A DNA stretch of 64,000 nt from a virus. The DNA lies in the IMG/VR virus record IMGVR_UViG_3300006040_000001, positions 1 through 64,000 of that record. One strand, given 5' to 3'. The notes under the pieces are model-generated. The model was not told the origin of the DNA and did no database searches. It worked only from the letters and a program-made list of their open reading frames with translations. Position 1 is the first letter of the stretch. The number at the start of each line of letters is the position of its first letter. The position numbers and the translations under genes were made by a program. Below, piece after piece: positions 1 to 64,000 of the stretch.

Positions 1-2
1 CC

Positions 3-158
3 GCTATCGTACGCGATAATAAACTAGCCGCGTTACGGGCTATTTACCAAAAGCGCTTAGAAGAGTCTGACGAATATAAAGCCCGTCAGCGTATAGCCTC
101 AGCGCATCTAGCGCTTACCGCTGGATTAGTTGGCGCATTTAACCCGCACGTGTATTGA
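3..158 (+). CDS. 3' end of a gene starting before the window (hypothetical)
   Basis: Open frame from the window edge, AIVRDNKLAALRAIYQKRLEESDEY...NPHVY, with TGA at 156-158 just before a promoter-like motif. Confidence 0.6.
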   Translation, partial: AIVRDNKLAALRAIYQKRLEESDEYKARQRIASAHLALTAGLVGAFNPHVY

Positions 159-160
159 AC

Positions 161-190
161 TAAAATACACGTATATATTATTTAACCGAG
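161..190 (+). promoter_or_regulatory. phiKZ-type early promoter motif (TATATTAT)
   Basis: TAAAATACACGTATATATTATTTAACC; the same core recurs before several + strand genes and resembles the phiKZ early consensus TATATTAC. Confidence 0.6.
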
Positions 191-226
191 ACTATAGCTC
201 TCACTATAAACCAATCGGAGATTACC

Positions 227-2257
227 ATGAACCAGCAACTCAAACAATTTGTAGCCAATATGTCGAAAACATACGGCTGCGATTCTTTAGCAGAACTCGA
301 AGTCTATGTGGCGCAGCTCAAATCAGAGTATGATGCAATGCATCGGTCTATTGCAGAGCTTCACACTATCCACGAAACTGACAGCATGGATACGCTGATC
401 CATGAAGCCCGTCATCTTAAAATGATCGCTACTGCACAGGCTACACAGCTATCCGGTTTATGGGAAGCCTTAGGTAGTTCTACATCAACCATGTTAGATA
501 CAGTTAAAGAGCTACAATCAGATCGTAAGATCCTTAATCAATTGAAAAGCGCCTTGGGTCTAAGTGACTCAACTAAGTGTTTAGCTAGTATCCAGCAGTT
601 ACAACGTTCAGCTTGGGCACCGGTGGACGCCGAGTTAGACCAGCTAAAAGAAAACAGTATGTTGCTAGAACATTTGCTGACAGCTACTGAATGCACCAAC
701 ACAATGGAGCTGATCAGTGCCTTTAAAGCGCATACAGCTCGCGTGTCTGCGGCTATTGCTGCTACCTATAAGCTAAGCCAAGCGTCAGCTAAATCCTTAA
801 CAGAGCTGTTATCCTACACAGGTTGCACTGACGTTAAGCAGTTGTGTAAAGAGCATAACCAGTATAAGTCGCAGTCTGCGACTATAGGTAAGTTGTTAGA
901 AGCCACAGGCTGTGCTGATTTAGATTCGTTAGCTAAACAGTATATTACATGGGCGGATAGCGATACATTGAATGAAGGTCTTTATATTGCACCTGGATCA
1001 CCGTTCTATGATAGCGTACCGGGTACTCATTTATCCAAAGCTCCTTCAGCTGTACCTAATTTAAATCTGGATACGTTAGTTAAGATTCTGGCTGCTCCTA
1101 CGGTATCGGTGGCCCGTAATGCATTATTAGCTATAGTAGCCAATGAAGTTATTGCGTTCCTAGGTAAATCAGGACATTCTACGTTACGTGACGCTTTATT
1201 TACGATCAATGATCTTAAAATGAAGGCTAACACCACACGGCAGTTAGAGGCTATAGTGCAGCCATTATTACCCACACAAACGGAGATAGATAATGCATTG
1301 GTCGAGTCACTGGTAGACCCTAAAACCCCACAGTCACACGCGGGTATTACTTTTGGCGTTAGCGTACCCGTTGGCACAGCAGCGCATAACACGTTATTAG
1401 AAGTACGTAAGATCCTAGGGTTAACCAAAGGTGATAATGTACTGACTCGCCTTAAACAGCTGGTCGATGCGTATGTAGAGGGTACTGATTTCCTACTGCG
1501 TCACAAGGTGCGTAGTTTCGAGTTAGCACATGAACGTATCATGAAGCTACTGACCACTGATCGTCACGTAACGGAGTTCTTAGCCACTGGCCCATTCGAG
1601 TCATTAGAACACGCTGTTACGATCTTAATGGAAGGTCGTCAGCTAGCCGATACTGTTAAAGCGTTTACGGATGAGCACGGCGGTGGACAGTTGTGTGATG
1701 TATCGGATATGATTGAAGAGCTACGTAAGCAACTCCAGGTAGCCCACACTAAGTTATATCCGCCGGTTCTTCCATGTAAAACGGATGTAATGAACTTAAC
1801 GCTACCCGAATCAATGATCCGCGACTTGTACGCCATTATCCCTACGAAAGCCGAGCCTAGTGATAATGAGTTTTCTATACCTGTTAATGTGCGTTTTACG
1901 CGCGAGCGTGTGGAATCAGTAACTTGGGCTAGAGGCAGCGTAACTGTCTCATCGGGCGGTGCTGCTGTAGAGGCATCTAAGTCAATGCAAAGCGCCATTA
2001 AAGCGCTGCTAAAACAATTAGATGTTTCCTCGGTAGACGAAGCCCATAAAGCAATCGCTAATATTAAACACCATAATGCACAAGGAGCCAAAGCACTTAC
2101 CGCAGCTATTGACATGCTCACAGCTGAAATGAAATACTGTTACGGACATGCTGTGGATGCCCGTGCCTTAAATGATGTAGCTAGATCAGCTCGTCACTTA
2201 GAACGCGGCGATCGTTTACGTAATGGGTTAAACGACGTAAAGGCATTAGTAAAGTAG
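227..2257 (+). CDS. hypothetical alpha-helical repeat/coiled-coil protein (676 aa)
   Basis: Long ORF with GGAG RBS; recurring units such as LLxxTGCxD/T-hxxL. Confidence 0.8.
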   Translation: MNQQLKQFVANMSKTYGCDSLAELEVYVAQLKSEYDAMHRSIAELHTIHETDSMDTLIHEARHLKMIATAQATQLSGLWEALGSSTSTMLDTVKELQSDRKILNQLKSALGLSDSTKCLASIQQLQRSAWAPVDAELDQLKENSMLLEHLLTATECTNTMELISAFKAHTARVSAAIAATYKLSQASAKSLTELLSYTGCTDVKQLCKEHNQYKSQSATIGKLLEATGCADLDSLAKQYITWADSDTLNEGLYIAPGSPFYDSVPGTHLSKAPSAVPNLNLDTLVKILAAPTVSVARNALLAIVANEVIAFLGKSGHSTLRDALFTINDLKMKANTTRQLEAIVQPLLPTQTEIDNALVESLVDPKTPQSHAGITFGVSVPVGTAAHNTLLEVRKILGLTKGDNVLTRLKQLVDAYVEGTDFLLRHKVRSFELAHERIMKLLTTDRHVTEFLATGPFESLEHAVTILMEGRQLADTVKAFTDEHGGGQLCDVSDMIEELRKQLQVAHTKLYPPVLPCKTDVMNLTLPESMIRDLYAIIPTKAEPSDNEFSIPVNVRFTRERVESVTWARGSVTVSSGGAAVEASKSMQSAIKALLKQLDVSSVDEAHKAIANIKHHNAQGAKALTAAIDMLTAEMKYCYGHAVDARALNDVARSARHLERGDRLRNGLNDVKALVK

Positions 2258-2298
2258 TATAATTTTACTACAATAGATATTATGTAGACAGATAAGCG

Positions 2299-2325
2299 CA
2301 AACGGGTAAAACCGTTTGTTCTTTT
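2299..2325 (+). terminator. probable intrinsic terminator
   Basis: CAAACGG-gtaaaa-CCGTTTG followed by TTCTTTT. Confidence 0.5.
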
Positions 2326-2360
2326 ACATAGAGCTATATGTTCCGTTTGGATTGAAACGT

Positions 2361-2390
2361 ATTTTAGCTATACATTATTTACCTGACAGC
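2361..2390 (+). promoter_or_regulatory. early promoter-like motif upstream of chimallin
   Basis: ATTTTAGCTATACATTATTTACC (TACATTAT variant of the recurring core). Confidence 0.5.
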
Positions 2391-2435
2391 TATCATCTAA
2401 AATAAGCTGTCTACTTTAACTCACTGGAGAGTCAC

Positions 2436-4280
2436 ATGGCCGTTAACAAGCCTACTAATACCACTAGTTCTACAGGTTCTACTACTAGCATGCCTCCTGT
2501 CGGTGGCTTACCACCAACACAACCACAAGAGCGTCAACCGCTCGGTCTATTAGGGATTGCTCAAGCATTCCGCGGTGCGGCCAATCGTTCATTGACCGCT
2601 GAAGTAGTTAAGCGTTATATGGATGCATTTAAGCGTCCAATGGAAGAACGCGGTGAGTACCGTTTAACAGAATTCGATCTCGCAGTACAGAACACCAAAG
2701 TATCCGCGATTATCGTCAGCTGTAAAATGGACACTAGCACAGGCGCACCAATGGTAATGGCACATGCTATTATCTTAGCAGCATCTAATCCACGCATCCC
2801 AGCTCGTACTCTAACATTCGGTAATCAGCCTGTAGAAATTCCATCTACTGCATCCGATTGCTTTAACAACGGCTTTGAAACCAAAATGATCTCGTTGATC
2901 CAATCACAATACCCAGGTGCCGATGTACGTAGTGCTGGTGGTAGTGTGTTGCACTCCGAAGTGTTGCCTGATGACGATGCTCGTATCCAGCGCGCATTTG
3001 CATATGCAGCCGAAGCCTGTGCGTACATGATGGATTGTTTGACCGGGTTCCAAATCCGCGATATTTTCAATGTCGGTATGTTTGAAAAGAACGACAAAGT
3101 TATTGCGCGTATCGAAAGCTATCCAGTGGTTGAAGCAGCAGGTATTCCGGTGCGTTCTGATCTATCGGTAGCTACGACGGGTCAAGTAGCAAACCAAGGT
3201 GACGTGTTCAACCGTAGTGAAGTGCCTATCACTACGGTGGATATTGCGATTGATTTGCAATACATCCAAGCTGAACAAGCCGGGCCGAACCAAATACAAG
3301 ACACACGTAACTACGGTCCTGTTGCTACGTTCACTAAAATGGCCAGCGAAATTGGTGCAGAAACCTTAGAGTTGCGTTTAACCGCAATTCACACGGGTAC
3401 TATCCTCTCCACTAACCATGCCTGGGCTACACCGTTTAAACCACGTATTGGCCGTCGCTTAGGTAACGTCAATGTCCGTGACTTAGCTGGTATTTGCTAC
3501 GAGCAGCTTCATTTGGTGGGTGGCCAACGCGGCGTTAAAATCGATACGGCTTCACCGCAGTTCGATGACAAAGCATTTGCATCGCTGTTAACTGCCAACG
3601 TGCGTGATGAGTTGTATTTCCGCATGCAGATCGAAGAGTGTGGTGAGATGAGCTGGTTAGACAGTATCTTCTTCATGGCAGCTAATAAAGACGCCAACGC
3701 GAAGCAGACTATTATCAATGCCGCTAACCGTTTAACCAATAACAACTTCGGTAAATATTGGGATGGTTCGTTGGAAATTGCGTTTAACGAAGACACACGT
3801 GTACCACTAGGTTATTTCACTGATGGTGCAGCCAACGTGCGTCGCAGCTTAACTGAAATTGGCTACTTAGAGTTGTTAAACCTATTCGGTGAAACCGACT
3901 TAGAATGGGTAACGGAATACGACACATTCCAAAACAACCGCTCTAACCCAATGGAAGTACGTTACAAGAAACACCTCGATATGTTAGACCGCGTCTTAGA
4001 GCGTCAGTATGAGCTTAAAGGCAGTGCGTTTATTATCGAGTTCAACAACGAGTTCTTGGGTGCGTTGTGTAAAGGCCTTAACGATTGCAACTTTGTTATC
4101 CAACCGGTTAACTTAGCGCAAGATACTACGATGCAACAACGTCGTGGTAGCGATCGTTTAAGCGGTCGTCGCGGTTTCAACAGCCAATTAGCAGTTGATG
4201 CATTCCGCTTCAGCTCGCCGCGTCAACAAACCAACAATGGTATTGGTAACAATCTCCGCTGGCAGGGTGCACGTCGTTAA
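2436..4280 (+). CDS. chmA: chimallin, phage nuclear shell protein (phiKZ gp54-like)
   Basis: 614 aa with disordered S/T/P-rich N-terminus and extended C-tail; own promoter and strong terminator; lies immediately upstream of nvRNAP beta'-N, the conserved chmA position. Confidence 0.75.
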   Translation: MAVNKPTNTTSSTGSTTSMPPVGGLPPTQPQERQPLGLLGIAQAFRGAANRSLTAEVVKRYMDAFKRPMEERGEYRLTEFDLAVQNTKVSAIIVSCKMDTSTGAPMVMAHAIILAASNPRIPARTLTFGNQPVEIPSTASDCFNNGFETKMISLIQSQYPGADVRSAGGSVLHSEVLPDDDARIQRAFAYAAEACAYMMDCLTGFQIRDIFNVGMFEKNDKVIARIESYPVVEAAGIPVRSDLSVATTGQVANQGDVFNRSEVPITTVDIAIDLQYIQAEQAGPNQIQDTRNYGPVATFTKMASEIGAETLELRLTAIHTGTILSTNHAWATPFKPRIGRRLGNVNVRDLAGICYEQLHLVGGQRGVKIDTASPQFDDKAFASLLTANVRDELYFRMQIEECGEMSWLDSIFFMAANKDANAKQTIINAANRLTNNNFGKYWDGSLEIAFNEDTRVPLGYFTDGAANVRRSLTEIGYLELLNLFGETDLEWVTEYDTFQNNRSNPMEVRYKKHLDMLDRVLERQYELKGSAFIIEFNNEFLGALCKGLNDCNFVIQPVNLAQDTTMQQRRGSDRLSGRRGFNSQLAVDAFRFSSPRQQTNNGIGNNLRWQGARR

Positions 4281-4299
4281 TCGACACGGTCGTTAATCT

Positions 4300-4333
4300 A
4301 AAAGAGTAGTGGCATTGCCACTACTCTTTTTTT
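4300..4333 (+). terminator. strong intrinsic terminator
   Basis: AAAAGAGTAGTGGCA-T-TGCCACTACTCTTTTTTT. Confidence 0.85.
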
Positions 4334-4356
4334 ACCCTTTTTTATAGGTATCGACT

Positions 4357-5817
4357 ATGTTCAATCAAACTCCTACGGAGCACGACGGCGTCTATCAGGA
4401 ATGCGTAGATCACGACGCACTGTACGAATCCTTAACGTTCCAACCCGTAATTGCTAACTTTTTAGATATTACCACGCTCAAAGGTAAAGAGGAACTTAAC
4501 CAGTTACTATATAGCCGATATGAAGGGGATAGTTTAAACGTTATCCCGACGTGTGACTGCGGTATATTAGCTGGTGGTCGCTATTTAGATAAGTTATGCA
4601 CCAACTGTAACACTACGTGTACCTACGTAACCGAAAAGGCATTAGAGTCCTTATTATGGATTCAAGCACCGCGTGGTATTGCCCGACTGATCACCCCTAC
4701 GGCATGGCTAATATTATCAGATGCATGGTCATTCCCTGCGTTTAATTTATTAGAGTGGTTAACCAACCCACTGTATCAAACTAACCCTAAGACCATGGGT
4801 AAGCTGATGCCTAAACTACAGCGTTTTATCGACCATGGTATACCACGGGGCATTAATCACTTCTACGAAAACTTCGATACAATCGTTGAGTTAATCTATC
4901 GCCTAAAGATCGTGAAAGACTTCGGCCCAAAAGGTAACGATATACAGACGTGGATTAGTGAAAATAGAAACTATATATTCCCGCAGTTCCTACCAGTACC
5001 TAGTAAAGTAGGGTTCGTCGTAGAAGACTCCGGTAACTCCACTTACATCGATGATACGATTACATTAGCGTTTGATGCCATCCGCACAATCATTGCAATC
5101 GAAACCGCTACGATACCCTTATCCTCTAACCGCACACAAGCCAATGCCGTTACAGCGATCAAAACACTAGCCCAATATTACTTTACATTTGCGGGTGATA
5201 CGCTAGGTGGTAAACCCGGGGTGTTCCGTAAACACGTGTTTGGCGGTTCGTTGATGTTTACCGGGCGGGCGGTCATTAGTTCGTTGTCTAAACACCATAG
5301 CTATGACGAATTACATTTACCATGGTCGTTAGCAATCCAGTTATTGAAATTACATATTGCTAGTAAGTTGCTGAAACCGCCGTACCGTATGACCAGTACC
5401 GTGATCAATAACTTATGCCGTGATTACGCATTAAAGTACCATCCAATATTAGATGAAGTGATGACTACTTTAATACGTGAAGCTCCTAAAGGCAAGCTGC
5501 CGTGTTTGTTCCAACGTAACCCATCACTAAACCGTGGCTCCTGTATGCTACTGTTTATTACTAAAATCAAAACGGATCCAAAAGACAACACCATTGGTTT
5601 TAGTGTGCTGACCCTAAAGGCGTGTAACGCCGATTACGATGGCGATGAGATGAATCTAATGTTAATCTTAGATAACTATACTTACCGCAGACTATCGCGA
5701 CTAGAGCCGCATTTGTTTGCCCTCGATTTAGATGCACCACGGCGAATATCGCGCTATTTAACTATGCCGGGCCCAGTGGTATCAACCATAGCGGAATGGC
5801 TACACAAAGGTAGATAA
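4357..5817 (+). CDS. rpoC: non-virion RNA polymerase beta' subunit, N-terminal/catalytic part (phiKZ gp55-like)
   Basis: Zn ribbon CDCG...CTNC, GKPGVFRKHVFG, FTGRAVI, QRNPSL and catalytic NADYDGDEMN. Confidence 0.93.
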   Translation: MFNQTPTEHDGVYQECVDHDALYESLTFQPVIANFLDITTLKGKEELNQLLYSRYEGDSLNVIPTCDCGILAGGRYLDKLCTNCNTTCTYVTEKALESLLWIQAPRGIARLITPTAWLILSDAWSFPAFNLLEWLTNPLYQTNPKTMGKLMPKLQRFIDHGIPRGINHFYENFDTIVELIYRLKIVKDFGPKGNDIQTWISENRNYIFPQFLPVPSKVGFVVEDSGNSTYIDDTITLAFDAIRTIIAIETATIPLSSNRTQANAVTAIKTLAQYYFTFAGDTLGGKPGVFRKHVFGGSLMFTGRAVISSLSKHHSYDELHLPWSLAIQLLKLHIASKLLKPPYRMTSTVINNLCRDYALKYHPILDEVMTTLIREAPKGKLPCLFQRNPSLNRGSCMLLFITKIKTDPKDNTIGFSVLTLKACNADYDGDEMNLMLILDNYTYRRLSRLEPHLFALDLDAPRRISRYLTMPGPVVSTIAEWLHKGR

Positions 5818-5832
5818 CAGACGGAGACTAAT

Positions 5833-6456
5833 ATGAGCGCCTTCGTATATGGCGGCGATGACGAATTCGATGCGCTAGCGTTTGGCAGACCGCATCCTAA
5901 CACCATCGCATTTTTAACAGAACACCAGCAACATCGTCAACCTAATCGCTTATCCGTAGCAGCACAACGGTTTAGCGAATCAGTCAGCACTATCTATAAA
6001 CGATATAATGACAGTGATGCTGTACGGATAGCCAGGGCAGCCGCCCGTAAGGTAGCACACCTATGGCAAACCGATGCAATCAAACCACTGAACAGTATCG
6101 GTGACTTTCAACAAGCCCCACTAACCATGCAACGCTGGAATATGGCTGAGCCTACGATACGTAAGATGTATCACGCGCAGCAATGCGACGGCTATAGCGA
6201 GTCCTACGTGGATGTGGATCCTACGCATATTGCTGAAACACATTACGACTATCGCCGAGCTACGCACGGCGTGTGGTTCCGTAAAGACGATAAACAACCG
6301 CTAGGCGCTACTACGTATTACGATGAGTTACGTGAAGGCGATAGTAAACTATATCTAGCCGAACAAGCAGATATCCACAGTAGCTGGTGCAAACTCCGTG
6401 AGCATATCAAAGCCTATGGAGATGATCCTACTAGTAAATTCAACAGCCAACTATAA
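5833..6456 (+). CDS. conserved phiKZ-like hypothetical protein (gp59-like position)
   Basis: 207 aa, GGAG RBS, C-terminal DDPTS; synteny. Confidence 0.7.
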   Translation: MSAFVYGGDDEFDALAFGRPHPNTIAFLTEHQQHRQPNRLSVAAQRFSESVSTIYKRYNDSDAVRIARAAARKVAHLWQTDAIKPLNSIGDFQQAPLTMQRWNMAEPTIRKMYHAQQCDGYSESYVDVDPTHIAETHYDYRRATHGVWFRKDDKQPLGATTYYDELREGDSKLYLAEQADIHSSWCKLREHIKAYGDDPTSKFNSQL

Positions 6457-6459
6457 ACC

Positions 6460-6485
6460 AGACAGGCTACCTAGGTAGCCTGTCT
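6460..6485. repeat. perfect 26-bp palindrome/hairpin
   Basis: AGACAGGCTACCTAGGTAGCCTGTCT, intergenic. Confidence 0.8.
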
Positions 6486-6503
6486 ACACCAGAGACCATT
6501 ACC

Positions 6504-6956
6504 ATGATCACTCCAGTTTGCATACATACAGGACACTTTATACCGACAGGCGTTACAGCCCCTTTTAAATGCCGTAGTATACCGGCAACTTATCATGAGT
6601 GCTATTACCCTGAACGTAAAGGAGTCCAGGTAGGTTACACCGAACTCAAATCAATATTCGATGAATGGCTTAGTAACCGTCAGCAGAATCCTAATGTATC
6701 GTTATGGATAGCTACTGAAGATACGCGTTTAATCAACTGGACTTTAGAACAGTTAGAAAAACTGAAACTCACGAGTTTAGTATGTGTAATATTACACACA
6801 CGCAAAAGCCGTACCGAATATCCTGTGGATGAAGCAGGCGTAGTACGCGGTGGATGGCCGTACGGTTGTTTAGATGTTACACCTGATGACCTAACGGGTA
6901 TTTTAGCGCCCTTATCTAAGCGCCGTAAAATAACACGCACCACCACTACTGAGTAA
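6504..6956 (+). CDS. hypothetical protein
   Basis: 150-aa ORF in a co-directional run. Confidence 0.7.
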   Translation: MITPVCIHTGHFIPTGVTAPFKCRSIPATYHECYYPERKGVQVGYTELKSIFDEWLSNRQQNPNVSLWIATEDTRLINWTLEQLEKLKLTSLVCVILHTRKSRTEYPVDEAGVVRGGWPYGCLDVTPDDLTGILAPLSKRRKITRTTTTE

Positions 6957-6961
6957 TTAAT

Positions 6962-7234
6962 ATGCCAATTGAAGTAATACTGCGCGATGGCAAAGAATAC
7001 GCCTCGGATGAACTCCTACTCCAAGGCATTTACCGCACCGATAGTGACGCTCCTATGGGCGCAGTAACGTTGTACGATACCGCCGACCGAGTGCAGCTAC
7101 CGTTTAATAAACGTATGCGTATAATCGGTAAATTGTGTAAGTTCAACCCTGATAGTTATCCGTTTAGATTTCAAAACGGATGCGGTATAGCGGAGTTAAT
7201 AGTTGCTAAGTACGGTTCCGTACAGTTCCAATAA
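6962..7234 (+). CDS. hypothetical protein
   Basis: 90-aa ORF, tightly packed, followed by a hairpin at 7244-7269. Confidence 0.65.
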   Translation: MPIEVILRDGKEYASDELLLQGIYRTDSDAPMGAVTLYDTADRVQLPFNKRMRIIGKLCKFNPDSYPFRFQNGCGIAELIVAKYGSVQFQ

Positions 7235-7292
7235 CCTTCAATATTTACTCCGTTTTAGGGCGGAGTAAAATTATAAATACCGGAGTTACATT

Positions 7293-7694
7293 ATGGTAAT
7301 GGCAGTGCCCAGTCTAGATACAGCCGGATGGGTAGAAGATGTTGGCGAGAAAGCAGAACGACTACTCGCTTATTTTCTAACCAGCGACTACTCGCAGTCT
7401 AATACACACGCGGGTTTAATCCAGTCTTTGCCGTATATTATCCAATCCTATATCGGCAACTTTCTTTTTTTGAGGGGTGAGATAGATAGAGCGCTTAATA
7501 CGTTGTACAGCGCATGGTTCGATGGATGTAGTATTACAGTGACCATTGACCCAGTCATCGTAGGGGGCGTAGAGTCTGAATCCGAATACTCTATTAAGTT
7601 AGATGTTACCGTAATGGAAGATGGTGTAAGGCACAGTCTAGGTAGATTGTTGTCGGTTAATAACAAAGTTATTAATCAAATTACCTCTCTCTGA
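7293..7694 (+). CDS. conserved phiKZ-like hypothetical protein
   Basis: 133 aa, GGAG RBS; VPSLDxxGW...FLTSDYSQS pattern; synteny. Confidence 0.7.
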   Translation: MVMAVPSLDTAGWVEDVGEKAERLLAYFLTSDYSQSNTHAGLIQSLPYIIQSYIGNFLFLRGEIDRALNTLYSAWFDGCSITVTIDPVIVGGVESESEYSIKLDVTVMEDGVRHSLGRLLSVNNKVINQITSL

Positions 7695-7715
7695 ACTATA
7701 AAGGTTTAACACATT

Positions 7716-7988
7716 ATGAAAAATACGATAGCAGCATTAGTCACTATGCAAGCAGATCCGTTTCCAGGTGAGCCGGAGCCAACGGATATGTTAGTCCGCG
7801 TAGTAGAGTTTAATGAAAACGGTTTAGAAATCGTTGTGTTCTCAGGTGGCGTTGAAGCGACGCCTAATGAATGTGGTCTAGCGCAGTATATGATCTCGCG
7901 GCTAGGTTATACTAACACTGCCTTAAAAGTAGGACAAGAGTTTCACTTACGACCTAGTTTAATTGTCGGTACTGCCGCGCCCTTTTAA
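7716..7988 (+). CDS. hypothetical protein
   Basis: 90-aa ORF with AAGG RBS. Confidence 0.6.
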   Translation: MKNTIAALVTMQADPFPGEPEPTDMLVRVVEFNENGLEIVVFSGGVEATPNECGLAQYMISRLGYTNTALKVGQEFHLRPSLIVGTAAPF

Positions 7989-8001
7989 TGAGGTATGTAT
8001 C

Positions 8002-8514
8002 ATGCAAATGGAATACGATGATGCTGTTGACACCATACTAGGCTTAGCGCCTGTAGAAATACAGGAATCAGTATTTAAACGATACTTACCTCTATTCGCC
8101 TATCGCCCTGGTTCCACTGAAAAACTACCGATCGCAGACTGGGTAGAAATTGCCCGCAGCCCATTCGCTGAAGTCGCCGTCTATAATAACAAAACATATC
8201 TGTTCACCGTACCGCCGCTGCTAACACGTAATGATACACTGGGTAACTTGCCGAGTACCATTAACATTAACGACGTGGTGACCCAGTCTAAACTAAAATC
8301 TGATGTGCATGAAAATCTAGGCGAAGCACATTTCCGCGATCATTTGCTGAATCGGTTGCCACCGCCACCGCCAATCAATGTATCTATTGCGCTGCGACTG
8401 AATGATATCTTTAAGCGGTACGGAATGCCACTAATACCCTTAGGTCGGCAGACTTCCAATAACGCTGAACCTAAACCAGCACAGGCTATTTATGATGGGT
8501 ACGAAGACCTGTAA
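8002..8514 (+). CDS. conserved phiKZ-like hypothetical protein
   Basis: ATG 8002 after GAGGT RBS; LFTVPPL motif; overlaps the sbcD start. Confidence 0.7.
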   Translation: MQMEYDDAVDTILGLAPVEIQESVFKRYLPLFAYRPGSTEKLPIADWVEIARSPFAEVAVYNNKTYLFTVPPLLTRNDTLGNLPSTININDVVTQSKLKSDVHENLGEAHFRDHLLNRLPPPPPINVSIALRLNDIFKRYGMPLIPLGRQTSNNAEPKPAQAIYDGYEDL

Positions 8515-9637
8515 CTATATTAACCTAGCTAGTTTCTCAGATGTACACTTGGCACACCCAAAAACCCCAACCGGGCATATACTGGGTGTATTAAGACATT
8601 ATTTCCCAGACTGCCATGCTACCGCCGAGTTAGATATTATTTTCATACCCGGCGATTTCTTCGATAGACGGCTAGAGCTACCTGAAGAACAAGTTTACGA
8701 GATCCGTCGTTTCATTACAGGTTTCTTAAGACTTTGTAAGAAACACGATATAGTATTACGAGTTTTAGAAGGTACGCCATCACACGACTGGCGGCAGTCC
8801 AAACTGTTCACGCATCTCAACGAGATAAATGAGATAGAAGCAGATGTTCGGTACGTGGATGTACTCAGTATTGAATATATCGAACGCCTAGATTTACAGG
8901 TGTTATATATACCTGATGAATGGCGTGCTACCACGCGTGAGGTATGGTCTGACGTACAGGCCAAGCTACACGAACATCAATTGAGTAAAGTCGATATAGT
9001 CATTATGCATGGCGCATTTCCCCATCAGATGCCTGAGCATTTACATAACCGGTTACAACTCCACGACCCTAATGCATTTTTGAGCATATGTAACTACGTA
9101 ATCATCGTAGGACACATTCATTTCTTTAGTCAGTACGAACGTATACTAGCCAGTGGTTCATTAGACAGACTCCACCATGGCGAAGAAGCCCCCAAAGGAC
9201 ATCTGCGTATTCGTATTGATCGATTACATGGTCAGCACGTTATCCAGTTTATTGAAAATGAATACGCTGTGTTGTATAAAACCTACGACTGCACCGGGTT
9301 AGACGAACACGGCGTTAATGATCTATTGGAGGCAGCCTTAGCTAGACTACCTAAAGATAGTCACGTCCGTATTAAGTGTAAACGCGGTGATGCTGTAGTA
9401 GCTATGCTACCGCATTATATTAACCGTTACCCTAGTATAGATTGGTCTATTAAAGAAACAGGCCGTAACACGGAGACCGATAGCACAGATGTTATTGATA
9501 AAGTATCTACCCGCGCTAAAGGTACTCAGATTAACGCAGGTAACATAGCTCAGTTGCTGATCGGCCGCATAGAGTTAAAACATCCAGCACTGGCACAGCG
9601 CTGCCAGCGGCTGTTATTAGAGGTTCTAAATGAATAG
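8492..9637 (+). CDS. sbcD: SbcD/Mre11-like metallophosphoesterase nuclease
   Basis: SDVH, PGDFFD, GTPSHD, MHG and GHIH motifs. Confidence 0.9.
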   Translation: MMGTKTCNYINLASFSDVHLAHPKTPTGHILGVLRHYFPDCHATAELDIIFIPGDFFDRRLELPEEQVYEIRRFITGFLRLCKKHDIVLRVLEGTPSHDWRQSKLFTHLNEINEIEADVRYVDVLSIEYIERLDLQVLYIPDEWRATTREVWSDVQAKLHEHQLSKVDIVIMHGAFPHQMPEHLHNRLQLHDPNAFLSICNYVIIVGHIHFFSQYERILASGSLDRLHHGEEAPKGHLRIRIDRLHGQHVIQFIENEYAVLYKTYDCTGLDEHGVNDLLEAALARLPKDSHVRIKCKRGDAVVAMLPHYINRYPSIDWSIKETGRNTETDSTDVIDKVSTRAKGTQINAGNIAQLLIGRIELKHPALAQRCQRLLLEVLNE

Positions 9638-10478
9638 TGCCCAACGACTAGAGGAGCGCACTAAGTCACAGTTCCCGTTATCAATCGCTACGAGCCTAGC
9701 GATTGAAGGACTATTCGGTATAATAGTAGATCGTCCGGATCCAAAACCGGTATGGCCTCAATACACGGATCTGTTCATTAATGTCCGTACGTTGTTCCGT
9801 AATTTGGTAGGGTCACTGACAGCTACGGATAACAACGCACTACAGCCTGGTGAGTATGGCGCTGCATTAATAGAAGAGATGACTATAATACAGAACATTG
9901 TAACGCAGTATTCTAAAGGTCGTATTAACGTACACTTTTATGCCTGTACTTACAACAGTCTTACAGGGTTCTTTCCATTTGCTTATTTCAAAGAGGTTAA
10001 CACAGAAAAACAAAAGATGTACGCGCTATTAGAAAATACTAGCATCGATCGTGTGTTTCAAATATTGGGTAAAGATCAGTCTATGCTCACACGTTACGAT
10101 GTTAATATTACACATCCGGGTAAGGCTACTTTGTTATTAAGTCATTACCCGGTAGATCTGCTCAACGTAAGACAAACTACTGAGTTAGGTTTATTAGAAT
10201 CGCATACAGGTGCTGTTAAATTAAGGCACCGCTGGAACTCAAAACTGTATAATGGCAAAGACCTCACGATCATACCGTTCGATAAAATGACGGTTCAACT
10301 ATTTGGGGACCACGGTAATCTATTTAAACCGTACCCTAAAGATATACGTGATAAAGTATTAGCTATAGCGAAGCAGTATAAATGGCATTCAGCCACTACC
10401 CGCGATCGTATTATGCAGTCAATCCAGTTAGCGCATGAACCACTGTTAATGGTAATGGTCAGAAAATTGTATCTCTGA
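9630..10478 (+). CDS. conserved phiKZ gp66-like protein (possible PIN/5'-nuclease-like fold)
   Basis: 282 aa; FINVRTLFRN, SHYPVDLL, LLESHTG; synteny; the fold is inferred. Confidence 0.65.
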   Translation: MNSAQRLEERTKSQFPLSIATSLAIEGLFGIIVDRPDPKPVWPQYTDLFINVRTLFRNLVGSLTATDNNALQPGEYGAALIEEMTIIQNIVTQYSKGRINVHFYACTYNSLTGFFPFAYFKEVNTEKQKMYALLENTSIDRVFQILGKDQSMLTRYDVNITHPGKATLLLSHYPVDLLNVRQTTELGLLESHTGAVKLRHRWNSKLYNGKDLTIIPFDKMTVQLFGDHGNLFKPYPKDIRDKVLAIAKQYKWHSATTRDRIMQSIQLAHEPLLMVMVRKLYL

Positions 10479-10530
10479 TCATTTTTTACAACGTATACCT
10501 ATTAGATGTAACTAACCCGGAGTATCTTTA

Positions 10531-11229
10531 ATGAGTGATTTTAAACCTAAACCACGCCCTAAAACCCTGCTGGATGACCCGCAGTTAAAGCTTTATGCAA
10601 CGCCCATCGAAGGGATGAAAAAACCTACGTTGCAGTTCTACTACGGCAACAACAATCCCCACATCATCGTGTGGACTAATGTAGAGTCCGATAAAGACAG
10701 CGGCCGCATTACAGCTGATATGAACACCACAGCGCTCTACCAGTTGTTAGACTTATTACAGTCGGTAGCTGACGATACTAAACCCGATGTATCATACAGC
10801 ATGACGAACGAAAACCACCCATGGGATCGCGGTGCTAATAAACGGGCTAAAGATGCAGTGGTGTTGTCTAAAACAGCTGTGGGTCGCGATAAAGAAGGTC
10901 GTGCATTTATTAGTTTGTTATCTGCTGATTCTAGCCGTCCTAAAATCTGTTTCTATTTTAGTGCGCATCAATACCACAAAATCTCTCGACGTGGTGAAGC
11001 CTTTAGCGAAGCCGAAATCTCTACTATTGCCTTAAAAGGGTTTATTAATTCAATGCGCGATATCTACCCGGTCGTAGCGCAGGATCAATATGCTCATAAA
11101 GAAGCTACGCCGCAGGGCGGGTCTGGCGGTAATGGTAATTCCGGTGGCGGCGGCTATAACAACCGCGGCGGTAACCAAAATAACCGCAGCTCCAACAACG
11201 ATCTAGACGACGATTCGCTCCCTTTCTAG
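10531..11229 (+). CDS. chmC: ChmC-like nucleus-associated single-stranded nucleic-acid-binding protein
   Basis: 232 aa with G/N/S-rich disordered C-tail ending DDDSLPF; directly upstream of the gp68-like gene. Confidence 0.65.
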   Translation: MSDFKPKPRPKTLLDDPQLKLYATPIEGMKKPTLQFYYGNNNPHIIVWTNVESDKDSGRITADMNTTALYQLLDLLQSVADDTKPDVSYSMTNENHPWDRGANKRAKDAVVLSKTAVGRDKEGRAFISLLSADSSRPKICFYFSAHQYHKISRRGEAFSEAEISTIALKGFINSMRDIYPVVAQDQYAHKEATPQGGSGGNGNSGGGGYNNRGGNQNNRSSNNDLDDDSLPF

Positions 11230-11278
11230 ACGAGACCTACGACGGTGAGGTCTTTAGCTGGTGTAATGACATAACCCT

Positions 11279-11308
11279 AAGGAATACCGGATACGTCCGG
11301 TATTCCTT
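11279..11308 (+). terminator. hairpin terminator
   Basis: AAGGAATACCGGA-tacg-TCCGGTATTCCTT. Confidence 0.7.
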
Positions 11309-11330
11309 CTAAGGATGTGCCTTGAACTAA

Positions 11331-11360
11331 AACGAGTTAAGGTATATATTATCATAGTAG
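11331..11360 (+). promoter_or_regulatory. early promoter motif
   Basis: GTTAAGGTATATATTATCATAG. Confidence 0.6.
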
Positions 11361-11379
11361 TATAACCACTGGAACCATT

Positions 11380-12918
11380 ATGAGAATAGAACAAACCGAT
11401 AAAGGCACCTGCGTAATACATTCCGATGACGGTGTTAGTATTGCGTGGAATGTCTCAGTATTTGAGCGTACGCGGTATAGCGGTGTTGATGACGTATTCC
11501 GGGATATCAATAGCTACTGGGCATATCTAACACCTGCCCGTAGACTCCGTATCTGGCGTATTTACGAAAACATTCGCAACACGTTAGACAACTATAACTC
11601 CATCGAAGAGGCAATGACATTAAAAGCATTAACGGCATCTCTCGTAGCCAGCGTGGAAGCTCTCTATATAGAAATGCCGCTCAGTGAACTAGAGCAATGG
11701 TTACGACTTTACGGTAAGGTGGTTTATCCTGCTACTGGCCTACGTAAAGTACATGACCCAGATGATCCGATGCCAGACCGCACTTACCTTGTAGCAGACT
11801 ACCAAGGACTAGTGTTACTTACTACGGCATTACGGCCAATGGTACCAATCTGGGGTGAGTACATCCGCTTAATCAAACAAGGTACAGGTTCCTTATATAA
11901 GGAATACATTGCCATGCGTTTATTAGACCGATCTACGATCGTGTTATCACCAATGTTAGAACGCTTACGCCGGTACATTGAATGTAGCATTACCCGTGAG
12001 ACGGACACGAGTGCTGCCGTAATCGCTGGATTAGGCCGTAGTGAAATACCAGAATGGTTATTAGCTATTGTAACCGTTAGACGTATGTCTGTAGGCGAAG
12101 TCGATGCCAGTGATGAATCAGGTTCTATCATCACGAACATTTATGGATTCGTAACCAGTACGTTAAATGATTTAAACAAAAAGTTCGGTGGTATCAAAGA
12201 GAAATACCCTGAAGACAACGCATCCAACGCCGATGAAGGCGGCGGTAGTATGCTAGAGTCCTATCGCCCTAGACAGCGCGTTAGTAGTGGCGACACGACG
12301 TTGTTTAACGTAGCTATTGGTGATATCGAAAACCACGTACTGCAAACAGATCCTACAGTACCTAGTCACTTAATCCAGATGTGTGCGCAAAACATTAAAC
12401 ATCTGTCCAGTCTAAATATTACCAAACATCACATGGATATGGTGAAATGGGTATTAGCAGATGTTATCTCGCCTCGTGCTGTACAGTCACTATATCAAGA
12501 ACCGCTACTCTGTGCATTAGCTGCTACGCAAGCGCTGCTGCTACATTGGGGGTTTAATGAACTAGCACTTTGGGTAACTAGCGAAGGGCGGCAGCCTAAT
12601 GAACACAACATGGCCTCATTAGGTGCTAAGATGCGTGTACCACCTGAGCTAATAGAGCGTTTGAATTATTTCTACCCGTATGTATTCAATAGCCATGTTA
12701 ATGGAGGTAAAAAACCAAGCCAAGTTTATACTGATATTATTACGCTAGCGCAGAACATACTAACTAATCATTGGTATTCCACTAACATTGATGCCGTAGT
12801 AAAGCATACTGGTATTACACTAGATGCTAGTCGCCGGCTAAAACCATCACCTACTCTGGCTGAGAACCTAGCTACATTAGTAGTATTCATTAACCAACGT
12901 AAAGAGCCAACACCATGA
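11380..12918 (+). CDS. non-virion RNAP promoter-specificity (sigma-like) subunit, phiKZ gp68-like
   Basis: 512 aa; TYLVADYQGL...LRPMVPIWGEYI; position between ChmC-like and PicA-like genes. Confidence 0.7.
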   Translation: MRIEQTDKGTCVIHSDDGVSIAWNVSVFERTRYSGVDDVFRDINSYWAYLTPARRLRIWRIYENIRNTLDNYNSIEEAMTLKALTASLVASVEALYIEMPLSELEQWLRLYGKVVYPATGLRKVHDPDDPMPDRTYLVADYQGLVLLTTALRPMVPIWGEYIRLIKQGTGSLYKEYIAMRLLDRSTIVLSPMLERLRRYIECSITRETDTSAAVIAGLGRSEIPEWLLAIVTVRRMSVGEVDASDESGSIITNIYGFVTSTLNDLNKKFGGIKEKYPEDNASNADEGGGSMLESYRPRQRVSSGDTTLFNVAIGDIENHVLQTDPTVPSHLIQMCAQNIKHLSSLNITKHHMDMVKWVLADVISPRAVQSLYQEPLLCALAATQALLLHWGFNELALWVTSEGRQPNEHNMASLGAKMRVPPELIERLNYFYPYVFNSHVNGGKKPSQVYTDIITLAQNILTNHWYSTNIDAVVKHTGITLDASRRLKPSPTLAENLATLVVFINQRKEPTP

Positions 12919-14432
12919 ACGAGCAGCTGCGTATAACAAAAGCCATTTTTGCCAGAACCGGTAGCTACGATGATATGCACTATCGTCCGTTCGCTACGAA
13001 CATTAACGATGAGACGACTAATCTCTATATGGAGATGACTCGTCATGAAACTGAATTAACGCCATTGACCTTAGCGGGTCTAGCTGGCAACATCTTACGT
13101 CCGGTTACTGAAACCATGGGCGTAGTACCTATTGTGAATGGCTGGGGTACTGAGCGTTTACGTTTCTTACTAGAAATCACTATCACCACCGGATTAGGTG
13201 ATTATGCGATGGAGTGCGTAGGCGGCTATTCAGATTACTTAGGCGTAGGTAACAACCTGTCTATTGATCCTAATCTACGACTCATGATTAATTCCACGAG
13301 TAAAGTACGTCAGATTCGTGACAACTCAGTAATTGGTACGGGCATGCGTTCCAGTATGGCCGATGCATCGCACATCATCACTACGCCTTATATGCCTGCG
13401 GCCTATCAGAGTGGGTTTAAAAATAACGGCATGGAGTTAATGCGCCCTATGGATTTGGTTAGTGCCCTACAAACGGATGCTAATTACCCGCAGCAAAACG
13501 CGCAGGATCTGCGTGCCAATACTACTGTTACTACGATTAATAAATCTAATCGGACGAATACGGTATCTAGTGATTACCTTACGAAAGCGGTGAACTCTAT
13601 CGTGTTTGCTCAGCGCGCTAGTGATGAACCGTATAATCAAGACGCCCATAACGTGCTGAATGCCGCGCGTAAGATGTCGCGTGAAGCCTACATCAGTGAC
13701 GATGCGTTCATTCGTTATATCAGCGCTCATACGGGGTATATGGGCAACAACTACGTGACCTATGGCGAGTTGTGTCGACTGTTTCCTGAGTTGGATATAA
13801 TTAAGAACATCCCTACCTACGGCCAAGCTGAATTAGCCAGCAAAGCCACACGCGGGCAGTATAGTGATCTTAATGCTCCTACCCAGGAAACTATCGTAGC
13901 TACGATGTTATCTAACATGATTCCAGGAATTATGTTAAACCTAATGATTACGGATATCACATTCGAGTTTACCAGCGACACGAATGATAACCATGTGGAC
14001 GTCGATATTAAGAAAGCGTTGAGTTTCGGTAACGTAGATCTTAAACCGTACATCCTACGGTTTATCGACCGGTTAATCAAAGAAGTAGTTCCCGATATCA
14101 CGTACCGCGGTGCAGTAGTAATTAGTGTAGCAATGCGCGCTAGTATCTTAGGCGATACACGCATGTCCATTAGCTATAACGGCGGTCCTAATTACGACTT
14201 CGTTATCCCTACGTTCTGCGACGGCATGTTCGCGCCCGTTATCACGCCTGATTACGGCGTCGTACAAAACGCAGCTAGCGATATTAGCTGTTTAGCCAAC
14301 TCAATTGGTTCCGAGCAACCTATTATTGACTATGGTCACACACAGCCGCGTCATCAACCTCAACCGCTAATTACTACTATTCAACCCACTGGAGCCAACC
14401 ATGGATCAGCAAACTCTCGTTTCCTTATATGA
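12915..14432 (+). CDS. picA: PicA/Imp1-like phage-nucleus protein import factor (phiKZ gp69-like)
   Basis: 505 aa, ATGA-coupled to the gp68-like gene; IVNGWGTERLRFLL; synteny. Confidence 0.65.
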   Translation: MNEQLRITKAIFARTGSYDDMHYRPFATNINDETTNLYMEMTRHETELTPLTLAGLAGNILRPVTETMGVVPIVNGWGTERLRFLLEITITTGLGDYAMECVGGYSDYLGVGNNLSIDPNLRLMINSTSKVRQIRDNSVIGTGMRSSMADASHIITTPYMPAAYQSGFKNNGMELMRPMDLVSALQTDANYPQQNAQDLRANTTVTTINKSNRTNTVSSDYLTKAVNSIVFAQRASDEPYNQDAHNVLNAARKMSREAYISDDAFIRYISAHTGYMGNNYVTYGELCRLFPELDIIKNIPTYGQAELASKATRGQYSDLNAPTQETIVATMLSNMIPGIMLNLMITDITFEFTSDTNDNHVDVDIKKALSFGNVDLKPYILRFIDRLIKEVVPDITYRGAVVISVAMRASILGDTRMSISYNGGPNYDFVIPTFCDGMFAPVITPDYGVVQNAASDISCLANSIGSEQPIIDYGHTQPRHQPQPLITTIQPTGANHGSANSRFLI

Positions 14433-15771
14433 GAAAATATTAACCAGTCTTAATTGCTCGCAGACCGATGGCTATCTGCGTTTCGGTCACGGCAGTGATG
14501 CCGGCCCGTTGATCTGCGAAGATAAGCGTATGGTGTTGCCTACCCGTGAAATCCTGGAGACTATGGATCGTACTGCTTGCGTAGCATTTCACCCGCTGTG
14601 CGAGTCCAGTGTTCGCGGCGAATCAGCTATTATCCGTAAGCTACGGGCATTAGTCAACACACAGCTTACTTACGCATTAGGCGAGCTGATGAACCATATG
14701 CTTGGTATCGCTATGGATACTGCGCGACATTCAGCACTATCGCCGGATCAAAAAGACTTCATTACTATTATTCCGGATATTCCGGATGATTGTCATACGC
14801 AGTTCATGACTATCATGAAGTTAGTAGATGCCGTCGGTGAAAACCGAATCGTCAACGTCTACATCAAACGAGCGCCTACCCTAGACGGCGTAGGCTATAA
14901 ACGTGGTGCAATTATTGCATTCCCGTTACTGGCTGAACTAGAGCGTACGGATGATAAGGTATTTGGTAAAACCATCAAAAAGAAAAACAAAGCAGTGTTA
15001 CTAAAGTTGCTACGTTATATCTTAGATGAAGCACCAGATACCAACGCAGCTGAGCTGTATAGCTGCGGTAGTAACAGCGTGGTTGCACCAAACTTTCACT
15101 GTTTGATGTTAACATTCGCCAAAACAATGCGCCGGTTCAATAGTCTGATTTGGGAATACCGTGGACGTATTCCTAGCTACAAAGACATCCACGTTAAGTT
15201 AGACTGGGTTAGTGAGATTAAAGATCTTACTATCTATAAAGGTCTGCTGCCTGTGTTGGCCGGGAACGATGGTGAGGTAGTAGCGAATGCTGCTGCCGAG
15301 GAGCCAGTAGCCACTAAGCCGTCGCAGCCTATGGTTAACCGTAGCGTGGTAGCAGCGGCGGCACTCAGCGGATCCGTAGCAGCGGTCAGCGCTGGGGCAG
15401 CGCCAGTAGCGGCAGCATCCGCACCGGCAGTAGTAACCCCTATACCCGCACGCAGTAGCGCGCCGGTAGATGAAGTAGCGTCCTGGACGAGTTACATCGT
15501 AGGTAGTCGCAACACCTCAGTACCGACTACGTTACCGCTGGTAGGCCGTGGAGTCAATGCTCCCCAACCGCAATATCCGCAACAACAATACCCACAGTAC
15601 CCGCAGCCAATACAGCAGCAAGTGCCTACAGTAACGTATCCGTTAACCAATGGTCGTAACGTTACAGTAGCCGCACCGATAGCTACGCATGCGCCGCAGG
15701 TAAATAATCCAGTGTATCCTGGCCGTGGCGGTTATCAAACCCAGCAGACTAGCAGTCGCTTTGGTATTTAG
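14401..15771 (+). CDS. phiKZ gp70-like conserved protein with low-complexity C-terminus
   Basis: 456 aa; FHPLCES motif; Ala-rich then PQQQY-rich tail. Confidence 0.7.
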   Translation: MDQQTLVSLYEKILTSLNCSQTDGYLRFGHGSDAGPLICEDKRMVLPTREILETMDRTACVAFHPLCESSVRGESAIIRKLRALVNTQLTYALGELMNHMLGIAMDTARHSALSPDQKDFITIIPDIPDDCHTQFMTIMKLVDAVGENRIVNVYIKRAPTLDGVGYKRGAIIAFPLLAELERTDDKVFGKTIKKKNKAVLLKLLRYILDEAPDTNAAELYSCGSNSVVAPNFHCLMLTFAKTMRRFNSLIWEYRGRIPSYKDIHVKLDWVSEIKDLTIYKGLLPVLAGNDGEVVANAAAEEPVATKPSQPMVNRSVVAAAALSGSVAAVSAGAAPVAAASAPAVVTPIPARSSAPVDEVASWTSYIVGSRNTSVPTTLPLVGRGVNAPQPQYPQQQYPQYPQPIQQQVPTVTYPLTNGRNVTVAAPIATHAPQVNNPVYPGRGGYQTQQTSSRFGI

Positions 15772-15780
15772 GGCATAGGC

Positions 15781-15817
15781 TACACTCTACGGGTTCTCCC
15801 CGTAGAGTGTATTTTTA
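15781..15817. terminator. bidirectional terminator between convergent genes
   Basis: TACACTCTACGGG-ttctc-CCCGTAGAGTGTA then TTTTT; GGCATA on the left flank. Confidence 0.8.
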
Positions 15818-15822
15818 TTACT

Positions 15823-16167
15823 TTAAATCATTCTTTGTATCGTGGTGTGCGTAGTCTTAATACGTTCGATCACTGAGAAATCCGGTACGTGTATTCGCAG
15901 TACTTTATCCGTGTAATCTGACGGTGAGGTAAAGCCATTAACACGTCCTGTTATCCAGTGGTACTGCATAGGCACTTTATAGTACCCTAGTAATCCGTAT
16001 AGATCAAATTCATATTTGTACGCGATATTAGGCTCTACATTAATGTAGTAACTGTCCCTACCTGCTTTTAATATATCGATATTCATTTCGAGTTCATGGC
16101 GCAATGACTCGGTATAGAATATACTAGGACCATCATTAGTCATGGTTCGTTGTAATGGAGTTGCCAT
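15823..16167 (-). CDS. small conserved protein, possible LysM-like/baseplate wedge-type
   Basis: 114 aa, GAGG RBS; DLYGLLGYY...HWITGRVNGF pattern recalls T4 gp53-like proteins (inference). Confidence 0.6.
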   Translation of the reverse strand: MATPLQRTMTNDGPSIFYTESLRHELEMNIDILKAGRDSYYINVEPNIAYKYEFDLYGLLGYYKVPMQYHWITGRVNGFTSPSDYTDKVLRIHVPDFSVIERIKTTHTTIQRMI

Positions 16168-16180
16168 CGGAATAACCTCG

Positions 16181-16210
16181 AATTAAAAACAAGTATATAT
16201 TATCAACATG
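16181..16210 (+). promoter_or_regulatory. early promoter motif
   Basis: AATTAAAAACAAGTATATATTATCAAC. Confidence 0.6.
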
Positions 16211-16231
16211 TAATCATGTACGGAGAGTCAT

Positions 16232-18295
16232 ATGACGTTATATCCAAACGACCTTAGCTGCGAAAACTTAGGCGTAGTTGCTATTAACCCTTTAGTCCGT
16301 TCGATCAGTGCTGCACGATTAGCCATGCTGTGCAGTCATATCGGTCAGGCATTACCCATGGAAGGCGCTACAGTAAAAAGATTAATTACTGGCATTGAGC
16401 GCGAGTATGCCAAAGATGACCATAACATACAGTTCCCGTGTAATGCAATCATTAAGAAAGTCGTACGTAAATACCCGCGCACTCCAGCGGACGAAAGGAT
16501 CAAAGACAATCCTATTACGTCGATTATCTACGAGAACGCTGATACAGATAATCAAGAAATAGGTGTACTGCATCTACCTAGTTACCATAACATGCATCAG
16601 CATTTTGGTTTCAACTACGTGTTGACTAGCGATGCCAGCAGATTATTCCCAGACGAGTACTTCGAAAAAGGTACAGTCATAGCCACCTCACCTATCGTAA
16701 CACCCGATGGTGATTACAAAATGGGAATTGAAGCCCAAGTTGCTTTTATGTCGATCCCTACCGTAATCGAGGACGGTATTGAGATCAGTGATGAATTTGC
16801 ACAACGCTGTAGAACCAAAGGTTATGGTACGCGTACGGTGAGTTGGGGTAAAAACGCGATCCCTGTGAATCTCTACGGCGATCCATCTAAGCCAGACGAG
16901 TATAAACCGTTCCCTGACATTGGCGAGTATGTACACGATAATGGATTGTTGTTCGCTACCCGTAGTTACGAAGATATGGTTACTATACCGTTGTTATCGC
17001 GCAGCGCGTTACGGAACGTAGATTTCTTCGATACACCCGTACAAGCTATACCGGGTGCTAAGATCATTGATGTGATAGTCTATAAAGGCAACCGTGATAA
17101 AACCTACTTACCCCAAGGTATGGATGAGCAGTGCCGATATTATTATCGTCGGTCTATTAGTTACTATCAGAATATTCTGGAAGAGTATTATAAGCTACGT
17201 GGTCAGCGTGGCGTTAACTTAGTCACAAGTCCAGCTTTTGGGAACCTAGTCGTCAGAGCCGAGGCTATTACCAAAGCACATGAAAAACCTTACCTAACAC
17301 CATCCTACGGACGCCGTCCAATCGATGAGTGGTTAGTAGACATTGTGTTCGAATATGATATTGTCCCTACTATTGGATTTAAGTTCACCGGGCTAAACGG
17401 CGATAAAGGAATCGTCTGCGGCGTCAGACCAAAGGCCGATATGCCTGTCGATGCTACCGGTAACGTAGCGGACTATATTACGGATTTTGATTCCTCTGTA
17501 AAGCGGATGAACCCAGGCCGTACATACGAGCAGTACATTAATTCATCAGGTCGTGCATTAGCACTATCTATCGAATACGATCTACGCGCCACCCCCAACA
17601 CAGCTGCTAAAATTAATCAGCTGTGGGATCACTTGATGGGGTTCTATAAGTTACTAGCCCCTGCGATGTACGATATTATATCGAAGCGCACATCGACATT
17701 CGAACGCCAGCTACATTTAGAATGTGTTGCCCGTGATGGCATGTATCTCTATCTACCTCCTGACAACCCAGTTAAATATATCGAGGTTATTAACCAATTA
17801 CGTTATCGCTACCCAGCGCCATTAGGCCCTATCCGGTATCGTGGTAACTCAGGTCGATTAGTCACTACTAAGAACAACGTGCTGATCGGTGGTATGTACA
17901 TCTTACTATTAGAGAAAATAGGTAACTCATGGCAAGCCGTATCTAGTGCTAAGCTACAGCACTTCGGTATCCCAGCTAAATTAACTAACGCTGATAAATA
18001 CGCAGCCCCCGGACGACATAACCCGGTACGTATCTTCGGCGAATCTGAAGTCCGTCTAGTATCTGCAATCTGCGGTGGTGATATTGTTGCAGACATCCTA
18101 GATCAAGCCAATAATCCAGTAGCCCATCGGAGCATCACTGAAACCATCTTACGTAGCGATACCGCGACTAATATAGAGCGCATTATTGATCGTAATAAAA
18201 TACCCGCTGGTAACGGGCGAATCATTACACTCGTACGGCACGTATTAGAATGTGCTGGCATCCGCTTCACACGGGGTAAACGAAATGCAGTATAA
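16232..18295 (+). CDS. rpoB: non-virion RNA polymerase beta subunit, C-terminal part (phiKZ gp71-73-like), uninterrupted
   Basis: IEDGIEIS, GFKFTGLNGDKGIV, KRMNPG, YILLLEK, RIFGESEV. Confidence 0.92.
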   Translation: MTLYPNDLSCENLGVVAINPLVRSISAARLAMLCSHIGQALPMEGATVKRLITGIEREYAKDDHNIQFPCNAIIKKVVRKYPRTPADERIKDNPITSIIYENADTDNQEIGVLHLPSYHNMHQHFGFNYVLTSDASRLFPDEYFEKGTVIATSPIVTPDGDYKMGIEAQVAFMSIPTVIEDGIEISDEFAQRCRTKGYGTRTVSWGKNAIPVNLYGDPSKPDEYKPFPDIGEYVHDNGLLFATRSYEDMVTIPLLSRSALRNVDFFDTPVQAIPGAKIIDVIVYKGNRDKTYLPQGMDEQCRYYYRRSISYYQNILEEYYKLRGQRGVNLVTSPAFGNLVVRAEAITKAHEKPYLTPSYGRRPIDEWLVDIVFEYDIVPTIGFKFTGLNGDKGIVCGVRPKADMPVDATGNVADYITDFDSSVKRMNPGRTYEQYINSSGRALALSIEYDLRATPNTAAKINQLWDHLMGFYKLLAPAMYDIISKRTSTFERQLHLECVARDGMYLYLPPDNPVKYIEVINQLRYRYPAPLGPIRYRGNSGRLVTTKNNVLIGGMYILLLEKIGNSWQAVSSAKLQHFGIPAKLTNADKYAAPGRHNPVRIFGESEVRLVSAICGGDIVADILDQANNPVAHRSITETILRSDTATNIERIIDRNKIPAGNGRIITLVRHVLECAGIRFTRGKRNAV

Positions 18296-20225
18296 CGCAC
18301 GTGAATTATTAACATGGTCTGTAGATGATATCTGGAATCTTCCTGACCTAGAAAACATTACGGTAGTTATGGATGATGGTATTATTACTACAGATGTGCG
18401 GTTCTTAATATTCTCTACGTACATCTGGGACGTACATCGGGCTTATCCGTTAACACCGCTGTTAAAAAGACATTTCTTACAGGGTCGTTATACAGGTAAC
18501 TCACACATCGAGTTGTTGTCCCACGCAGTATTTGACTGCTGGGATGAGTATAAGCTAAAGCAACAACCGATTGATATGGAGTCGCTGTGCCGTATCCCGT
18601 TCATGGTGTTTAATAATATCTTCAACGACTTCACGTACAAACTAGAGGAAGATGTTGCCTCAGCATGTGCGTTAGATTTCGTAGACGTTATGATGCACCC
18701 TGATATTAAATCAGCCAACGATCATTTACAGGCATTAGAACACGTCAGTAAATATGATATTGATATCTGTAACAACGCCATTAGTAGCGTGTTGCTAACA
18801 GCGCCTGAGTTAGCTTCTAACGCCATCTCTAAAGCTATCCGTGCAGGTACCGTACGGATGAACCAAGTATTACAGTGCGTAGGCCCGCGTGGGTTTGTTA
18901 CAGATATTGACTCCTATATATTCCATGAGCCCATCCGCGTCGGTTATGCAGAAGGCTTTAGTAAACTCGAAGATGCAATGAAGGTCTCTCGTGAAGCTAG
19001 CCAGTCGTTGTTGTTTACTAAAGGTCCGATGCAGGACACTGAGTATTTTAACCGGTGCGAGCAACTAGTAGCGGCTTCTATACATCATATCCATCCGAGC
19101 GATTGCGGGTCACGTGACTATCTCCCCGCTACGATAAGTTCACGTCGTCTATTACTAGACATGGCTGGCGTCTATTACTTCGACGAGACCACTAACCAAG
19201 AACACGCTATCACACAGCACTCTACGCATCTATTAGGTAAGACAATTAAGATCCGTAGTGTGTTAACGTGTAAGCACAGTAATCCATATGCCGTATGTGC
19301 CCGATGTTTTGGTGAATTATCGTTATCAGTACCCGAAGGTACTAACATCGGCTATATCTCAGCAGCCCAACTACAAGGTCCGGTAGGGCAGTTGATTCTA
19401 TCCAATAAACATTACACCGGCAGTGCAGGCGTAGATGAGCTCTGCGTATCAGAAGCTAACGAACACTATATCACGACAGGTGCAGACGAAAACTGTATCT
19501 ATATTAACCCTAAGATGAAGGGTAGACTTTTATCGATTGCGTTAGACGAAAAAGAAATTCCTAACCTCACTGATATCCTAGTCGTAGAAGATGTTCGTAT
19601 GGTCAGTCCATTCCGTATTAGCGAGGTCAGCGTAGCCGACTTTACTTACATGGAAGGTGATGCCGAGTTAGGCGTAGTAGTTGATCTAATTAACGGTGCG
19701 CGTGTAGGATCGCTGTCACGTGAGTTCTTAGCCTACGTCAAAGAGATCGGATGGAGTATAGGCAATCGTAACGAGTACATTATTGACATGACCGATTGGG
19801 ATATGTCTTTACCGTTTATACAGATGCCACTAAAACATTTCTCTACGGTAGACTTTATGAAATCTATCGAGAGCTTTATCAAAGGAGGTAGTACTAAAGG
19901 TGCTAAATCTATTACCAACTACGATACAGCATTCGCTGCATTAATAGCGCTCCATGATTTAGTTAGCCAGCGCTTATCCGTTAATATTGCGTACCTGCAA
20001 ATTGTGATATTAGCGACCTTAGTGAGATCACGGGTAGAACGAGACTACAGATTACCCGTAGACCGTGCTAACGCGGTACCAGCGCGCTACAACCAAATTA
20101 TGTCACTACATTCACTCACCGCGGGTTATGCTTATGAGGGTCAACAAGATCTGATATTCTCCGCAGAGTCATTTTTGGTAAAAGTGCGCCCACGTCACCC
20201 GTTAGACTATATGGTATTAAGGTAG
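18285..20225 (+). CDS. rpoC: non-virion RNA polymerase beta' subunit, C-terminal part (phiKZ gp74-like)
   Basis: QCVGPRG, TEYFNR, DCGS, IRSVLTC...VCARCFG, QLILSNKH; ATG 18285 preferred. Confidence 0.9.
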   Translation: MQYNARELLTWSVDDIWNLPDLENITVVMDDGIITTDVRFLIFSTYIWDVHRAYPLTPLLKRHFLQGRYTGNSHIELLSHAVFDCWDEYKLKQQPIDMESLCRIPFMVFNNIFNDFTYKLEEDVASACALDFVDVMMHPDIKSANDHLQALEHVSKYDIDICNNAISSVLLTAPELASNAISKAIRAGTVRMNQVLQCVGPRGFVTDIDSYIFHEPIRVGYAEGFSKLEDAMKVSREASQSLLFTKGPMQDTEYFNRCEQLVAASIHHIHPSDCGSRDYLPATISSRRLLLDMAGVYYFDETTNQEHAITQHSTHLLGKTIKIRSVLTCKHSNPYAVCARCFGELSLSVPEGTNIGYISAAQLQGPVGQLILSNKHYTGSAGVDELCVSEANEHYITTGADENCIYINPKMKGRLLSIALDEKEIPNLTDILVVEDVRMVSPFRISEVSVADFTYMEGDAELGVVVDLINGARVGSLSREFLAYVKEIGWSIGNRNEYIIDMTDWDMSLPFIQMPLKHFSTVDFMKSIESFIKGGSTKGAKSITNYDTAFAALIALHDLVSQRLSVNIAYLQIVILATLVRSRVERDYRLPVDRANAVPARYNQIMSLHSLTAGYAYEGQQDLIFSAESFLVKVRPRHPLDYMVLR

Positions 20226-20229
20226 CCTT

Positions 20230-21765
20230 ATGTATACATTCACGATGGATGTATACTCCCATCACTTCGTCCTCACGGGTTTTGCCCGTGAAGGACAGCG
20301 GCTGATTACGGAGTATGCCCGAGAGTTTATTGAGTACCAGTATGTGAAAGGCTGGGCTGGTGAGGTAACCCGCGAACAAGTACGTATATTCGCAGCATCT
20401 ACGCCTAAACGCGAATACTATCGGTTCCATCGTAATGCATTAGACCACTTCATGCTATTCATAAAAGCCAGAGGGTATAATGAATCTACTATAAACCGAA
20501 TAGATCATCCGATGTATGAACCGGTAAGGGTAGAGATGCCTTTACTACCCCACGCCAAAGCCAGAGACTACCAGATCCCACTAGTAGAACATTTATGTAA
20601 GCCCTTGAAATCAAAGGTATTAATGCTCCAGACAGGTCAAGGAAAAACCTTCTGTGCACTAGACGCCATGTCTAAATTAGGCTATAGAACCGCTATCGTT
20701 ATCCGCCCAATGTATATCCAGCGATGGGTAGATGCATTAACGAAACCACGTGAGAAGATGTTGGATATAGATGAATCCGACATTCTAGTGGTACAGGGTA
20801 CTAAACAACTACGCGGATTAATAGCCCACGCCAAAGCTGGGCTACCGCTACCCAAAATCATTATTATCAGTAATCGTACACTGCAACTAATGTACGATCA
20901 CTATAGCCGTACGTGTTTAGATACGTTCTTCTACGGATGTGCCCCACACGAGTTATACGAGCTACTCGGTGTCGGTATTCGATTAATCGATGAAGTACAC
21001 CAAGATTTTCATTTTAATTTCCTACAGGACTTATACTCACACGTACCTACTACGATAAACCTCAGTGCTACCCTAGAATCAGATGCATCCTTTACAAACC
21101 GCATGTATCAATGGATGTTTCCCGCCGAGACTCGTGGTAAAACCGATAACTACATTAAGTATATTGCTGTAAAGGCATTAACCTATACGCTAAAAGAACC
21201 AGAGCGTGTTAAATACTTAAGACGTGGTAGAGGATCGTATTCGCATGTAGACTTTGAAAAATCCATTATGCGTTATAAAGACATGATGGTGTCTTACGGC
21301 AATATGATTGATGTGGCCTTAAAGGAATATTACATCCCTAAGAAAGAACCCGGTCAGAAAGCAATCGTGTTTGCTGCTACAGTCGATATGTGCGGAGTCG
21401 TAGCCGGACAACTTCAGTTAAAATACCCTGACTTAAATGTAAATAAATACACAGCCGAAGATGACTATGATAAACTCATGGAGTCCGATATCTGCGTATC
21501 CACAATCGGTAGCGCCGGTACAGCAGTAGACATTCCTGATTTGAAATACTGTTTGTCTACCACCGCTATCGGTAAAACAGAAACCAACTTACAGGTCATG
21601 GGTAGACTACGTCAGTCTAAACGTTGGCCTGAGATGACACCGATATTCTCTTACTTCGTATGCCTAGACGTACCCCAGCAGGTAAAATACCATTTGTCTA
21701 AAAAGGAAAAGTTCAAAGGCAAAGTACTATCACACCAAACCGTAGACCTAGGTCTTAAACTGTAG
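20230..21765 (+). CDS. superfamily 2 DNA helicase (phiKZ gp75/UvsW-like)
   Basis: TGQGKT, IDEVH, LSAT and QVMGRLR motifs. Confidence 0.9.
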   Translation: MYTFTMDVYSHHFVLTGFAREGQRLITEYAREFIEYQYVKGWAGEVTREQVRIFAASTPKREYYRFHRNALDHFMLFIKARGYNESTINRIDHPMYEPVRVEMPLLPHAKARDYQIPLVEHLCKPLKSKVLMLQTGQGKTFCALDAMSKLGYRTAIVIRPMYIQRWVDALTKPREKMLDIDESDILVVQGTKQLRGLIAHAKAGLPLPKIIIISNRTLQLMYDHYSRTCLDTFFYGCAPHELYELLGVGIRLIDEVHQDFHFNFLQDLYSHVPTTINLSATLESDASFTNRMYQWMFPAETRGKTDNYIKYIAVKALTYTLKEPERVKYLRRGRGSYSHVDFEKSIMRYKDMMVSYGNMIDVALKEYYIPKKEPGQKAIVFAATVDMCGVVAGQLQLKYPDLNVNKYTAEDDYDKLMESDICVSTIGSAGTAVDIPDLKYCLSTTAIGKTETNLQVMGRLRQSKRWPEMTPIFSYFVCLDVPQQVKYHLSKKEKFKGKVLSHQTVDLGLKL

Positions 21766-21779
21766 CGCAGGAGTAGTCA

Positions 21780-22079
21780 ATGCACCCCAATCATGAATTG
21801 ATTATATTAGCTAGACACGATGACAGTGATCAAGCGGAGGAGTTCTTAGATGCTGTAGGTCAGGCCGAAGAGAACGACCGTCCAGGCGATAACGAAACCA
21901 TAGTACGTCTAGCTAATGTATTTGTTAACTATCTGATTACGCAGGGTAAGCTAGATCGAACCGAACGTGAAGAATACCTTACGTTCGTGGACGAACCTAT
22001 AGCACCTATACGGGATGATGACCTGGATGACGTGCTAGACCCTGACGATGAACCCACTCCAGATGTATTTGGAATATAA
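21780..22079 (+). CDS. small acidic hypothetical protein
   Basis: 99 aa, AGGAG RBS, very D/E-rich. Confidence 0.7.
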   Translation: MHPNHELIILARHDDSDQAEEFLDAVGQAEENDRPGDNETIVRLANVFVNYLITQGKLDRTEREEYLTFVDEPIAPIRDDDLDDVLDPDDEPTPDVFGI

Positions 22080-22080
22080 C

Positions 22081-22110
22081 CAGTAAAGGGAGCCTAGGCT
22101 CCCTTTACTG
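22081..22110. terminator. perfect 30-bp palindrome/terminator
   Basis: CAGTAAAGGGAGCCTAGGCTCCCTTTACTG, overlapped at its end by TGTGCC. Confidence 0.7.
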
Positions 22111-22140
22111 TGCCCTATTTTTAACTAAGCGAGTATTAAC

Positions 22141-22626
22141 ATGAATTTCTATATCGAACGAGTACAAGGTCTCTGTAACGTAAACGTGATTAGCGCATCA
22201 CAGAACAGCCACCGCACGCATGTTACGCGTGACGGTGAGTATTTAGAACCGCATTACGGTATCTACATTATACGTGAAGGAGATGTAGTATATACCCCAC
22301 TGATCGGTGAAGCTATTTACGTTGCGCAGACAGCCGGTCAAGACGGCTGTCTAGACCATAACTGGACTGTTATGCCAAACGGTTGTCCAGTGGCAGGAGA
22401 CTACCCGCGGGGCGCTACATTGTATTGGGACACGCGTGATCTACATCTTGTAGCTAAAGCATTATACATGGATGATATATTAGCTAGCACGGTCATGGAT
22501 GAGTGTAACTGGGCGGTAGATGAAGGCGTCCGTAATCTAGAGCGCGCATTCTCGCAAAACGGTAACCTATACGCACTATACGATGATATCCCAGCGCCGG
22601 AGGCTTTACATAATGGCGACTCTTAA
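22141..22626 (+). CDS. hypothetical protein
   Basis: 161-aa ORF. Confidence 0.65.
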   Translation: MNFYIERVQGLCNVNVISASQNSHRTHVTRDGEYLEPHYGIYIIREGDVVYTPLIGEAIYVAQTAGQDGCLDHNWTVMPNGCPVAGDYPRGATLYWDTRDLHLVAKALYMDDILASTVMDECNWAVDEGVRNLERAFSQNGNLYALYDDIPAPEALHNGDS

Positions 22627-22744
22627 CATACGCAGCCTAATGGTATCCGTGGTGGTATGTCACTGCGTGTACCCGACGCAGATCAACTGTGTATGTTTAA
22701 CGACACCGTTAAACTAATACGCGTGGACGATGGGGTTGATCGCA

Positions 22745-22775
22745 TTTAATCTCAGATACATATTACCTAAGTGAG
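22745..22775 (+). promoter_or_regulatory. early promoter
   Basis: TTTAATCTCAGATACATATTACCTAAGTGAG, near-identical to the motif at 29812-29842. Confidence 0.7.
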
Positions 22776-22830
22776 CCAAGATCAAACCCATCTTACTCAA
22801 CTTCCTTTAACTGGGTTAGGTAATGTTATT

Positions 22831-23367
22831 ATGAAAATTTCAATAGAAGAGTATTACGCTAAACTGATGGCCCATGACTGGTACTATAGCTTTAGTGATG
22901 ATGGTGGTGTATGGAGCCGAGGTGAGGAATCCTTTAAGGCTTTAGCGGAAATCGCTAAAGCTGAAGGTGGTGTCTACGAGGCGGCGCTAGATGCATTTAG
23001 CGCCTCTGTGAACGGCTGCATCAGTGGTGGTGGTAGCGGCGGCAAGCCGTCGTTGGAGTCTATTCTGGCTACTCCTATCGTCCCTAAACAGACGCATGAG
23101 GAGTGGTTAGCGGAGTTCACGGCTAAAGCCGGTGCCGACTGGAAACGCCGGGCTGAACACGTGTTGGTAGATAAGCTACTGACAAACTCCGTTAAGCATA
23201 TGAACAATCGGCAGTACTGGTTTTACAAACCAGCCGAGGGTTCAATGCGGACGGTGTTGATCCCGGCCGATGGCGACTCGAGGATATATGAAGTCCGGTC
23301 GCTGGAGTTGGGTATCCAGCGGTTCGGGAGCTGGTGGGCTGTAGTCGATCACCTCCAACATCTTTAA
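22831..23367 (+). CDS. early hypothetical protein (HDWYYxFSDD...WxRG type N-domain)
   Basis: ATG 22831 after AGGT; own promoter and terminator (23375-23402). Confidence 0.7.
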   Translation: MKISIEEYYAKLMAHDWYYSFSDDGGVWSRGEESFKALAEIAKAEGGVYEAALDAFSASVNGCISGGGSGGKPSLESILATPIVPKQTHEEWLAEFTAKAGADWKRRAEHVLVDKLLTNSVKHMNNRQYWFYKPAEGSMRTVLIPADGDSRIYEVRSLELGIQRFGSWWAVVDHLQHL

Positions 23368-23412
23368 CCTTACCAGGGCTAGTCTAACTAGCCCTCTTTT
23401 TTGGAACCTACC

Positions 23413-23763
23413 ATGAGCACTATAATGAATACATCGGTTGCTACACCTATACGCACCGTATGGGTTAAACCCACTGTACGGTATGCTGATCCTAGCCTAC
23501 ATGATAAATACCTAGCTATTAATGAAACCTTAATAGCCTCCCTTAAAATAGTAGATGGTCAACCCCAGTACACTTACACACCTCCGGTTGGATATACACG
23601 GATCATCACGCTTATATCGGAGCCTCATGAGGCTCCGCGATTCGAGATCAATACGCGATTTCCACCACACCTAGATCCGCACTATGTCCGGTGCTGCTAT
23701 AGCATGATAGGACTAATCCAAGAGCTCTACAATATCGATGATTTTTATCGATATAATGAATGA
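23413..23763 (+). CDS. hypothetical protein
   Basis: ORF of about 116 aa ending at a convergent terminator. Confidence 0.6.
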   Translation: MSTIMNTSVATPIRTVWVKPTVRYADPSLHDKYLAINETLIASLKIVDGQPQYTYTPPVGYTRIITLISEPHEAPRFEINTRFPPHLDPHYVRCCYSMIGLIQELYNIDDFYRYNE

Positions 23764-23769
23764 CGGCAT

Positions 23770-23801
23770 AGTACTCCACTCCCTAGTGGGGGTGGAGTAC
23801 T
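23770..23801. terminator. hairpin between convergent genes
   Basis: AGTACTCCACTCCC...GGGGTGGAGTACT with ACGGCATA on the left flank. Confidence 0.7.
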
Positions 23802-23822
23802 AACCTATACTAACCTTTCTTT

Positions 23823-23885
23823 TTAGTCATCATCGGGATCTAGGTTGTCATCCGGATCCCATAGTTCATCATTCATCGGATCCAT
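23823..23885 (-). CDS. possible 20-aa acidic micropeptide
   Basis: MDPMNDELWDPDDNLDPDDD*, GGTGA upstream, overlaps the macrodomain stop. Confidence 0.35.
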   Translation of the reverse strand: MDPMNDELWDPDDNLDPDDD

Positions 23886-24330
23886 CTGGTTCACCGTAAA
23901 TTTCGATAGTTAAATGAGTCAAGGGTTTTAAATACTTAAGCATTAATGCACGTACATCAACCCAGTTAAGGCCACCGCACCCGCATCCTAGTTTAGGGAA
24001 CGCGAAACTACCTGGCTTATTTTTACGATACTGTCTAGCAAACCGCTGTAGCTCAACCTCTAAATCCACTAGGTTAGAGCGATCACTCCAATGATATTTA
24101 GTTACAAACAACATCAGATATTTATCGTTGATGAAATCTACAGTAGCAATACGATCCTCATCCGCCTGACGTTTACTACACCAGCGTCTATACGCCAGAT
24201 AAGCACTATGGTCTAACTGCTTAGCCTTTAAAGCCATGCCAGCACCCATAATACCTACTACGTTAACCGGACAGACGATGACCGCGCAGCTCGTATTAAA
24301 TATATTCCCGTCTTTATATATAATGGTCAT
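23869..24330 (-). CDS. macrodomain (ADP-ribose processing, DarG/Poa1p-like) protein
   Basis: GNIF, CPVNVVGIMGAGMA, FVTKYHW, FPKLGCGCGGLNW. Confidence 0.9.
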   Translation of the reverse strand: MTIIYKDGNIFNTSCAVIVCPVNVVGIMGAGMALKAKQLDHSAYLAYRRWCSKRQADEDRIATVDFINDKYLMLFVTKYHWSDRSNLVDLEVELQRFARQYRKNKPGSFAFPKLGCGCGGLNWVDVRALMLKYLKPLTHLTIEIYGEPDGSDE

Positions 24331-24349
24331 TGTGTTCCTTAGCGCCTAC

Positions 24350-24790
24350 TTACGTAGGCGGTGTGGGGTGTGTACTCGCCGCTAGCTCACCAAGCTCCTC
24401 TACCATATACTCAATTACTGCTCTAGGTAAATCCATAAACTCAAGTAACGTAAGTTTATAATGATCATACACTTTAAACAACCGATATTGATGCATGCGT
24501 CGATACATAGGACCGAGGGTGGGTAGATCTTCTTTTGGGTTCATAGCAACTAAGGCTAGTGGTGAGCATTCAGGATTTAAGGTCTCGTCAAGTATGGCAA
24601 TACCGTAGTCCTCTAAATACGATTCCCGTAAATAGATTTTAGCATCCATGCCAGTAAGATTACGTCCATTTACTACGAGTTTGTTAATAATTTCCATTTG
24701 GTCTACCGTACTACCGAACATGTGGTTTAAGACATGTCCGTTAATAGGATCAGGATCAATTAACGAGCTTACTCGCTCTTTAGTAACCAT
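24350..24790 (-). CDS. conserved hypothetical protein; possible frameshift extension (GT-like) of the upstream gene
   Basis: 146 aa; LTLLEFMDLP motif; no SD before the ATG; in the -1 frame of the upstream ORF. Confidence 0.7.
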   Translation of the reverse strand: MVTKERVSSLIDPDPINGHVLNHMFGSTVDQMEIINKLVVNGRNLTGMDAKIYLRESYLEDYGIAILDETLNPECSPLALVAMNPKEDLPTLGPMYRRMHQYRLFKVYDHYKLTLLEFMDLPRAVIEYMVEELGELAASTHPTPPT

Positions 24791-26313
24791 AGCTTGCGGG
24801 CCACGAGGGTAAAAAAAAGTTGGTTTACCTCCAGTGGGATTAAGTGCGGATGTGTCGAGTCTGGGTTCACTAACGGCTTCTTACAGTTAGGGCACGCAAA
24901 CGCCGGCAGCGCAATCAATGAAATAACCGTATCATCAATGTACTTAGCAACGGCATCTAATAACTGCCCTACGGCGTACATATTAGCAGATAAGATATCT
25001 AACGCTTTTTCAACATCAGCACGTTCTTCCATGTAGGATTCGTCATCGTTAACAATCCGTTTAACAAACGGACTATACTGGCGTAGTGTGGTTAACAAAG
25101 CCTGTGACTTTAAGAACTCTTCTTTTTTCTTAGCGTTCAGGAACTTATCACCTAATGCGCGTTCAGTCGTATTAACGATACTAGAGATCCATTCAATCCC
25201 AGCATTGATGTGCTCACCTACGGTAGGTACTTTTAATACAACCTTAGTAACGATAGTATCATCGTATTCATCCATACGGATATCGAACGTACGTCCATCA
25301 GCAATAATCCCTTCTTGCTGATACGCCATGATTTCTTCGATACTGTATAGCTTATCAGGATTAGCCATGTGTCTAATTTGTGTAGGCGTTAACTGTGATG
25401 AATCCACCCACGCCAGCTTAGTTAGGTTCACGTGCTCTTTAGTTAAATGTGTACAGGCCGTAGGGTCTACGAAGCACGGTTGTGAGATCGTGTAGCCATT
25501 AGTGTAGATCGCACAGGCTAACCCATGCATGGTAACTGGAAAATCATAGCTACGCATTACATGTCGTAGCATATTAGGTTCAAAGTCTTTAATGTTAGCA
25601 CTTACTGTGTGCTCGACTAAGAAATCCATGAGTGAGCTGTTCATGTAAACATTATGATTAGAAAACACCAGCCCATTGGATTCACGACCTAGCTTGATTT
25701 TCTGGCTAGAGATATACTGATCTAGGATATTTAAGCTACTGTCAGCTGGCGTACGCACTGTGACCCAAATACCACTACCCCATAACGGGAACGTTAACAG
25801 CCCGCCCATTTTTACAGTAGACTGGAACTTAGCTACAGCAGCTTCCCCAGTCATTAACAATCCAGGGTTCTGTACTACGCGGGGTCTACGCATGCCGAGT
25901 TTACGGCCTTCGTACTCGATGTTTTGTTGCCATTTGGACCCTGGTCGTTCAAAACTCGCTGTGAATGCGCCATCCTGAATAGCGACATTGGCAGCTTGTA
26001 TAAACGCATGACCCCATTCACCTTGTAGTGTACCTTCGTTAATGCTATTATACGGGTGGCGTTGAGCCACTTGCGTAATCTGCGGCGTAGACATTCGATA
26101 TACGTATAACGGATATTCGTCTTTCCGTTTAGCGGCGCTAATAGGGCTATCGGTCATTGTTACATGGAGGTTAGCTTCGGGTACTGTAGCTTCTGGTTCC
26201 GAGGCTGGTGGAGCCGCACTAGTGACGGTATCACTGGTAGGTGCGGTAGCTGCGGCGGGCGCTAATACAGTATCGCTATTAGGTGTTAGCGCATCGGGTG
26301 TATGTTCATTCAT
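24769..26313 (-). CDS. conserved phiKZ-like protein (gp77-like position), candidate tail/baseplate assembly chaperone
   Basis: 514 aa; disordered N-terminus, two Cys pairs (CFVDPTAC, CPNC), ends LFF-TLV at a T8 run. Confidence 0.75.
   Translation of the reverse strand: MNEHTPDALTPNSDTVLAPAAATAPTSDTVTSAAPPASEPEATVPEANLHVTMTDSPISAAKRKDEYPLYVYRMSTPQITQVAQRHPYNSINEGTLQGEWGHAFIQAANVAIQDGAFTASFERPGSKWQQNIEYEGRKLGMRRPRVVQNPGLLMTGEAAVAKFQSTVKMGGLLTFPLWGSGIWVTVRTPADSSLNILDQYISSQKIKLGRESNGLVFSNHNVYMNSSLMDFLVEHTVSANIKDFEPNMLRHVMRSYDFPVTMHGLACAIYTNGYTISQPCFVDPTACTHLTKEHVNLTKLAWVDSSQLTPTQIRHMANPDKLYSIEEIMAYQQEGIIADGRTFDIRMDEYDDTIVTKVVLKVPTVGEHINAGIEWISSIVNTTERALGDKFLNAKKKEEFLKSQALLTTLRQYSPFVKRIVNDDESYMEERADVEKALDILSANMYAVGQLLDAVAKYIDDTVISLIALPAFACPNCKKPLVNPDSTHPHLIPLEVNQLFFTLVARKLWLLKSE
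24811..24832 (-). promoter_or_regulatory. candidate -1 programmed ribosomal frameshift site
   Basis: Minus strand GGAGGT-AAACCAAC-TTTTTTTT; the -1 frame is open into the downstream ORF. Confidence 0.55.
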
Positions 26314-26315
26314 GA

Positions 26316-26807
26316 TTATTCCAAGTCCAATAAAAGACCGCTGATGTCAGCGGCAGTGCCATGTACAATAACGGTGTTAAAAGAATCCATCCATTGACGG
26401 TATTCTTCACTAACTGCTACGCCATGCATGAGCTCGTCCTGCATGTTGTCTTCAGTTACTACCCGACCAACATACATATTACGGACATCCTCTAACCGCG
26501 CCGTAAATGATTGGATATCATTACTAAATGCGCGAGCCATGCCTGTAAATGTATCTATTAAACCTTTAGCTGTTAGCTTAGTACGCGTGTCTTCTGACCG
26601 TATAGCTTCTACGACTGGCACCACTACACTAAACAACTGCTGACATTCTTTATGGAACGCATCTAAGTCGCCCCATTTGAATTGTGGTTTAGCCGCTTTA
26701 CGTTGTTGCGCAGCAGCTCTGTCACGTGCCCTGTTTTCAGCAGTAATCTCTTCTGCTGTTTTCTTACGCATACCAGTCGGGGTTTGTCCGGGGGTATTCT
26801 TTTTCAT
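26316..26807 (-). CDS. hypothetical helical protein
   Basis: 163 aa, AGGA RBS, first gene of the minus-strand unit. Confidence 0.7.
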   Translation of the reverse strand: MKKNTPGQTPTGMRKKTAEEITAENRARDRAAAQQRKAAKPQFKWGDLDAFHKECQQLFSVVVPVVEAIRSEDTRTKLTAKGLIDTFTGMARAFSNDIQSFTARLEDVRNMYVGRVVTEDNMQDELMHGVAVSEEYRQWMDSFNTVIVHGTAADISGLLLDLE

Positions 26808-26913
26808 GGTTAATTCCTGTACTGTGTATAGTCGAGTGTGTAAATTGGTTATAGCTCTTCATAATACTAATAGCAGTGTAATAAATAACCTTCTTTATAG
26901 TGAGTAAAAACCT

Positions 26914-27747
26914 ATGTTTGATAAGCTAGAAAACTGCCTTAATAAATGGGTAGTACCACCTCGTCGTGAAGCCATTATGTCAGCCTTTACCGTACTAGAT
27001 GCGCATGGATCACATCGTGCCTGGACAGAGGTTAGTCAGTATTTAGAATACGCTGAAGGTTTAGAGCCCGTGTCGCAGATACTAGATACGATAGATAACT
27101 GCTTACACATTGATTTAGATACAATGCTCCAAGCCCATACCGTCATGATGGATGCATCTATCGTACTAAAGACCGAGGTATTAGAAGGACTATTGGTAAT
27201 GCAGTCCATCGAGGACACGCATACACTACTAGCTATTATCGACAGTGCCGATAACGAAATGGACGGGTTCATGGAGTTACTAGGATTCGTTTTAAATAAG
27301 CCGTGGGAGCATTTCTCTGAAGGAATACTCTCGGTATCCACCGCATTACTGGATAAGCTTACAGAGCAGCTAGAGTCCGTAGAGGCTACAGTAGAGTCGG
27401 CACCGTACGAGGTAGCTGACAACAAAGTCGCTAAACTAATTCCGTTTATGGAACGGTATGCCAGTAGTCTATTAGTAACCGCAGTAACAGATGATGGTCG
27501 CGTATTAGGCACCCCGCTAGATATTTTACGCAACGCCTATAAAGTACCATTGTTGTTATTGGAGCAGACAGATGCTAAGAGAGCCGCTATCGAGTTAGTA
27601 GGGTTTACGTTACTGAGCGATACCCCGTTAGCCGATGTCTATACTGTAGCCAAGCAACAGGCAGCGCTTATCTATAGTGATATTAATTTCTTAACCGCTA
27701 TAGACATTGCTATAGAACCTATATTGAGAGAGGTGATCCATGGATAA
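26914..27747 (+). CDS. conserved protein upstream of the vRNAP subunit (gp79-like)
   Basis: 277 aa, acidic and helical, overlaps the next start. Confidence 0.7.
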   Translation: MFDKLENCLNKWVVPPRREAIMSAFTVLDAHGSHRAWTEVSQYLEYAEGLEPVSQILDTIDNCLHIDLDTMLQAHTVMMDASIVLKTEVLEGLLVMQSIEDTHTLLAIIDSADNEMDGFMELLGFVLNKPWEHFSEGILSVSTALLDKLTEQLESVEATVESAPYEVADNKVAKLIPFMERYASSLLVTAVTDDGRVLGTPLDILRNAYKVPLLLLEQTDAKRAAIELVGFTLLSDTPLADVYTVAKQQAALIYSDINFLTAIDIAIEPILREVIHG

Positions 27748-29038
27748 ACGGCAGTATCTAATCGAAGCGTTGCAGGCGGGCGCCTATAAGCGCAAAGACT
27801 GGATCTTATCGGTATTCAGTGTGGTACGTAATACGACGACTATTGGCGCCGCATATCCGTATGCGTTAGTACACCAGCCTAATGATCCATTAGTCTATAC
27901 CATCGATCTTAACGATCCGGATGCGCTAACGGTTATCGATGGCGCTACCAAAGATCAACCGTTGTTTAGTCTGAAAGATAGAATTACCCTCCAGCCACAC
28001 GACATACCGAATGTCAAAGAGACTATAGAAACCAACCTCGGCAATCTGTTACTTAACTGTATGCTGTTCGTCTATCCGTTCGGCGATAAAATCCCGTTTA
28101 TGACCGGTAAACTAAAAGCGGGTAAGATAGAAGCCTTAGTAGCCTCGATGCTAACCCCGGATCCAGTAACAGGCGCTAATCGTGACCCTGCTAAAATATA
28201 CGTAGATGAGTACTTAAAATATTGTGAGGCTGTCTCAGCCGCAGCCGGCCTTACACAGCTATGCGTACCATCTGCCAGTCCTAAGACAATGTCTGTAAGC
28301 CCAGAGGTATTAAAACGGCGTGATGAGTTGCTGTTAGAATATGGTAGTCAGTTACATGACCCAGCTATCGTAGCTCGTATAGAGACCGAATTGACACAGA
28401 TGGATCGTGAGTGGTTTAAAGGCGATCCGGGCGAAGGGTTCTTACTCAGTGCCAAATCTGTGGATGTATCCCGTAAGCGCGCCTTCATCATGGTCGGTGC
28501 GGAAACAGGGTTCGGCGATACCAAAGATGGCGTAGACCCTATTAAGAAGTCTTTATCAGAAGGCTGGGACTTAGAACAATTACCAGCGATGGTTAACAAC
28601 CTACGGTCTGGTAGTTATAACCGGGGACATGAAACAGCATTAGGCGGTGAGTCAGTTAAGTATTTCTATCGTATATTCCAGAATACACGCGTCGTGGAAG
28701 ATGACTGCGGTTCTACCGAAGGGTTACCGTGGGTAGTGACGACAGATAACTTTACTACGTTTGACGGCCTATGGACTACGGACGGCGTAGCCTTAGACGT
28801 ATCCAGTAGCAAAGCACTCATTGGTAAATCTATTAAGCTACGGAGCCCAATGTTATGTAGAACGGCAGCGCCTTCGTTCTGTGCTAAATGCGTAGGTAAA
28901 TTATTGGCCGCTAACCCGACTGGTCTACACATCGCTGCTTCCGACGTTGGTAGTATCTTTATGTCGACGTTCATGGGCGCTATGCACGGCAAAGCGTTAC
29001 GTACCGCTAAATTTGATTATCGAACAGCAATAACCTAA
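27740..29038 (+). CDS. rpoC: virion RNA polymerase beta' subunit fragment (phiKZ gp80-like)
   Basis: RSGSYNRGHETALGG (bridge helix), EDDCGS, LRSPMLC...FCAKCVG, FMGAMHG. Confidence 0.9.
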   Translation: MDKRQYLIEALQAGAYKRKDWILSVFSVVRNTTTIGAAYPYALVHQPNDPLVYTIDLNDPDALTVIDGATKDQPLFSLKDRITLQPHDIPNVKETIETNLGNLLLNCMLFVYPFGDKIPFMTGKLKAGKIEALVASMLTPDPVTGANRDPAKIYVDEYLKYCEAVSAAAGLTQLCVPSASPKTMSVSPEVLKRRDELLLEYGSQLHDPAIVARIETELTQMDREWFKGDPGEGFLLSAKSVDVSRKRAFIMVGAETGFGDTKDGVDPIKKSLSEGWDLEQLPAMVNNLRSGSYNRGHETALGGESVKYFYRIFQNTRVVEDDCGSTEGLPWVVTTDNFTTFDGLWTTDGVALDVSSSKALIGKSIKLRSPMLCRTAAPSFCAKCVGKLLAANPTGLHIAASDVGSIFMSTFMGAMHGKALRTAKFDYRTAIT

Positions 29039-29049
29039 GTGAGGACACT

Positions 29050-29766
29050 ATGTCTAAGAACTCTACTCGTAATTCCGGCAACAAACCTGTTACACAACCG
29101 CCTGCTACCCCTACACCTGATGTAACAGCGCCGGTAGATACACCAGTAACCGAAGATACGGTAGTTGAACCAACAGCGTCAGAACCTATCACCGAATCCG
29201 TGGTAGCCACAGAGCCGCCGGCGACTGAGACCGAACCCGTAATCGATACCGTAGTTATTGATCCACTGCCCGTAGCAGCCACAGTCGAGACTGTATACGA
29301 TTTTATTAAGTTACGTCACCGTGGTTTTAATGAAGTCGATGCTAGCCCGTTACTAATCGATGTAGTGGATAGCATGGCTCGCTACGTAGAAGCTATGGCG
29401 CCTACAACCTCGATTGATCCCGCTACCGGCCGTATGTACCAGCAACAGCTTTACAACACCTTCTTGAAGGCTATTGGCGCTCCTGATGGCGAACATCGCT
29501 TAGCGTTAGATGCCATCACGTGGTTTATCAAACAGCATAACAACGCTGCATTTGCTGATCGTTATAGTGCCCGGTTTTTCGAGCTGTTAAAGATCTCCAA
29601 AGAATCACGTATGTGTTTTGAAGCAATTCTTAATCTGTTTATCGTTACCGCTGACGTTAGTACTCGTCGTGATGCGCTGCGCCGTTTAAACATGCGCAGC
29701 ATTATCCAAACGTTACCAACGTTACGATATCAGCAGTTGTTGTTAGATTACTACACCGGGTATTAA
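29050..29766 (+). CDS. hypothetical protein with P/T/E-rich disordered N-terminus
   Basis: 238 aa, GAGGA RBS, followed by a hairpin at 29773-29800. Confidence 0.75.
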   Translation: MSKNSTRNSGNKPVTQPPATPTPDVTAPVDTPVTEDTVVEPTASEPITESVVATEPPATETEPVIDTVVIDPLPVAATVETVYDFIKLRHRGFNEVDASPLLIDVVDSMARYVEAMAPTTSIDPATGRMYQQQLYNTFLKAIGAPDGEHRLALDAITWFIKQHNNAAFADRYSARFFELLKISKESRMCFEAILNLFIVTADVSTRRDALRRLNMRSIIQTLPTLRYQQLLLDYYTGY

Positions 29767-29811
29767 GACCTACACTGACTAGCTTAACGGCTAGTCAGTG
29801 GCACTATCCCA

Positions 29812-29842
29812 AATAATCACAGATGTATATTACCTAATAGAG
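29812..29842 (+). promoter_or_regulatory. early promoter
   Basis: AATAATCACAGATGTATATTACCTAATAGAG containing exact TATATTAC. Confidence 0.7.
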
Positions 29843-29905
29843 AAGAGCACTAAGTCCAACTCTGATCGCCCTCTTTAATAAAAAACTGGACTAGGATGAT
29901 AAAAA

Positions 29906-30130
29906 ATGACAACACGACAAGATTTAGCTAAGTATCGCAATACAACGGTCTCGTTCATACCAACATCGTCTAGACCAAACCCGTCATTAGCGCCGTGTGT
30001 GGCTTATGCGGGCGGTCGGTGGCGTACGTATGCACCTGCTAATGCAGCGCATGCAGTGGTTCGTGTTATCATTAAACGAAACGGCGTAATAATGGAGGGG
30101 TTACCCTGCACTAATTTAGCCGTTGCCTGA
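29906..30130 (+). CDS. small basic early hypothetical protein
   Basis: 74 aa, AGGA RBS, downstream of an early promoter; 28-bp palindrome 30137-30164 follows. Confidence 0.55.
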   Translation: MTTRQDLAKYRNTTVSFIPTSSRPNPSLAPCVAYAGGRWRTYAPANAAHAVVRVIIKRNGVIMEGLPCTNLAVA

Positions 30131-30202
30131 GGTACACTGCTCGGGGGTTATAACCCCCGAGCAGCCCTTTATTACTACTATTATTTTTGAGATATTATTA
30201 AC

Positions 30203-31066
30203 ATGTGCAAACGTTCCGATATTGAGTTAATCAACCATCTGGTGAAAACCCGTAAACTGTCAGCGGCCAAAGGTCAATACTGGCTAAGCTTACCGTTAGT
30301 AACCATCCCGCCAATGCCCACTGATGCAGACGGTAACTTTGACCACAGTCAGCCACGGTCGGATTGGCAGGAATTTTACTATCAGCATCGCGATGCTGAT
30401 CCACTAGACGTACTAGAGGCTGAGCTAGCCTGTCCGTTGTTTGACGAATTCGTAATTATGCTGTTTAAAGATTACTATGTCCATATCAGACTGGATAAAT
30501 CCCTAGTGTGGGGAATTAATCAGATCACTATCGTGGATAAAACAGAGGACGGGTTTTTTACCCTAGTACCTGCGGATGATTCAGGTGTTCTACGGATCAA
30601 TGCATACAACGATAAACCGTTCAAATGCAGTGCTAGCGACACGATGCCTTCATCAACTGGCGATGGCCGTACTATCGGTGAGGTAGCTACTGGACTAGCC
30701 GTACGGTTCATCTGTAGTACACTATTGTTTTTCCAATACAACCACCAAGCCGATCGCTACGCCGTAGAGGTCAGACCTGCTAAGCGAGGATTAGCCTTTA
30801 GTAAGAAATCAACACTAACCTCTAAACAAGGACCTAGTATTATCTATTTAGATAAGTTTCCTACACGATACGAGGCAGGCGAGCCATCCACTGAAGGTGG
30901 TCATAAGCGAGCTCATCCACGCCGTGGTCACTACAAAACACTTCGGGCTGATCGCTATCGTGATCATCCTAAGTACGGGGTAGAGAATGGCATTTATGTC
31001 AAACCCGCTTGGATCGGTGATAAATCTACCATCATCGAAGGTAATATCTATACAGTACGCGGTTGA
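30203..31066 (+). CDS. hypothetical phage protein with HxRRGH motif
   Basis: 287 aa; C-terminal KRAHPRRGHYK...VKPAWIG. Confidence 0.75.
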   Translation: MCKRSDIELINHLVKTRKLSAAKGQYWLSLPLVTIPPMPTDADGNFDHSQPRSDWQEFYYQHRDADPLDVLEAELACPLFDEFVIMLFKDYYVHIRLDKSLVWGINQITIVDKTEDGFFTLVPADDSGVLRINAYNDKPFKCSASDTMPSSTGDGRTIGEVATGLAVRFICSTLLFFQYNHQADRYAVEVRPAKRGLAFSKKSTLTSKQGPSIIYLDKFPTRYEAGEPSTEGGHKRAHPRRGHYKTLRADRYRDHPKYGVENGIYVKPAWIGDKSTIIEGNIYTVRG

Positions 31067-31118
31067 CGGCATACACTATAGGCTCTCCCGATGGGAGAGC
31101 CTATAGCCACTATGCCGT
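31066..31118. terminator. bidirectional hairpin flanked by ACGGCATA/TATGCCGT
   Basis: CTATAGGCTCTCCC-gat-GGGAGAGCCTATAG between convergent stops. Confidence 0.75.
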
Positions 31119-31379
31119 TTCTTTTTTGGGTTGTGGTTCGTCTACAGTATCCGCTAACAGCCATTCGTCGTACAGAGCCAGCCATTGGGACGGCGTAGGT
31201 AATCCAAACCCAGTAACCCCCAGCTCGATAGCATTAACGACACCCCCGCTCATGTTAATACCGAATGTCCGACGCTGATGTTCGTTCATCCCTTCGATAG
31301 AGATCAACTCACGTACCGTACATTCCTTAGATATATTAGCAACCTCCTCAATTTTAGGGTATGTCCCTTCGATGTCGAT
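31110..31379 (-). CDS. family B DNA polymerase (split, gp82-like) exon 2
   Basis: IDIEGTYP completes motif A when joined to exon 1 (HLAD|IDIEGTYP). Confidence 0.88.
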   Translation of the reverse strand: MDIEGTYPKIEEVANISKECTVRELISIEGMNEHQRRTFGINMSGGVVNAIELGVTGFGLPTPSQWLALYDEWLLADTVDEPQPKKETA

Positions 31380-33151
31380 CAAATGTGTTCGGTAGTGTCG
31401 TTAGTACTACCCGCAGCATTACCTGCCAAGCTTCAGAATTTCTCTGAACGTTCAGACTATATCAAACCCTCGTCTACGTGGATAACGTTACGGTCGGGTC
31501 CTGTCGTTTCGAGGGCACTTGCTCCCCTACACCTTGCTAAAGGGTTAGTCGTTGAGCTTACTTCACGCATTGGGTAAACGCAGAAAAGCTTCGCTGCTGG
31601 TTGGACATTGTACCGTCCCTTAGCCTCTCGGCGTAGGACATCTCGATTGTTTTTTCTGACTTTCGTCACCTATAACCGTACGTGCTTTCGCACCCCGTTT
31701 TGGTATTCGAGCTTTAGCCTTTTCCAGCGATTAGATCAGGTTACAGCCAGCGCCTTACAGCGGTGGTGGACTTAGATTGTCACGTAGCCTGTAGTATTCG
31801 AATAAATACTTTTGTCGATAAGTAACTTTTTCACTGATGAGTGATGCGATATACCCTGATCTTATTCCGTATTCAGCCGAGGCTTCGGCGCTGCTTAGAA
31901 AAAAGATACGAGTATTCGTTTCCAGATCCGTAACGATGACGCCGTCAGGCGGGTTTACAGGATACTTGCGGTAAATTAGCAGATGTTCGGCCGTGTGTAC
32001 AGGCCACTGCCCGTCCCAACCTTCCATATATCTAAAGTTATAACCCATAATAGGTATAACTTCGTTCTCGCGCGTATGTCGCGCAATAGTGGAATGCTTT
32101 ACCCCGGTAACTCGCTCACCCGATACACACCCCGTGAATATGACTACCTCACCCGTATATACGTTCCGTGCCATTATATCGCTGGCAACGCCCGCACGAC
32201 AGAGTCGGATATCAGATTCACTAATAACAGGCCACTCAGTACCATCATCATATTTGAAAAGTCGCATGTCTTCAAAAACCTTACCTTGGCTATTTTGCAC
32301 ACGGTAGCTAATAAACCCTGGGTTTTTAATACCTAAGGCTAGAGCACACGCCGAGACACTTCCATATCTTATTATCGTGCCCGTGGTAAGATCTTTGTAT
32401 AATACGGCTCGTGTAGCGTTCGGTCGTAGACCCATTGCATACGCGTGTTTATTATTATCCGAATAAGTTGACCACTCAATATTGAGTAGATCATCATTTC
32501 TTGGATCACCGTCTAAATGGTTTACTATCAAAGAAAACACATTACTACTATACGGCTTAAACGTAAGACAAAGTGCCTTATGCCTAAATAACATACAACT
32601 CCGGCCTATGGCGCCGGTCATTACGCGCGCACTGCTATAACCGCCCGTGGAGTTACGTTTTAAACACGGCTTTGTTTTATGCCATGTTAACGTCTTACCT
32701 GATTCAACATTCAGTAATATACCATTAGTATCAATAGCGTATCTGGTGTAGTAAGGTATGTAGAAGTACCCTGGGTACGATTCTACCTCTAGCGGGCCGT
32801 TACGAAAACGATAAACGAGATTCGAAAGAGTTGTGTTTAGTATGTTCTCATCTTTGTATAGAGGTTCTATCTCCATCCATAAATGCTCAGGTAGATCAAG
32901 CATCGCGTAAGCCGCCAATATTAACAATCCTACCTGATATTCTTTTTTACCAAACAGCCATTCTATTTCGACTACAAGATGTCCGTGTTTTACGGCGCTG
33001 GCCACAGCCATACCGTTAGCATCTAACACCTCGCCGTATTGATTGACACTATATCGTCTGCCGCTGTACGGCAGATATTTATTCGAATCCCCATGCATAC
33101 AGTACCTGTGAAATGATTAAGATCATAACATAGGTTACATGACATTTGTTA
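31380..33151 (-). mobile_element. group I self-splicing intron (1772 nt) in the DNA polymerase gene
   Basis: Exon ends in U and intron ends in G; P AAUCGCUGGAAA (31721-31732), Q AACCAGCAGC (31593-31602), R UCAACGACUA (31546-31555), S GAUAUAGUC (31455-31463); splicing restores the frame. Confidence 0.92.
31755..33098 (-). CDS. intron-encoded HNH homing endonuclease
   Basis: VNHLDGDPRNDDLLNIEWSTYSDNNKHA; C-terminal NUMOD1-like repeats (YGSVSACALALGI, FLSSAEASAEYGI). Confidence 0.9.
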   Translation of the reverse strand: MHGDSNKYLPYSGRRYSVNQYGEVLDANGMAVASAVKHGHLVVEIEWLFGKKEYQVGLLILAAYAMLDLPEHLWMEIEPLYKDENILNTTLSNLVYRFRNGPLEVESYPGYFYIPYYTRYAIDTNGILLNVESGKTLTWHKTKPCLKRNSTGGYSSARVMTGAIGRSCMLFRHKALCLTFKPYSSNVFSLIVNHLDGDPRNDDLLNIEWSTYSDNNKHAYAMGLRPNATRAVLYKDLTTGTIIRYGSVSACALALGIKNPGFISYRVQNSQGKVFEDMRLFKYDDGTEWPVISESDIRLCRAGVASDIMARNVYTGEVVIFTGCVSGERVTGVKHSTIARHTRENEVIPIMGYNFRYMEGWDGQWPVHTAEHLLIYRKYPVNPPDGVIVTDLETNTRIFFLSSAEASAEYGIRSGYIASLISEKVTYRQKYLFEYYRLRDNLSPPPL

Positions 33152-34627
33152 ATCAGCCAAATGTATATAAACTAAAGACCTTACTGTAGGCAGCTCCCGT
33201 ATCAACGCCAATCCGTTATTATCCATTAAATGGGCAGGCATTGTAATTATCCATTCCTTCATGCTAATAACGCCCTGGTCTAGGTCGTCATCCGCTATAT
33301 CACTACCCGTAGTAGCTACTACGCATTTAATGTTACGGTAATAGTAATGTAAGTCATCTACAATCCGTCTAGGGTTACTGGTGAAATTACGGAAATCAGA
33401 ATCACCGCATAAAATCGGGAACGTCTTAGCGATGTCATTCGTTTTCTCATCCAGTAACTCTACACCAATACAGTCGAAGATGTTATACGCGACGTACTCA
33501 AAAGGATAGTTACGCTGCATCTCGATGTGCCATGCTAGTCCATCTAAGTGCGCTACTTCTGGAACCGCTAGTTTACCAATCCCTATGTGTTTATTTAAAA
33601 TAGCATCTAACGAATAACTAGGCTCCATACCTTTAGCTACCCGAATACGTTTATACAAACACGCGGCATCGATAAAATAGAAACTTGCCGGACAGTCTAT
33701 AGTGTGCCATCGATCAGCCCAGTGTAGCGGCATAATCTTACCAGACTGCGTGACCTTCTGACGTTTGCCTTCGTTATATTTAAAGTAACGATATTGCTTA
33801 GGTACTATCGGATCACTGAACACCTCACCTAAATCATAGCCTTCCTTAGTTAACGTAGATATAATGATAGGTAAGTCGAAGTTAATATTCCAAACCGTAA
33901 TGAAATCCGGTTTCCACTCATGCGCCCGTTTAAATACCGCAGCACAGCATTCACCGGCACTATCACACACTACAAACTCTACGTTTAACCCACGCTCGGC
34001 CACTACGTCAGCCATAAGCTTGTTTAACATATATGTGGAGTTACGTATGGGATCGCTAGACTTAGGGATGAACGATGTGTTAATAGCCGTAATGACGCGG
34101 CCCTTAAAACTTAACGTGATTAGAATAATTTCACTAGTACCGCGTACTACGTCAGTCTCGATATCTAATACCGCTACTGTAGCAGACGGACTATAGAGGT
34201 CAGGGTATTTTTGTTCGTAGTCCTTACGGATTAACGAAGTCGTCTCGATGTCTGCGCCGTAAATATAAGGAGACTTAGCTAACTGTCTATAGCGTGGATT
34301 AACTGCCGGTCTGCCGTATAACGCTCTAGAGATACTATCGACCAGTTTAAACTTAGGTGACTCGAAACGCTGTAAGCGATCTTCAGACTCATATTCTTTT
34401 TTGTCTTGGTGGTTACGATAACCTTCCCGGGTAATCCAGAAGGGTTGTTTATAGTTCTCGAATAACCGCATTTTAGGGAACCGCGTACCGTCTTTTAGAT
34501 GCACGTATTCCTTAGCGACGTGTAAGTCTGATCGCCCGTCGTGTGCTAAACAATATGTTACGTGTCTACATTCTAATCCTAATACTTCATCCGGCGTGAC
34601 AGCCCTAGGCGCTACGATTTCAGCCAT
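33152..34627 (-). CDS. family B DNA polymerase (split, phiKZ gp82-like: 3'-5' exonuclease domain) exon 1
   Basis: ExoI LDIET, ExoII WNINFD, YSLDAI, ExoIII YNIFD; the spliced product would be 581 aa. Confidence 0.9.
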
Positions 34628-34734
34628 TTTAATTCCTCACCTATCGGTTTACTATAGCATAGTATACTCGTGTTAAATCTTAAGACAACAAACCCGTTTA
34701 TTATGTGATTAATCTTTTTCAAGAGACGGCTAAC

Positions 34735-36057
34735 ATGCAAAAATATTACGTACCGGGCTTAGAGTCCGTTAGTTTTCAATCGGATTCCTTCTTTAAAGCG
34801 CTCTGCGAATGCATTGGTAACTTACGCACCAAAGGTGATTATAAACCTAAAGCGATTAATGAGTCAGGGTTAGTCGCTACAGTAATGGCCTACACCGGTA
34901 TGCTGATTGATTTTAAAATCGATCCTAGCGAGTCCGTTAACGCCTGGGTTATGTTGCCGCAGCTCGATAAAAACCATCCGTTCTGGGATGCGTTTAGACG
35001 CGAGTACGGTAACTCTGAAGGCGTAGCCTTAATTAAAGCCGCGGGCGGCACTGTGCGAGGTACAGTCGACCGCGAGACTGGTCGGGTAAGTGGTGTGTAT
35101 AGTAAGGTAGAAGCCACTGTAGCACTAAATCGTGGCCTCATTAATAATAAAACGCGATACACCACGGAAGAAGTAGTATCTATTTTATTACATGAGCTAG
35201 GGCATCTATTTACGTACTTCGAAGTATTTGGTAAGATATCTCGAACCTCTAATATTATCGCTGCAATGGCTAAAGGTCTGTATGAGCTAGAAGACCAAAC
35301 TGCTCGTACAGATGTGATCAAAGAAGCTTCCAAAGCATTATGTATCGATATCGAAGATCCAGGTTCTATCGCACAGCTACCCAAAGGTAAACGCGAGACT
35401 AGTGCTGAAACTATTTTTATCAGTAAGCTAGCAATGTCTGCTCGTTCTGAGTCGGGGATATCATCTTACGAAACCCGTTCATGCGAGCAGCTCGCTGATC
35501 AATACGCTATGAAGTTTGGAGCCGGGCGTCATTTAGCAACAGCTAACTTTAAGATGTATTCAGACGATGGTGATGCTAGTTATCGTTCACGTAGTCTACA
35601 TATATTGTTAGAGGTAATTGATGCAGTACACGTTACGGCTATTGGTGCCGGATGGGCGTTGATGTTTGGTGCGTCTACGGTGGCCGCTGTAGCCGGTACT
35701 GCCGCCGCGACCTTTGGCTTCGTAACTGTCTTAGCCTTACTCATATACGACCCATTAGACCGCACTTATGATAACGGCGAGCAACGTATTGTCTTAATGC
35801 GCCGTACGCTAACAGAAGCCCTCAAGAACCCTAAGTTGTCGGATGAACAACGCAAAGCTTATTTAGCGGATATCGAAGTCATTAAATCACTCGATACCCA
35901 GCTCCAGTTTAAACGTGGACTATTCGAGTACTTGGTTACTACGATTACGCCACGCGGTCGTAAAGACTTACGTCAGCAGGACATCCAGAAATCCATCGAA
36001 GCCTTATTAACGAATGATCTGTTCGTTAAAGCCAGTCAATTTAAAGTCGGAGTATAA
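34735..36057 (+). CDS. virion protein with HExxH zinc-metallopeptidase motif and hydrophobic segment
   Basis: N-terminal GLE-S, LLHELGH, EQLADQYA, long hydrophobic stretch. Confidence 0.75.
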   Translation: MQKYYVPGLESVSFQSDSFFKALCECIGNLRTKGDYKPKAINESGLVATVMAYTGMLIDFKIDPSESVNAWVMLPQLDKNHPFWDAFRREYGNSEGVALIKAAGGTVRGTVDRETGRVSGVYSKVEATVALNRGLINNKTRYTTEEVVSILLHELGHLFTYFEVFGKISRTSNIIAAMAKGLYELEDQTARTDVIKEASKALCIDIEDPGSIAQLPKGKRETSAETIFISKLAMSARSESGISSYETRSCEQLADQYAMKFGAGRHLATANFKMYSDDGDASYRSRSLHILLEVIDAVHVTAIGAGWALMFGASTVAAVAGTAAATFGFVTVLALLIYDPLDRTYDNGEQRIVLMRRTLTEALKNPKLSDEQRKAYLADIEVIKSLDTQLQFKRGLFEYLVTTITPRGRKDLRQQDIQKSIEALLTNDLFVKASQFKVGV

Positions 36058-36059
36058 CC

Positions 36060-36566
36060 ATGTCGATCGTTACACTAGCTTCACACATTCGCAGCTTAAT
36101 GCAGTCGTTCTCTAGTCAGTTAACTGACCGTGAGCGTAATACAGTTATCGCTACGGCGATTGCCCGTGCCTTGGCCTATAATCTACCGATTCCGTCAAGC
36201 CCTGTAAACTTAGTGCATTCACATTACCAGCAGTCGTTTGATCAGCAGGTCTGTAATGTTATTAATGAGTTTAACGAACAGCTCGTCGTGGACACACGTT
36301 TAGCACGGGATCTGACCTTTAAGTTCTATAAGTTCCGCTACGAGATGGTGTTCTCACCTGAGCTTTACTTAGATACATTACCATTACTGGCCGCAGCAGT
36401 GCCTGATTTATTCGCTGACTCAGTACGGTCAGTAATTAGTAAAGAACTCACACGTGAAGATACAGTGACGTATTTTAACGAGTGGGGTCGTATCGTATCG
36501 CGTGTGTCAGAACACATCCGTGATAAATCATCGAACGGGGTACTAGATACCTCTACTGCTATTTAA
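36060..36566 (+). CDS. putative virion structural protein
   Basis: 168 aa, GGAG RBS, in the late structural block. Confidence 0.65.
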   Translation: MSIVTLASHIRSLMQSFSSQLTDRERNTVIATAIARALAYNLPIPSSPVNLVHSHYQQSFDQQVCNVINEFNEQLVVDTRLARDLTFKFYKFRYEMVFSPELYLDTLPLLAAAVPDLFADSVRSVISKELTREDTVTYFNEWGRIVSRVSEHIRDKSSNGVLDTSTAI

Positions 36567-36582
36567 CCTAGAGGCCGGCACC

Positions 36583-39168
36583 ATGGATACATTAGCCACG
36601 CAGTGGGCTGGCATCACTAACGATATAGAGCGCTTAGATCGTCTAAGCGCGTTAGCCACCAGCATTAGACAGCACGGCATGTCTCATGACACAATGGTGG
36701 CTCTAGAGTCCGTAGAGCCTGGTATGTTGTTACGGGATATACCCTCTACTGCCTTTACTATCGACCCTAGTGATGTACGCCAGTCTATCAGTTTAGAACG
36801 TATCGGGTATTTAAAAGCAGGTATCATAGGCGGGTTACTCGCCGCGCTGATCGCTTTTTTAGTTAAGTTGTTTCGAGGACGTACTGCAAACAAACATCAC
36901 GCCCGCGATATGCAAAATGCTAAAGAAGAAGCGACTGAAGCCGACGATCAGTTTAGCGAAGTCCGTGAAGCCGCTGCTGAGGAAACCCAAAACACCTCCA
37001 CTACTTTAACCCGCGATGAGTTAAAAAAGCTCTATAACCATCTTATTAAGATTGGCTTAGAAGAAGCAGACGCGCGTAAATGGACAGCTGATACCCACGC
37101 CGTCCGCGATTATTTTTTTCATTCAAAAACCTATCGTGACGACATCCTGTCATACGCGATGGATAAATGCTGTTTCCCAATATTGCTAGCCGACGATTAC
37201 TTACAGCTACAAGACGAGTTACGTAACGTGGTAACTGCTATATTGCCTGAAGCACCAAACCGTATAGCCTATCTAGGGCAGCTTGCTGCCTATGCCCGTA
37301 TGCTGTATGATACACAAAACATCTTCATCCGCAACCACGAATTCGATCCAGTACCGACGTACACCGCAGACATTGGCATGATGCGGCTATACACCAGTAC
37401 CACGGGTGATACCACGCGCGGCGTATCGCCTATCGTAGATGACTTTAATGGCAAAGTAGCCCAGTTATTTACGCCAATGAAAGCACCCGGTAAACAGTTA
37501 CTATCCCCGTTATTGGTAGACGAGCGATATACGACTGTATTGAAAGATACCGTAACAGCTGCGATTGAATACGAGGATTACTACATCAGTAAAGGCGTAA
37601 AAGGTATTGAAGGACTCAGTATATACGTAGAAGAACTTGAACGTGCTATGAAAGATAAACACAGCATTGATTCACAGCGCGAGAAAGTATTCATCCTTTA
37701 TGATATTGTAAAGGATGAACTGCGTGCCACCGCTCGGATTGCTTCTACGATGATCATGATCCGCGAACGCAGTGAACGTATCGTATCTGTATTACAGAAT
37801 GCTACTACCACGCTGACCACTGCTCGTGAGTTAATTGAGTCACTACGTAAACAACTGAAGATCAGTAAGTACTACTCTAACGAATCACTCGAACCCGTAG
37901 CTGAGACGAATCCTATCGCCGCCCTAGAAATGGATGATGAAGTTATCGTAGCGTTACTAGGCCAGGCCGATGCATTAGAGTCTATCCATAACCAGATCAC
38001 TTATGCAGGTACCATTAGTCGTAGAGATGCTGCCACTATCAATACAATTGGACGCTGTGAGGCACTACGTGTAACAGACTATACGCAGCATGCTTCTAAA
38101 GTGGGTTTACAGCCCGCACTAGAGTCAATGTCTGATCTTATCCAGAAAGCTGCCCGTGCAATTATTGAGTTTATAAGCAATACGCTTAAACGACTTATCA
38201 GTTGGCTACGCGGTACGTCTAATGAGGACAACCTATCCACGCGTAAAGCAAACCTAGCTAAGACTTTTAAAACGTTTGTAGCGAGGCAGGAGTTATCATT
38301 ACGGTTAGTAGATCAGGCGATGGCTGCCGGTGGTCTCAAACCAATTAGTGAAGCCGTAGATATCTACCATACCAAAGGTAAATTATCACCACAGTTTCCA
38401 ACGGTACGTGGGGCGCATCCTAATGCCGTGCAGGATATGTTATTCAAAGCGTTGGCATCGGAACCCAATAATCGAATCAACGCACTCACGATGGATATTA
38501 TCGATGGTAAGTTCCATACTCGTACAGCTATCGAGTTAACGACAGCTGAACTAGCTATTGCTATCCCTCGACTAACGGCTAGTATCCAGCAGTTAGCAGC
38601 TAGTCCTGATGCTCCCTTAGACCACACTGGCGACATAGCCAGACTCAAAACCTACGCTGAGAAGATGTACACCGCTATTAAAGATAGACCCACGGGTTTA
38701 CCTACAGGCGGCTTTAAAGCAGCTGTGGGGGAGGTGGTCGATATACATACTCGACTGTCGGCTGCCCGTGCTGCTACCCCGGAGATCGTGCTAGATGCAT
38801 CGTGGCTTACTAAAGTAAATATGGATAGTTACTTTAGTTTACTAACGGAGCATAAAGCTGAGCTACATTTATTGGAGCAGGCTGATAAAGCATTGGCAGC
38901 GCTTCGTAAGAACACTAATAACACACCTGAGTTTAAGGCCGGGTTAGAAGAACTTACGGACTACCTAGCCGTGGTGACTAAGTTGACAGTCATGATGCGT
39001 AATATACGCAGTGCCGCACGTGTGTTCCTAAAAGTAAGCGAGCGCATTACCGGTACGTTAATAGGAATCTTTATCATAGCTCACCAGAACGTATGTAAAG
39101 GAACGGCACCCGCTATCTTACGTAAGGAAGCTAGAGTATTGGAACGTGCTGCTAACACACTACTTTAA
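36583..39168 (+). CDS. internal head/ejection protein, two tandem modules
   Basis: 861 aa with two propeptide-like regions rich in ALE/SLE sites. Confidence 0.75.
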   Translation: MDTLATQWAGITNDIERLDRLSALATSIRQHGMSHDTMVALESVEPGMLLRDIPSTAFTIDPSDVRQSISLERIGYLKAGIIGGLLAALIAFLVKLFRGRTANKHHARDMQNAKEEATEADDQFSEVREAAAEETQNTSTTLTRDELKKLYNHLIKIGLEEADARKWTADTHAVRDYFFHSKTYRDDILSYAMDKCCFPILLADDYLQLQDELRNVVTAILPEAPNRIAYLGQLAAYARMLYDTQNIFIRNHEFDPVPTYTADIGMMRLYTSTTGDTTRGVSPIVDDFNGKVAQLFTPMKAPGKQLLSPLLVDERYTTVLKDTVTAAIEYEDYYISKGVKGIEGLSIYVEELERAMKDKHSIDSQREKVFILYDIVKDELRATARIASTMIMIRERSERIVSVLQNATTTLTTARELIESLRKQLKISKYYSNESLEPVAETNPIAALEMDDEVIVALLGQADALESIHNQITYAGTISRRDAATINTIGRCEALRVTDYTQHASKVGLQPALESMSDLIQKAARAIIEFISNTLKRLISWLRGTSNEDNLSTRKANLAKTFKTFVARQELSLRLVDQAMAAGGLKPISEAVDIYHTKGKLSPQFPTVRGAHPNAVQDMLFKALASEPNNRINALTMDIIDGKFHTRTAIELTTAELAIAIPRLTASIQQLAASPDAPLDHTGDIARLKTYAEKMYTAIKDRPTGLPTGGFKAAVGEVVDIHTRLSAARAATPEIVLDASWLTKVNMDSYFSLLTEHKAELHLLEQADKALAALRKNTNNTPEFKAGLEELTDYLAVVTKLTVMMRNIRSAARVFLKVSERITGTLIGIFIIAHQNVCKGTAPAILRKEARVLERAANTLL

Positions 39169-39203
39169 TCACTAGGCGGGGTACCCCGCCTAAGGGAGGC
39201 CTA

Positions 39204-40664
39204 ATGTCTAGCACATCACCTGCTATAGACTATACAGAGGTTATTCAGCTCTTAGAACAAGCTGAAACCTTAGAGTCCATTTACAACACGCTAGTATGGC
39301 GTAACAACATTGACCGCACGGTAGCGACTACCTTAGCCAAACACGGGTTAGCAATACCCACGTTGTCTATAGAGTCGTACACCGCACAACCTACTACAGT
39401 AAATTTACAACTTACGTTAGAGGGTCTCCGTGAGCGAGCCGTAGCTATATTCAAAGCGATCATTGAATATTTGGATAAACAGATTCGTCGATTCGTAGCA
39501 TGGCTAAAAAGTAAATTTAGTGCCGCCGAGTCCAAAGAACGTAGCGAGACGTTAAACCAGTTCGATAGATATCTGCGTATTTATAAAACTACCATTGCTT
39601 TACAGCGTGACTTCATCGGTGAGGTGTTTGCTTTAGCGTCCGCTGATGCAGGAGCTATTACGCTAATACGTAAAACCATGGATAACGTCATTATGGATAA
39701 CGTAAGAGACCCGAATGACTTACCTAAGAATCCGATAGACATCGGTAGTTCTAATCATACACGCGCACCGACAGAACCCCCTAAAGCGGGCGGAGCATTT
39801 AGCTATAGTTCAGTTGGTTTGTATGATCACGTGTTGAGTTTAGTAAGTTCCTCACGTATTCATCGATTCGTGTATGAATGCATGGAGTCGGTTCAATCGG
39901 ATTCCCGTAAATACATCGATGTGTTATTAGATGAAGTGGAGCGCCGGGTTACCGATATTATCAGTGACTGTAAAGCAGCAGTCATCGCTATTAAAAACGA
40001 TGCGGAACCAACTGTAACTGTAAACGATGAGGCGGATAATGCATTTGTGGAACTCGCCTTAAAATACCTACGCGGTGTGACTACGGATGCAGTCTATGAT
40101 GCGCAACAAGGGGTGTGGGAGGCTAAAACAAAAGTAGTAGCCGCTATTACTAACCGTTTAAGTGATCTGTGCCGAAAAGACCCTGATCTGTTTTTGACCA
40201 CTGAATTTATCCAAGCTATAGATGGTAAAGGATTCGCTAAGCTATCCGATACTAATCAGGATATGTATCAGACGATAGACCAGGTAGCTGGCGCGATAGC
40301 TGAACTCAAACGTGCCACAGGCGGCACTAAACTAAACCCTACGCAACAGCAAACCGAGCAGCTAAAAGCGATCAATGCAAAGTCTAATGCATTTATGAGT
40401 CTAACCGTGCAGATCGATATGATTGCCCAATCAGTATCTAGCGTGCATCCCCAGTTAGCTAAAATAACCGGCCTCATGCACGGCGCATTCTACGCCTTTA
40501 CTAAAGGAATCGTGGAGCAGCGATTACTATCGCCAGAAGCTTTGGTTACATTGACTGAGCGGCATAAGGCCTACACCACGGCCTATGAGCACGGGTTTGA
40601 AGATATGAAATTTAAGTTCATCAAGTTTCCGGATATTGTAATAGATACCCGAGCAACTTCCTAA
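39204..40664 (+). CDS. internal head protein paralog
   Basis: TLES...SIESYTAQPTTVNLQLTLEG then amphipathic helix FVAWLK. Confidence 0.75.
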   Translation: MSSTSPAIDYTEVIQLLEQAETLESIYNTLVWRNNIDRTVATTLAKHGLAIPTLSIESYTAQPTTVNLQLTLEGLRERAVAIFKAIIEYLDKQIRRFVAWLKSKFSAAESKERSETLNQFDRYLRIYKTTIALQRDFIGEVFALASADAGAITLIRKTMDNVIMDNVRDPNDLPKNPIDIGSSNHTRAPTEPPKAGGAFSYSSVGLYDHVLSLVSSSRIHRFVYECMESVQSDSRKYIDVLLDEVERRVTDIISDCKAAVIAIKNDAEPTVTVNDEADNAFVELALKYLRGVTTDAVYDAQQGVWEAKTKVVAAITNRLSDLCRKDPDLFLTTEFIQAIDGKGFAKLSDTNQDMYQTIDQVAGAIAELKRATGGTKLNPTQQQTEQLKAINAKSNAFMSLTVQIDMIAQSVSSVHPQLAKITGLMHGAFYAFTKGIVEQRLLSPEALVTLTERHKAYTTAYEHGFEDMKFKFIKFPDIVIDTRATS

Positions 40665-40678
40665 TTAATCACGAGGCT

Positions 40679-42148
40679 ATGCATATGTCTGATTTATACG
40701 CTAAGAAAGTAGCGGAAGCTACTGTTGGCTTAGAGCAGGTCGCTCTTAAGCTAGAGCATTTGTTTAACGCTAACCAAGATATCAAACAACGCGGCGGTAT
40801 CAACCGCGAGTTAGCCATTGGTTTAGAGTCACTCCAGCCCGGTATGGTATCTCGTGTGATGCCCATCATGGGCTATACCGAGGGACTGACCACAACTAAC
40901 TACACTGCTACGTTGGAATCTGTCAGTGATACTATCCGTAAGATGCGCGATGCTGTAATGACCGCGTTGAAGACCTTAGTGAAACGCATTACGGATTGGT
41001 TCTATGCAACGTTCCGCGACTCTAAGAAAAACACGGATACGGCTAAACAGGACTTAAAAGCAGCTAAGCATAAATACCAGGCGTTACAAGCAGTAGAAGA
41101 AAAAGTACTGCATGCCTTACAGACGCACTACGCCCAAGCTAGTAATGCCAAAGGTGGCCGCGCGCCAACGGTAGATGATTTACTTATCGCACTGCACACT
41201 GAAGCGATTGAGCGTTTAGAAACCAAAGTGACGAAGAACATATTCGTTATTGGTCGGGGTGTAGGCTGGTTGAATCTGTTTAAGCATATGCATGGCATTG
41301 GTGAAGTCTTAAACAACATGGAGACTCAACAAGCTAAATTAACGAAAGACGTTAATGTTGGCGCTACGCTAAACCCAGCTGACTACAACGTGTCGTTGAA
41401 CTCTATCGTAGGTATTATCGATAAGGCTAGTCAACCTTTAGAGACCTCACTGGCGAATGCCCGTACGATGCAGGACTATTGTGTAAAAGCCTCAGTACCT
41501 GCATTTGAACGTGGCGAAATAAAAACACTGAAAGATCCTAAGATCGCCCAGTTCTTTACTAATGAAGCTCACGTCTATAGCGTGCTAGATAGCTTAGCCT
41601 CCGTAGCAGCGACAGGTGATGCCTTAGCTAAAATCAACACAGGCCTAGACAAACTAGAGTCTTCGATCAAATCGATTGAGAACTCAGAGCACGCCCGGCA
41701 GGTCAACGAGATCATCCGTGATTTCAAACACACGTTCGCTATTGTAAACACGGTTTACGATGTTACAGCTAAACTCCAAAAACAGATCTTTGATTACGCA
41801 GGCGCCATGAACAAATCCATGGATACGCGTAAGAAGCATTTAACCGATGCTATTAAAGAACTACCAGAGGACTTACGTAAACCACTCTTAGCCGAGCTAG
41901 AGGCACTTAAAACAGCGACTATGGAATCTATCGGTGATTTCACACAAGCTGAGATCGATGAGCGTCGAGCTAACGATTTAGCAGAAGCAGAAGCGGCTGC
42001 CTCTAAAGAGCAGGAGTTATTAGCTAAAGCAGAATCTGACCCCGAGGCTAATGTAGAATTAGCATTAGGGCTTAAAGCAACGCTTGAGAAACTAGGCATT
42101 AAAACCTCAGCGGAGATCGCTGCACGTTTAGCTACAGTAACCCCGTAA
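40679..42148 (+). CDS. internal head protein paralog
   Basis: GLESLQPG...YTEGLTTTNYTATLES...ITDWF. Confidence 0.75.
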   Translation: MHMSDLYAKKVAEATVGLEQVALKLEHLFNANQDIKQRGGINRELAIGLESLQPGMVSRVMPIMGYTEGLTTTNYTATLESVSDTIRKMRDAVMTALKTLVKRITDWFYATFRDSKKNTDTAKQDLKAAKHKYQALQAVEEKVLHALQTHYAQASNAKGGRAPTVDDLLIALHTEAIERLETKVTKNIFVIGRGVGWLNLFKHMHGIGEVLNNMETQQAKLTKDVNVGATLNPADYNVSLNSIVGIIDKASQPLETSLANARTMQDYCVKASVPAFERGEIKTLKDPKIAQFFTNEAHVYSVLDSLASVAATGDALAKINTGLDKLESSIKSIENSEHARQVNEIIRDFKHTFAIVNTVYDVTAKLQKQIFDYAGAMNKSMDTRKKHLTDAIKELPEDLRKPLLAELEALKTATMESIGDFTQAEIDERRANDLAEAEAAASKEQELLAKAESDPEANVELALGLKATLEKLGIKTSAEIAARLATVTP

Positions 42149-42196
42149 CCTAATCGTACTGAGAGTTGCTAGCAACTCTCAGTACTAGGAGTCTTT

Positions 42197-43432
42197 ATGT
42201 TAATTGCTTTAGAAGATATTGTCGATATCGACGATGACCTAGATGTGTTGGAAAAACTAGACGATCAATTTGCTATCGTAGGCGATGCCTTTACTGACTT
42301 AGTCACAAGTGACGGCACAACGATGGAGATAGCCGCTACGCTAGAAGCATTATTACCCGGCGTTATTACTGAAAGTATGCCGATCAACAGCTTTACTAAA
42401 GATCCATCGCAGACGAACTACGCGTTAACTATGGAAGGGATTGGCGCTACGATAAAAAACTTAATTAAAGCAGCCAGTGCAGCGATTGCTAAATTAGCTA
42501 AGCGTATGTACGAGTGGCTAAAAAAGCTTTTCGGTAAAGGCTCTACTGCTGAACAAGGTAAAGAGAATGCCCGTAAGGCTGAGCGCAGTGGCGAAGAGCG
42601 TAGTAAAGCCGAGGATGACTTAGAGAAAGCCAAAGCCGAGGTACCTGACGAGCACAAGCACGCAGTAGATGACAAACTCAAAACGGATTTAGATGTAGGG
42701 CTGCACAACGTAGGCGATGTTAGTCAGAACGCAGCACTAGCGAAGATGGCCGGTATGGTATCTATGTTTACGCATAATTACGCGACTAATTCAGTCTGGC
42801 TTAATGCTATTGATAAGTTCACTACTACAGCGATACGTGATAGTAATCTACAGCTAGCTGCTATTATGGCAGCAACCTCTAGCATAGGTCAGCTCAAAGA
42901 TGCTAGTGAGCTAGATAGTATCCTAGCGAAACTACAAAAACCAGCCATCGGTATGTTAGATGATTTACTAGGTATCCCTGAGCTTAAGCAAGCTGTCTCT
43001 ACAGCAGAATCTGATACAGATAAAGCTCGGGCTATCTATACGTTCCTACGCGACTCTACGACACTCGATCCTAAGTACGACTTTAAAAAGGTGCCTGAGT
43101 TTGATTATACAGCAGCTACGGATGTATTCGACCGTATTATGCAATATCAGCAAGGTCGCTTCTTAAGTCGCCTAGAGTTGTTCACTGAGTTGTGGGAATC
43201 CACTATTACGGAAATGGAAGCAGGAGTATCTGAGAAAACCGTATTAGATCCGGAGGCTACGCGTAAAATGATGTATACGTTCCGTGAGCTATTAAACGAA
43301 CTATTAATGGTGAATCAGATCTTGCATATCCTGGTGGTCGCTATTAACCACTATTCTATAATGTTTATCGAAGCTGATATGAGTGCTATTTATAGCATTA
43401 AGAAAGCTGAAACAATCATCGGGACGGCATAA
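42197..43432 (+). CDS. internal head protein paralog
   Basis: TLEALLPG...FTKDPSQTNYALTMEG...MYEWLK. Confidence 0.75.
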   Translation: MLIALEDIVDIDDDLDVLEKLDDQFAIVGDAFTDLVTSDGTTMEIAATLEALLPGVITESMPINSFTKDPSQTNYALTMEGIGATIKNLIKAASAAIAKLAKRMYEWLKKLFGKGSTAEQGKENARKAERSGEERSKAEDDLEKAKAEVPDEHKHAVDDKLKTDLDVGLHNVGDVSQNAALAKMAGMVSMFTHNYATNSVWLNAIDKFTTTAIRDSNLQLAAIMAATSSIGQLKDASELDSILAKLQKPAIGMLDDLLGIPELKQAVSTAESDTDKARAIYTFLRDSTTLDPKYDFKKVPEFDYTAATDVFDRIMQYQQGRFLSRLELFTELWESTITEMEAGVSEKTVLDPEATRKMMYTFRELLNELLMVNQILHILVVAINHYSIMFIEADMSAIYSIKKAETIIGTA

Positions 43433-43469
43433 CCACTAAGGGAGGCCGTAGCCTCCCTTAGCCTATGCC
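43424..43469. terminator. bidirectional hairpin flanked by ACGGCATA/TATGCC
   Basis: CTAAGGGAGGC-cgta-GCCTCCCTTAG between convergent stops. Confidence 0.75.
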
Positions 43470-46418
43470 CTAAAATGATTTAGGTAAGTGGTTTATGAAT
43501 GTATTAACGACAGCGTCCTGCACCGCTAATGTTTGGTTAGAGAGAGATACTAGGCGTTTACCTACCACTGGCTGCATAGACGGATCTTTTAAAGTCACCG
43601 TTGGATACAGATCATTAGCAAATCCAGATACGTTGACTGACAGAACCTCGTCACCTAATGCTGCTTTCAACGTAGCCGTAATATCAGTAACACTAATGGT
43701 ACTACGCTCCATAGCCGCTGCTAAGATATCTGCCGTACGTTCCGACAATGCCTCACGGATCGGTTGGTTTTCATAGATGTCTTGACGGACGTAATAAGTA
43801 ACACGGAATGTCTGTGCGGCAGGTATCTGTGCGTGCTGTTGATCATTAACAATAACATCCAGTAATCCGGTCGTCGTTTTCGGATAGTAGTAAATCTCAC
43901 TACGTTCCAATAAATTACCGGCAATAGTCTCCAGATCTACAACACACCAGTTAGTGATTAAATCGATCATCTCCTGTTTATAAGCTAACGTTGTCTCATT
44001 CGTAGCAAAATAATACCGCCCGTCAATTAAACATAAATCTAACTGACGTAACATACCCTGTACACCGCCTGCTAATACAGGATCGCCATTAGCATCCATG
44101 ACTACGTCACCGGCTTTATATTTATACACAGGATCGCCCAAACTATCCATTACTGGCGCACCCTTAGCGTGCAATACGGTAAAACCAAACTCACCGGTAT
44201 CGTTGTTATACGTCATGTTGATAGCACCCGTTAGCGGGTCACGCGCATAAACAGTCTCCGTATAGATAGCCGGAACGTCTACTGTATGTTTTAAATACGT
44301 CAGAGCTCCTACAGCGCTCCTAGACCGCGTCCAGAGATGTTTTAGGTGCTCACCTACCTTAATGGTAATACGCTCTTGTGTAGCGCCTAAATAAACGGAT
44401 GACGGGGTGTAGCCTGGAAGTATGGTTTTATCTACAATAGCGTCGATGTCCGAAATACCTGCTCCACTGGGTTGGTGATCGCGGACTATGTAGACTAAAT
44501 CAAACTCTGTAGACAACGCCATCGGTGCCTGTGGTCCTGTGAGTGTAAGTTGATGCGCCTGATTTACATCATACGTCGTGTCTAAGTCAAACGAATAGAT
44601 GTAGCGTTTACCCACTGGCTTACCCGTACTACCATCAATAGGACTACGCAACACCCCATTAAAATAGACCCGTGTTTGCGTACCGGGTGGCACGTAACTT
44701 AACTGCAAAAATACCTGGTCTAACGCTAGGGCACTATACACATCGCTGACAGCTGCTTCGATTAATAACCGATAGCCACTACCAGTGGAGTTTACTTCTA
44801 CGCCGTAAGACAACGTACTAGCATCTACTAATAGTGCTGTGTTCGTCTGGAAAAAATACTTCGATGTAATGGATGGTTTATCTAAACGATAGACACGAGT
44901 AGTAAACTGGTTGTTAGCTACATCTAGTACGTAATAGAACGGCGTAAAATAATAATTACCGTCGTTGACCTGGTTAGCTAGTACATCCGGCGGCGTAACC
45001 AGCGGATCCAGTAAACGTAACCGCTCTGTATCAGTTACCACGCTTAACACACCATCTATTGATTTGAACAGAGTATTCGGTTTAATAGTCACCCGCTCAC
45101 CATGGTTCTCAATCGTACCATATTGCACCAGGTCGGTTAGTTTGGATTCCAATAACCGGATAGCGCATCCAGCTCCTGATACCGTACTACTGTTAGTTGG
45201 CGCTGGTAAGGCACGCACCGCAATAAACTGACGGTCAGTAATATTATCCAGGTTAGTCACTACGTCATAACCTAGTGAACTGAGTACCGTAGAGAGCTGC
45301 GCCTGTGTGATAGGTAGTGTAGGGTTATTTAAACCATTCGTGATGACGCGTTTACGCAGCGTATCAAAACTGACGGCATTGCTACCCCCGGTAATAGCCC
45401 CTTCCATAAACAGCGACACACCCGAGAACGTGCTTAATGGTGCGCTGTAAGCATTATCATTAACGGCATCATGATCTAACCACCGGGCACTGTAACTAGT
45501 CGCCGGGTAACTCGATAGGTTAAGCTCCAGTGGCCCTTTAGTAGTATAGATATCGATCCGTAACGAGTCTTTAATACTACCGTTATTAAAATAGATCTGT
45601 GGTACTTTTACAGCCAGTCGGGAATTTAACACTCGTAACACCACGGTAGGTGTGTTAGGGTCGTAGACTTGTTCCGTGTGCGTCGTACGGATCTCTGTCC
45701 AGTTCGAGTCAGCTGTCAGTTTAATAAAGGCGCGGCAATAATAGTATTGATCAGTGAAATCATATTCCTTATATAGCCCTGTGATGTTGTTTAACTGTGC
45801 GACCTGCGTGGTAATCAACATTTGGCTGACAGGCATCGTGATCCGTAGAAACTTAGAACCACCGTGTGAACCCATACCCCAGTCTACGCGGTTAGACTCT
45901 AAAGACACAATCGGTGATTTACGACTGACATCGTAATAGAGACTTACCCCACCGCTCGGCAGTATCCGTATATCCAGTGGGTACTGCATCGTAAAGATCA
46001 GCCCAGCAATAATATACTCCGAGTGTCGAGGGATCGTGAGTTTATACGTACCGTCACCTACAGCTACGGCCTTAGCACGTATCTCATCCAAGGACAACAA
46101 CAACGTAAAACTCGTACGCGCCGGTGTAGAGAAACGATTCAAGAAATCGTCATCCGACATATGCAGATAGACGTCTTCATCACTACGGGCATTAGAGGCA
46201 TAGAGTCGACGGACTAGAGTCTCGTCCTGCAACATCCCTGCACTGGCTACACTACAGGCAGCCTCCATTAAAAATGTAAACGGACTAGTAGGGTTAACAA
46301 TCACCCGCGCTCCTAAGGATACATCTTCTAATGTATTTAGCATCAGGCGCTGCATGGCGACAGGATTACCGCGCAGCATATCAAATTTAGTAGTTAGATC
46401 AGCTATGGTAATAGCCAT
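43470..46418 (-). CDS. large virion structural protein, probable baseplate wedge (phiKZ gp87-like)
   Basis: 982 aa, beta-rich; NPTSPFTFLME, IYTTKG, ITGGSN; synteny. Confidence 0.7.
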   Translation of the reverse strand: MAITIADLTTKFDMLRGNPVAMQRLMLNTLEDVSLGARVIVNPTSPFTFLMEAACSVASAGMLQDETLVRRLYASNARSDEDVYLHMSDDDFLNRFSTPARTSFTLLLSLDEIRAKAVAVGDGTYKLTIPRHSEYIIAGLIFTMQYPLDIRILPSGGVSLYYDVSRKSPIVSLESNRVDWGMGSHGGSKFLRITMPVSQMLITTQVAQLNNITGLYKEYDFTDQYYYCRAFIKLTADSNWTEIRTTHTEQVYDPNTPTVVLRVLNSRLAVKVPQIYFNNGSIKDSLRIDIYTTKGPLELNLSSYPATSYSARWLDHDAVNDNAYSAPLSTFSGVSLFMEGAITGGSNAVSFDTLRKRVITNGLNNPTLPITQAQLSTVLSSLGYDVVTNLDNITDRQFIAVRALPAPTNSSTVSGAGCAIRLLESKLTDLVQYGTIENHGERVTIKPNTLFKSIDGVLSVVTDTERLRLLDPLVTPPDVLANQVNDGNYYFTPFYYVLDVANNQFTTRVYRLDKPSITSKYFFQTNTALLVDASTLSYGVEVNSTGSGYRLLIEAAVSDVYSALALDQVFLQLSYVPPGTQTRVYFNGVLRSPIDGSTGKPVGKRYIYSFDLDTTYDVNQAHQLTLTGPQAPMALSTEFDLVYIVRDHQPSGAGISDIDAIVDKTILPGYTPSSVYLGATQERITIKVGEHLKHLWTRSRSAVGALTYLKHTVDVPAIYTETVYARDPLTGAINMTYNNDTGEFGFTVLHAKGAPVMDSLGDPVYKYKAGDVVMDANGDPVLAGGVQGMLRQLDLCLIDGRYYFATNETTLAYKQEMIDLITNWCVVDLETIAGNLLERSEIYYYPKTTTGLLDVIVNDQQHAQIPAAQTFRVTYYVRQDIYENQPIREALSERTADILAAAMERSTISVTDITATLKAALGDEVLSVNVSGFANDLYPTVTLKDPSMQPVVGKRLVSLSNQTLAVQDAVVNTFINHLPKSF

Positions 46419-46420
46419 GG

Positions 46421-47569
46421 TTATCTCCGAATAGGGCTAATAGAAGAGACATCGTCCATACCTGGATATTTCTGTACGTTGCGTATGACTGCTTTAATAG
46501 CGTCCTTAGCAACCCACCATTCTAATTCCGAGGTATAAGGATTAATACGTGGGTAGCCTACGTTAACAAAAATAGGTTTATACGCAGCGCTGATTGGGCT
46601 ATAGACTTTTTCACGTACGCCGTCAAACATGTTAGGGTTAAACATACAGACGCAGTCGTTGAACTCCTGTATTAATATAGGGTCGTGATAGATCATACCC
46701 ATTGCCTGAAACTCACAGGACACTTGATCGACTTCACGTGATATCGGCTTATCTTCGTTGTAGTTAAAGATAGCCCCCGTAGAATCCGACTTTGGAAACG
46801 CAGCAATAGGCGCAGCGATATGTTCCACATACTGCCGTGTAGGATCTAGCGTCAATCTATAAGGACGTGTGTTGTAATCTATTTCATTCTCTAATATCGA
46901 GTCTGGTCTAGGGTCAATCCGTCCTTCGTGTACGTAAGCCGCATAGCGAGTCCATATGTGAAATAAATACGTGATCGGATCTTTAGGCAAGTTCCTAAAA
47001 TTAGCCGTCAAGCTTAACACCCCATTGATGTCAGCAAACCCATCAACCATCGACCACTGCTCTTTATAAAGCCCTTCTTTACTAGTGTACGTGTCTACGT
47101 ACGGATCAGGCCATCCGGTTACGGTAATGACGTTGTTGTCGAGTAACGGAATGAATGCATTCAATGGATCAACGAGTCGGCTAGGATAGTAAAGCCGCGA
47201 TCCATCGGGGTCTAGGTATGCGCGGAGTGCCCGTGCTATGGAATCTTGGTTGTCCGTTAGCAGCGGCGTGAACTTACGAATGTGTTTTATATTATCGTAT
47301 GAAAGATTTAGGCGCGGGCGTGTAAAAAACGTCATACCGTATTGTTCGTTGTTCATCGGGATCGGGTTACCCGGACCGCGGTGGTTGTGACCCAAGAACA
47401 TCGCTGTCATAGCGGTTTTTATGTCACCGTAACCACTGGACTGTGCGATAGCCCGTAAGGCGTCCTCAGCGCCTAATATGCTACCGGTAGTCGCGACTAA
47501 ATCATTGTCTTGTTGCTGTTTGATCTCTAATGGATCAGTTGGTTTGATCCCTAGTAAGTCATCGGCCAT
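46421..47569 (-). CDS. virion structural protein (phiKZ gp88-like, tail/baseplate)
   Basis: 382 aa; GMTFFTRPRLNL, GWPD, GYPRIN. Confidence 0.7.
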   Translation of the reverse strand: MADDLLGIKPTDPLEIKQQQDNDLVATTGSILGAEDALRAIAQSSGYGDIKTAMTAMFLGHNHRGPGNPIPMNNEQYGMTFFTRPRLNLSYDNIKHIRKFTPLLTDNQDSIARALRAYLDPDGSRLYYPSRLVDPLNAFIPLLDNNVITVTGWPDPYVDTYTSKEGLYKEQWSMVDGFADINGVLSLTANFRNLPKDPITYLFHIWTRYAAYVHEGRIDPRPDSILENEIDYNTRPYRLTLDPTRQYVEHIAAPIAAFPKSDSTGAIFNYNEDKPISREVDQVSCEFQAMGMIYHDPILIQEFNDCVCMFNPNMFDGVREKVYSPISAAYKPIFVNVGYPRINPYTSELEWWVAKDAIKAVIRNVQKYPGMDDVSSISPIRR

Positions 47570-47596
47570 TATCGTACTCCAGAAGGAACATTCATT

Positions 47597-48838
47597 ATGT
47601 TAGATAAGATTATTTTAACACCTTTAAAGCTGCTCAGCGCAGCAATTGGTATTGCCAACAACACCGAAAACTTTACGGCTAGTGGCGGTTCATTAATCGG
47701 CTATACGCGTTCCACACGTGTAGAACCCATCGTGATGTTGGACCAGTCTATTCAACACCTACCATATACTGAAGAAGTATTAAAAGCACTACTCGCTATA
47801 TTCTCTGCCTATTATTTACAGGCTGTCGCCATTAGTGTGAATGTCGGTAAGATCAACACCATTAAGCTCTTCGATCACTTAAACCCGGATCGTATTGCTG
47901 ACGATGGGTTTCAAGGTTCTGCTCTTAATTTGTTCAAAGGTATGGGTGCCGGTCTAGAATCAATCGCACTTACTGATGAATCCACCTATGCCAACGGATT
48001 ACCGGCTATCCGACATAACCGCGAACGCCTAACCTTAGAGGCGGTTAATATCAACATTCCTCTACCACAGCAAGGTTCTAATAATGAACGCGGCTTTATC
48101 CACCGTAGCGATGCAGACAGCGCAACTATTGATAGTAGCTGGGTTAGCGCAGGCGTAGCACCCGGTGCTAAAGTAGGTAAATCATTAAATGATGGCGCAG
48201 AGGCCGGTAATTTAGTGGTCGGTAATTTGTTAGAGGTTAACATAGAATCAGAAGGTCATAAGGCAACCATTCCGGTGATGGTACGTTTACTGGCCTCACC
48301 CATCCGTAACGATGTGTTGGTTCATATTTTATCCAAGAACGAACGGGATCTATCTATCCGTGAACGTTGGCACGATCTGATGTCTGGTCAGATTGCGTTT
48401 TTCAAAGATTTCATGTTCTGTCAAGATTTGATCGACGAACATCAAGCCACCTTAATGAAAGACGGTACCGATCAGTACGCCGAGATCCTTAAGCGCCGCC
48501 AGAAAAACCGTAATGCAGCCTGGGTAACTAAAAAGCCGTCAGCAGCAGATGCCTCTAACATTATCGTTATGTCTGAAACCACACGCAACGCAGTAGAAGC
48601 GGCCTGCGGTGGACGCCTGAAAGATTACAAAACCCGTCAGCGTATATTTGATGCGACTTATTTAATGTTGTTAGTCGTAGTAGACGTGCAGTGGGAAACC
48701 GTTACTATTTACCATCGTGGTATTGCGCTGCCTACCGTAGTTAGTGTTAAAGCTATGAAACTCGGTAATAAGAAAGGCGGTACGGATATCGGTGAGATCC
48801 TCAAAGCCTACCAATTAGGTAATGCACCTACTTACTAA
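47597..48838 (+). CDS. inner head protein (phiKZ gp89-like)
   Basis: 413 aa; RVEP, YYLQAV, internal GLES/TLE sites. Confidence 0.7.
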   Translation: MLDKIILTPLKLLSAAIGIANNTENFTASGGSLIGYTRSTRVEPIVMLDQSIQHLPYTEEVLKALLAIFSAYYLQAVAISVNVGKINTIKLFDHLNPDRIADDGFQGSALNLFKGMGAGLESIALTDESTYANGLPAIRHNRERLTLEAVNINIPLPQQGSNNERGFIHRSDADSATIDSSWVSAGVAPGAKVGKSLNDGAEAGNLVVGNLLEVNIESEGHKATIPVMVRLLASPIRNDVLVHILSKNERDLSIRERWHDLMSGQIAFFKDFMFCQDLIDEHQATLMKDGTDQYAEILKRRQKNRNAAWVTKKPSAADASNIIVMSETTRNAVEAACGGRLKDYKTRQRIFDATYLMLLVVVDVQWETVTIYHRGIALPTVVSVKAMKLGNKKGGTDIGEILKAYQLGNAPTY

Positions 48839-48905
48839 GTCATCTATGTCATCCTTCGGTAGGGCTTAGGGCCCTAAGCCCTACCGTCACTAGAGGTAAT
48901 ACCCA

Positions 48906-49799
48906 ATGAAACTAGCCGCTTATTTGCATTCGTTACTACCTAATTTTGGTAAGTCACGTTTATTATCGGATATTGACTGTATTCGTAAAGAACTAAAAGA
49001 ACAAACCCTCCCGCCGTTGGTTAGTTTATCAGAAGCCTTCGGTAAACGTAAGTTTAAAAACCAGTGGGTTAATGATTTTAACCAAACCTTTATGCGTGAG
49101 GTGCCTATCAAAGTCACAGGTAACTATCTAAATGGTGTTCGTACTATCTTAGAAACAGTTGCTGAAAACTTAGATATCATCGAGCGTTTAGTTGATGAGT
49201 ATTATGCCGATGACGTGGTGCGTGACGGCATGACTTTAATCCGCGTAAATATTCTACAGTATTTAGAAACCATGTCTTTCGCTACAGCGTTCACTCGTCG
49301 TTTGCTGGTACTCACGATGGGTCTGGAAGAAATGGAGTTTGCTCAACCTGACGAAGATCTCCCTTATACTCAAGGCGAGTTCTCTTATATCAACGAACAT
49401 CTAACGGACTACCTAACTGCGTTAACGATTTTATCGGGTAACAAACAAGCGTTGGATGAACGGTTCAAAGCAATGCCTGATATGACCGTAAATGAACATA
49501 ACGTAGCTTCTACCGCTGCGGTGATTGGCCCTGTTAAAATGGATCCGTTCGGCTTTGGTTTCATAGGCGTTTCAATGAACCCTATTTACCACATCCGCAT
49601 TATGTACGCCGAGCATCAAGTACTCCAATACAAACGTGCTAAAGAACAGCGCCAACTCCTAGAGTTTAAATTACTGCGTTTGAAGCAGTTAGACACTGGT
49701 AAAACGGACGCTCGTTTAGAGCAACAGATCGCGTATACTCAAGCCCGTGTGGATAAGCTTACCAGCGAAATCCGCGAGATGGAGGATCAATATGCCTAG
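48906..49799 (+). CDS. inner head protein (phiKZ gp90-like)
   Basis: 297 aa; NPIYHIR followed by a C-terminal coiled coil. Confidence 0.7.
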   Translation: MKLAAYLHSLLPNFGKSRLLSDIDCIRKELKEQTLPPLVSLSEAFGKRKFKNQWVNDFNQTFMREVPIKVTGNYLNGVRTILETVAENLDIIERLVDEYYADDVVRDGMTLIRVNILQYLETMSFATAFTRRLLVLTMGLEEMEFAQPDEDLPYTQGEFSYINEHLTDYLTALTILSGNKQALDERFKAMPDMTVNEHNVASTAAVIGPVKMDPFGFGFIGVSMNPIYHIRIMYAEHQVLQYKRAKEQRQLLEFKLLRLKQLDTGKTDARLEQQIAYTQARVDKLTSEIREMEDQYA

Positions 49800-50343
49800 G
49801 TTAAACCGCTACCCGCGTGGGTACGTTAGACAGCTAGAAGGTACTGCTATTGGTAGTGATGCAGCAGGCGTTACTGTTAATGAAGTGACTTCAGACCCTA
49901 CTATCGAGAACTTATATAAATTATATATGGGTGGTAGTGTTAATCGTAATAGCTGGGATTTTCGCGCTTTAGTCATTAAACGGTGTGCCCAGTTACTGGG
50001 CGGATTCCGTCAATGGTTGTTTTTGCAGATCACGGCGAATGATTGTATCTATGACTTAAACCTTAAGTTTCTCGAAGACACGTTATTATTTATTCGTACA
50101 GGCCGCCGTGATATGGCGATTGAAAACTGGATAGAGCTATTATTAGAACATCCAGAAGAAAATCATGGCGTTGCATCCATGGCTCGTGCGGGTAGTTTTA
50201 ATCTACGCGATCCAAAAGAATTCGATAACGTGATCGGACAATGGTGCGCTCACCCTGGTGGGTTCGACGATATGTTATGTACAGCACACGTGCTGTTTGG
50301 GGTATCGAAGAAACCAATGTTCGTAGCCCCTAATACAGTTTGA
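49792..50343 (+). CDS. virion-associated conserved protein (gp91-like)
   Basis: ATG 49792 with GGAGG RBS, overlapping the previous stop. Confidence 0.65.
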   Translation: MPRLNRYPRGYVRQLEGTAIGSDAAGVTVNEVTSDPTIENLYKLYMGGSVNRNSWDFRALVIKRCAQLLGGFRQWLFLQITANDCIYDLNLKFLEDTLLFIRTGRRDMAIENWIELLLEHPEENHGVASMARAGSFNLRDPKEFDNVIGQWCAHPGGFDDMLCTAHVLFGVSKKPMFVAPNTV

Positions 50344-50372
50344 TTGCAATCAAAACTCCGGAGTTTTAAAAT

Positions 50373-51800
50373 ATGTCACAATTTACACAATTGCTAGGCG
50401 CACGCTTAGGCTTAGAAGATTTAGTCGACGAAGTCGCACCAGAAGAAACCGTTGAATTAGACGGTAGCGAAACCGTCGAAGGCGCAAATGGCGAAGTATT
50501 AGAAGCTGAAGCTGAAGTCGAACAGTCTGAAGACTTGGTCGATGAGTTGCAGGAAGGCGGCGATACTTTAACTGAAGTGGCTGCTGTTTTGGAATCCGCT
50601 ATTAAGATGAACGGTGGCTTGGATCCAATCGCTGCTAAGTTCTGTAAAATCGCTATTGAGTCCGCTACCCGTAAAATCGGTATTGGTTCGACTATGACTG
50701 CGTCGTTGGAAAACATTGGCGTAGGCAGTGCTAAACTCCAAGCTACGCGTGTTACCTTGGAAAACATCCAAGAAAAACTCAAAGGCTGGTGGCGTGCGCT
50801 GGTATCGGCAATGGTTAGCCTCTACAACAAAGTAAAAGCAATGGTATTATCGTTGTTTGATTTGTTACCTAAAATCAAAGAACGTGCAGCAGCTATGGTA
50901 AAAACAGCTGCCGATACCAAAGGTACTGCTAAAGAAGCCAAATTCAAATCTGGCTTAGTCGGCGCATTACGCGTGGCTAACACTGTACCTACTGGCGCCG
51001 ATGTCGTTAAAGGTATTGATGATTTAGCATTTGACGCGTTGTCCGTTATTGGTGGTAAAACAGCGTCTAGCGATGCAGCTATTTTAGCAGACTTGAGTGC
51101 GGTAGTGGCCGGTTTAGGTGATAAATTAGACCAAACTAAAATCGATGGTTTGTGCAAAGCTATTTTCGATAAATTAGCGGCGCGTGCTAAATCATACGGC
51201 GCTGTTATTGATGGCGATGCCAAAAAATACGGTAGCGACGATGCTAATGTCAAAATTAGTAAAATGCTATTAGGTGGTGTAGTCATCGCTGTTAAAGTAC
51301 CTAAGTCATTGACCGACAGCGAAGGCAAAGCGTTTCCAGCTAACCGTCTCGTACGTCAATCAGGTGCTAGCATCGAAGATGCGTTCAAAGGCGACAAAGG
51401 CGTTACTGAAGGCGAGTTGACCACGTTGACGTTGGATGAGGTTTCTACATTAGCGAAGAAAGTAATTAGCTTATGTGATACTAGTATTCAATACAAAGCA
51501 ACCTTCACTAACCGCGATGGCGAACGTTCTAAGTTAACAGCTGTAGTTGACAAAGCTATTGACATCGCCTCTAAAGGTACTGAAGGCGAAGGTAGCGCCG
51601 AGTTGATTAAAGCCGTGCAGTCCGGTGGCGATGCGTTACAGGCATACTGGTCTAAAGGCATTAGCTTTGAGTCCAAGTTCCTTAGCTACGTGACTAAAGC
51701 CATGCAGGCGTGTTTGGGTTACGGTGCCGCTTCGTTGAAGCAGTACGGTGCTGAAGCCGTTAAAACAGAAGAGCCTAAGAAAGAAGAGCCCGCTGCTTAA
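50373..51800 (+). CDS. abundant inner head protein (phiKZ gp93 family)
   Basis: Acidic propeptide with GLE/VLES/AIES/SLE/TLE sites; LTTLTLDEV motif. Confidence 0.75.
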   Translation: MSQFTQLLGARLGLEDLVDEVAPEETVELDGSETVEGANGEVLEAEAEVEQSEDLVDELQEGGDTLTEVAAVLESAIKMNGGLDPIAAKFCKIAIESATRKIGIGSTMTASLENIGVGSAKLQATRVTLENIQEKLKGWWRALVSAMVSLYNKVKAMVLSLFDLLPKIKERAAAMVKTAADTKGTAKEAKFKSGLVGALRVANTVPTGADVVKGIDDLAFDALSVIGGKTASSDAAILADLSAVVAGLGDKLDQTKIDGLCKAIFDKLAARAKSYGAVIDGDAKKYGSDDANVKISKMLLGGVVIAVKVPKSLTDSEGKAFPANRLVRQSGASIEDAFKGDKGVTEGELTTLTLDEVSTLAKKVISLCDTSIQYKATFTNRDGERSKLTAVVDKAIDIASKGTEGEGSAELIKAVQSGGDALQAYWSKGISFESKFLSYVTKAMQACLGYGAASLKQYGAEAVKTEEPKKEEPAA

Positions 51801-51876
51801 TTCTTTGGTTTAGTTAATACAGTGGTCTCCTTACGCGCGTAAGGAGACCACTCTCCTTTTATGCAGGAATTTGATC

Positions 51877-53346
51877 ATGTCACAATTTACACAGATGCTT
51901 GGCATCCGCTTAGGTTTAGAAGATTTAGTCGACGAAGTCGCACCAGTGCCGACTCCGGGTGATGGTATTGATAGTGAAGTTACGGAATCGTTTATCGCCA
52001 CCGACAGCGCTGAATCTGAGGTAGAAGATACAGCGAGTAATATTGCTAAGTTAGAAGACACTACAGCATCCTTAGAGCGTATTGCATTTGCTCTTGAATC
52101 AATGAGTGGTCGTCAGCTTAGCGATGATGCGTTGGTGTTTTTAAATATCGGTATGGAAAATGCGATGCAGCCGTTTAGACCTGCTGCCGATCAATCTACC
52201 GGATCCGGTGATTCTAAAGAAGCCAAAAAAGGCATCGTTGCTAAATTGATCGCTGCCTGGGATGCCTTCGTACAAATGATGAAGAAACTATGGGATAGTA
52301 TCTCCGGTTACTTCCAACGTTTGTTCAGCACAGCCGCCAGCATGCGTAAAAAAGCAGCAGCTATTTTAGCCAGTGCCCGTAGTGTTAAAGACACCGCCGG
52401 CGGTAAAAAGTTCGAGATGAACGCTAACGAAATTCAATGTGACGGCAAGATCCCAGCTCCGGCTGAGTTCGTATCCAAGCTTACCGAGTTAGCTAAATCC
52501 ACTACCGATGGTTTAGTCGGCCAATATTCATTAGCAGGCCGCGGTTACATCGAGGATCTTATTGCCAAAGTAAAATCTATTGGAGACTCAGTACCCGACG
52601 ATGCAACCTTTGATTCACACGGCGATAAAAAGGCAGCGTTCTTCGCTATGAAGGATGTAACTAACCTAAAAGAAGCTATGGTTAACGGCGCTATTAAGAT
52701 CTCCTACGGTCTTGGTATTACTGCCGATGCCAGTGCCGATGTCAAAAAAGACGCCGGTGAGGCTACTTACGTTAAAATGTCTAAATCACCGTTTATTGGT
52801 GATCGTGTGTTTGTATTTACTTGCATAAAAGACGCAAAGCCTTTGGACGGCGGTAAGCATAGTGACTTCGTAGCCTGGTGCCGCAGTATTAAGTTCAGTG
52901 TGGTAGACAGCGGTGCAACGCGTATAGAGCGCGGTGAAGTTGAGGCATTGTCTGTGGAGCAACTTGCCACAGTTTGCGGCGACGTAATGAATACCTGCGA
53001 CGCTATCCTTAAGTTCAAAGACATCTGGTTCAAAGAATATAAAACGTTCTCTGACTACAACGATGCCTTCCGCGACCAGATGAAAAAGATAACCAACATT
53101 TATTTAACGGATACCGAAAAGCAAAAGCTCAATAATAACGGTGGTAAGATGTCATTTATGGATCTTATGGGTCTGGATTTTATCCAGGCTCTTAAAGCTC
53201 TTAACAGTGGCGTAGCTACTACTATTAGCGGGTTTGGTCGTTTTGAAAACGAACTATGCAAACAAGCAATGCGTAATTCCCACGCAGCGTTAACGTATGC
53301 TGAACGTTCGTTGAAAGAACATACTACACCAGCTAAAGCTGAGTAA
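51877..53346 (+). CDS. inner head protein, gp93-family paralog
   Basis: N-terminus nearly identical to the previous gene; VEALSVEQL motif. Confidence 0.75.
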   Translation: MSQFTQMLGIRLGLEDLVDEVAPVPTPGDGIDSEVTESFIATDSAESEVEDTASNIAKLEDTTASLERIAFALESMSGRQLSDDALVFLNIGMENAMQPFRPAADQSTGSGDSKEAKKGIVAKLIAAWDAFVQMMKKLWDSISGYFQRLFSTAASMRKKAAAILASARSVKDTAGGKKFEMNANEIQCDGKIPAPAEFVSKLTELAKSTTDGLVGQYSLAGRGYIEDLIAKVKSIGDSVPDDATFDSHGDKKAAFFAMKDVTNLKEAMVNGAIKISYGLGITADASADVKKDAGEATYVKMSKSPFIGDRVFVFTCIKDAKPLDGGKHSDFVAWCRSIKFSVVDSGATRIERGEVEALSVEQLATVCGDVMNTCDAILKFKDIWFKEYKTFSDYNDAFRDQMKKITNIYLTDTEKQKLNNNGGKMSFMDLMGLDFIQALKALNSGVATTISGFGRFENELCKQAMRNSHAALTYAERSLKEHTTPAKAE

Positions 53347-53351
53347 CACAT

Positions 53352-53393
53352 TACTCATTACAGCGACCTAGGTCGCTGTAATGAGTATGCCGT
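53352..53393 (+). terminator. perfect 36-bp palindrome plus TATGCCGT, ending the head operon
   Basis: TACTCATTACAGCGACCTAGGTCGCTGTAATGAGTA-TGCCGT. Confidence 0.75.
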
Positions 53394-53430
53394 AATTATA
53401 AACTAATCGATATTATACTACGATTCCAAC

Positions 53431-53460
53431 TACTCTGAATGATATATTATTAATTCGGTA
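53431..53460 (+). promoter_or_regulatory. early promoter motif
   Basis: CTCTGAATGATATATTATTAATTC. Confidence 0.5.
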
Positions 53461-53508
53461 GTAATTACTACAATGGTTTACGACCACTAACTTTAGCCGA
53501 GTACCAGT

Positions 53509-54024
53509 ATGTATTTAATTAAACCTTTATTAGAGCCACAGTTAATTAATGTGACCTTAATGGAAGCCAACGACGGCGTTTGGATGCAAGGACGTTATCA
53601 ATCTGATGACTTACTCGACGGAGTCTCTTATATCAGTTTTAACGGACTACCCTCTACGTTATCAATGTCACTAATAACCCCAGTAGTCGCAGCACTGCTT
53701 AGTGGCGTTACGGTTGATGCCATGTTAGTACAGCAGCAGATATACGCGCAAGCCAGTGGTCTGTGCTATAGCCTACTCCGTGAGCTACACCACCATACGC
53801 AGTTAGGTGCTGTGGTTGACTACGGGAATGATATATGCATAATGGTCAACCTACAGCTCGCCGATAACTACCTTAAAGGCGAGGTAATGTTAATCGCAGG
53901 TATAGAGTTTATACCGGCTAAGCTAGAGTTCGAACGCTCAGTAACACAACTAACATTACCAACTGAAGCAACACCGACACCCCCGTTGGTAGCCCCTAAC
54001 CCTAATCGGCATAAACTCCATTAA
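53509..54024 (+). CDS. hypothetical protein (accessory island)
   Basis: 171-aa ORF. Confidence 0.7.
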   Translation: MYLIKPLLEPQLINVTLMEANDGVWMQGRYQSDDLLDGVSYISFNGLPSTLSMSLITPVVAALLSGVTVDAMLVQQQIYAQASGLCYSLLRELHHHTQLGAVVDYGNDICIMVNLQLADNYLKGEVMLIAGIEFIPAKLEFERSVTQLTLPTEATPTPPLVAPNPNRHKLH

Positions 54025-54037
54025 CAGGATAACCGTT

Positions 54038-55984
54038 ATGATTAACACCTTAGATAAAACATTCACTTTAGCTAAACCCCCTTTACTAGAACGTTACCCT
54101 GAGTTAGATGGCGCTGAAGTAAGCGTAGGTATGGGGTTGCGCGGATACGTCTTAGATGGCGATGACAACGGCAGTGTTACTTACTATAAAGGCACCGACG
54201 TTAGCGGTAAACAGCTCTTAGATATGTTAGGTATTATGTTAGATGTAATACCGAATCGGTTTGCTGAGAAAGCTTCGCTGATCGTACATGTACTCACTAA
54301 CGTCCGACGTAACACTAAGTCCCGTATTAGCTTCAATACCGTGTATGGCATCTCCTTAGGCGCTATCGACGCTGCCCCGGAGTGCGTGACGTTAGAGATC
54401 TATGTAAGTCCCTATAGAACATCTAACACCGGGATCTTTAACACAGAGGTTATACTTTATATAGGTGCCACTGATACCGAAATGTTAGATAAGCTCTGGA
54501 CTGACGTAGTCCCACCTACTCCAGGTAGTTACTATAGGCGTACCTTAAGCGTCGATGCACGCTATCCTGAGTTAGCAGGTAATGAAACAGGTGGGTGTAA
54601 TTGGCATGACGGACATCTAACCGAGTACGAGTTAGATACTAATACGGTATGGGTATACCAGGCGGATGACGTAAATGAAAATACATTGCGCGACGTATGG
54701 AATTCATTTATAAAGTTACTACGCCATGTAGAGTTTACCAAAATAGCCTATCGATTTATCGCTGAGTTTCCAGCCTTAGCTGACGCAGATGGCGTTATCG
54801 ATAAATCATACTACCACCAAGGCATTGATAGTTCGGTAGCGGTTCGATACCACATACCTGTTTCTACCAATGGCCGCTATAACCCGGAGATTATTGTGTA
54901 TAAAGGCGACCCCAATACTGAGACTTACCGTACGATGACCCATAATCCTAAACCCTATACCCCACCAGAACCGCCTGTAAACCAACTAACATACGAGGTT
55001 ACTGATGTCAGCAACATATCGATTAAACCGCCTCGCCGTTTCGCGCGGTATTTTGGTCGTATAGTCGAGAATAGACTAATGGATGCTTTGTCACCTGATG
55101 TAAATAGCATTATGTGCACAGGTAACCAAGCCTATCCTGGTACGGTCGAAGATCGTTTTTTAGAAATAATCGAGCAATTACAACTAGTCGAACCAGATGA
55201 AGTCCCGGTCGATGCGTTGATCCAGGTACAGAAATTCGTAAATGATGCCGTACCTAACTCGGTTATGGATTTTAACTACACGGCATTGACGCCACAGCGT
55301 GCCATCAGTTTTAATGTCTTCGTGTATTATGCGGGAGCCGGCATTACCTATTGCGTTACAGGTTATACAGGCTCGTCTGAACGTGACTTCATATTAGAAT
55401 CAACCGACCTAGTGTTAGATATGGATGTAGCTAAATCAGCTAACGATACATTAACTACTAAACGCGTGCCATGGAATACACCGGTCCCTGCTATTTTAGG
55501 TACTGATGTATTGAAGGCGGATTGTATCAAACATCTACCCAATCGATTGTTCCACCGTGTGTTGATTAGTTATGCTGGTACGGCTATGTCTGAAACGATA
55601 CTGGGTGACAGTATGCTAAAACAAGCGATTACAGCAGCTAAGTCTATTAAGACTCACTACGGTAATCGTCAGTATAATTTCGTGATCGAACTACCCGAAG
55701 TCGAAGGTATTGCTACGATCTGGTTTTATACAGGGTTTAATGCTACGGAGGTAGATGACCTAGCCAATGAGTTCTTAGACAAAGTTCACGATCTGGTTAG
55801 ACAGCTCCCTAGTGATATGGCGCCTGATGGGGTGGTGGCGTCGATGCTGCGTTTACTTGATGGGGGTCACCGCGGGTTAGGTTATATACTGACCCCGCGT
55901 GAATCTAACGTCAAAGCTCGCAGCTTACCTGACAACCTATCGCGTCGTTGGGTTGATCGTATCCTACGCCACGATCCGAAATAA
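54038..55984 (+). CDS. hypothetical multi-repeat-domain protein
   Basis: 648 aa; RYPEL twice; repeated ends EVILYIG/EIIVYKG/VTGYTG/IWFYTG. Confidence 0.75.
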   Translation: MINTLDKTFTLAKPPLLERYPELDGAEVSVGMGLRGYVLDGDDNGSVTYYKGTDVSGKQLLDMLGIMLDVIPNRFAEKASLIVHVLTNVRRNTKSRISFNTVYGISLGAIDAAPECVTLEIYVSPYRTSNTGIFNTEVILYIGATDTEMLDKLWTDVVPPTPGSYYRRTLSVDARYPELAGNETGGCNWHDGHLTEYELDTNTVWVYQADDVNENTLRDVWNSFIKLLRHVEFTKIAYRFIAEFPALADADGVIDKSYYHQGIDSSVAVRYHIPVSTNGRYNPEIIVYKGDPNTETYRTMTHNPKPYTPPEPPVNQLTYEVTDVSNISIKPPRRFARYFGRIVENRLMDALSPDVNSIMCTGNQAYPGTVEDRFLEIIEQLQLVEPDEVPVDALIQVQKFVNDAVPNSVMDFNYTALTPQRAISFNVFVYYAGAGITYCVTGYTGSSERDFILESTDLVLDMDVAKSANDTLTTKRVPWNTPVPAILGTDVLKADCIKHLPNRLFHRVLISYAGTAMSETILGDSMLKQAITAAKSIKTHYGNRQYNFVIELPEVEGIATIWFYTGFNATEVDDLANEFLDKVHDLVRQLPSDMAPDGVVASMLRLLDGGHRGLGYILTPRESNVKARSLPDNLSRRWVDRILRHDPK

Positions 55985-56005
55985 AGTCAGTTATACATTA
56001 TTAAC
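55984..56005 (+). promoter_or_regulatory. early promoter-like motif
   Basis: AAGTCAGTTATACATTATTAAC, similar to the motif before chmA. Confidence 0.5.
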
Positions 56006-56059
56006 AGGAGTAAGTTACCCTTACTCCTATCAACCACTATCATTCATGGAAATACTACT

Positions 56060-56938
56060 ATGCGTTCGTTAAAAGACTTAGCTTTATCGTACGAGCATGC
56101 CAAATTGAAAACGGGCATCTTCGACATGTATTTTAAATATATGTTACCAGTAGAAGGTACACCGGTTGACGGTATCTCGATGTCAACCACACCAGCGCGT
56201 GATATGACTTTGGTACATATCCCGAACATTGGTCTGGATATTTTACATTGCCTCTACCCCGGTTTAATCCGTAAGTCCGGCCTGATGCCTCAGCATTTCG
56301 GCATTAACTGTTACTCAGCTTTACTCCGCTATAATGGCTTATGGACGCATTTTGGTATTAGTCTAGATGATGAGAACCTCTGTACGCTCACACTGGTACA
56401 GGCTAACGGCGCATCGGGAATCGCTAAGCTCCGCCGTGCGCTGAACGAGCAGTTTGATTATGCTCAGCGTAACATGGTCTATAATTTCCGCAACCGATCA
56501 ATCGTCAGTAACGCTCGCCGTATGGCATTACCGATTACTAAGACTGGTCAATGTCACAACACTGAAGTATCGACCCTGCTCTACGGTGATACACCATTGA
56601 CGTTAGTGGTTATCCGTGATTACGAATTTTCATTTAATCAACAACAGCGTGAGCTGATCACACCGGTGTTTGCATTACTGGATAGCGATAAACTTAAACG
56701 CTACTTAGATAATACGGAATCGTACGATACATCCGATGCATACGAATATGCAGCTGGTGCTATACATGGCCGCTATGCCTATTTCACTAATGCCCAGCGT
56801 GGTATGGATGGCGTAGGCGCGCTAGTAAGTGTATTTACTAATCCGTGTACCGGGATGGTTGCATGCGAATTCTTAATCGGACCGGGGGTAGCATGCCATG
56901 CGTTCATGGGTAATGTAATGCCGATCATTAGCGAATAA
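56060..56938 (+). CDS. hypothetical protein
   Basis: 292-aa ORF. Confidence 0.7.
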   Translation: MRSLKDLALSYEHAKLKTGIFDMYFKYMLPVEGTPVDGISMSTTPARDMTLVHIPNIGLDILHCLYPGLIRKSGLMPQHFGINCYSALLRYNGLWTHFGISLDDENLCTLTLVQANGASGIAKLRRALNEQFDYAQRNMVYNFRNRSIVSNARRMALPITKTGQCHNTEVSTLLYGDTPLTLVVIRDYEFSFNQQQRELITPVFALLDSDKLKRYLDNTESYDTSDAYEYAAGAIHGRYAYFTNAQRGMDGVGALVSVFTNPCTGMVACEFLIGPGVACHAFMGNVMPIISE

Positions 56939-56997
56939 ACTATCAACTCATACGGGCACACTACGTGCCCGTATTACTATTATTAACGAGGATTATC

Positions 56998-57426
56998 ATG
57001 ACTATACCAAAAGGTCTTTTAAATATTAAGTCAGCATTAGGGTTGGAAGGCATACACTTAGATCATTGTGTAGGTCAGCACCTCTATACAGGTACTAACC
57101 CTTCCATAGCCGATACCAAACTATGGGTGTACAGCGCTGAGCGGGTAGTTAATACGCAGCAAGCGATCAATGCAATCTTTGAACGGTTTAGAATCCCGTT
57201 AGGAACGTACCGTGAATTCATGAAGCAGTATTTTCAGATCTTAGCGTCTGATGATATGGAAGGGTATTTCTGGGTAAAGACCATCAAAGGACCCACGCAG
57301 TATTTACACGTGTATCTCTGCTTACACAGCGACTATAAAGTTGCTGATATGCAATTTGCTATAGCAGGACCTATCGGTCATGCTACTATTAGCCAGGCCT
57401 ATAAGTCGCTAGCTAACGCCTCGTAA
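56998..57426 (+). CDS. hypothetical protein
   Basis: ATG 56998 after GAGGA RBS. Confidence 0.7.
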   Translation: MTIPKGLLNIKSALGLEGIHLDHCVGQHLYTGTNPSIADTKLWVYSAERVVNTQQAINAIFERFRIPLGTYREFMKQYFQILASDDMEGYFWVKTIKGPTQYLHVYLCLHSDYKVADMQFAIAGPIGHATISQAYKSLANAS

Positions 57427-57464
57427 CACTAACACCATACTACTAACTTTCAGGAATTACTACA

Positions 57465-57935
57465 ATGAACTTCGCTCCTTTATCTGCTGTATATGGCAGC
57501 CTAATTACCCCTCGCCGCGATCCTATTAAGTTCGCAGGTGGTTTGTTGCATACGCAAACGGCTATGGATATGAAACCACGCGGATTGTGTGTGGTATACA
57601 GTTTATCCAGAGTTGGTTTTTGGGACTTAGGCACAGCGGTAGTTGTGTTGTTAGCGGGATTCGAACCCAAGACAGCGCAGCGTATATCGGATACCGTAGC
57701 CGAGGCTATCGGTAAATTACAACTCCAGGATTCCGTTGATATCGAACGGGATTGTACCGTGTCACAATCGACAGCCATACACGTACGCATTACGCGCGAA
57801 CGTGGGTTTATCGAAAGATGTACATTGGAGTTAATGGTTGCAACGCATGAGCTAGTAGCGGTGGCACAGTCAGCTGGTATAGCCAGACGGACTGAGACGA
57901 GTGATGTGGATTTATTAAACCTTAGACCGATCTAA
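57465..57935 (+). CDS. hypothetical protein
   Basis: 156 aa, AGGA RBS. Confidence 0.7.
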   Translation: MNFAPLSAVYGSLITPRRDPIKFAGGLLHTQTAMDMKPRGLCVVYSLSRVGFWDLGTAVVVLLAGFEPKTAQRISDTVAEAIGKLQLQDSVDIERDCTVSQSTAIHVRITRERGFIERCTLELMVATHELVAVAQSAGIARRTETSDVDLLNLRPI

Positions 57936-57951
57936 ACTGGTCTAACTGAGT

Positions 57952-57972
57952 CGCGGCTTCGGCCGCGTTTTA
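57952..57972 (+). terminator. intrinsic terminator with UUCG tetraloop
   Basis: CGCGGC-TTCG-GCCGCG-TTTT. Confidence 0.7.
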
Positions 57973-58012
57973 AATAATTTCTTTTTTGTCCTTTTACACA
58001 GAGAGCATTGAT

Positions 58013-58441
58013 ATGTTAGCAGCTACTTACGATGAACACAAAGCCCTGTTAGTTGCCTTAATTAATAATACATCCATAATCACACACTGGCACGAAGAAC
58101 GTGACCAAGATCGTGGATTACGCATTATGCGTTTAAAGGGTATACCTGCCGATGAAGCCGTGGATGTATTAATGCTCCATTTAAATGACGGTATCGTTAA
58201 GCGTGGTAATATCGTAGAGATCGTTAATGAAATGGCCAGTTACACGCAAGACGGACTATGGGGTTACGTAAAAGCACCAGAGGCTACCCTCGCTGCAATG
58301 GCGTTAATCTTACCAAACCCGGCCAGTAACCGCCGCTGTGTAGATTTAAAATTAGTGATGGCCTTAAGCCAAGAGCACGTATTACGCACAGCAGATATTA
58401 TCCGTCATCGTTACGGCATTAATGCGCTATTAAGTTTCTAG
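58013..58441 (+). CDS. hypothetical protein
   Basis: ORF of about 142 aa. Confidence 0.65.
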   Translation: MLAATYDEHKALLVALINNTSIITHWHEERDQDRGLRIMRLKGIPADEAVDVLMLHLNDGIVKRGNIVEIVNEMASYTQDGLWGYVKAPEATLAAMALILPNPASNRRCVDLKLVMALSQEHVLRTADIIRHRYGINALLSF

Positions 58442-58450
58442 GAGGCTATA

Positions 58451-60025
58451 ATGCCACAGGTAATATTAGAAATACCTAACATTGAAGAGAACATAGCTCG
58501 ACCAGTCGTACACCAAGTTATCCGGGAGCTAGCTACGCGCTTAGGCATGCCCGTAGAGACCCGTATACGTCAATTAGGCAGTGGTAAAGCGTTACCGGTA
58601 GTAGGCAGTACCATGGACGACAAACACGCCGTAAATCGCCTCCCTGGAGATCAATACATCGAGATCAAACCGGATGAGACGTATGACGAGAACTATGCGA
58701 TGTCTGTAGCAGTTACCTACCCTGAACATCTCGCTGTGTTTAATGAACCGAAGCTCGGTATATTGATGCGACCTGTGTATCAGCGTATTAACGTAAGTGT
58801 AGATGTCAAATGCGTAGCGACGGATAAAACCACAGCAGATAACTGGGTGTCTACCATTAAGCGGCGTTTCAGCCAACGGGTCGTAGAGAACAGACATTCC
58901 CTAAATTACACCTACCCTATACCCGTTCAATACATGGCCATCCTCATGGAGCTACATCGGTTACGTGAAGCCAATCACGGGTATGGCGAGTCTATAGGTC
59001 AGTGGCTAGCTAATCACTACACGATCTTAGATACAGCGGTTACTGACCAAGCTGGACATAACCCATTACTGGTTATTAAAGAAGCCCAACTCGATGTATT
59101 AGGCTGGTTTGATTTTACCGATAGCCCGCCTAAGGTAGAGCGTGAAACAGACTCAGGTGCGTGGAGTATATCGTTTGGTTATACGTTTGGTTACGATCGT
59201 GTAGAATCCGTTATGTTACGTTACCCGCTAATGGTGCACAACCAAATGCTAGATAACCGGTACTATGATGACATTCCGCTAGATCTCTTAACTAATTACA
59301 TGCAGCAACGTAATGTGTCAGCAGCAGCCATGTACGATGCTACTTATCGTGATACGCCCATCCGTAGTATATTCGCAAACCCCGGCATCTCTATTCCGCT
59401 GTTCGATGACTGGCTACCGAGTTATAAACACGCCGGTTATTTTACGTTGTTGCGTATTATGCTACAGGTAGATCCTACTAGCCCTAATGCGCTACTATCA
59501 CTCGGCCTGTTAGGTGACTGGTCTATAGATCCGGCGGCGTTGGCTTATATGTCCAGTAATCCGTTAGCTATCACTAGACCTTACGAATCTGTGTTTAATA
59601 TACAGCTCCACCGTGGTACGGATTATTTAGCCAGTGATAAGTTTATAGTATCTAATACGCTGGATCTACATTACGCTGAGTCTTTAGATGAGCGGTGTTG
59701 CTATCACCTTACGCTCAGTATGCTAGCTAATGTACGTCAACTTAGCTACACGGCTATACTAGCTTTATGCGAGCACGGTCAGTTTACAATAGATTATTTA
59801 ACTGCTACTGTACCCGAGCTAGTAAGTAGTGGTAGTCGCCAGGTCATATTACCTGATGGTACTATACGCTACACGGATTTACCTACGCTGTTACCCGATG
59901 GGACTATCATGCCACGGGACTTACAACGCACGATCGATAAAATATCTATTCGCCCCAGTAGTAATATTAATGATTACTCATGGCGTCTAGTAAATGAATT
60001 CATTGTATCAGCCCATCGGAGCTAA
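58451..60025 (+). CDS. virion structural protein (phiKZ gp98-like)
   Basis: 524 aa, GGAGG RBS; YPLMVHNQ, IPLFDDW; synteny. Confidence 0.7.
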   Translation: MPQVILEIPNIEENIARPVVHQVIRELATRLGMPVETRIRQLGSGKALPVVGSTMDDKHAVNRLPGDQYIEIKPDETYDENYAMSVAVTYPEHLAVFNEPKLGILMRPVYQRINVSVDVKCVATDKTTADNWVSTIKRRFSQRVVENRHSLNYTYPIPVQYMAILMELHRLREANHGYGESIGQWLANHYTILDTAVTDQAGHNPLLVIKEAQLDVLGWFDFTDSPPKVERETDSGAWSISFGYTFGYDRVESVMLRYPLMVHNQMLDNRYYDDIPLDLLTNYMQQRNVSAAAMYDATYRDTPIRSIFANPGISIPLFDDWLPSYKHAGYFTLLRIMLQVDPTSPNALLSLGLLGDWSIDPAALAYMSSNPLAITRPYESVFNIQLHRGTDYLASDKFIVSNTLDLHYAESLDERCCYHLTLSMLANVRQLSYTAILALCEHGQFTIDYLTATVPELVSSGSRQVILPDGTIRYTDLPTLLPDGTIMPRDLQRTIDKISIRPSSNINDYSWRLVNEFIVSAHRS

Positions 60026-60027
60026 TC

Positions 60028-61434
60028 ATGCCTATCGTGAATCTACCGCCCAATCCGCCTAAAGCGAGTCAGGCTACCCCTAAACCGATTACTATAACGA
60101 CTCCTGATTATCGTCACGGAGTTGTAGACAGTCGAGTGACCCCTAGCAGTGCGTTACTAACACACATCGAAGGGATGAGTTGGATAGTAGATTACTATTC
60201 ACAGGTACTAGGCGGTGATGAGGAATTATCAGAATTCCAACCGAATCAGATTGCCCCCTATCAGCAATATCATTTAATCCATCGGTACGAGCTAAAGCTA
60301 CAAGACTCACTCAACACCAGTATTAACGAAGAGACTGGCGTAGCGTCTATTACGGGCACTGCGGTAATCTATCCATTCATGACCCCTAATACAGGCGATC
60401 CGTTTATAGCAGATGTCGGCGATGGCCGTGCTGGTCAGTTTACGATCACATCCGTTACGCCTAAATCGATATTCAAACAAACGTGCTACGAGATTAATTT
60501 CGAACTATCGCGTTTTGTAGATGAGGCTTTAGTAGGCGTACTAGCGACACACGTAGTGCAGACCAGTTACTACGATCGTGATTTTATACTCTATGGCCAA
60601 AACCCCGTTATTACTAGCGAGGAGTTGGCTGCTAAAACCACGTTACAGACACACCACAGTAACTTAATGACGCAGTGGATGGTTATGTTCTACAGTCAGG
60701 AGTTCAGGACATTCCTAGTACCCGGCCAGGTAGGTGCGACATATGATCCTTACGTCGTACGCGCGATGTTTAGAATGTATAATCAGGCCGAACATCCGTT
60801 ACTGCAACGTGCCCGTGAGCTGAATGTCGATGGTTCGCCTCACGTGTTTCAGCATTCGTTCTGGGATGCTTTATTGGACATGAACCCTAATCTACTATTC
60901 GATGCGTTTCACGATAGTCAATTAATACCCATTGGCGTATGGTTGCCACATGCATATTTTGATAGTATACGGTTCAGCGGTGTACAATACGTGGTCGGTG
61001 CTAAAACGTTAGTTAATTCAGTGGATCGCGATTATGCTTACGAGCAAACACCAATGGGTACAGAATTACGTGACCTAGGTGATTTCGCTGTAGACCTAGC
61101 CTCGTTGTTGTACAACAACGTATTAGGTGAGTTTACCTATCCAGGCGATCCACCGTTAACACCCGGTAATGCATTCCTCTCCACTGAGATACCTGCGGTA
61201 CACGCTGTAGCACTTAGCGAAGGTTATTTCTTATCAGCGCATTACTACGCCGATAACGCAGCGGGTATGTCCAAGCTGGAATTAATGTTAAAAGATTTCT
61301 TTAATACAGGATACCCTAACCGCACAGCACTCTATGGGTTCTGCGAGTCAGCACGTAGTTGGGGGCGTTTAGAGAAGTTTTATTATATCCCGGTACTGCT
61401 AGCCTTATTAAAGATATCGTTGAGGTCGATATGA
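60028..61434 (+). CDS. virion structural protein (phiKZ gp99-like, neck/tail)
   Basis: 468 aa; EGMSWIVDYYSQ, PNTGDPFIADVGDGR, FYYIP. Confidence 0.7.
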   Translation: MPIVNLPPNPPKASQATPKPITITTPDYRHGVVDSRVTPSSALLTHIEGMSWIVDYYSQVLGGDEELSEFQPNQIAPYQQYHLIHRYELKLQDSLNTSINEETGVASITGTAVIYPFMTPNTGDPFIADVGDGRAGQFTITSVTPKSIFKQTCYEINFELSRFVDEALVGVLATHVVQTSYYDRDFILYGQNPVITSEELAAKTTLQTHHSNLMTQWMVMFYSQEFRTFLVPGQVGATYDPYVVRAMFRMYNQAEHPLLQRARELNVDGSPHVFQHSFWDALLDMNPNLLFDAFHDSQLIPIGVWLPHAYFDSIRFSGVQYVVGAKTLVNSVDRDYAYEQTPMGTELRDLGDFAVDLASLLYNNVLGEFTYPGDPPLTPGNAFLSTEIPAVHAVALSEGYFLSAHYYADNAAGMSKLELMLKDFFNTGYPNRTALYGFCESARSWGRLEKFYYIPVLLALLKISLRSI

Positions 61435-62000
61435 GCGATCCTAGTTATCAGATATTCCATAGCCATTGGCTATGTGAGGTACCCGATATATTCTGCTACA
61501 GTGATGCCTACGTACGCGAGATCGGGTTTATTACATCCGGCGATAAAAAGATAGATGCTGCGTTAAGATCAGCTCCGCGTGATATCTACTTAACGATTGC
61601 TGCCATGATCACGTATTACGAAGAAGGCGCTCCTATTCGGTTTAAATCGCTAGACGATGTAAAGTCCATACATCGTCTTATTATCGAGCACTTACGTAAC
61701 TGGTTATTTATCGTGCAGACAGTGATAGATGCCGAAGCCCCGCCTATCGAGGACTTCTACCGGATGGATGAGTTTGCCCAAGCAATATTCCCAGCGACCA
61801 TAGGTACCTCGGATACCGTCGTAAAATCTGAACTATCCGCGCGTATATCTGTTACGCAGCGCGGGTTTAAAGGATTAGGAGGTCGCTTACCTATACGTAC
61901 TACCACAGCCGGGCTATCTGACGCAGAACTGGCTAAGCCGCGACATCAGTCCTGTATTAATGAGCTCGCTACGTTGCTGACTCCGATGGAGGAACTATGA
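61431..62000 (+). CDS. conserved phiKZ-like protein (gp100-like)
   Basis: ATGA-coupled start with GAGG RBS; APPIEDF motif. Confidence 0.65.
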   Translation: MSDPSYQIFHSHWLCEVPDIFCYSDAYVREIGFITSGDKKIDAALRSAPRDIYLTIAAMITYYEEGAPIRFKSLDDVKSIHRLIIEHLRNWLFIVQTVIDAEAPPIEDFYRMDEFAQAIFPATIGTSDTVVKSELSARISVTQRGFKGLGGRLPIRTTTAGLSDAELAKPRHQSCINELATLLTPMEEL

Positions 62001-63355
62001 ACATACAGCAATCCGTTGTCCAGCGCGAAATAGAAGCCATTATTAATAGTGGCTCTAAACCCGTCGTGTGTCGATGGGATATACAGATCCACGCCAACGG
62101 CAAAGTAATTGTGCCATTGGTCGTAATGAACGTAGAGTGTGAATCTAATTTCATACTAAACTACGCTGATCTGTTATCGATAGAGGTAGGCTTATTAGAA
62201 GGGGATTTAAACTACGATATCATACCACATAAAGCAGCGTTAGAGGTGACCATACGCCGGATACCTTTAACGGATGCTGTGATGCCAGTCGTAGATGACT
62301 ATAGCGGTGTAGAGACATTTCGCTATAGCGCCACACTGTACGATAATCAGTCTGGCATCTTAGAAGGAAACGCCCCTAACCTACACGACCAGCAGACCGC
62401 TAACCGCGGGAGTTATCTACCCGTTAAGTTACAACTAGTAGACCCTGTGATTGAACAGCTCCGTATGCAGACAGTGGGGGGTATATTTAGAAACATGACG
62501 GCTTTAGACCTCGTGATCTATCTACTAACCAAATACAGTGTGACGGGTATCCGTGAGTCTGGCGTAAAGGTAAAAGGAGTTACTGTCTTAAGTCAGTCTA
62601 CCGGCATTGTGCGTAAACATATTGCTATCCCGCACCTAACCCCAGTTATGAGCGTACCTGATATCGTGCATCAACAACACGGCGGGATATTCGCAGGTGG
62701 ATTTCATTACTACCTGCGGCGGCAGCAATGGTATATATACGCACCGTATGATATTAAAGCATACGCTAGATCTAAACGTAGCCTAACCCTGATCACCGTA
62801 CCAGCTAATCGATTCCCATCGCCTGAGCGATCCTACCGAGAAACCCCTACCCAGTTGTTTGTTATGGCAACCGGGGATTCCAAACACATAGACTTGTCCG
62901 AGCAAGCCCAGTTAAATGAAGGCAACGGGGTTCGGTTTATCGATGCGGATAAGGTATTCGAGGATTGGGGTAAGGTAGATAACAACCGACTAATAGTTAC
63001 TAGGGGCGATAACGTAAACGAAATTATATCGGAATCGCGTCCTAATAAACTGAACTATGTAAAAGAATCTAAGCAACGTATTACTACTAACTACATGCGT
63101 GAGTACGGTGAGCTAGCTCGCCGGTCGGGTAGCTTCATACACCACGTATGGGAAAACGCTAACCCGGATCTATTATACCCGGGCATGCCTGTTAAGTTAA
63201 TGTACTTACAAAACAACTCTGCGGAGGAAATATATGGCATACTGGTTGGGGTTCATGCGTTTAATACAGCCGAAACTAAAGGGATGGCCAATCGTCGATT
63301 CATCACCAATGCCACCCTCACTGTGTTCATCAACCGACATCTCACAACTACCTGA
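61997..63355 (+). CDS. virion structural protein, probable baseplate hub/tail tip (gp101-like)
   Basis: 452 aa; WYIYAPYD, WENANPDLLYPGMPV. Confidence 0.7.
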   Translation: MNIQQSVVQREIEAIINSGSKPVVCRWDIQIHANGKVIVPLVVMNVECESNFILNYADLLSIEVGLLEGDLNYDIIPHKAALEVTIRRIPLTDAVMPVVDDYSGVETFRYSATLYDNQSGILEGNAPNLHDQQTANRGSYLPVKLQLVDPVIEQLRMQTVGGIFRNMTALDLVIYLLTKYSVTGIRESGVKVKGVTVLSQSTGIVRKHIAIPHLTPVMSVPDIVHQQHGGIFAGGFHYYLRRQQWYIYAPYDIKAYARSKRSLTLITVPANRFPSPERSYRETPTQLFVMATGDSKHIDLSEQAQLNEGNGVRFIDADKVFEDWGKVDNNRLIVTRGDNVNEIISESRPNKLNYVKESKQRITTNYMREYGELARRSGSFIHHVWENANPDLLYPGMPVKLMYLQNNSAEEIYGILVGVHAFNTAETKGMANRRFITNATLTVFINRHLTTT

Positions 63356-63362
63356 GCCGAGC

Positions 63363-63659
63363 GTGACTGAACCATTAGATCACATCACCGTAACAGTCGA
63401 GGCTACGGATTTAACGACTCAATGGCGTATCGCTCTAAACGGCGATACCGTAGGCTACCGTTACCAACTACGATTGATACTTACATCCGGTAAGTTAAAG
63501 TATATGGCAGTAGCTGTAGATACCGATACTAACCTAGCTGACCTAACCCCTCATGCATTAGTAGAAATATTAACAGCACTTACTGCCATAATGCAGCACC
63601 AACTACAGTCAACCAGCTTTTTTATTTTAGGTATAGAACCACACGGAGTTAAGAAATGA
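63363..63659 (+). CDS. hypothetical protein (start uncertain)
   Basis: Fills the gap between the gp101-like gene and tmk; ATGA-coupled to tmk. Confidence 0.5.
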   Translation: MTEPLDHITVTVEATDLTTQWRIALNGDTVGYRYQLRLILTSGKLKYMAVAVDTDTNLADLTPHALVEILTALTAIMQHQLQSTSFFILGIEPHGVKK

Positions 63660-64000
63660 TTCATAAGAGCGGATATTTTATTACGGTAGAAGGCGTTGAC
63701 GGCTCGGGTAAAACCGGTGTAGTCGTACCGGCTCTCTGTGAGTTTTTAAACCAGCATCTTATTAAACCCGTAGTAACACGCGAACCCGGTGGAACGCCGT
63801 TCGCAGAGGCTATACGTACTTTGTTTAAAAGCGATGTATGTAATGATGTAGATCACACAGCGCTTGCGTTATTAGTCAGTGCCGCTAGACGCGACCATGT
63901 TACACGTGTAATCATGCCGGCCTTAGCTAATGGATCTGTAGTAGTTAGTGACCGCTACATAGCGACCACCGTAATGTATCAGTATAACGCTAAAGACCTA
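63656..64000 (+). CDS. tmk: thymidylate (dTMP) kinase, runs off the window end
   Basis: Not in the ORF track; translates FITVEGVDGSGKT...TREPGGTPFAEAIR...AARRDHV...VVSDRY. Confidence 0.93.
   Translation, partial: MIHKSGYFITVEGVDGSGKTGVVVPALCEFLNQHLIKPVVTREPGGTPFAEAIRTLFKSDVCNDVDHTALALLVSAARRDHVTRVIMPALANGSVVVSDRYIATTVMYQYNAKDL

Follow-up and report, generated by a model that had tools for sequence, protein, structure and literature searches.

A candidate programmed −1 frameshift near the 3′ end of cg18, a core gene of Chimalliviridae whose product appears distantly related to T4 gp26/gp51

Introduction

The tail assembly chaperones of phages λ (gpG and gpGT) and P2 (gpE and gpE+E′) are made via a −1 frameshift, which in P2 takes place on a T-run, and such a shift is reportedly conserved in the tail genes of long-tailed phages (Levin et al. 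1993, cited in PMC8570332; Xu, Hendrix and Duda 2004). A stimulatory SD-like sequence, or a stem-loop or pseudoknot, is common at −1 sites but not obligatory, and λ G/GT is without one. In E. coli dnaX, an A AAA AAG heptamer with an upstream SD and a downstream hairpin leads to tau and gamma. T4 encodes the baseplate hub assembly chaperone/catalyst proteins gp26 (208 aa) and gp51 (249 aa), both of which belong to PF12322 (T4_baseplate), with PF28602 covering the gp51 tail.

Here we compare these systems with a locus on the minus strand of a 64,000-nucleotide stretch of viral DNA, positions 1 to 64,000 of IMG/VR record IMGVR_UViG_3300006040_000001 (hereafter, the window). Our analyses point, with a probability of roughly 0.8, to a programmed −1 ribosomal frameshift near the 3′ end of cg18, the phiKZ gp077 family, whose product would be a large, distant relative of gp26/gp51. 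Very probably, some ribosomes slip back one base at a T-run, such that proteins of 514 and 654 residues are made.

Results

Anatomy of the ORF1–ORF2 Junction

The features of the locus are as follows.

24769..26313, minus strand: ORF1, the 0-frame product, 514 aa
24811..24817, minus strand: T TTT TTT, a slippery heptamer that fits X XXY YYZ in 0-frame phase, within a T8 run (24818-24811)
24828..24832, minus strand: internal GGAGG, exactly 10 nt 5′ of the heptamer
24769..24810, minus strand: 0-frame tail past the slip site, TLVARKLWLLKSE plus stop
24350..24811, minus strand: −1-frame extension, 153 aa, first codon TAC (24811-24809), stop 24352-24350
24350..24790, minus strand: annotated ORF2, 146 aa, the downstream part of the extension, with its ATG at 24788..24790
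24350..26313, minus strand: predicted frameshift product, 654 aa, ORF1 residues 1-501 plus the 153-aa extension

The heptamer sits 13 codons 5′ of the ORF1 stop in the minus-strand context CTG GAG GTA AAC CAA CTT TTT TTT ACC, and ORF2 lies in the −1 frame relative to ORF1 (26313-24790 = 1523, 2 mod 3). After a slip, the −1 reading would proceed as ..NQLFF YPRGPQAMVTKERV.. and is stop-free up to 24352-24350, with a predicted fusion junction of ..NQLFF/YPRGPQAMVTK..; the predicted trans-frame junction sequence is ..NQLFFYPRGPQAMVTK in the window and ..LSTFFYFGGLEVK in phiKZ. No AGGAG-like sequence lies 5′ of ORF2 at ATG 24790. What an earlier note on this DNA had read from the sequence, namely the heptamer, the GGAGG at 10 nt, the open −1 frame, the fusion of about 654 aa and the ATG without an SD, was in each case confirmed on the letters. 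T7 runs have 5 matches in the window compared with 9.6 expected from shuffles, so a T7 run alone is not unusual, and the significance of this one derives from its conservation across relatives rather than from rarity in the window.

The Slip Site and the −1 Frame Are Conserved across Relatives

We compared 83 complete homologous loci, comprising the window, 4 GenBank phages and 78 IMG/VR contigs, in which ORF1 identity is 22-38% and locus GC is 30-59%. In all 83 loci the T-run is found at the same FF codon pair, a 0-frame stop follows 8-19 codons past the run, and the −1 frame is open for 150-184 aa, with no stop interrupting it on the way from the run to the conserved domain, whereas open stretches in the +1 frame are mostly <20 aa (range 1-102). 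Where ORF2 is detectable by tblastn (55 loci, window included), it is in the −1 frame every time. The arrangement is that of the window in phiKZ, SPN3US, Goslar, 201phi2-1 and Bacillus phage AgentSmith, in which the run reads T TTT TTA, and also in BONAISHI, CR5 and RSL2. The split occurs in one frame and at one codon in >80 independently sequenced genomes or contigs and in >200 GenBank phages from many genera. Homologues fused in frame were not found: the best 150 of 1750 representative clusters all end at the 0-frame stop, and a search among longer proteins for natural fusions of ORF1 to the extension found none. The earlier note had proposed a candidate programmed −1 frameshift, to be checked by alignment of orthologous junctions; in every orthologue examined, the run occupies one and the same codon position and the ORF 3′ of it is in the −1 frame, and this conservation supports recoding.

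The slip site is also constrained at the nucleotide level. T TTT TTY occupies the slip codon position in 57 of 71 nonredundant loci; the run is mostly 7-9 T long, T9 being rare, and has only 5-6 T in 14 of the 71. The P-site Phe codon is TTT in 67/67 loci, compared with 23.7 expected from each gene's own codon usage, and only five other runs of T≥6 are present in 143 kb of family genes. At −4, the wobble position that supplies the X of X XXY YYZ, 57/71 loci have T irrespective of the amino acid encoded; −5 is unconstrained, and A is found at +3, again in 57/71. The pattern at −4 and −5 fits a phased heptamer and not a rule by which a longer run is better. As judged from these base frequencies, nucleotide-level selection acts on the slip site beyond coding needs. 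The remaining loci carry G TTT TTY (10 loci) or a T5 run (4 loci), both of which are poor tandem-slip sites.

Both Products of the Junction Are Constrained

Past the slip site, codon periodicity in the 0 frame is still evident up to about +32 nt; the 0-frame tail keeps its hydrophobic spacing and conserves T at +7, +10, +22 and +31, all second codon positions. The AF2 model of ORF1 (pLDDT 86) has a helix at residues 496-513. According to this model, the 0-frame tail completes a conserved amphipathic helix at the C terminus, which belongs to the short form only. The −1 extension comprises a Pro-rich linker and, after it, a conserved helical domain (phrog_12109), aligns across 67 sequences with motifs HV..FG, YGI, PL.LVA.H..ED and EFL.LP, and was modeled by AF2 with pLDDT 81. 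Thus, both products are constrained, the tail by periodicity and the extension by its alignment and predicted fold. Searches with the extension gave nothing usable in the ESM Atlas and nothing convincing in the PDB (Foldseek and a VIA wide search; best Z 5.1), and its helical domain is without a match in the PDB or Pfam.

The 67-sequence alignment has no conserved Met at the ORF2 ATG. In many loci the first ATG, GTG or TTG of the −1 ORF lies 200-413 nt past the run, as in L024 (+413), L055 (+308), L046 (+305) and phiKZ (+261). Because no start codon is available over that distance, the conserved −1 domain is not independently startable in those loci and recoding is obligatory there. In the window, ATG 24790 is probably not the main expression route of ORF2, since it is neither conserved nor preceded by an SD; some independent initiation at this in-frame ATG may occur.

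The U-Run Lacks a Conserved Stimulator

The earlier note had made the internal GGAGG part of the signal. This did not hold: GGAG or GAGG is found 4-20 nt 5′ of the heptamer in only 4/71 loci, compared with a 4% background, and an upstream SD as a conserved stimulator was rejected given its absence from 67/71 loci. The GGAGG of the window is private to it and may stimulate slippage locally, without being part of a conserved signal. Downstream, no conserved RNA structure was found, folding (MFE) being no stronger than in control windows (p = 0.32), and the fold in the window has z = −0.2. The predicted signal is the U-run alone, with no conserved SD-like or RNA-structure stimulator. Because no such stimulator is conserved, the shift probably has a low, fixed efficiency like that of λ G/GT, and this could be very low.

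Annotation and Neighborhood of cg18

The orthologues of ORF1, which include phiKZ gp077, 201phi2-1 gp136, PhiPA3 gp074 and RAY gp267, constitute Chimalliviridae core gene cg18, which is listed as "hypothetical." ORF1 matches phrog_4585 (E 3e-101), and searches of Pfam, PHROGs and NCBIfam with ORF1 and ORF2 gave matches only to PHROG families of unknown function; neither ORF had a match in the PDB by sequence, and near-identical DNA was absent from phage records. The order gp079, gp078, gp077, extension is common to phiKZ, PhiPA3, 201phi2-1 and Goslar. The neighbors of ORF1 are RNA polymerase beta-subunit genes, a helicase gene, a phosphatase-like gene and unknowns; no tail genes are near it, and the neighborhood is uninformative on function. 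GenBank records annotate two genes, with ORF2 starts that vary widely between records, and in the phiKZ record gp076.4 covers only the last 80 aa of the extension. If the frameshift is as proposed, phiKZ gp077 and gp076.4 would together form a single recoded gene, of which ~87 conserved codons are now unannotated. We found no description of a cg18 frameshift in genome records or in a full-text literature search, nor did that search turn up proteomic or RNA evidence on the junction; the earlier note, too, was aware of no description for phiKZ-like phages. Literature matches to Goslar gp77, PhiPA3 gp136 and PCH45 gp77 were discarded as other proteins that have only the gp number in common.

ORF1 Appears Distantly Related to T4 gp26/gp51

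Foldseek comparison of the AF2 model of ORF1 with BFVD returned >10 matches named baseplate hub subunit, hub assembly protein or hub assembly chaperone. These are ~250-aa proteins matched with E 9e-6 to 2e-3, probability 1.0 and TM (target) ~0.5, in a comparison that has predicted models on both sides and no solved family structure to draw on. By sequence, the window ORF1 has no match to Pfam PF12322 (gathering score 24.5 bits) at E ≤ 1, and sub-threshold matches were obtained for 2/67 relatives (best E 5e-5); that of L045 scores 16.3 bits and places residues 380-502 on profile positions 113-200. hhalign placed window residues 467-504 on gp26 residues 181-208 with a probability of 11-30%, over an IAxP-CPxC...FFxLL stretch at the gp26 C terminus. 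What ORF1 and gp26 have in common in this alignment is a C-terminal CxxC zinc-knuckle-like motif followed by FFxLL, and T4 gp26 ends ..CPxC..FFELL*, at the place equivalent to the slip site. A plain hmmsearch of the ORF1 family against the T4-type gp26 family was not significant, nor was the hhalign comparison of the extension with the gp51 tail (probability 0.2%). hhalign of the two halves of ORF1, with each other and with gp26, no more than hinted weakly at an internal duplication and at the C-terminal motif. A slip in T4 gene 26 into gene 25 was considered and rejected, the codons there being TTC TTT with TGA in the −1 frame.

Comparison of ORF1 with the PDB (Foldseek and a VIA wide search) gave nothing convincing, the best Z of 6.2 being to single helices; the HK97 tail assembly chaperone (TAC) structure 2ob9 appeared at rank 36 with E 2.5. 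No link of ORF1 to a TAC family was found in Pfam, PHROGs or PDB folds. Hence the earlier note's designation of a G/GT-type pair is not supported as a statement of family, for ORF1 is also about four times the size of gpG and has RNA polymerase and helicase genes as neighbors. Its pointer to T4 gp26/gp51 fared better, being supported by the BFVD probability of 1.0, the sub-threshold PF12322 matches and the FFELL terminus of gp26. The broader proposal of a tail assembly chaperone pair thus has some support in its link to hub assembly chaperones and none as regards membership in the λ G/GT family. The predicted folds and weak sequence signal suggest that ORF1 is a distant gp26/gp51 (PF12322) relative, and we infer a tail/hub-chaperone function for it.

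In a cryo-EM preprint on the Goslar virion, the hub and inner-baseplate density was all assigned to other proteins, and gp81 and gp82 are never mentioned and are not among the 28 modeled virion proteins (10.64898/2026.04.21.720040). In the 201phi2-1 record, the neighbor gp138 is flagged as detected by virion MS, and gp136 and gp135 are unflagged.

Alternative Explanations for the Junction

The same 654-aa fusion would result if a phage or host RNA polymerase added one U in some mRNAs. The signal is indeed a homopolymer, mostly of 7-9 T, without a ribosome-specific stimulator, and phiKZ-like phages transcribe their late genes with an unusual multisubunit RNA polymerase of their own; moreover, the protein outcome and all the conservation data fit transcriptional slippage equally well, and sequence alone cannot discriminate. 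We nevertheless consider it unlikely, as the 5-6 T present in 14/71 loci are short for polymerase stuttering, and selection ends at the heptamer, with T favored at −4, −5 free, A favored at +3 and T9 rare. Such heptamer-limited phasing is a prediction of tandem tRNA slippage and therefore counts against slippage by the polymerase and in favor of a ribosomal frameshift.

Less probable still is that the locus simply holds two genes, with ORF2 expressed from ATG 24790 or by termination-reinitiation coupling and the T-run reflecting a mere conserved Phe-Phe. The GenBank annotation takes this form, −1-frame overlaps are common among coupled genes, and the window has an in-frame ATG 26 nt past the start of the FF codon pair. 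That ATG is not conserved, however, many loci have no ATG, GTG or TTG for hundreds of nucleotides in a conserved open −1 ORF, and the annotated ORF2 starts are inconsistent, as gp076.4 of phiKZ illustrates. A conserved Phe-Phe also fails to explain why the codon is invariably TTT in GC-rich genomes or why the wobble base before it is T, and in all 83 loci nothing closes the −1 frame from run to conserved domain. Homopolymers are classic sites of sequencing and mutational indels, which raises the idea that an error or a recent frameshift mutation split an ordinary 654-aa gene. The recurrence of an identical split throughout independently sequenced relatives of many genera effectively refutes this, as do the coding constraint on the 0-frame tail and the lack of an in-frame version among the best 150 clusters.

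Discussion

In the ribosomal frameshift that we propose, most ribosomes would read U UUU UUU in the 0 frame, add the 13-residue end of the amphipathic helix and stop, giving the 514-aa short form. In a minority, tRNA-Phe would re-pair on the U-run one base back, in tandem on U UUU UUY, or solely in the P site on shorter runs. These ribosomes would then continue through Tyr-Pro, the Pro-rich linker and the helical domain of ~120 aa to give the 654-aa long form. Both forms may act as nonvirion factors in baseplate-hub or tail-initiation assembly, the shared body binding the substrate and the extra domain of the long form tethering a second partner, according to a two-form logic like that of λ G/GT and of T4 gp26 (short) and gp51 (longer). 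We lean toward the wider view that all Chimalliviridae, and probably large myoviruses throughout the broader gp26/gp51 superfamily, depend on recoding for a short and a long hub-assembly chaperone, with the helical domain of the long form coupling hub assembly to another step, e.g., tube or tape-measure loading.

On this reading, >200 sequenced jumbo phages, of which several serve as models for phage therapy and cell biology, would have a core gene reannotated, and there is a functional lead, baseplate-hub assembly, for the core "hypothetical protein" cg18 and for a domain without a PDB match. If true, this would be the first case of a programmed frameshift among Chimalliviridae core genes. 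A U-run site that is free of stimulators and conserved from Pseudomonas to Bacillus phages would also offer a simple setting in which to compare slippage by the ribosome with slippage by the polymerase.

Among described systems, dnaX resembles cg18 in its homopolymeric heptamer and in two products arising from one gene, and the GGAGG of the window even has the dnaX-like 10-nt spacing. However, the dnaX shift leads to an early stop and a shorter form and has two strong stimulators, whereas the cg18 shift would lengthen the protein and neither dnaX-type stimulator is conserved. The likeness to λ G/GT lies in an overlapping ORF pair in which a −1 shift gives a short form and a C-terminally extended minor form. 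As in λ G/GT and P2 E/E′, the upstream ORF has a simple slippery run close to its 3′ end and no strong stimulator is needed, the long form is presumably made at a fixed low ratio, the products may be absent from the virion, and the arrangement is kept despite sequence divergence. Yet ORF1 has 514 aa compared with ~140 aa for gpG and appears to be from an unrelated family, the cg18 locus is not between tube and tape-measure genes, and the shift here would swap out a conserved terminal helix and not a few residues.

With T4 gp26, ORF1 has in common the IAxP-CPxC...FFxLL pattern, and gp26 stops three residues past the FF that corresponds to the slip site here. The gp26/gp51 pair likewise comprises a short protein and a longer paralogue that differ by a C-terminal tail. 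ORF1 differs in being more than twice as long and below the Pfam threshold, whereas T4 relies on two genes without a slip site, its TTC TTT being followed by a closed −1 frame. The proposed frameshift would extend the logic of a short and a long chaperone in fixed ratio to an apparently unrelated family and to T4-type contractile tails, where, if the reading is true, the two-form chaperone principle of λ G/GT evolved independently.

Probable slip site at the ORF1/ORF2 junction

The 514-aa upstream ORF (ORF1, the 0 frame) and the 146-aa downstream ORF (ORF2) overlap by 22 nt, and near its end ORF1 reads, in 0-frame codons, CTG GAG GTA AAC CAA CTT TTT TTT ACC. The junction contains the following features.

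26313-24769, minus strand: ORF1, 514 aa
24832-24828, minus strand: GGAGG, separated from the downstream heptamer by exactly 10 nt
24818-24811, minus strand: T8 run near the 3′ end of ORF1
24817-24811, minus strand: phased heptamer T TTT TTT, inside the T8 run
24790-24350, minus strand: ORF2, 146 aa, −1 frame relative to ORF1

Read in the −1 frame, the sequence stays open from about 69 nt before the T-run to a stop at 24352-24350. The predicted −1 slip product, ..NQLFF-YPRGPQAMVTKERV.., would contain 654 aa, 501 from ORF1 followed by a 153-aa −1-frame extension. The coordinates, heptamer, GGAGG spacing, and open −1 frame all hold as the earlier note had read them. T7 runs by themselves are not rare in the window (5 observed vs. 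9.6 expected), and the case for recoding therefore depends on comparison with relatives. Three other T7 runs lie on the plus strand, at 4327-4333, 7465-7471, and 37113-37119.

Conservation of the probable recoding site

ORF1 homologs were detected by tblastn in 216 phage records, every one a phiKZ-like jumbo phage, at <33% identity; the hosts include Pseudomonas, Erwinia, Salmonella, Serratia, Ralstonia, Vibrio, Klebsiella, Burkholderia, Xanthomonas, Bacillus, and others. Named orthologs are phiKZ gp077, 201phi2-1 gp136, PhiPA3 gp074, and RAY gp267, and the family is Chimalliviridae core gene cg18, a "hypothetical protein" (Prichard et al. 2023, supplement; PMC10299810). With 80 further loci taken from IMG/VR, 83 complete loci were analysed. 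Comparison of orthologous junctions, as the earlier note had proposed, shows the T-run and the −1-frame downstream ORF kept in all 83: the run falls at the same Phe-Phe codon pair, a 0-frame stop follows 8-19 codons past it, and the −1 frame stays open for 150-184 aa while the +1 frame soon closes. ORF2 is in the −1 frame in all 55 loci, window included, in which tblastn detects it. After removal of near-duplicates (85% identity), 71 loci were left, of which 57 carry T TTT TTY, 10 carry G TTT TTY, and 4 have a T5 run only. The same arrangement of run, stop, and −1 ORF is found in eight named phages, with T TTT TTT in phiKZ, Goslar, 201phi2-1, and RSL2, T TTT TTC in SPN3US, BONAISHI, and CR5, and T TTT TTA in Bacillus phage AgentSmith.

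Probably one recoded gene

Compared across these loci, ORF1 and ORF2 read as one recoded gene, not as two genes. In many loci the conserved −1 ORF has its first ATG, GTG, or TTG far beyond the T-run, with distances of 413, 308, 305, and 260 nt in four homologous loci (L024, L055, L046, and L084, respectively) and 261 nt in phiKZ. Annotated ORF2 starts vary arbitrarily among records, and the window's ORF2 ATG is not conserved in the extension alignment. At the P site, Phe is encoded by TTT in 67/67 loci, compared with 23.7 expected from each gene's own usage; TTT makes up <40% of the remaining Phe codons in 44 of 71 loci, and elsewhere in these genes, 143 kb in total, T≥6 runs number only 5. 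The wobble base ahead of the Phe pair is T in 57/71 loci whichever amino acid is encoded, the position one further upstream shows no constraint, and A follows the run in 57/71, a pattern that indicates selection on the exactly phased heptamer. The −1 frameshift proposed in the earlier note is supported by the conserved T-run, the −1 frame, and nucleotide-level selection across relatives.

Of 1750 representative clusters, 1359 at E ≤ 1e-30, the best 150 all stop at the 0-frame stop, with no in-frame ORF1-extension fusion among them; a search for longer proteins containing the extension returned none. Sequencing error or a pseudogene is excluded by the breadth of conservation, the same split being present in all loci and phages compared. 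Transcriptional slippage on the T-run would yield an identical protein but is unlikely, because the runs are short in 14/71 loci and the phasing matches the heptamer exactly; on these grounds, slippage by the ribosome is the more probable (about 0.8).

The predicted frameshift signal

The SD-like GGAGG, which the earlier note had also counted in the signal, is not conserved: GGAG or GAGG lies 4-20 nt upstream in 4/71 loci, equal to the 4% background, and the window's element is therefore private. The 50 nt past the run fold no better than control windows from the same genes (p = 0.32); for this stretch in the window itself, z = −0.2. As judged from sequence, then, the frameshift has no conserved stimulator, so that the U-run alone would be the signal, as in lambda G/GT; such a signal would imply a low fixed short/long ratio.

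Predicted short and long products

Both products appear functional. Past the T-run, the 0-frame periodicity of nucleotide conservation persists for ~30 nt, with conserved T's at second codon positions in the spacing of an amphipathic helix, FFTLLxQ(K/R)(I/V)..I, and ORF1 residues 496-513 are modelled as a helix (AF2). The slip would swap the end of this C-terminal helix for Tyr-Pro and a Pro-rich linker. The extension aligns over 67 sequences, with motifs HV..FG, YGI, PL.LVA.H..ED, and EFL.LP, and its predicted fold is a helical domain (pLDDT 81).

In phiKZ, annotation of the 171-aa −1 ORF after gp077 (L086:2727-3242; AF399011.1 71442-71957, reverse) starts at the first ATG and covers the last 80 codons alone ("PHIKZ076.4", gp076.4), leaving about 87 conserved codons upstream without annotation. 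ORF2 calls are similarly truncated or shifted in AgentSmith, CR5, and Goslar.

Possible relation to T4 gp26 and gp51

For the window protein, Pfam, NCBIfam, and PDB sequence searches had no match; PHROGs matched it to families of unknown function only. The ORF1 AF2 model is confident (pLDDT 86, pTM 0.84). It matched no solved structure; among predicted viral structures its first matches were jumbo-phage orthologs, followed by a number of ~250-aa proteins (E 1e-5 to 1e-3, probability 1.0) that bear the names baseplate hub assembly protein (T4-like), baseplate hub subunit, or baseplate hub assembly chaperone. PF12322 (T4_baseplate), of which T4 gp26 and gp51 are both members, matches 2/67 relatives (best E 5e-5), in locus L045 through residues 380-502 on profile positions 113-200 of 219. 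The NCBI name for gp26 is "baseplate hub assembly chaperone." The ORF1 C terminus (IALP-x-CPNC...LFFTLV) aligns by hhalign, at a low probability of 11-30%, with the gp26 end (LAVP-x-CPEC...FFELL*), which places the end of gp26 three residues past the FF of the putative slip site. These predicted-structure matches, the PF12322 hits, and the weak C-terminal alignment make the earlier pointer to gp26/gp51 an apt one.

The two T4 proteins are paralogs. Gene 26 (L085:5803-6429) ends ..CPECGKTHAHVIRGLKEFFELL*, whereas gp51 (gene 51, L085:6480-7229) runs past the equivalent ..DVFKLL (VFKLL) into a ~45-aa tail, PF28602 in a newer Pfam release; T4 thus has, in two genes, counterparts of the short and long forms that a single gene would give here. 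At the equivalent place T4 lacks a slip site (TTC TTT), and homology between the extension and the gp51 tail could not be demonstrated by comparison. In Acinetobacter phage vB_AbaM_Berthold (H151; MN709128.1 119089-119730), a gp26 homolog is named, by annotation alone, "tape measure protein assembly chaperone," so at least one annotator equates gp26 with the role of lambda G/GT.

The order of AF2 secondary structure and an hhalign match that is not significant (probability 6.5%) suggest two putative tandem gp26/gp51-like modules, ORF1 ~166-336 (window 25300-25820) and ~337-514 (24772-25300). The match covers a beta-hairpin followed by (K/R)xP(S/T)xxE (PLWHSGIWxTLKxPSE vs. VxLKVPTxxEH). Each module would hold one Cys pair, C279/C286 and C473/C476.

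Virion membership and gene neighbourhood

In the Goslar virion structure preprint, the density of the hub and inner baseplate is assigned entirely to other proteins, and gp81/gp82, the ORF1/extension counterparts, go unmentioned. In the 201phi2-1 record, neighbouring gp138 is flagged as virion-found and gp136/135 are unflagged. Indirectly, this fits a non-structural assembly factor.

Genes flanking the pair encode RNA polymerase subunits and a helicase, and one is phosphatase-like; this setting is uninformative for function. A 163-aa gene (26316-26807, minus strand) lies directly upstream, its stop adjoining the start codon of ORF1. Its syntenic orthologs are phiKZ gp078, PhiPA3 gp075, and 201phi2-1 gp137; it has no PHROG match, always precedes the recoded gene, and may be its functional partner. 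Just downstream of the extension, 23869-24330 (minus strand) matches a phosphatase PHROG (phrog_335, E 7e-24), and the Goslar gene at this place is annotated with a Macro (Poa1p-like) domain. Three ORFs at 16232-20225 and 27740-29038 (plus strand) match multisubunit RNA polymerase beta-subunit PHROGs (phrog_3295, 3015, and 2962), which, with the helicase at 20230-21765, fits a phiKZ-like genome with split RNA polymerase genes.

Comparison with G/GT systems

A joined CDS or ribosomal slippage is annotated in none of the GenBank records examined. Full-text searches outside most subscription journals, and jumbo-phage papers among which are the core-genome paper, an Annual Review, and the Goslar structure preprint, contain no mention of the frameshift; an older description may exist. 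The earlier designation as a G/GT-type tail-assembly-chaperone pair stands as an analogy of logic and not as family membership. As in lambda G/GT, two forms of what are probably assembly factors would arise by a −1 slip; they differ from the lambda G/GT pair in protein size, in family, in the evidence on fold, and in where the genes lie. The probable −1 frameshift in this putative chaperone gene occurs in a protein family and a phage group unrelated to the known ones.
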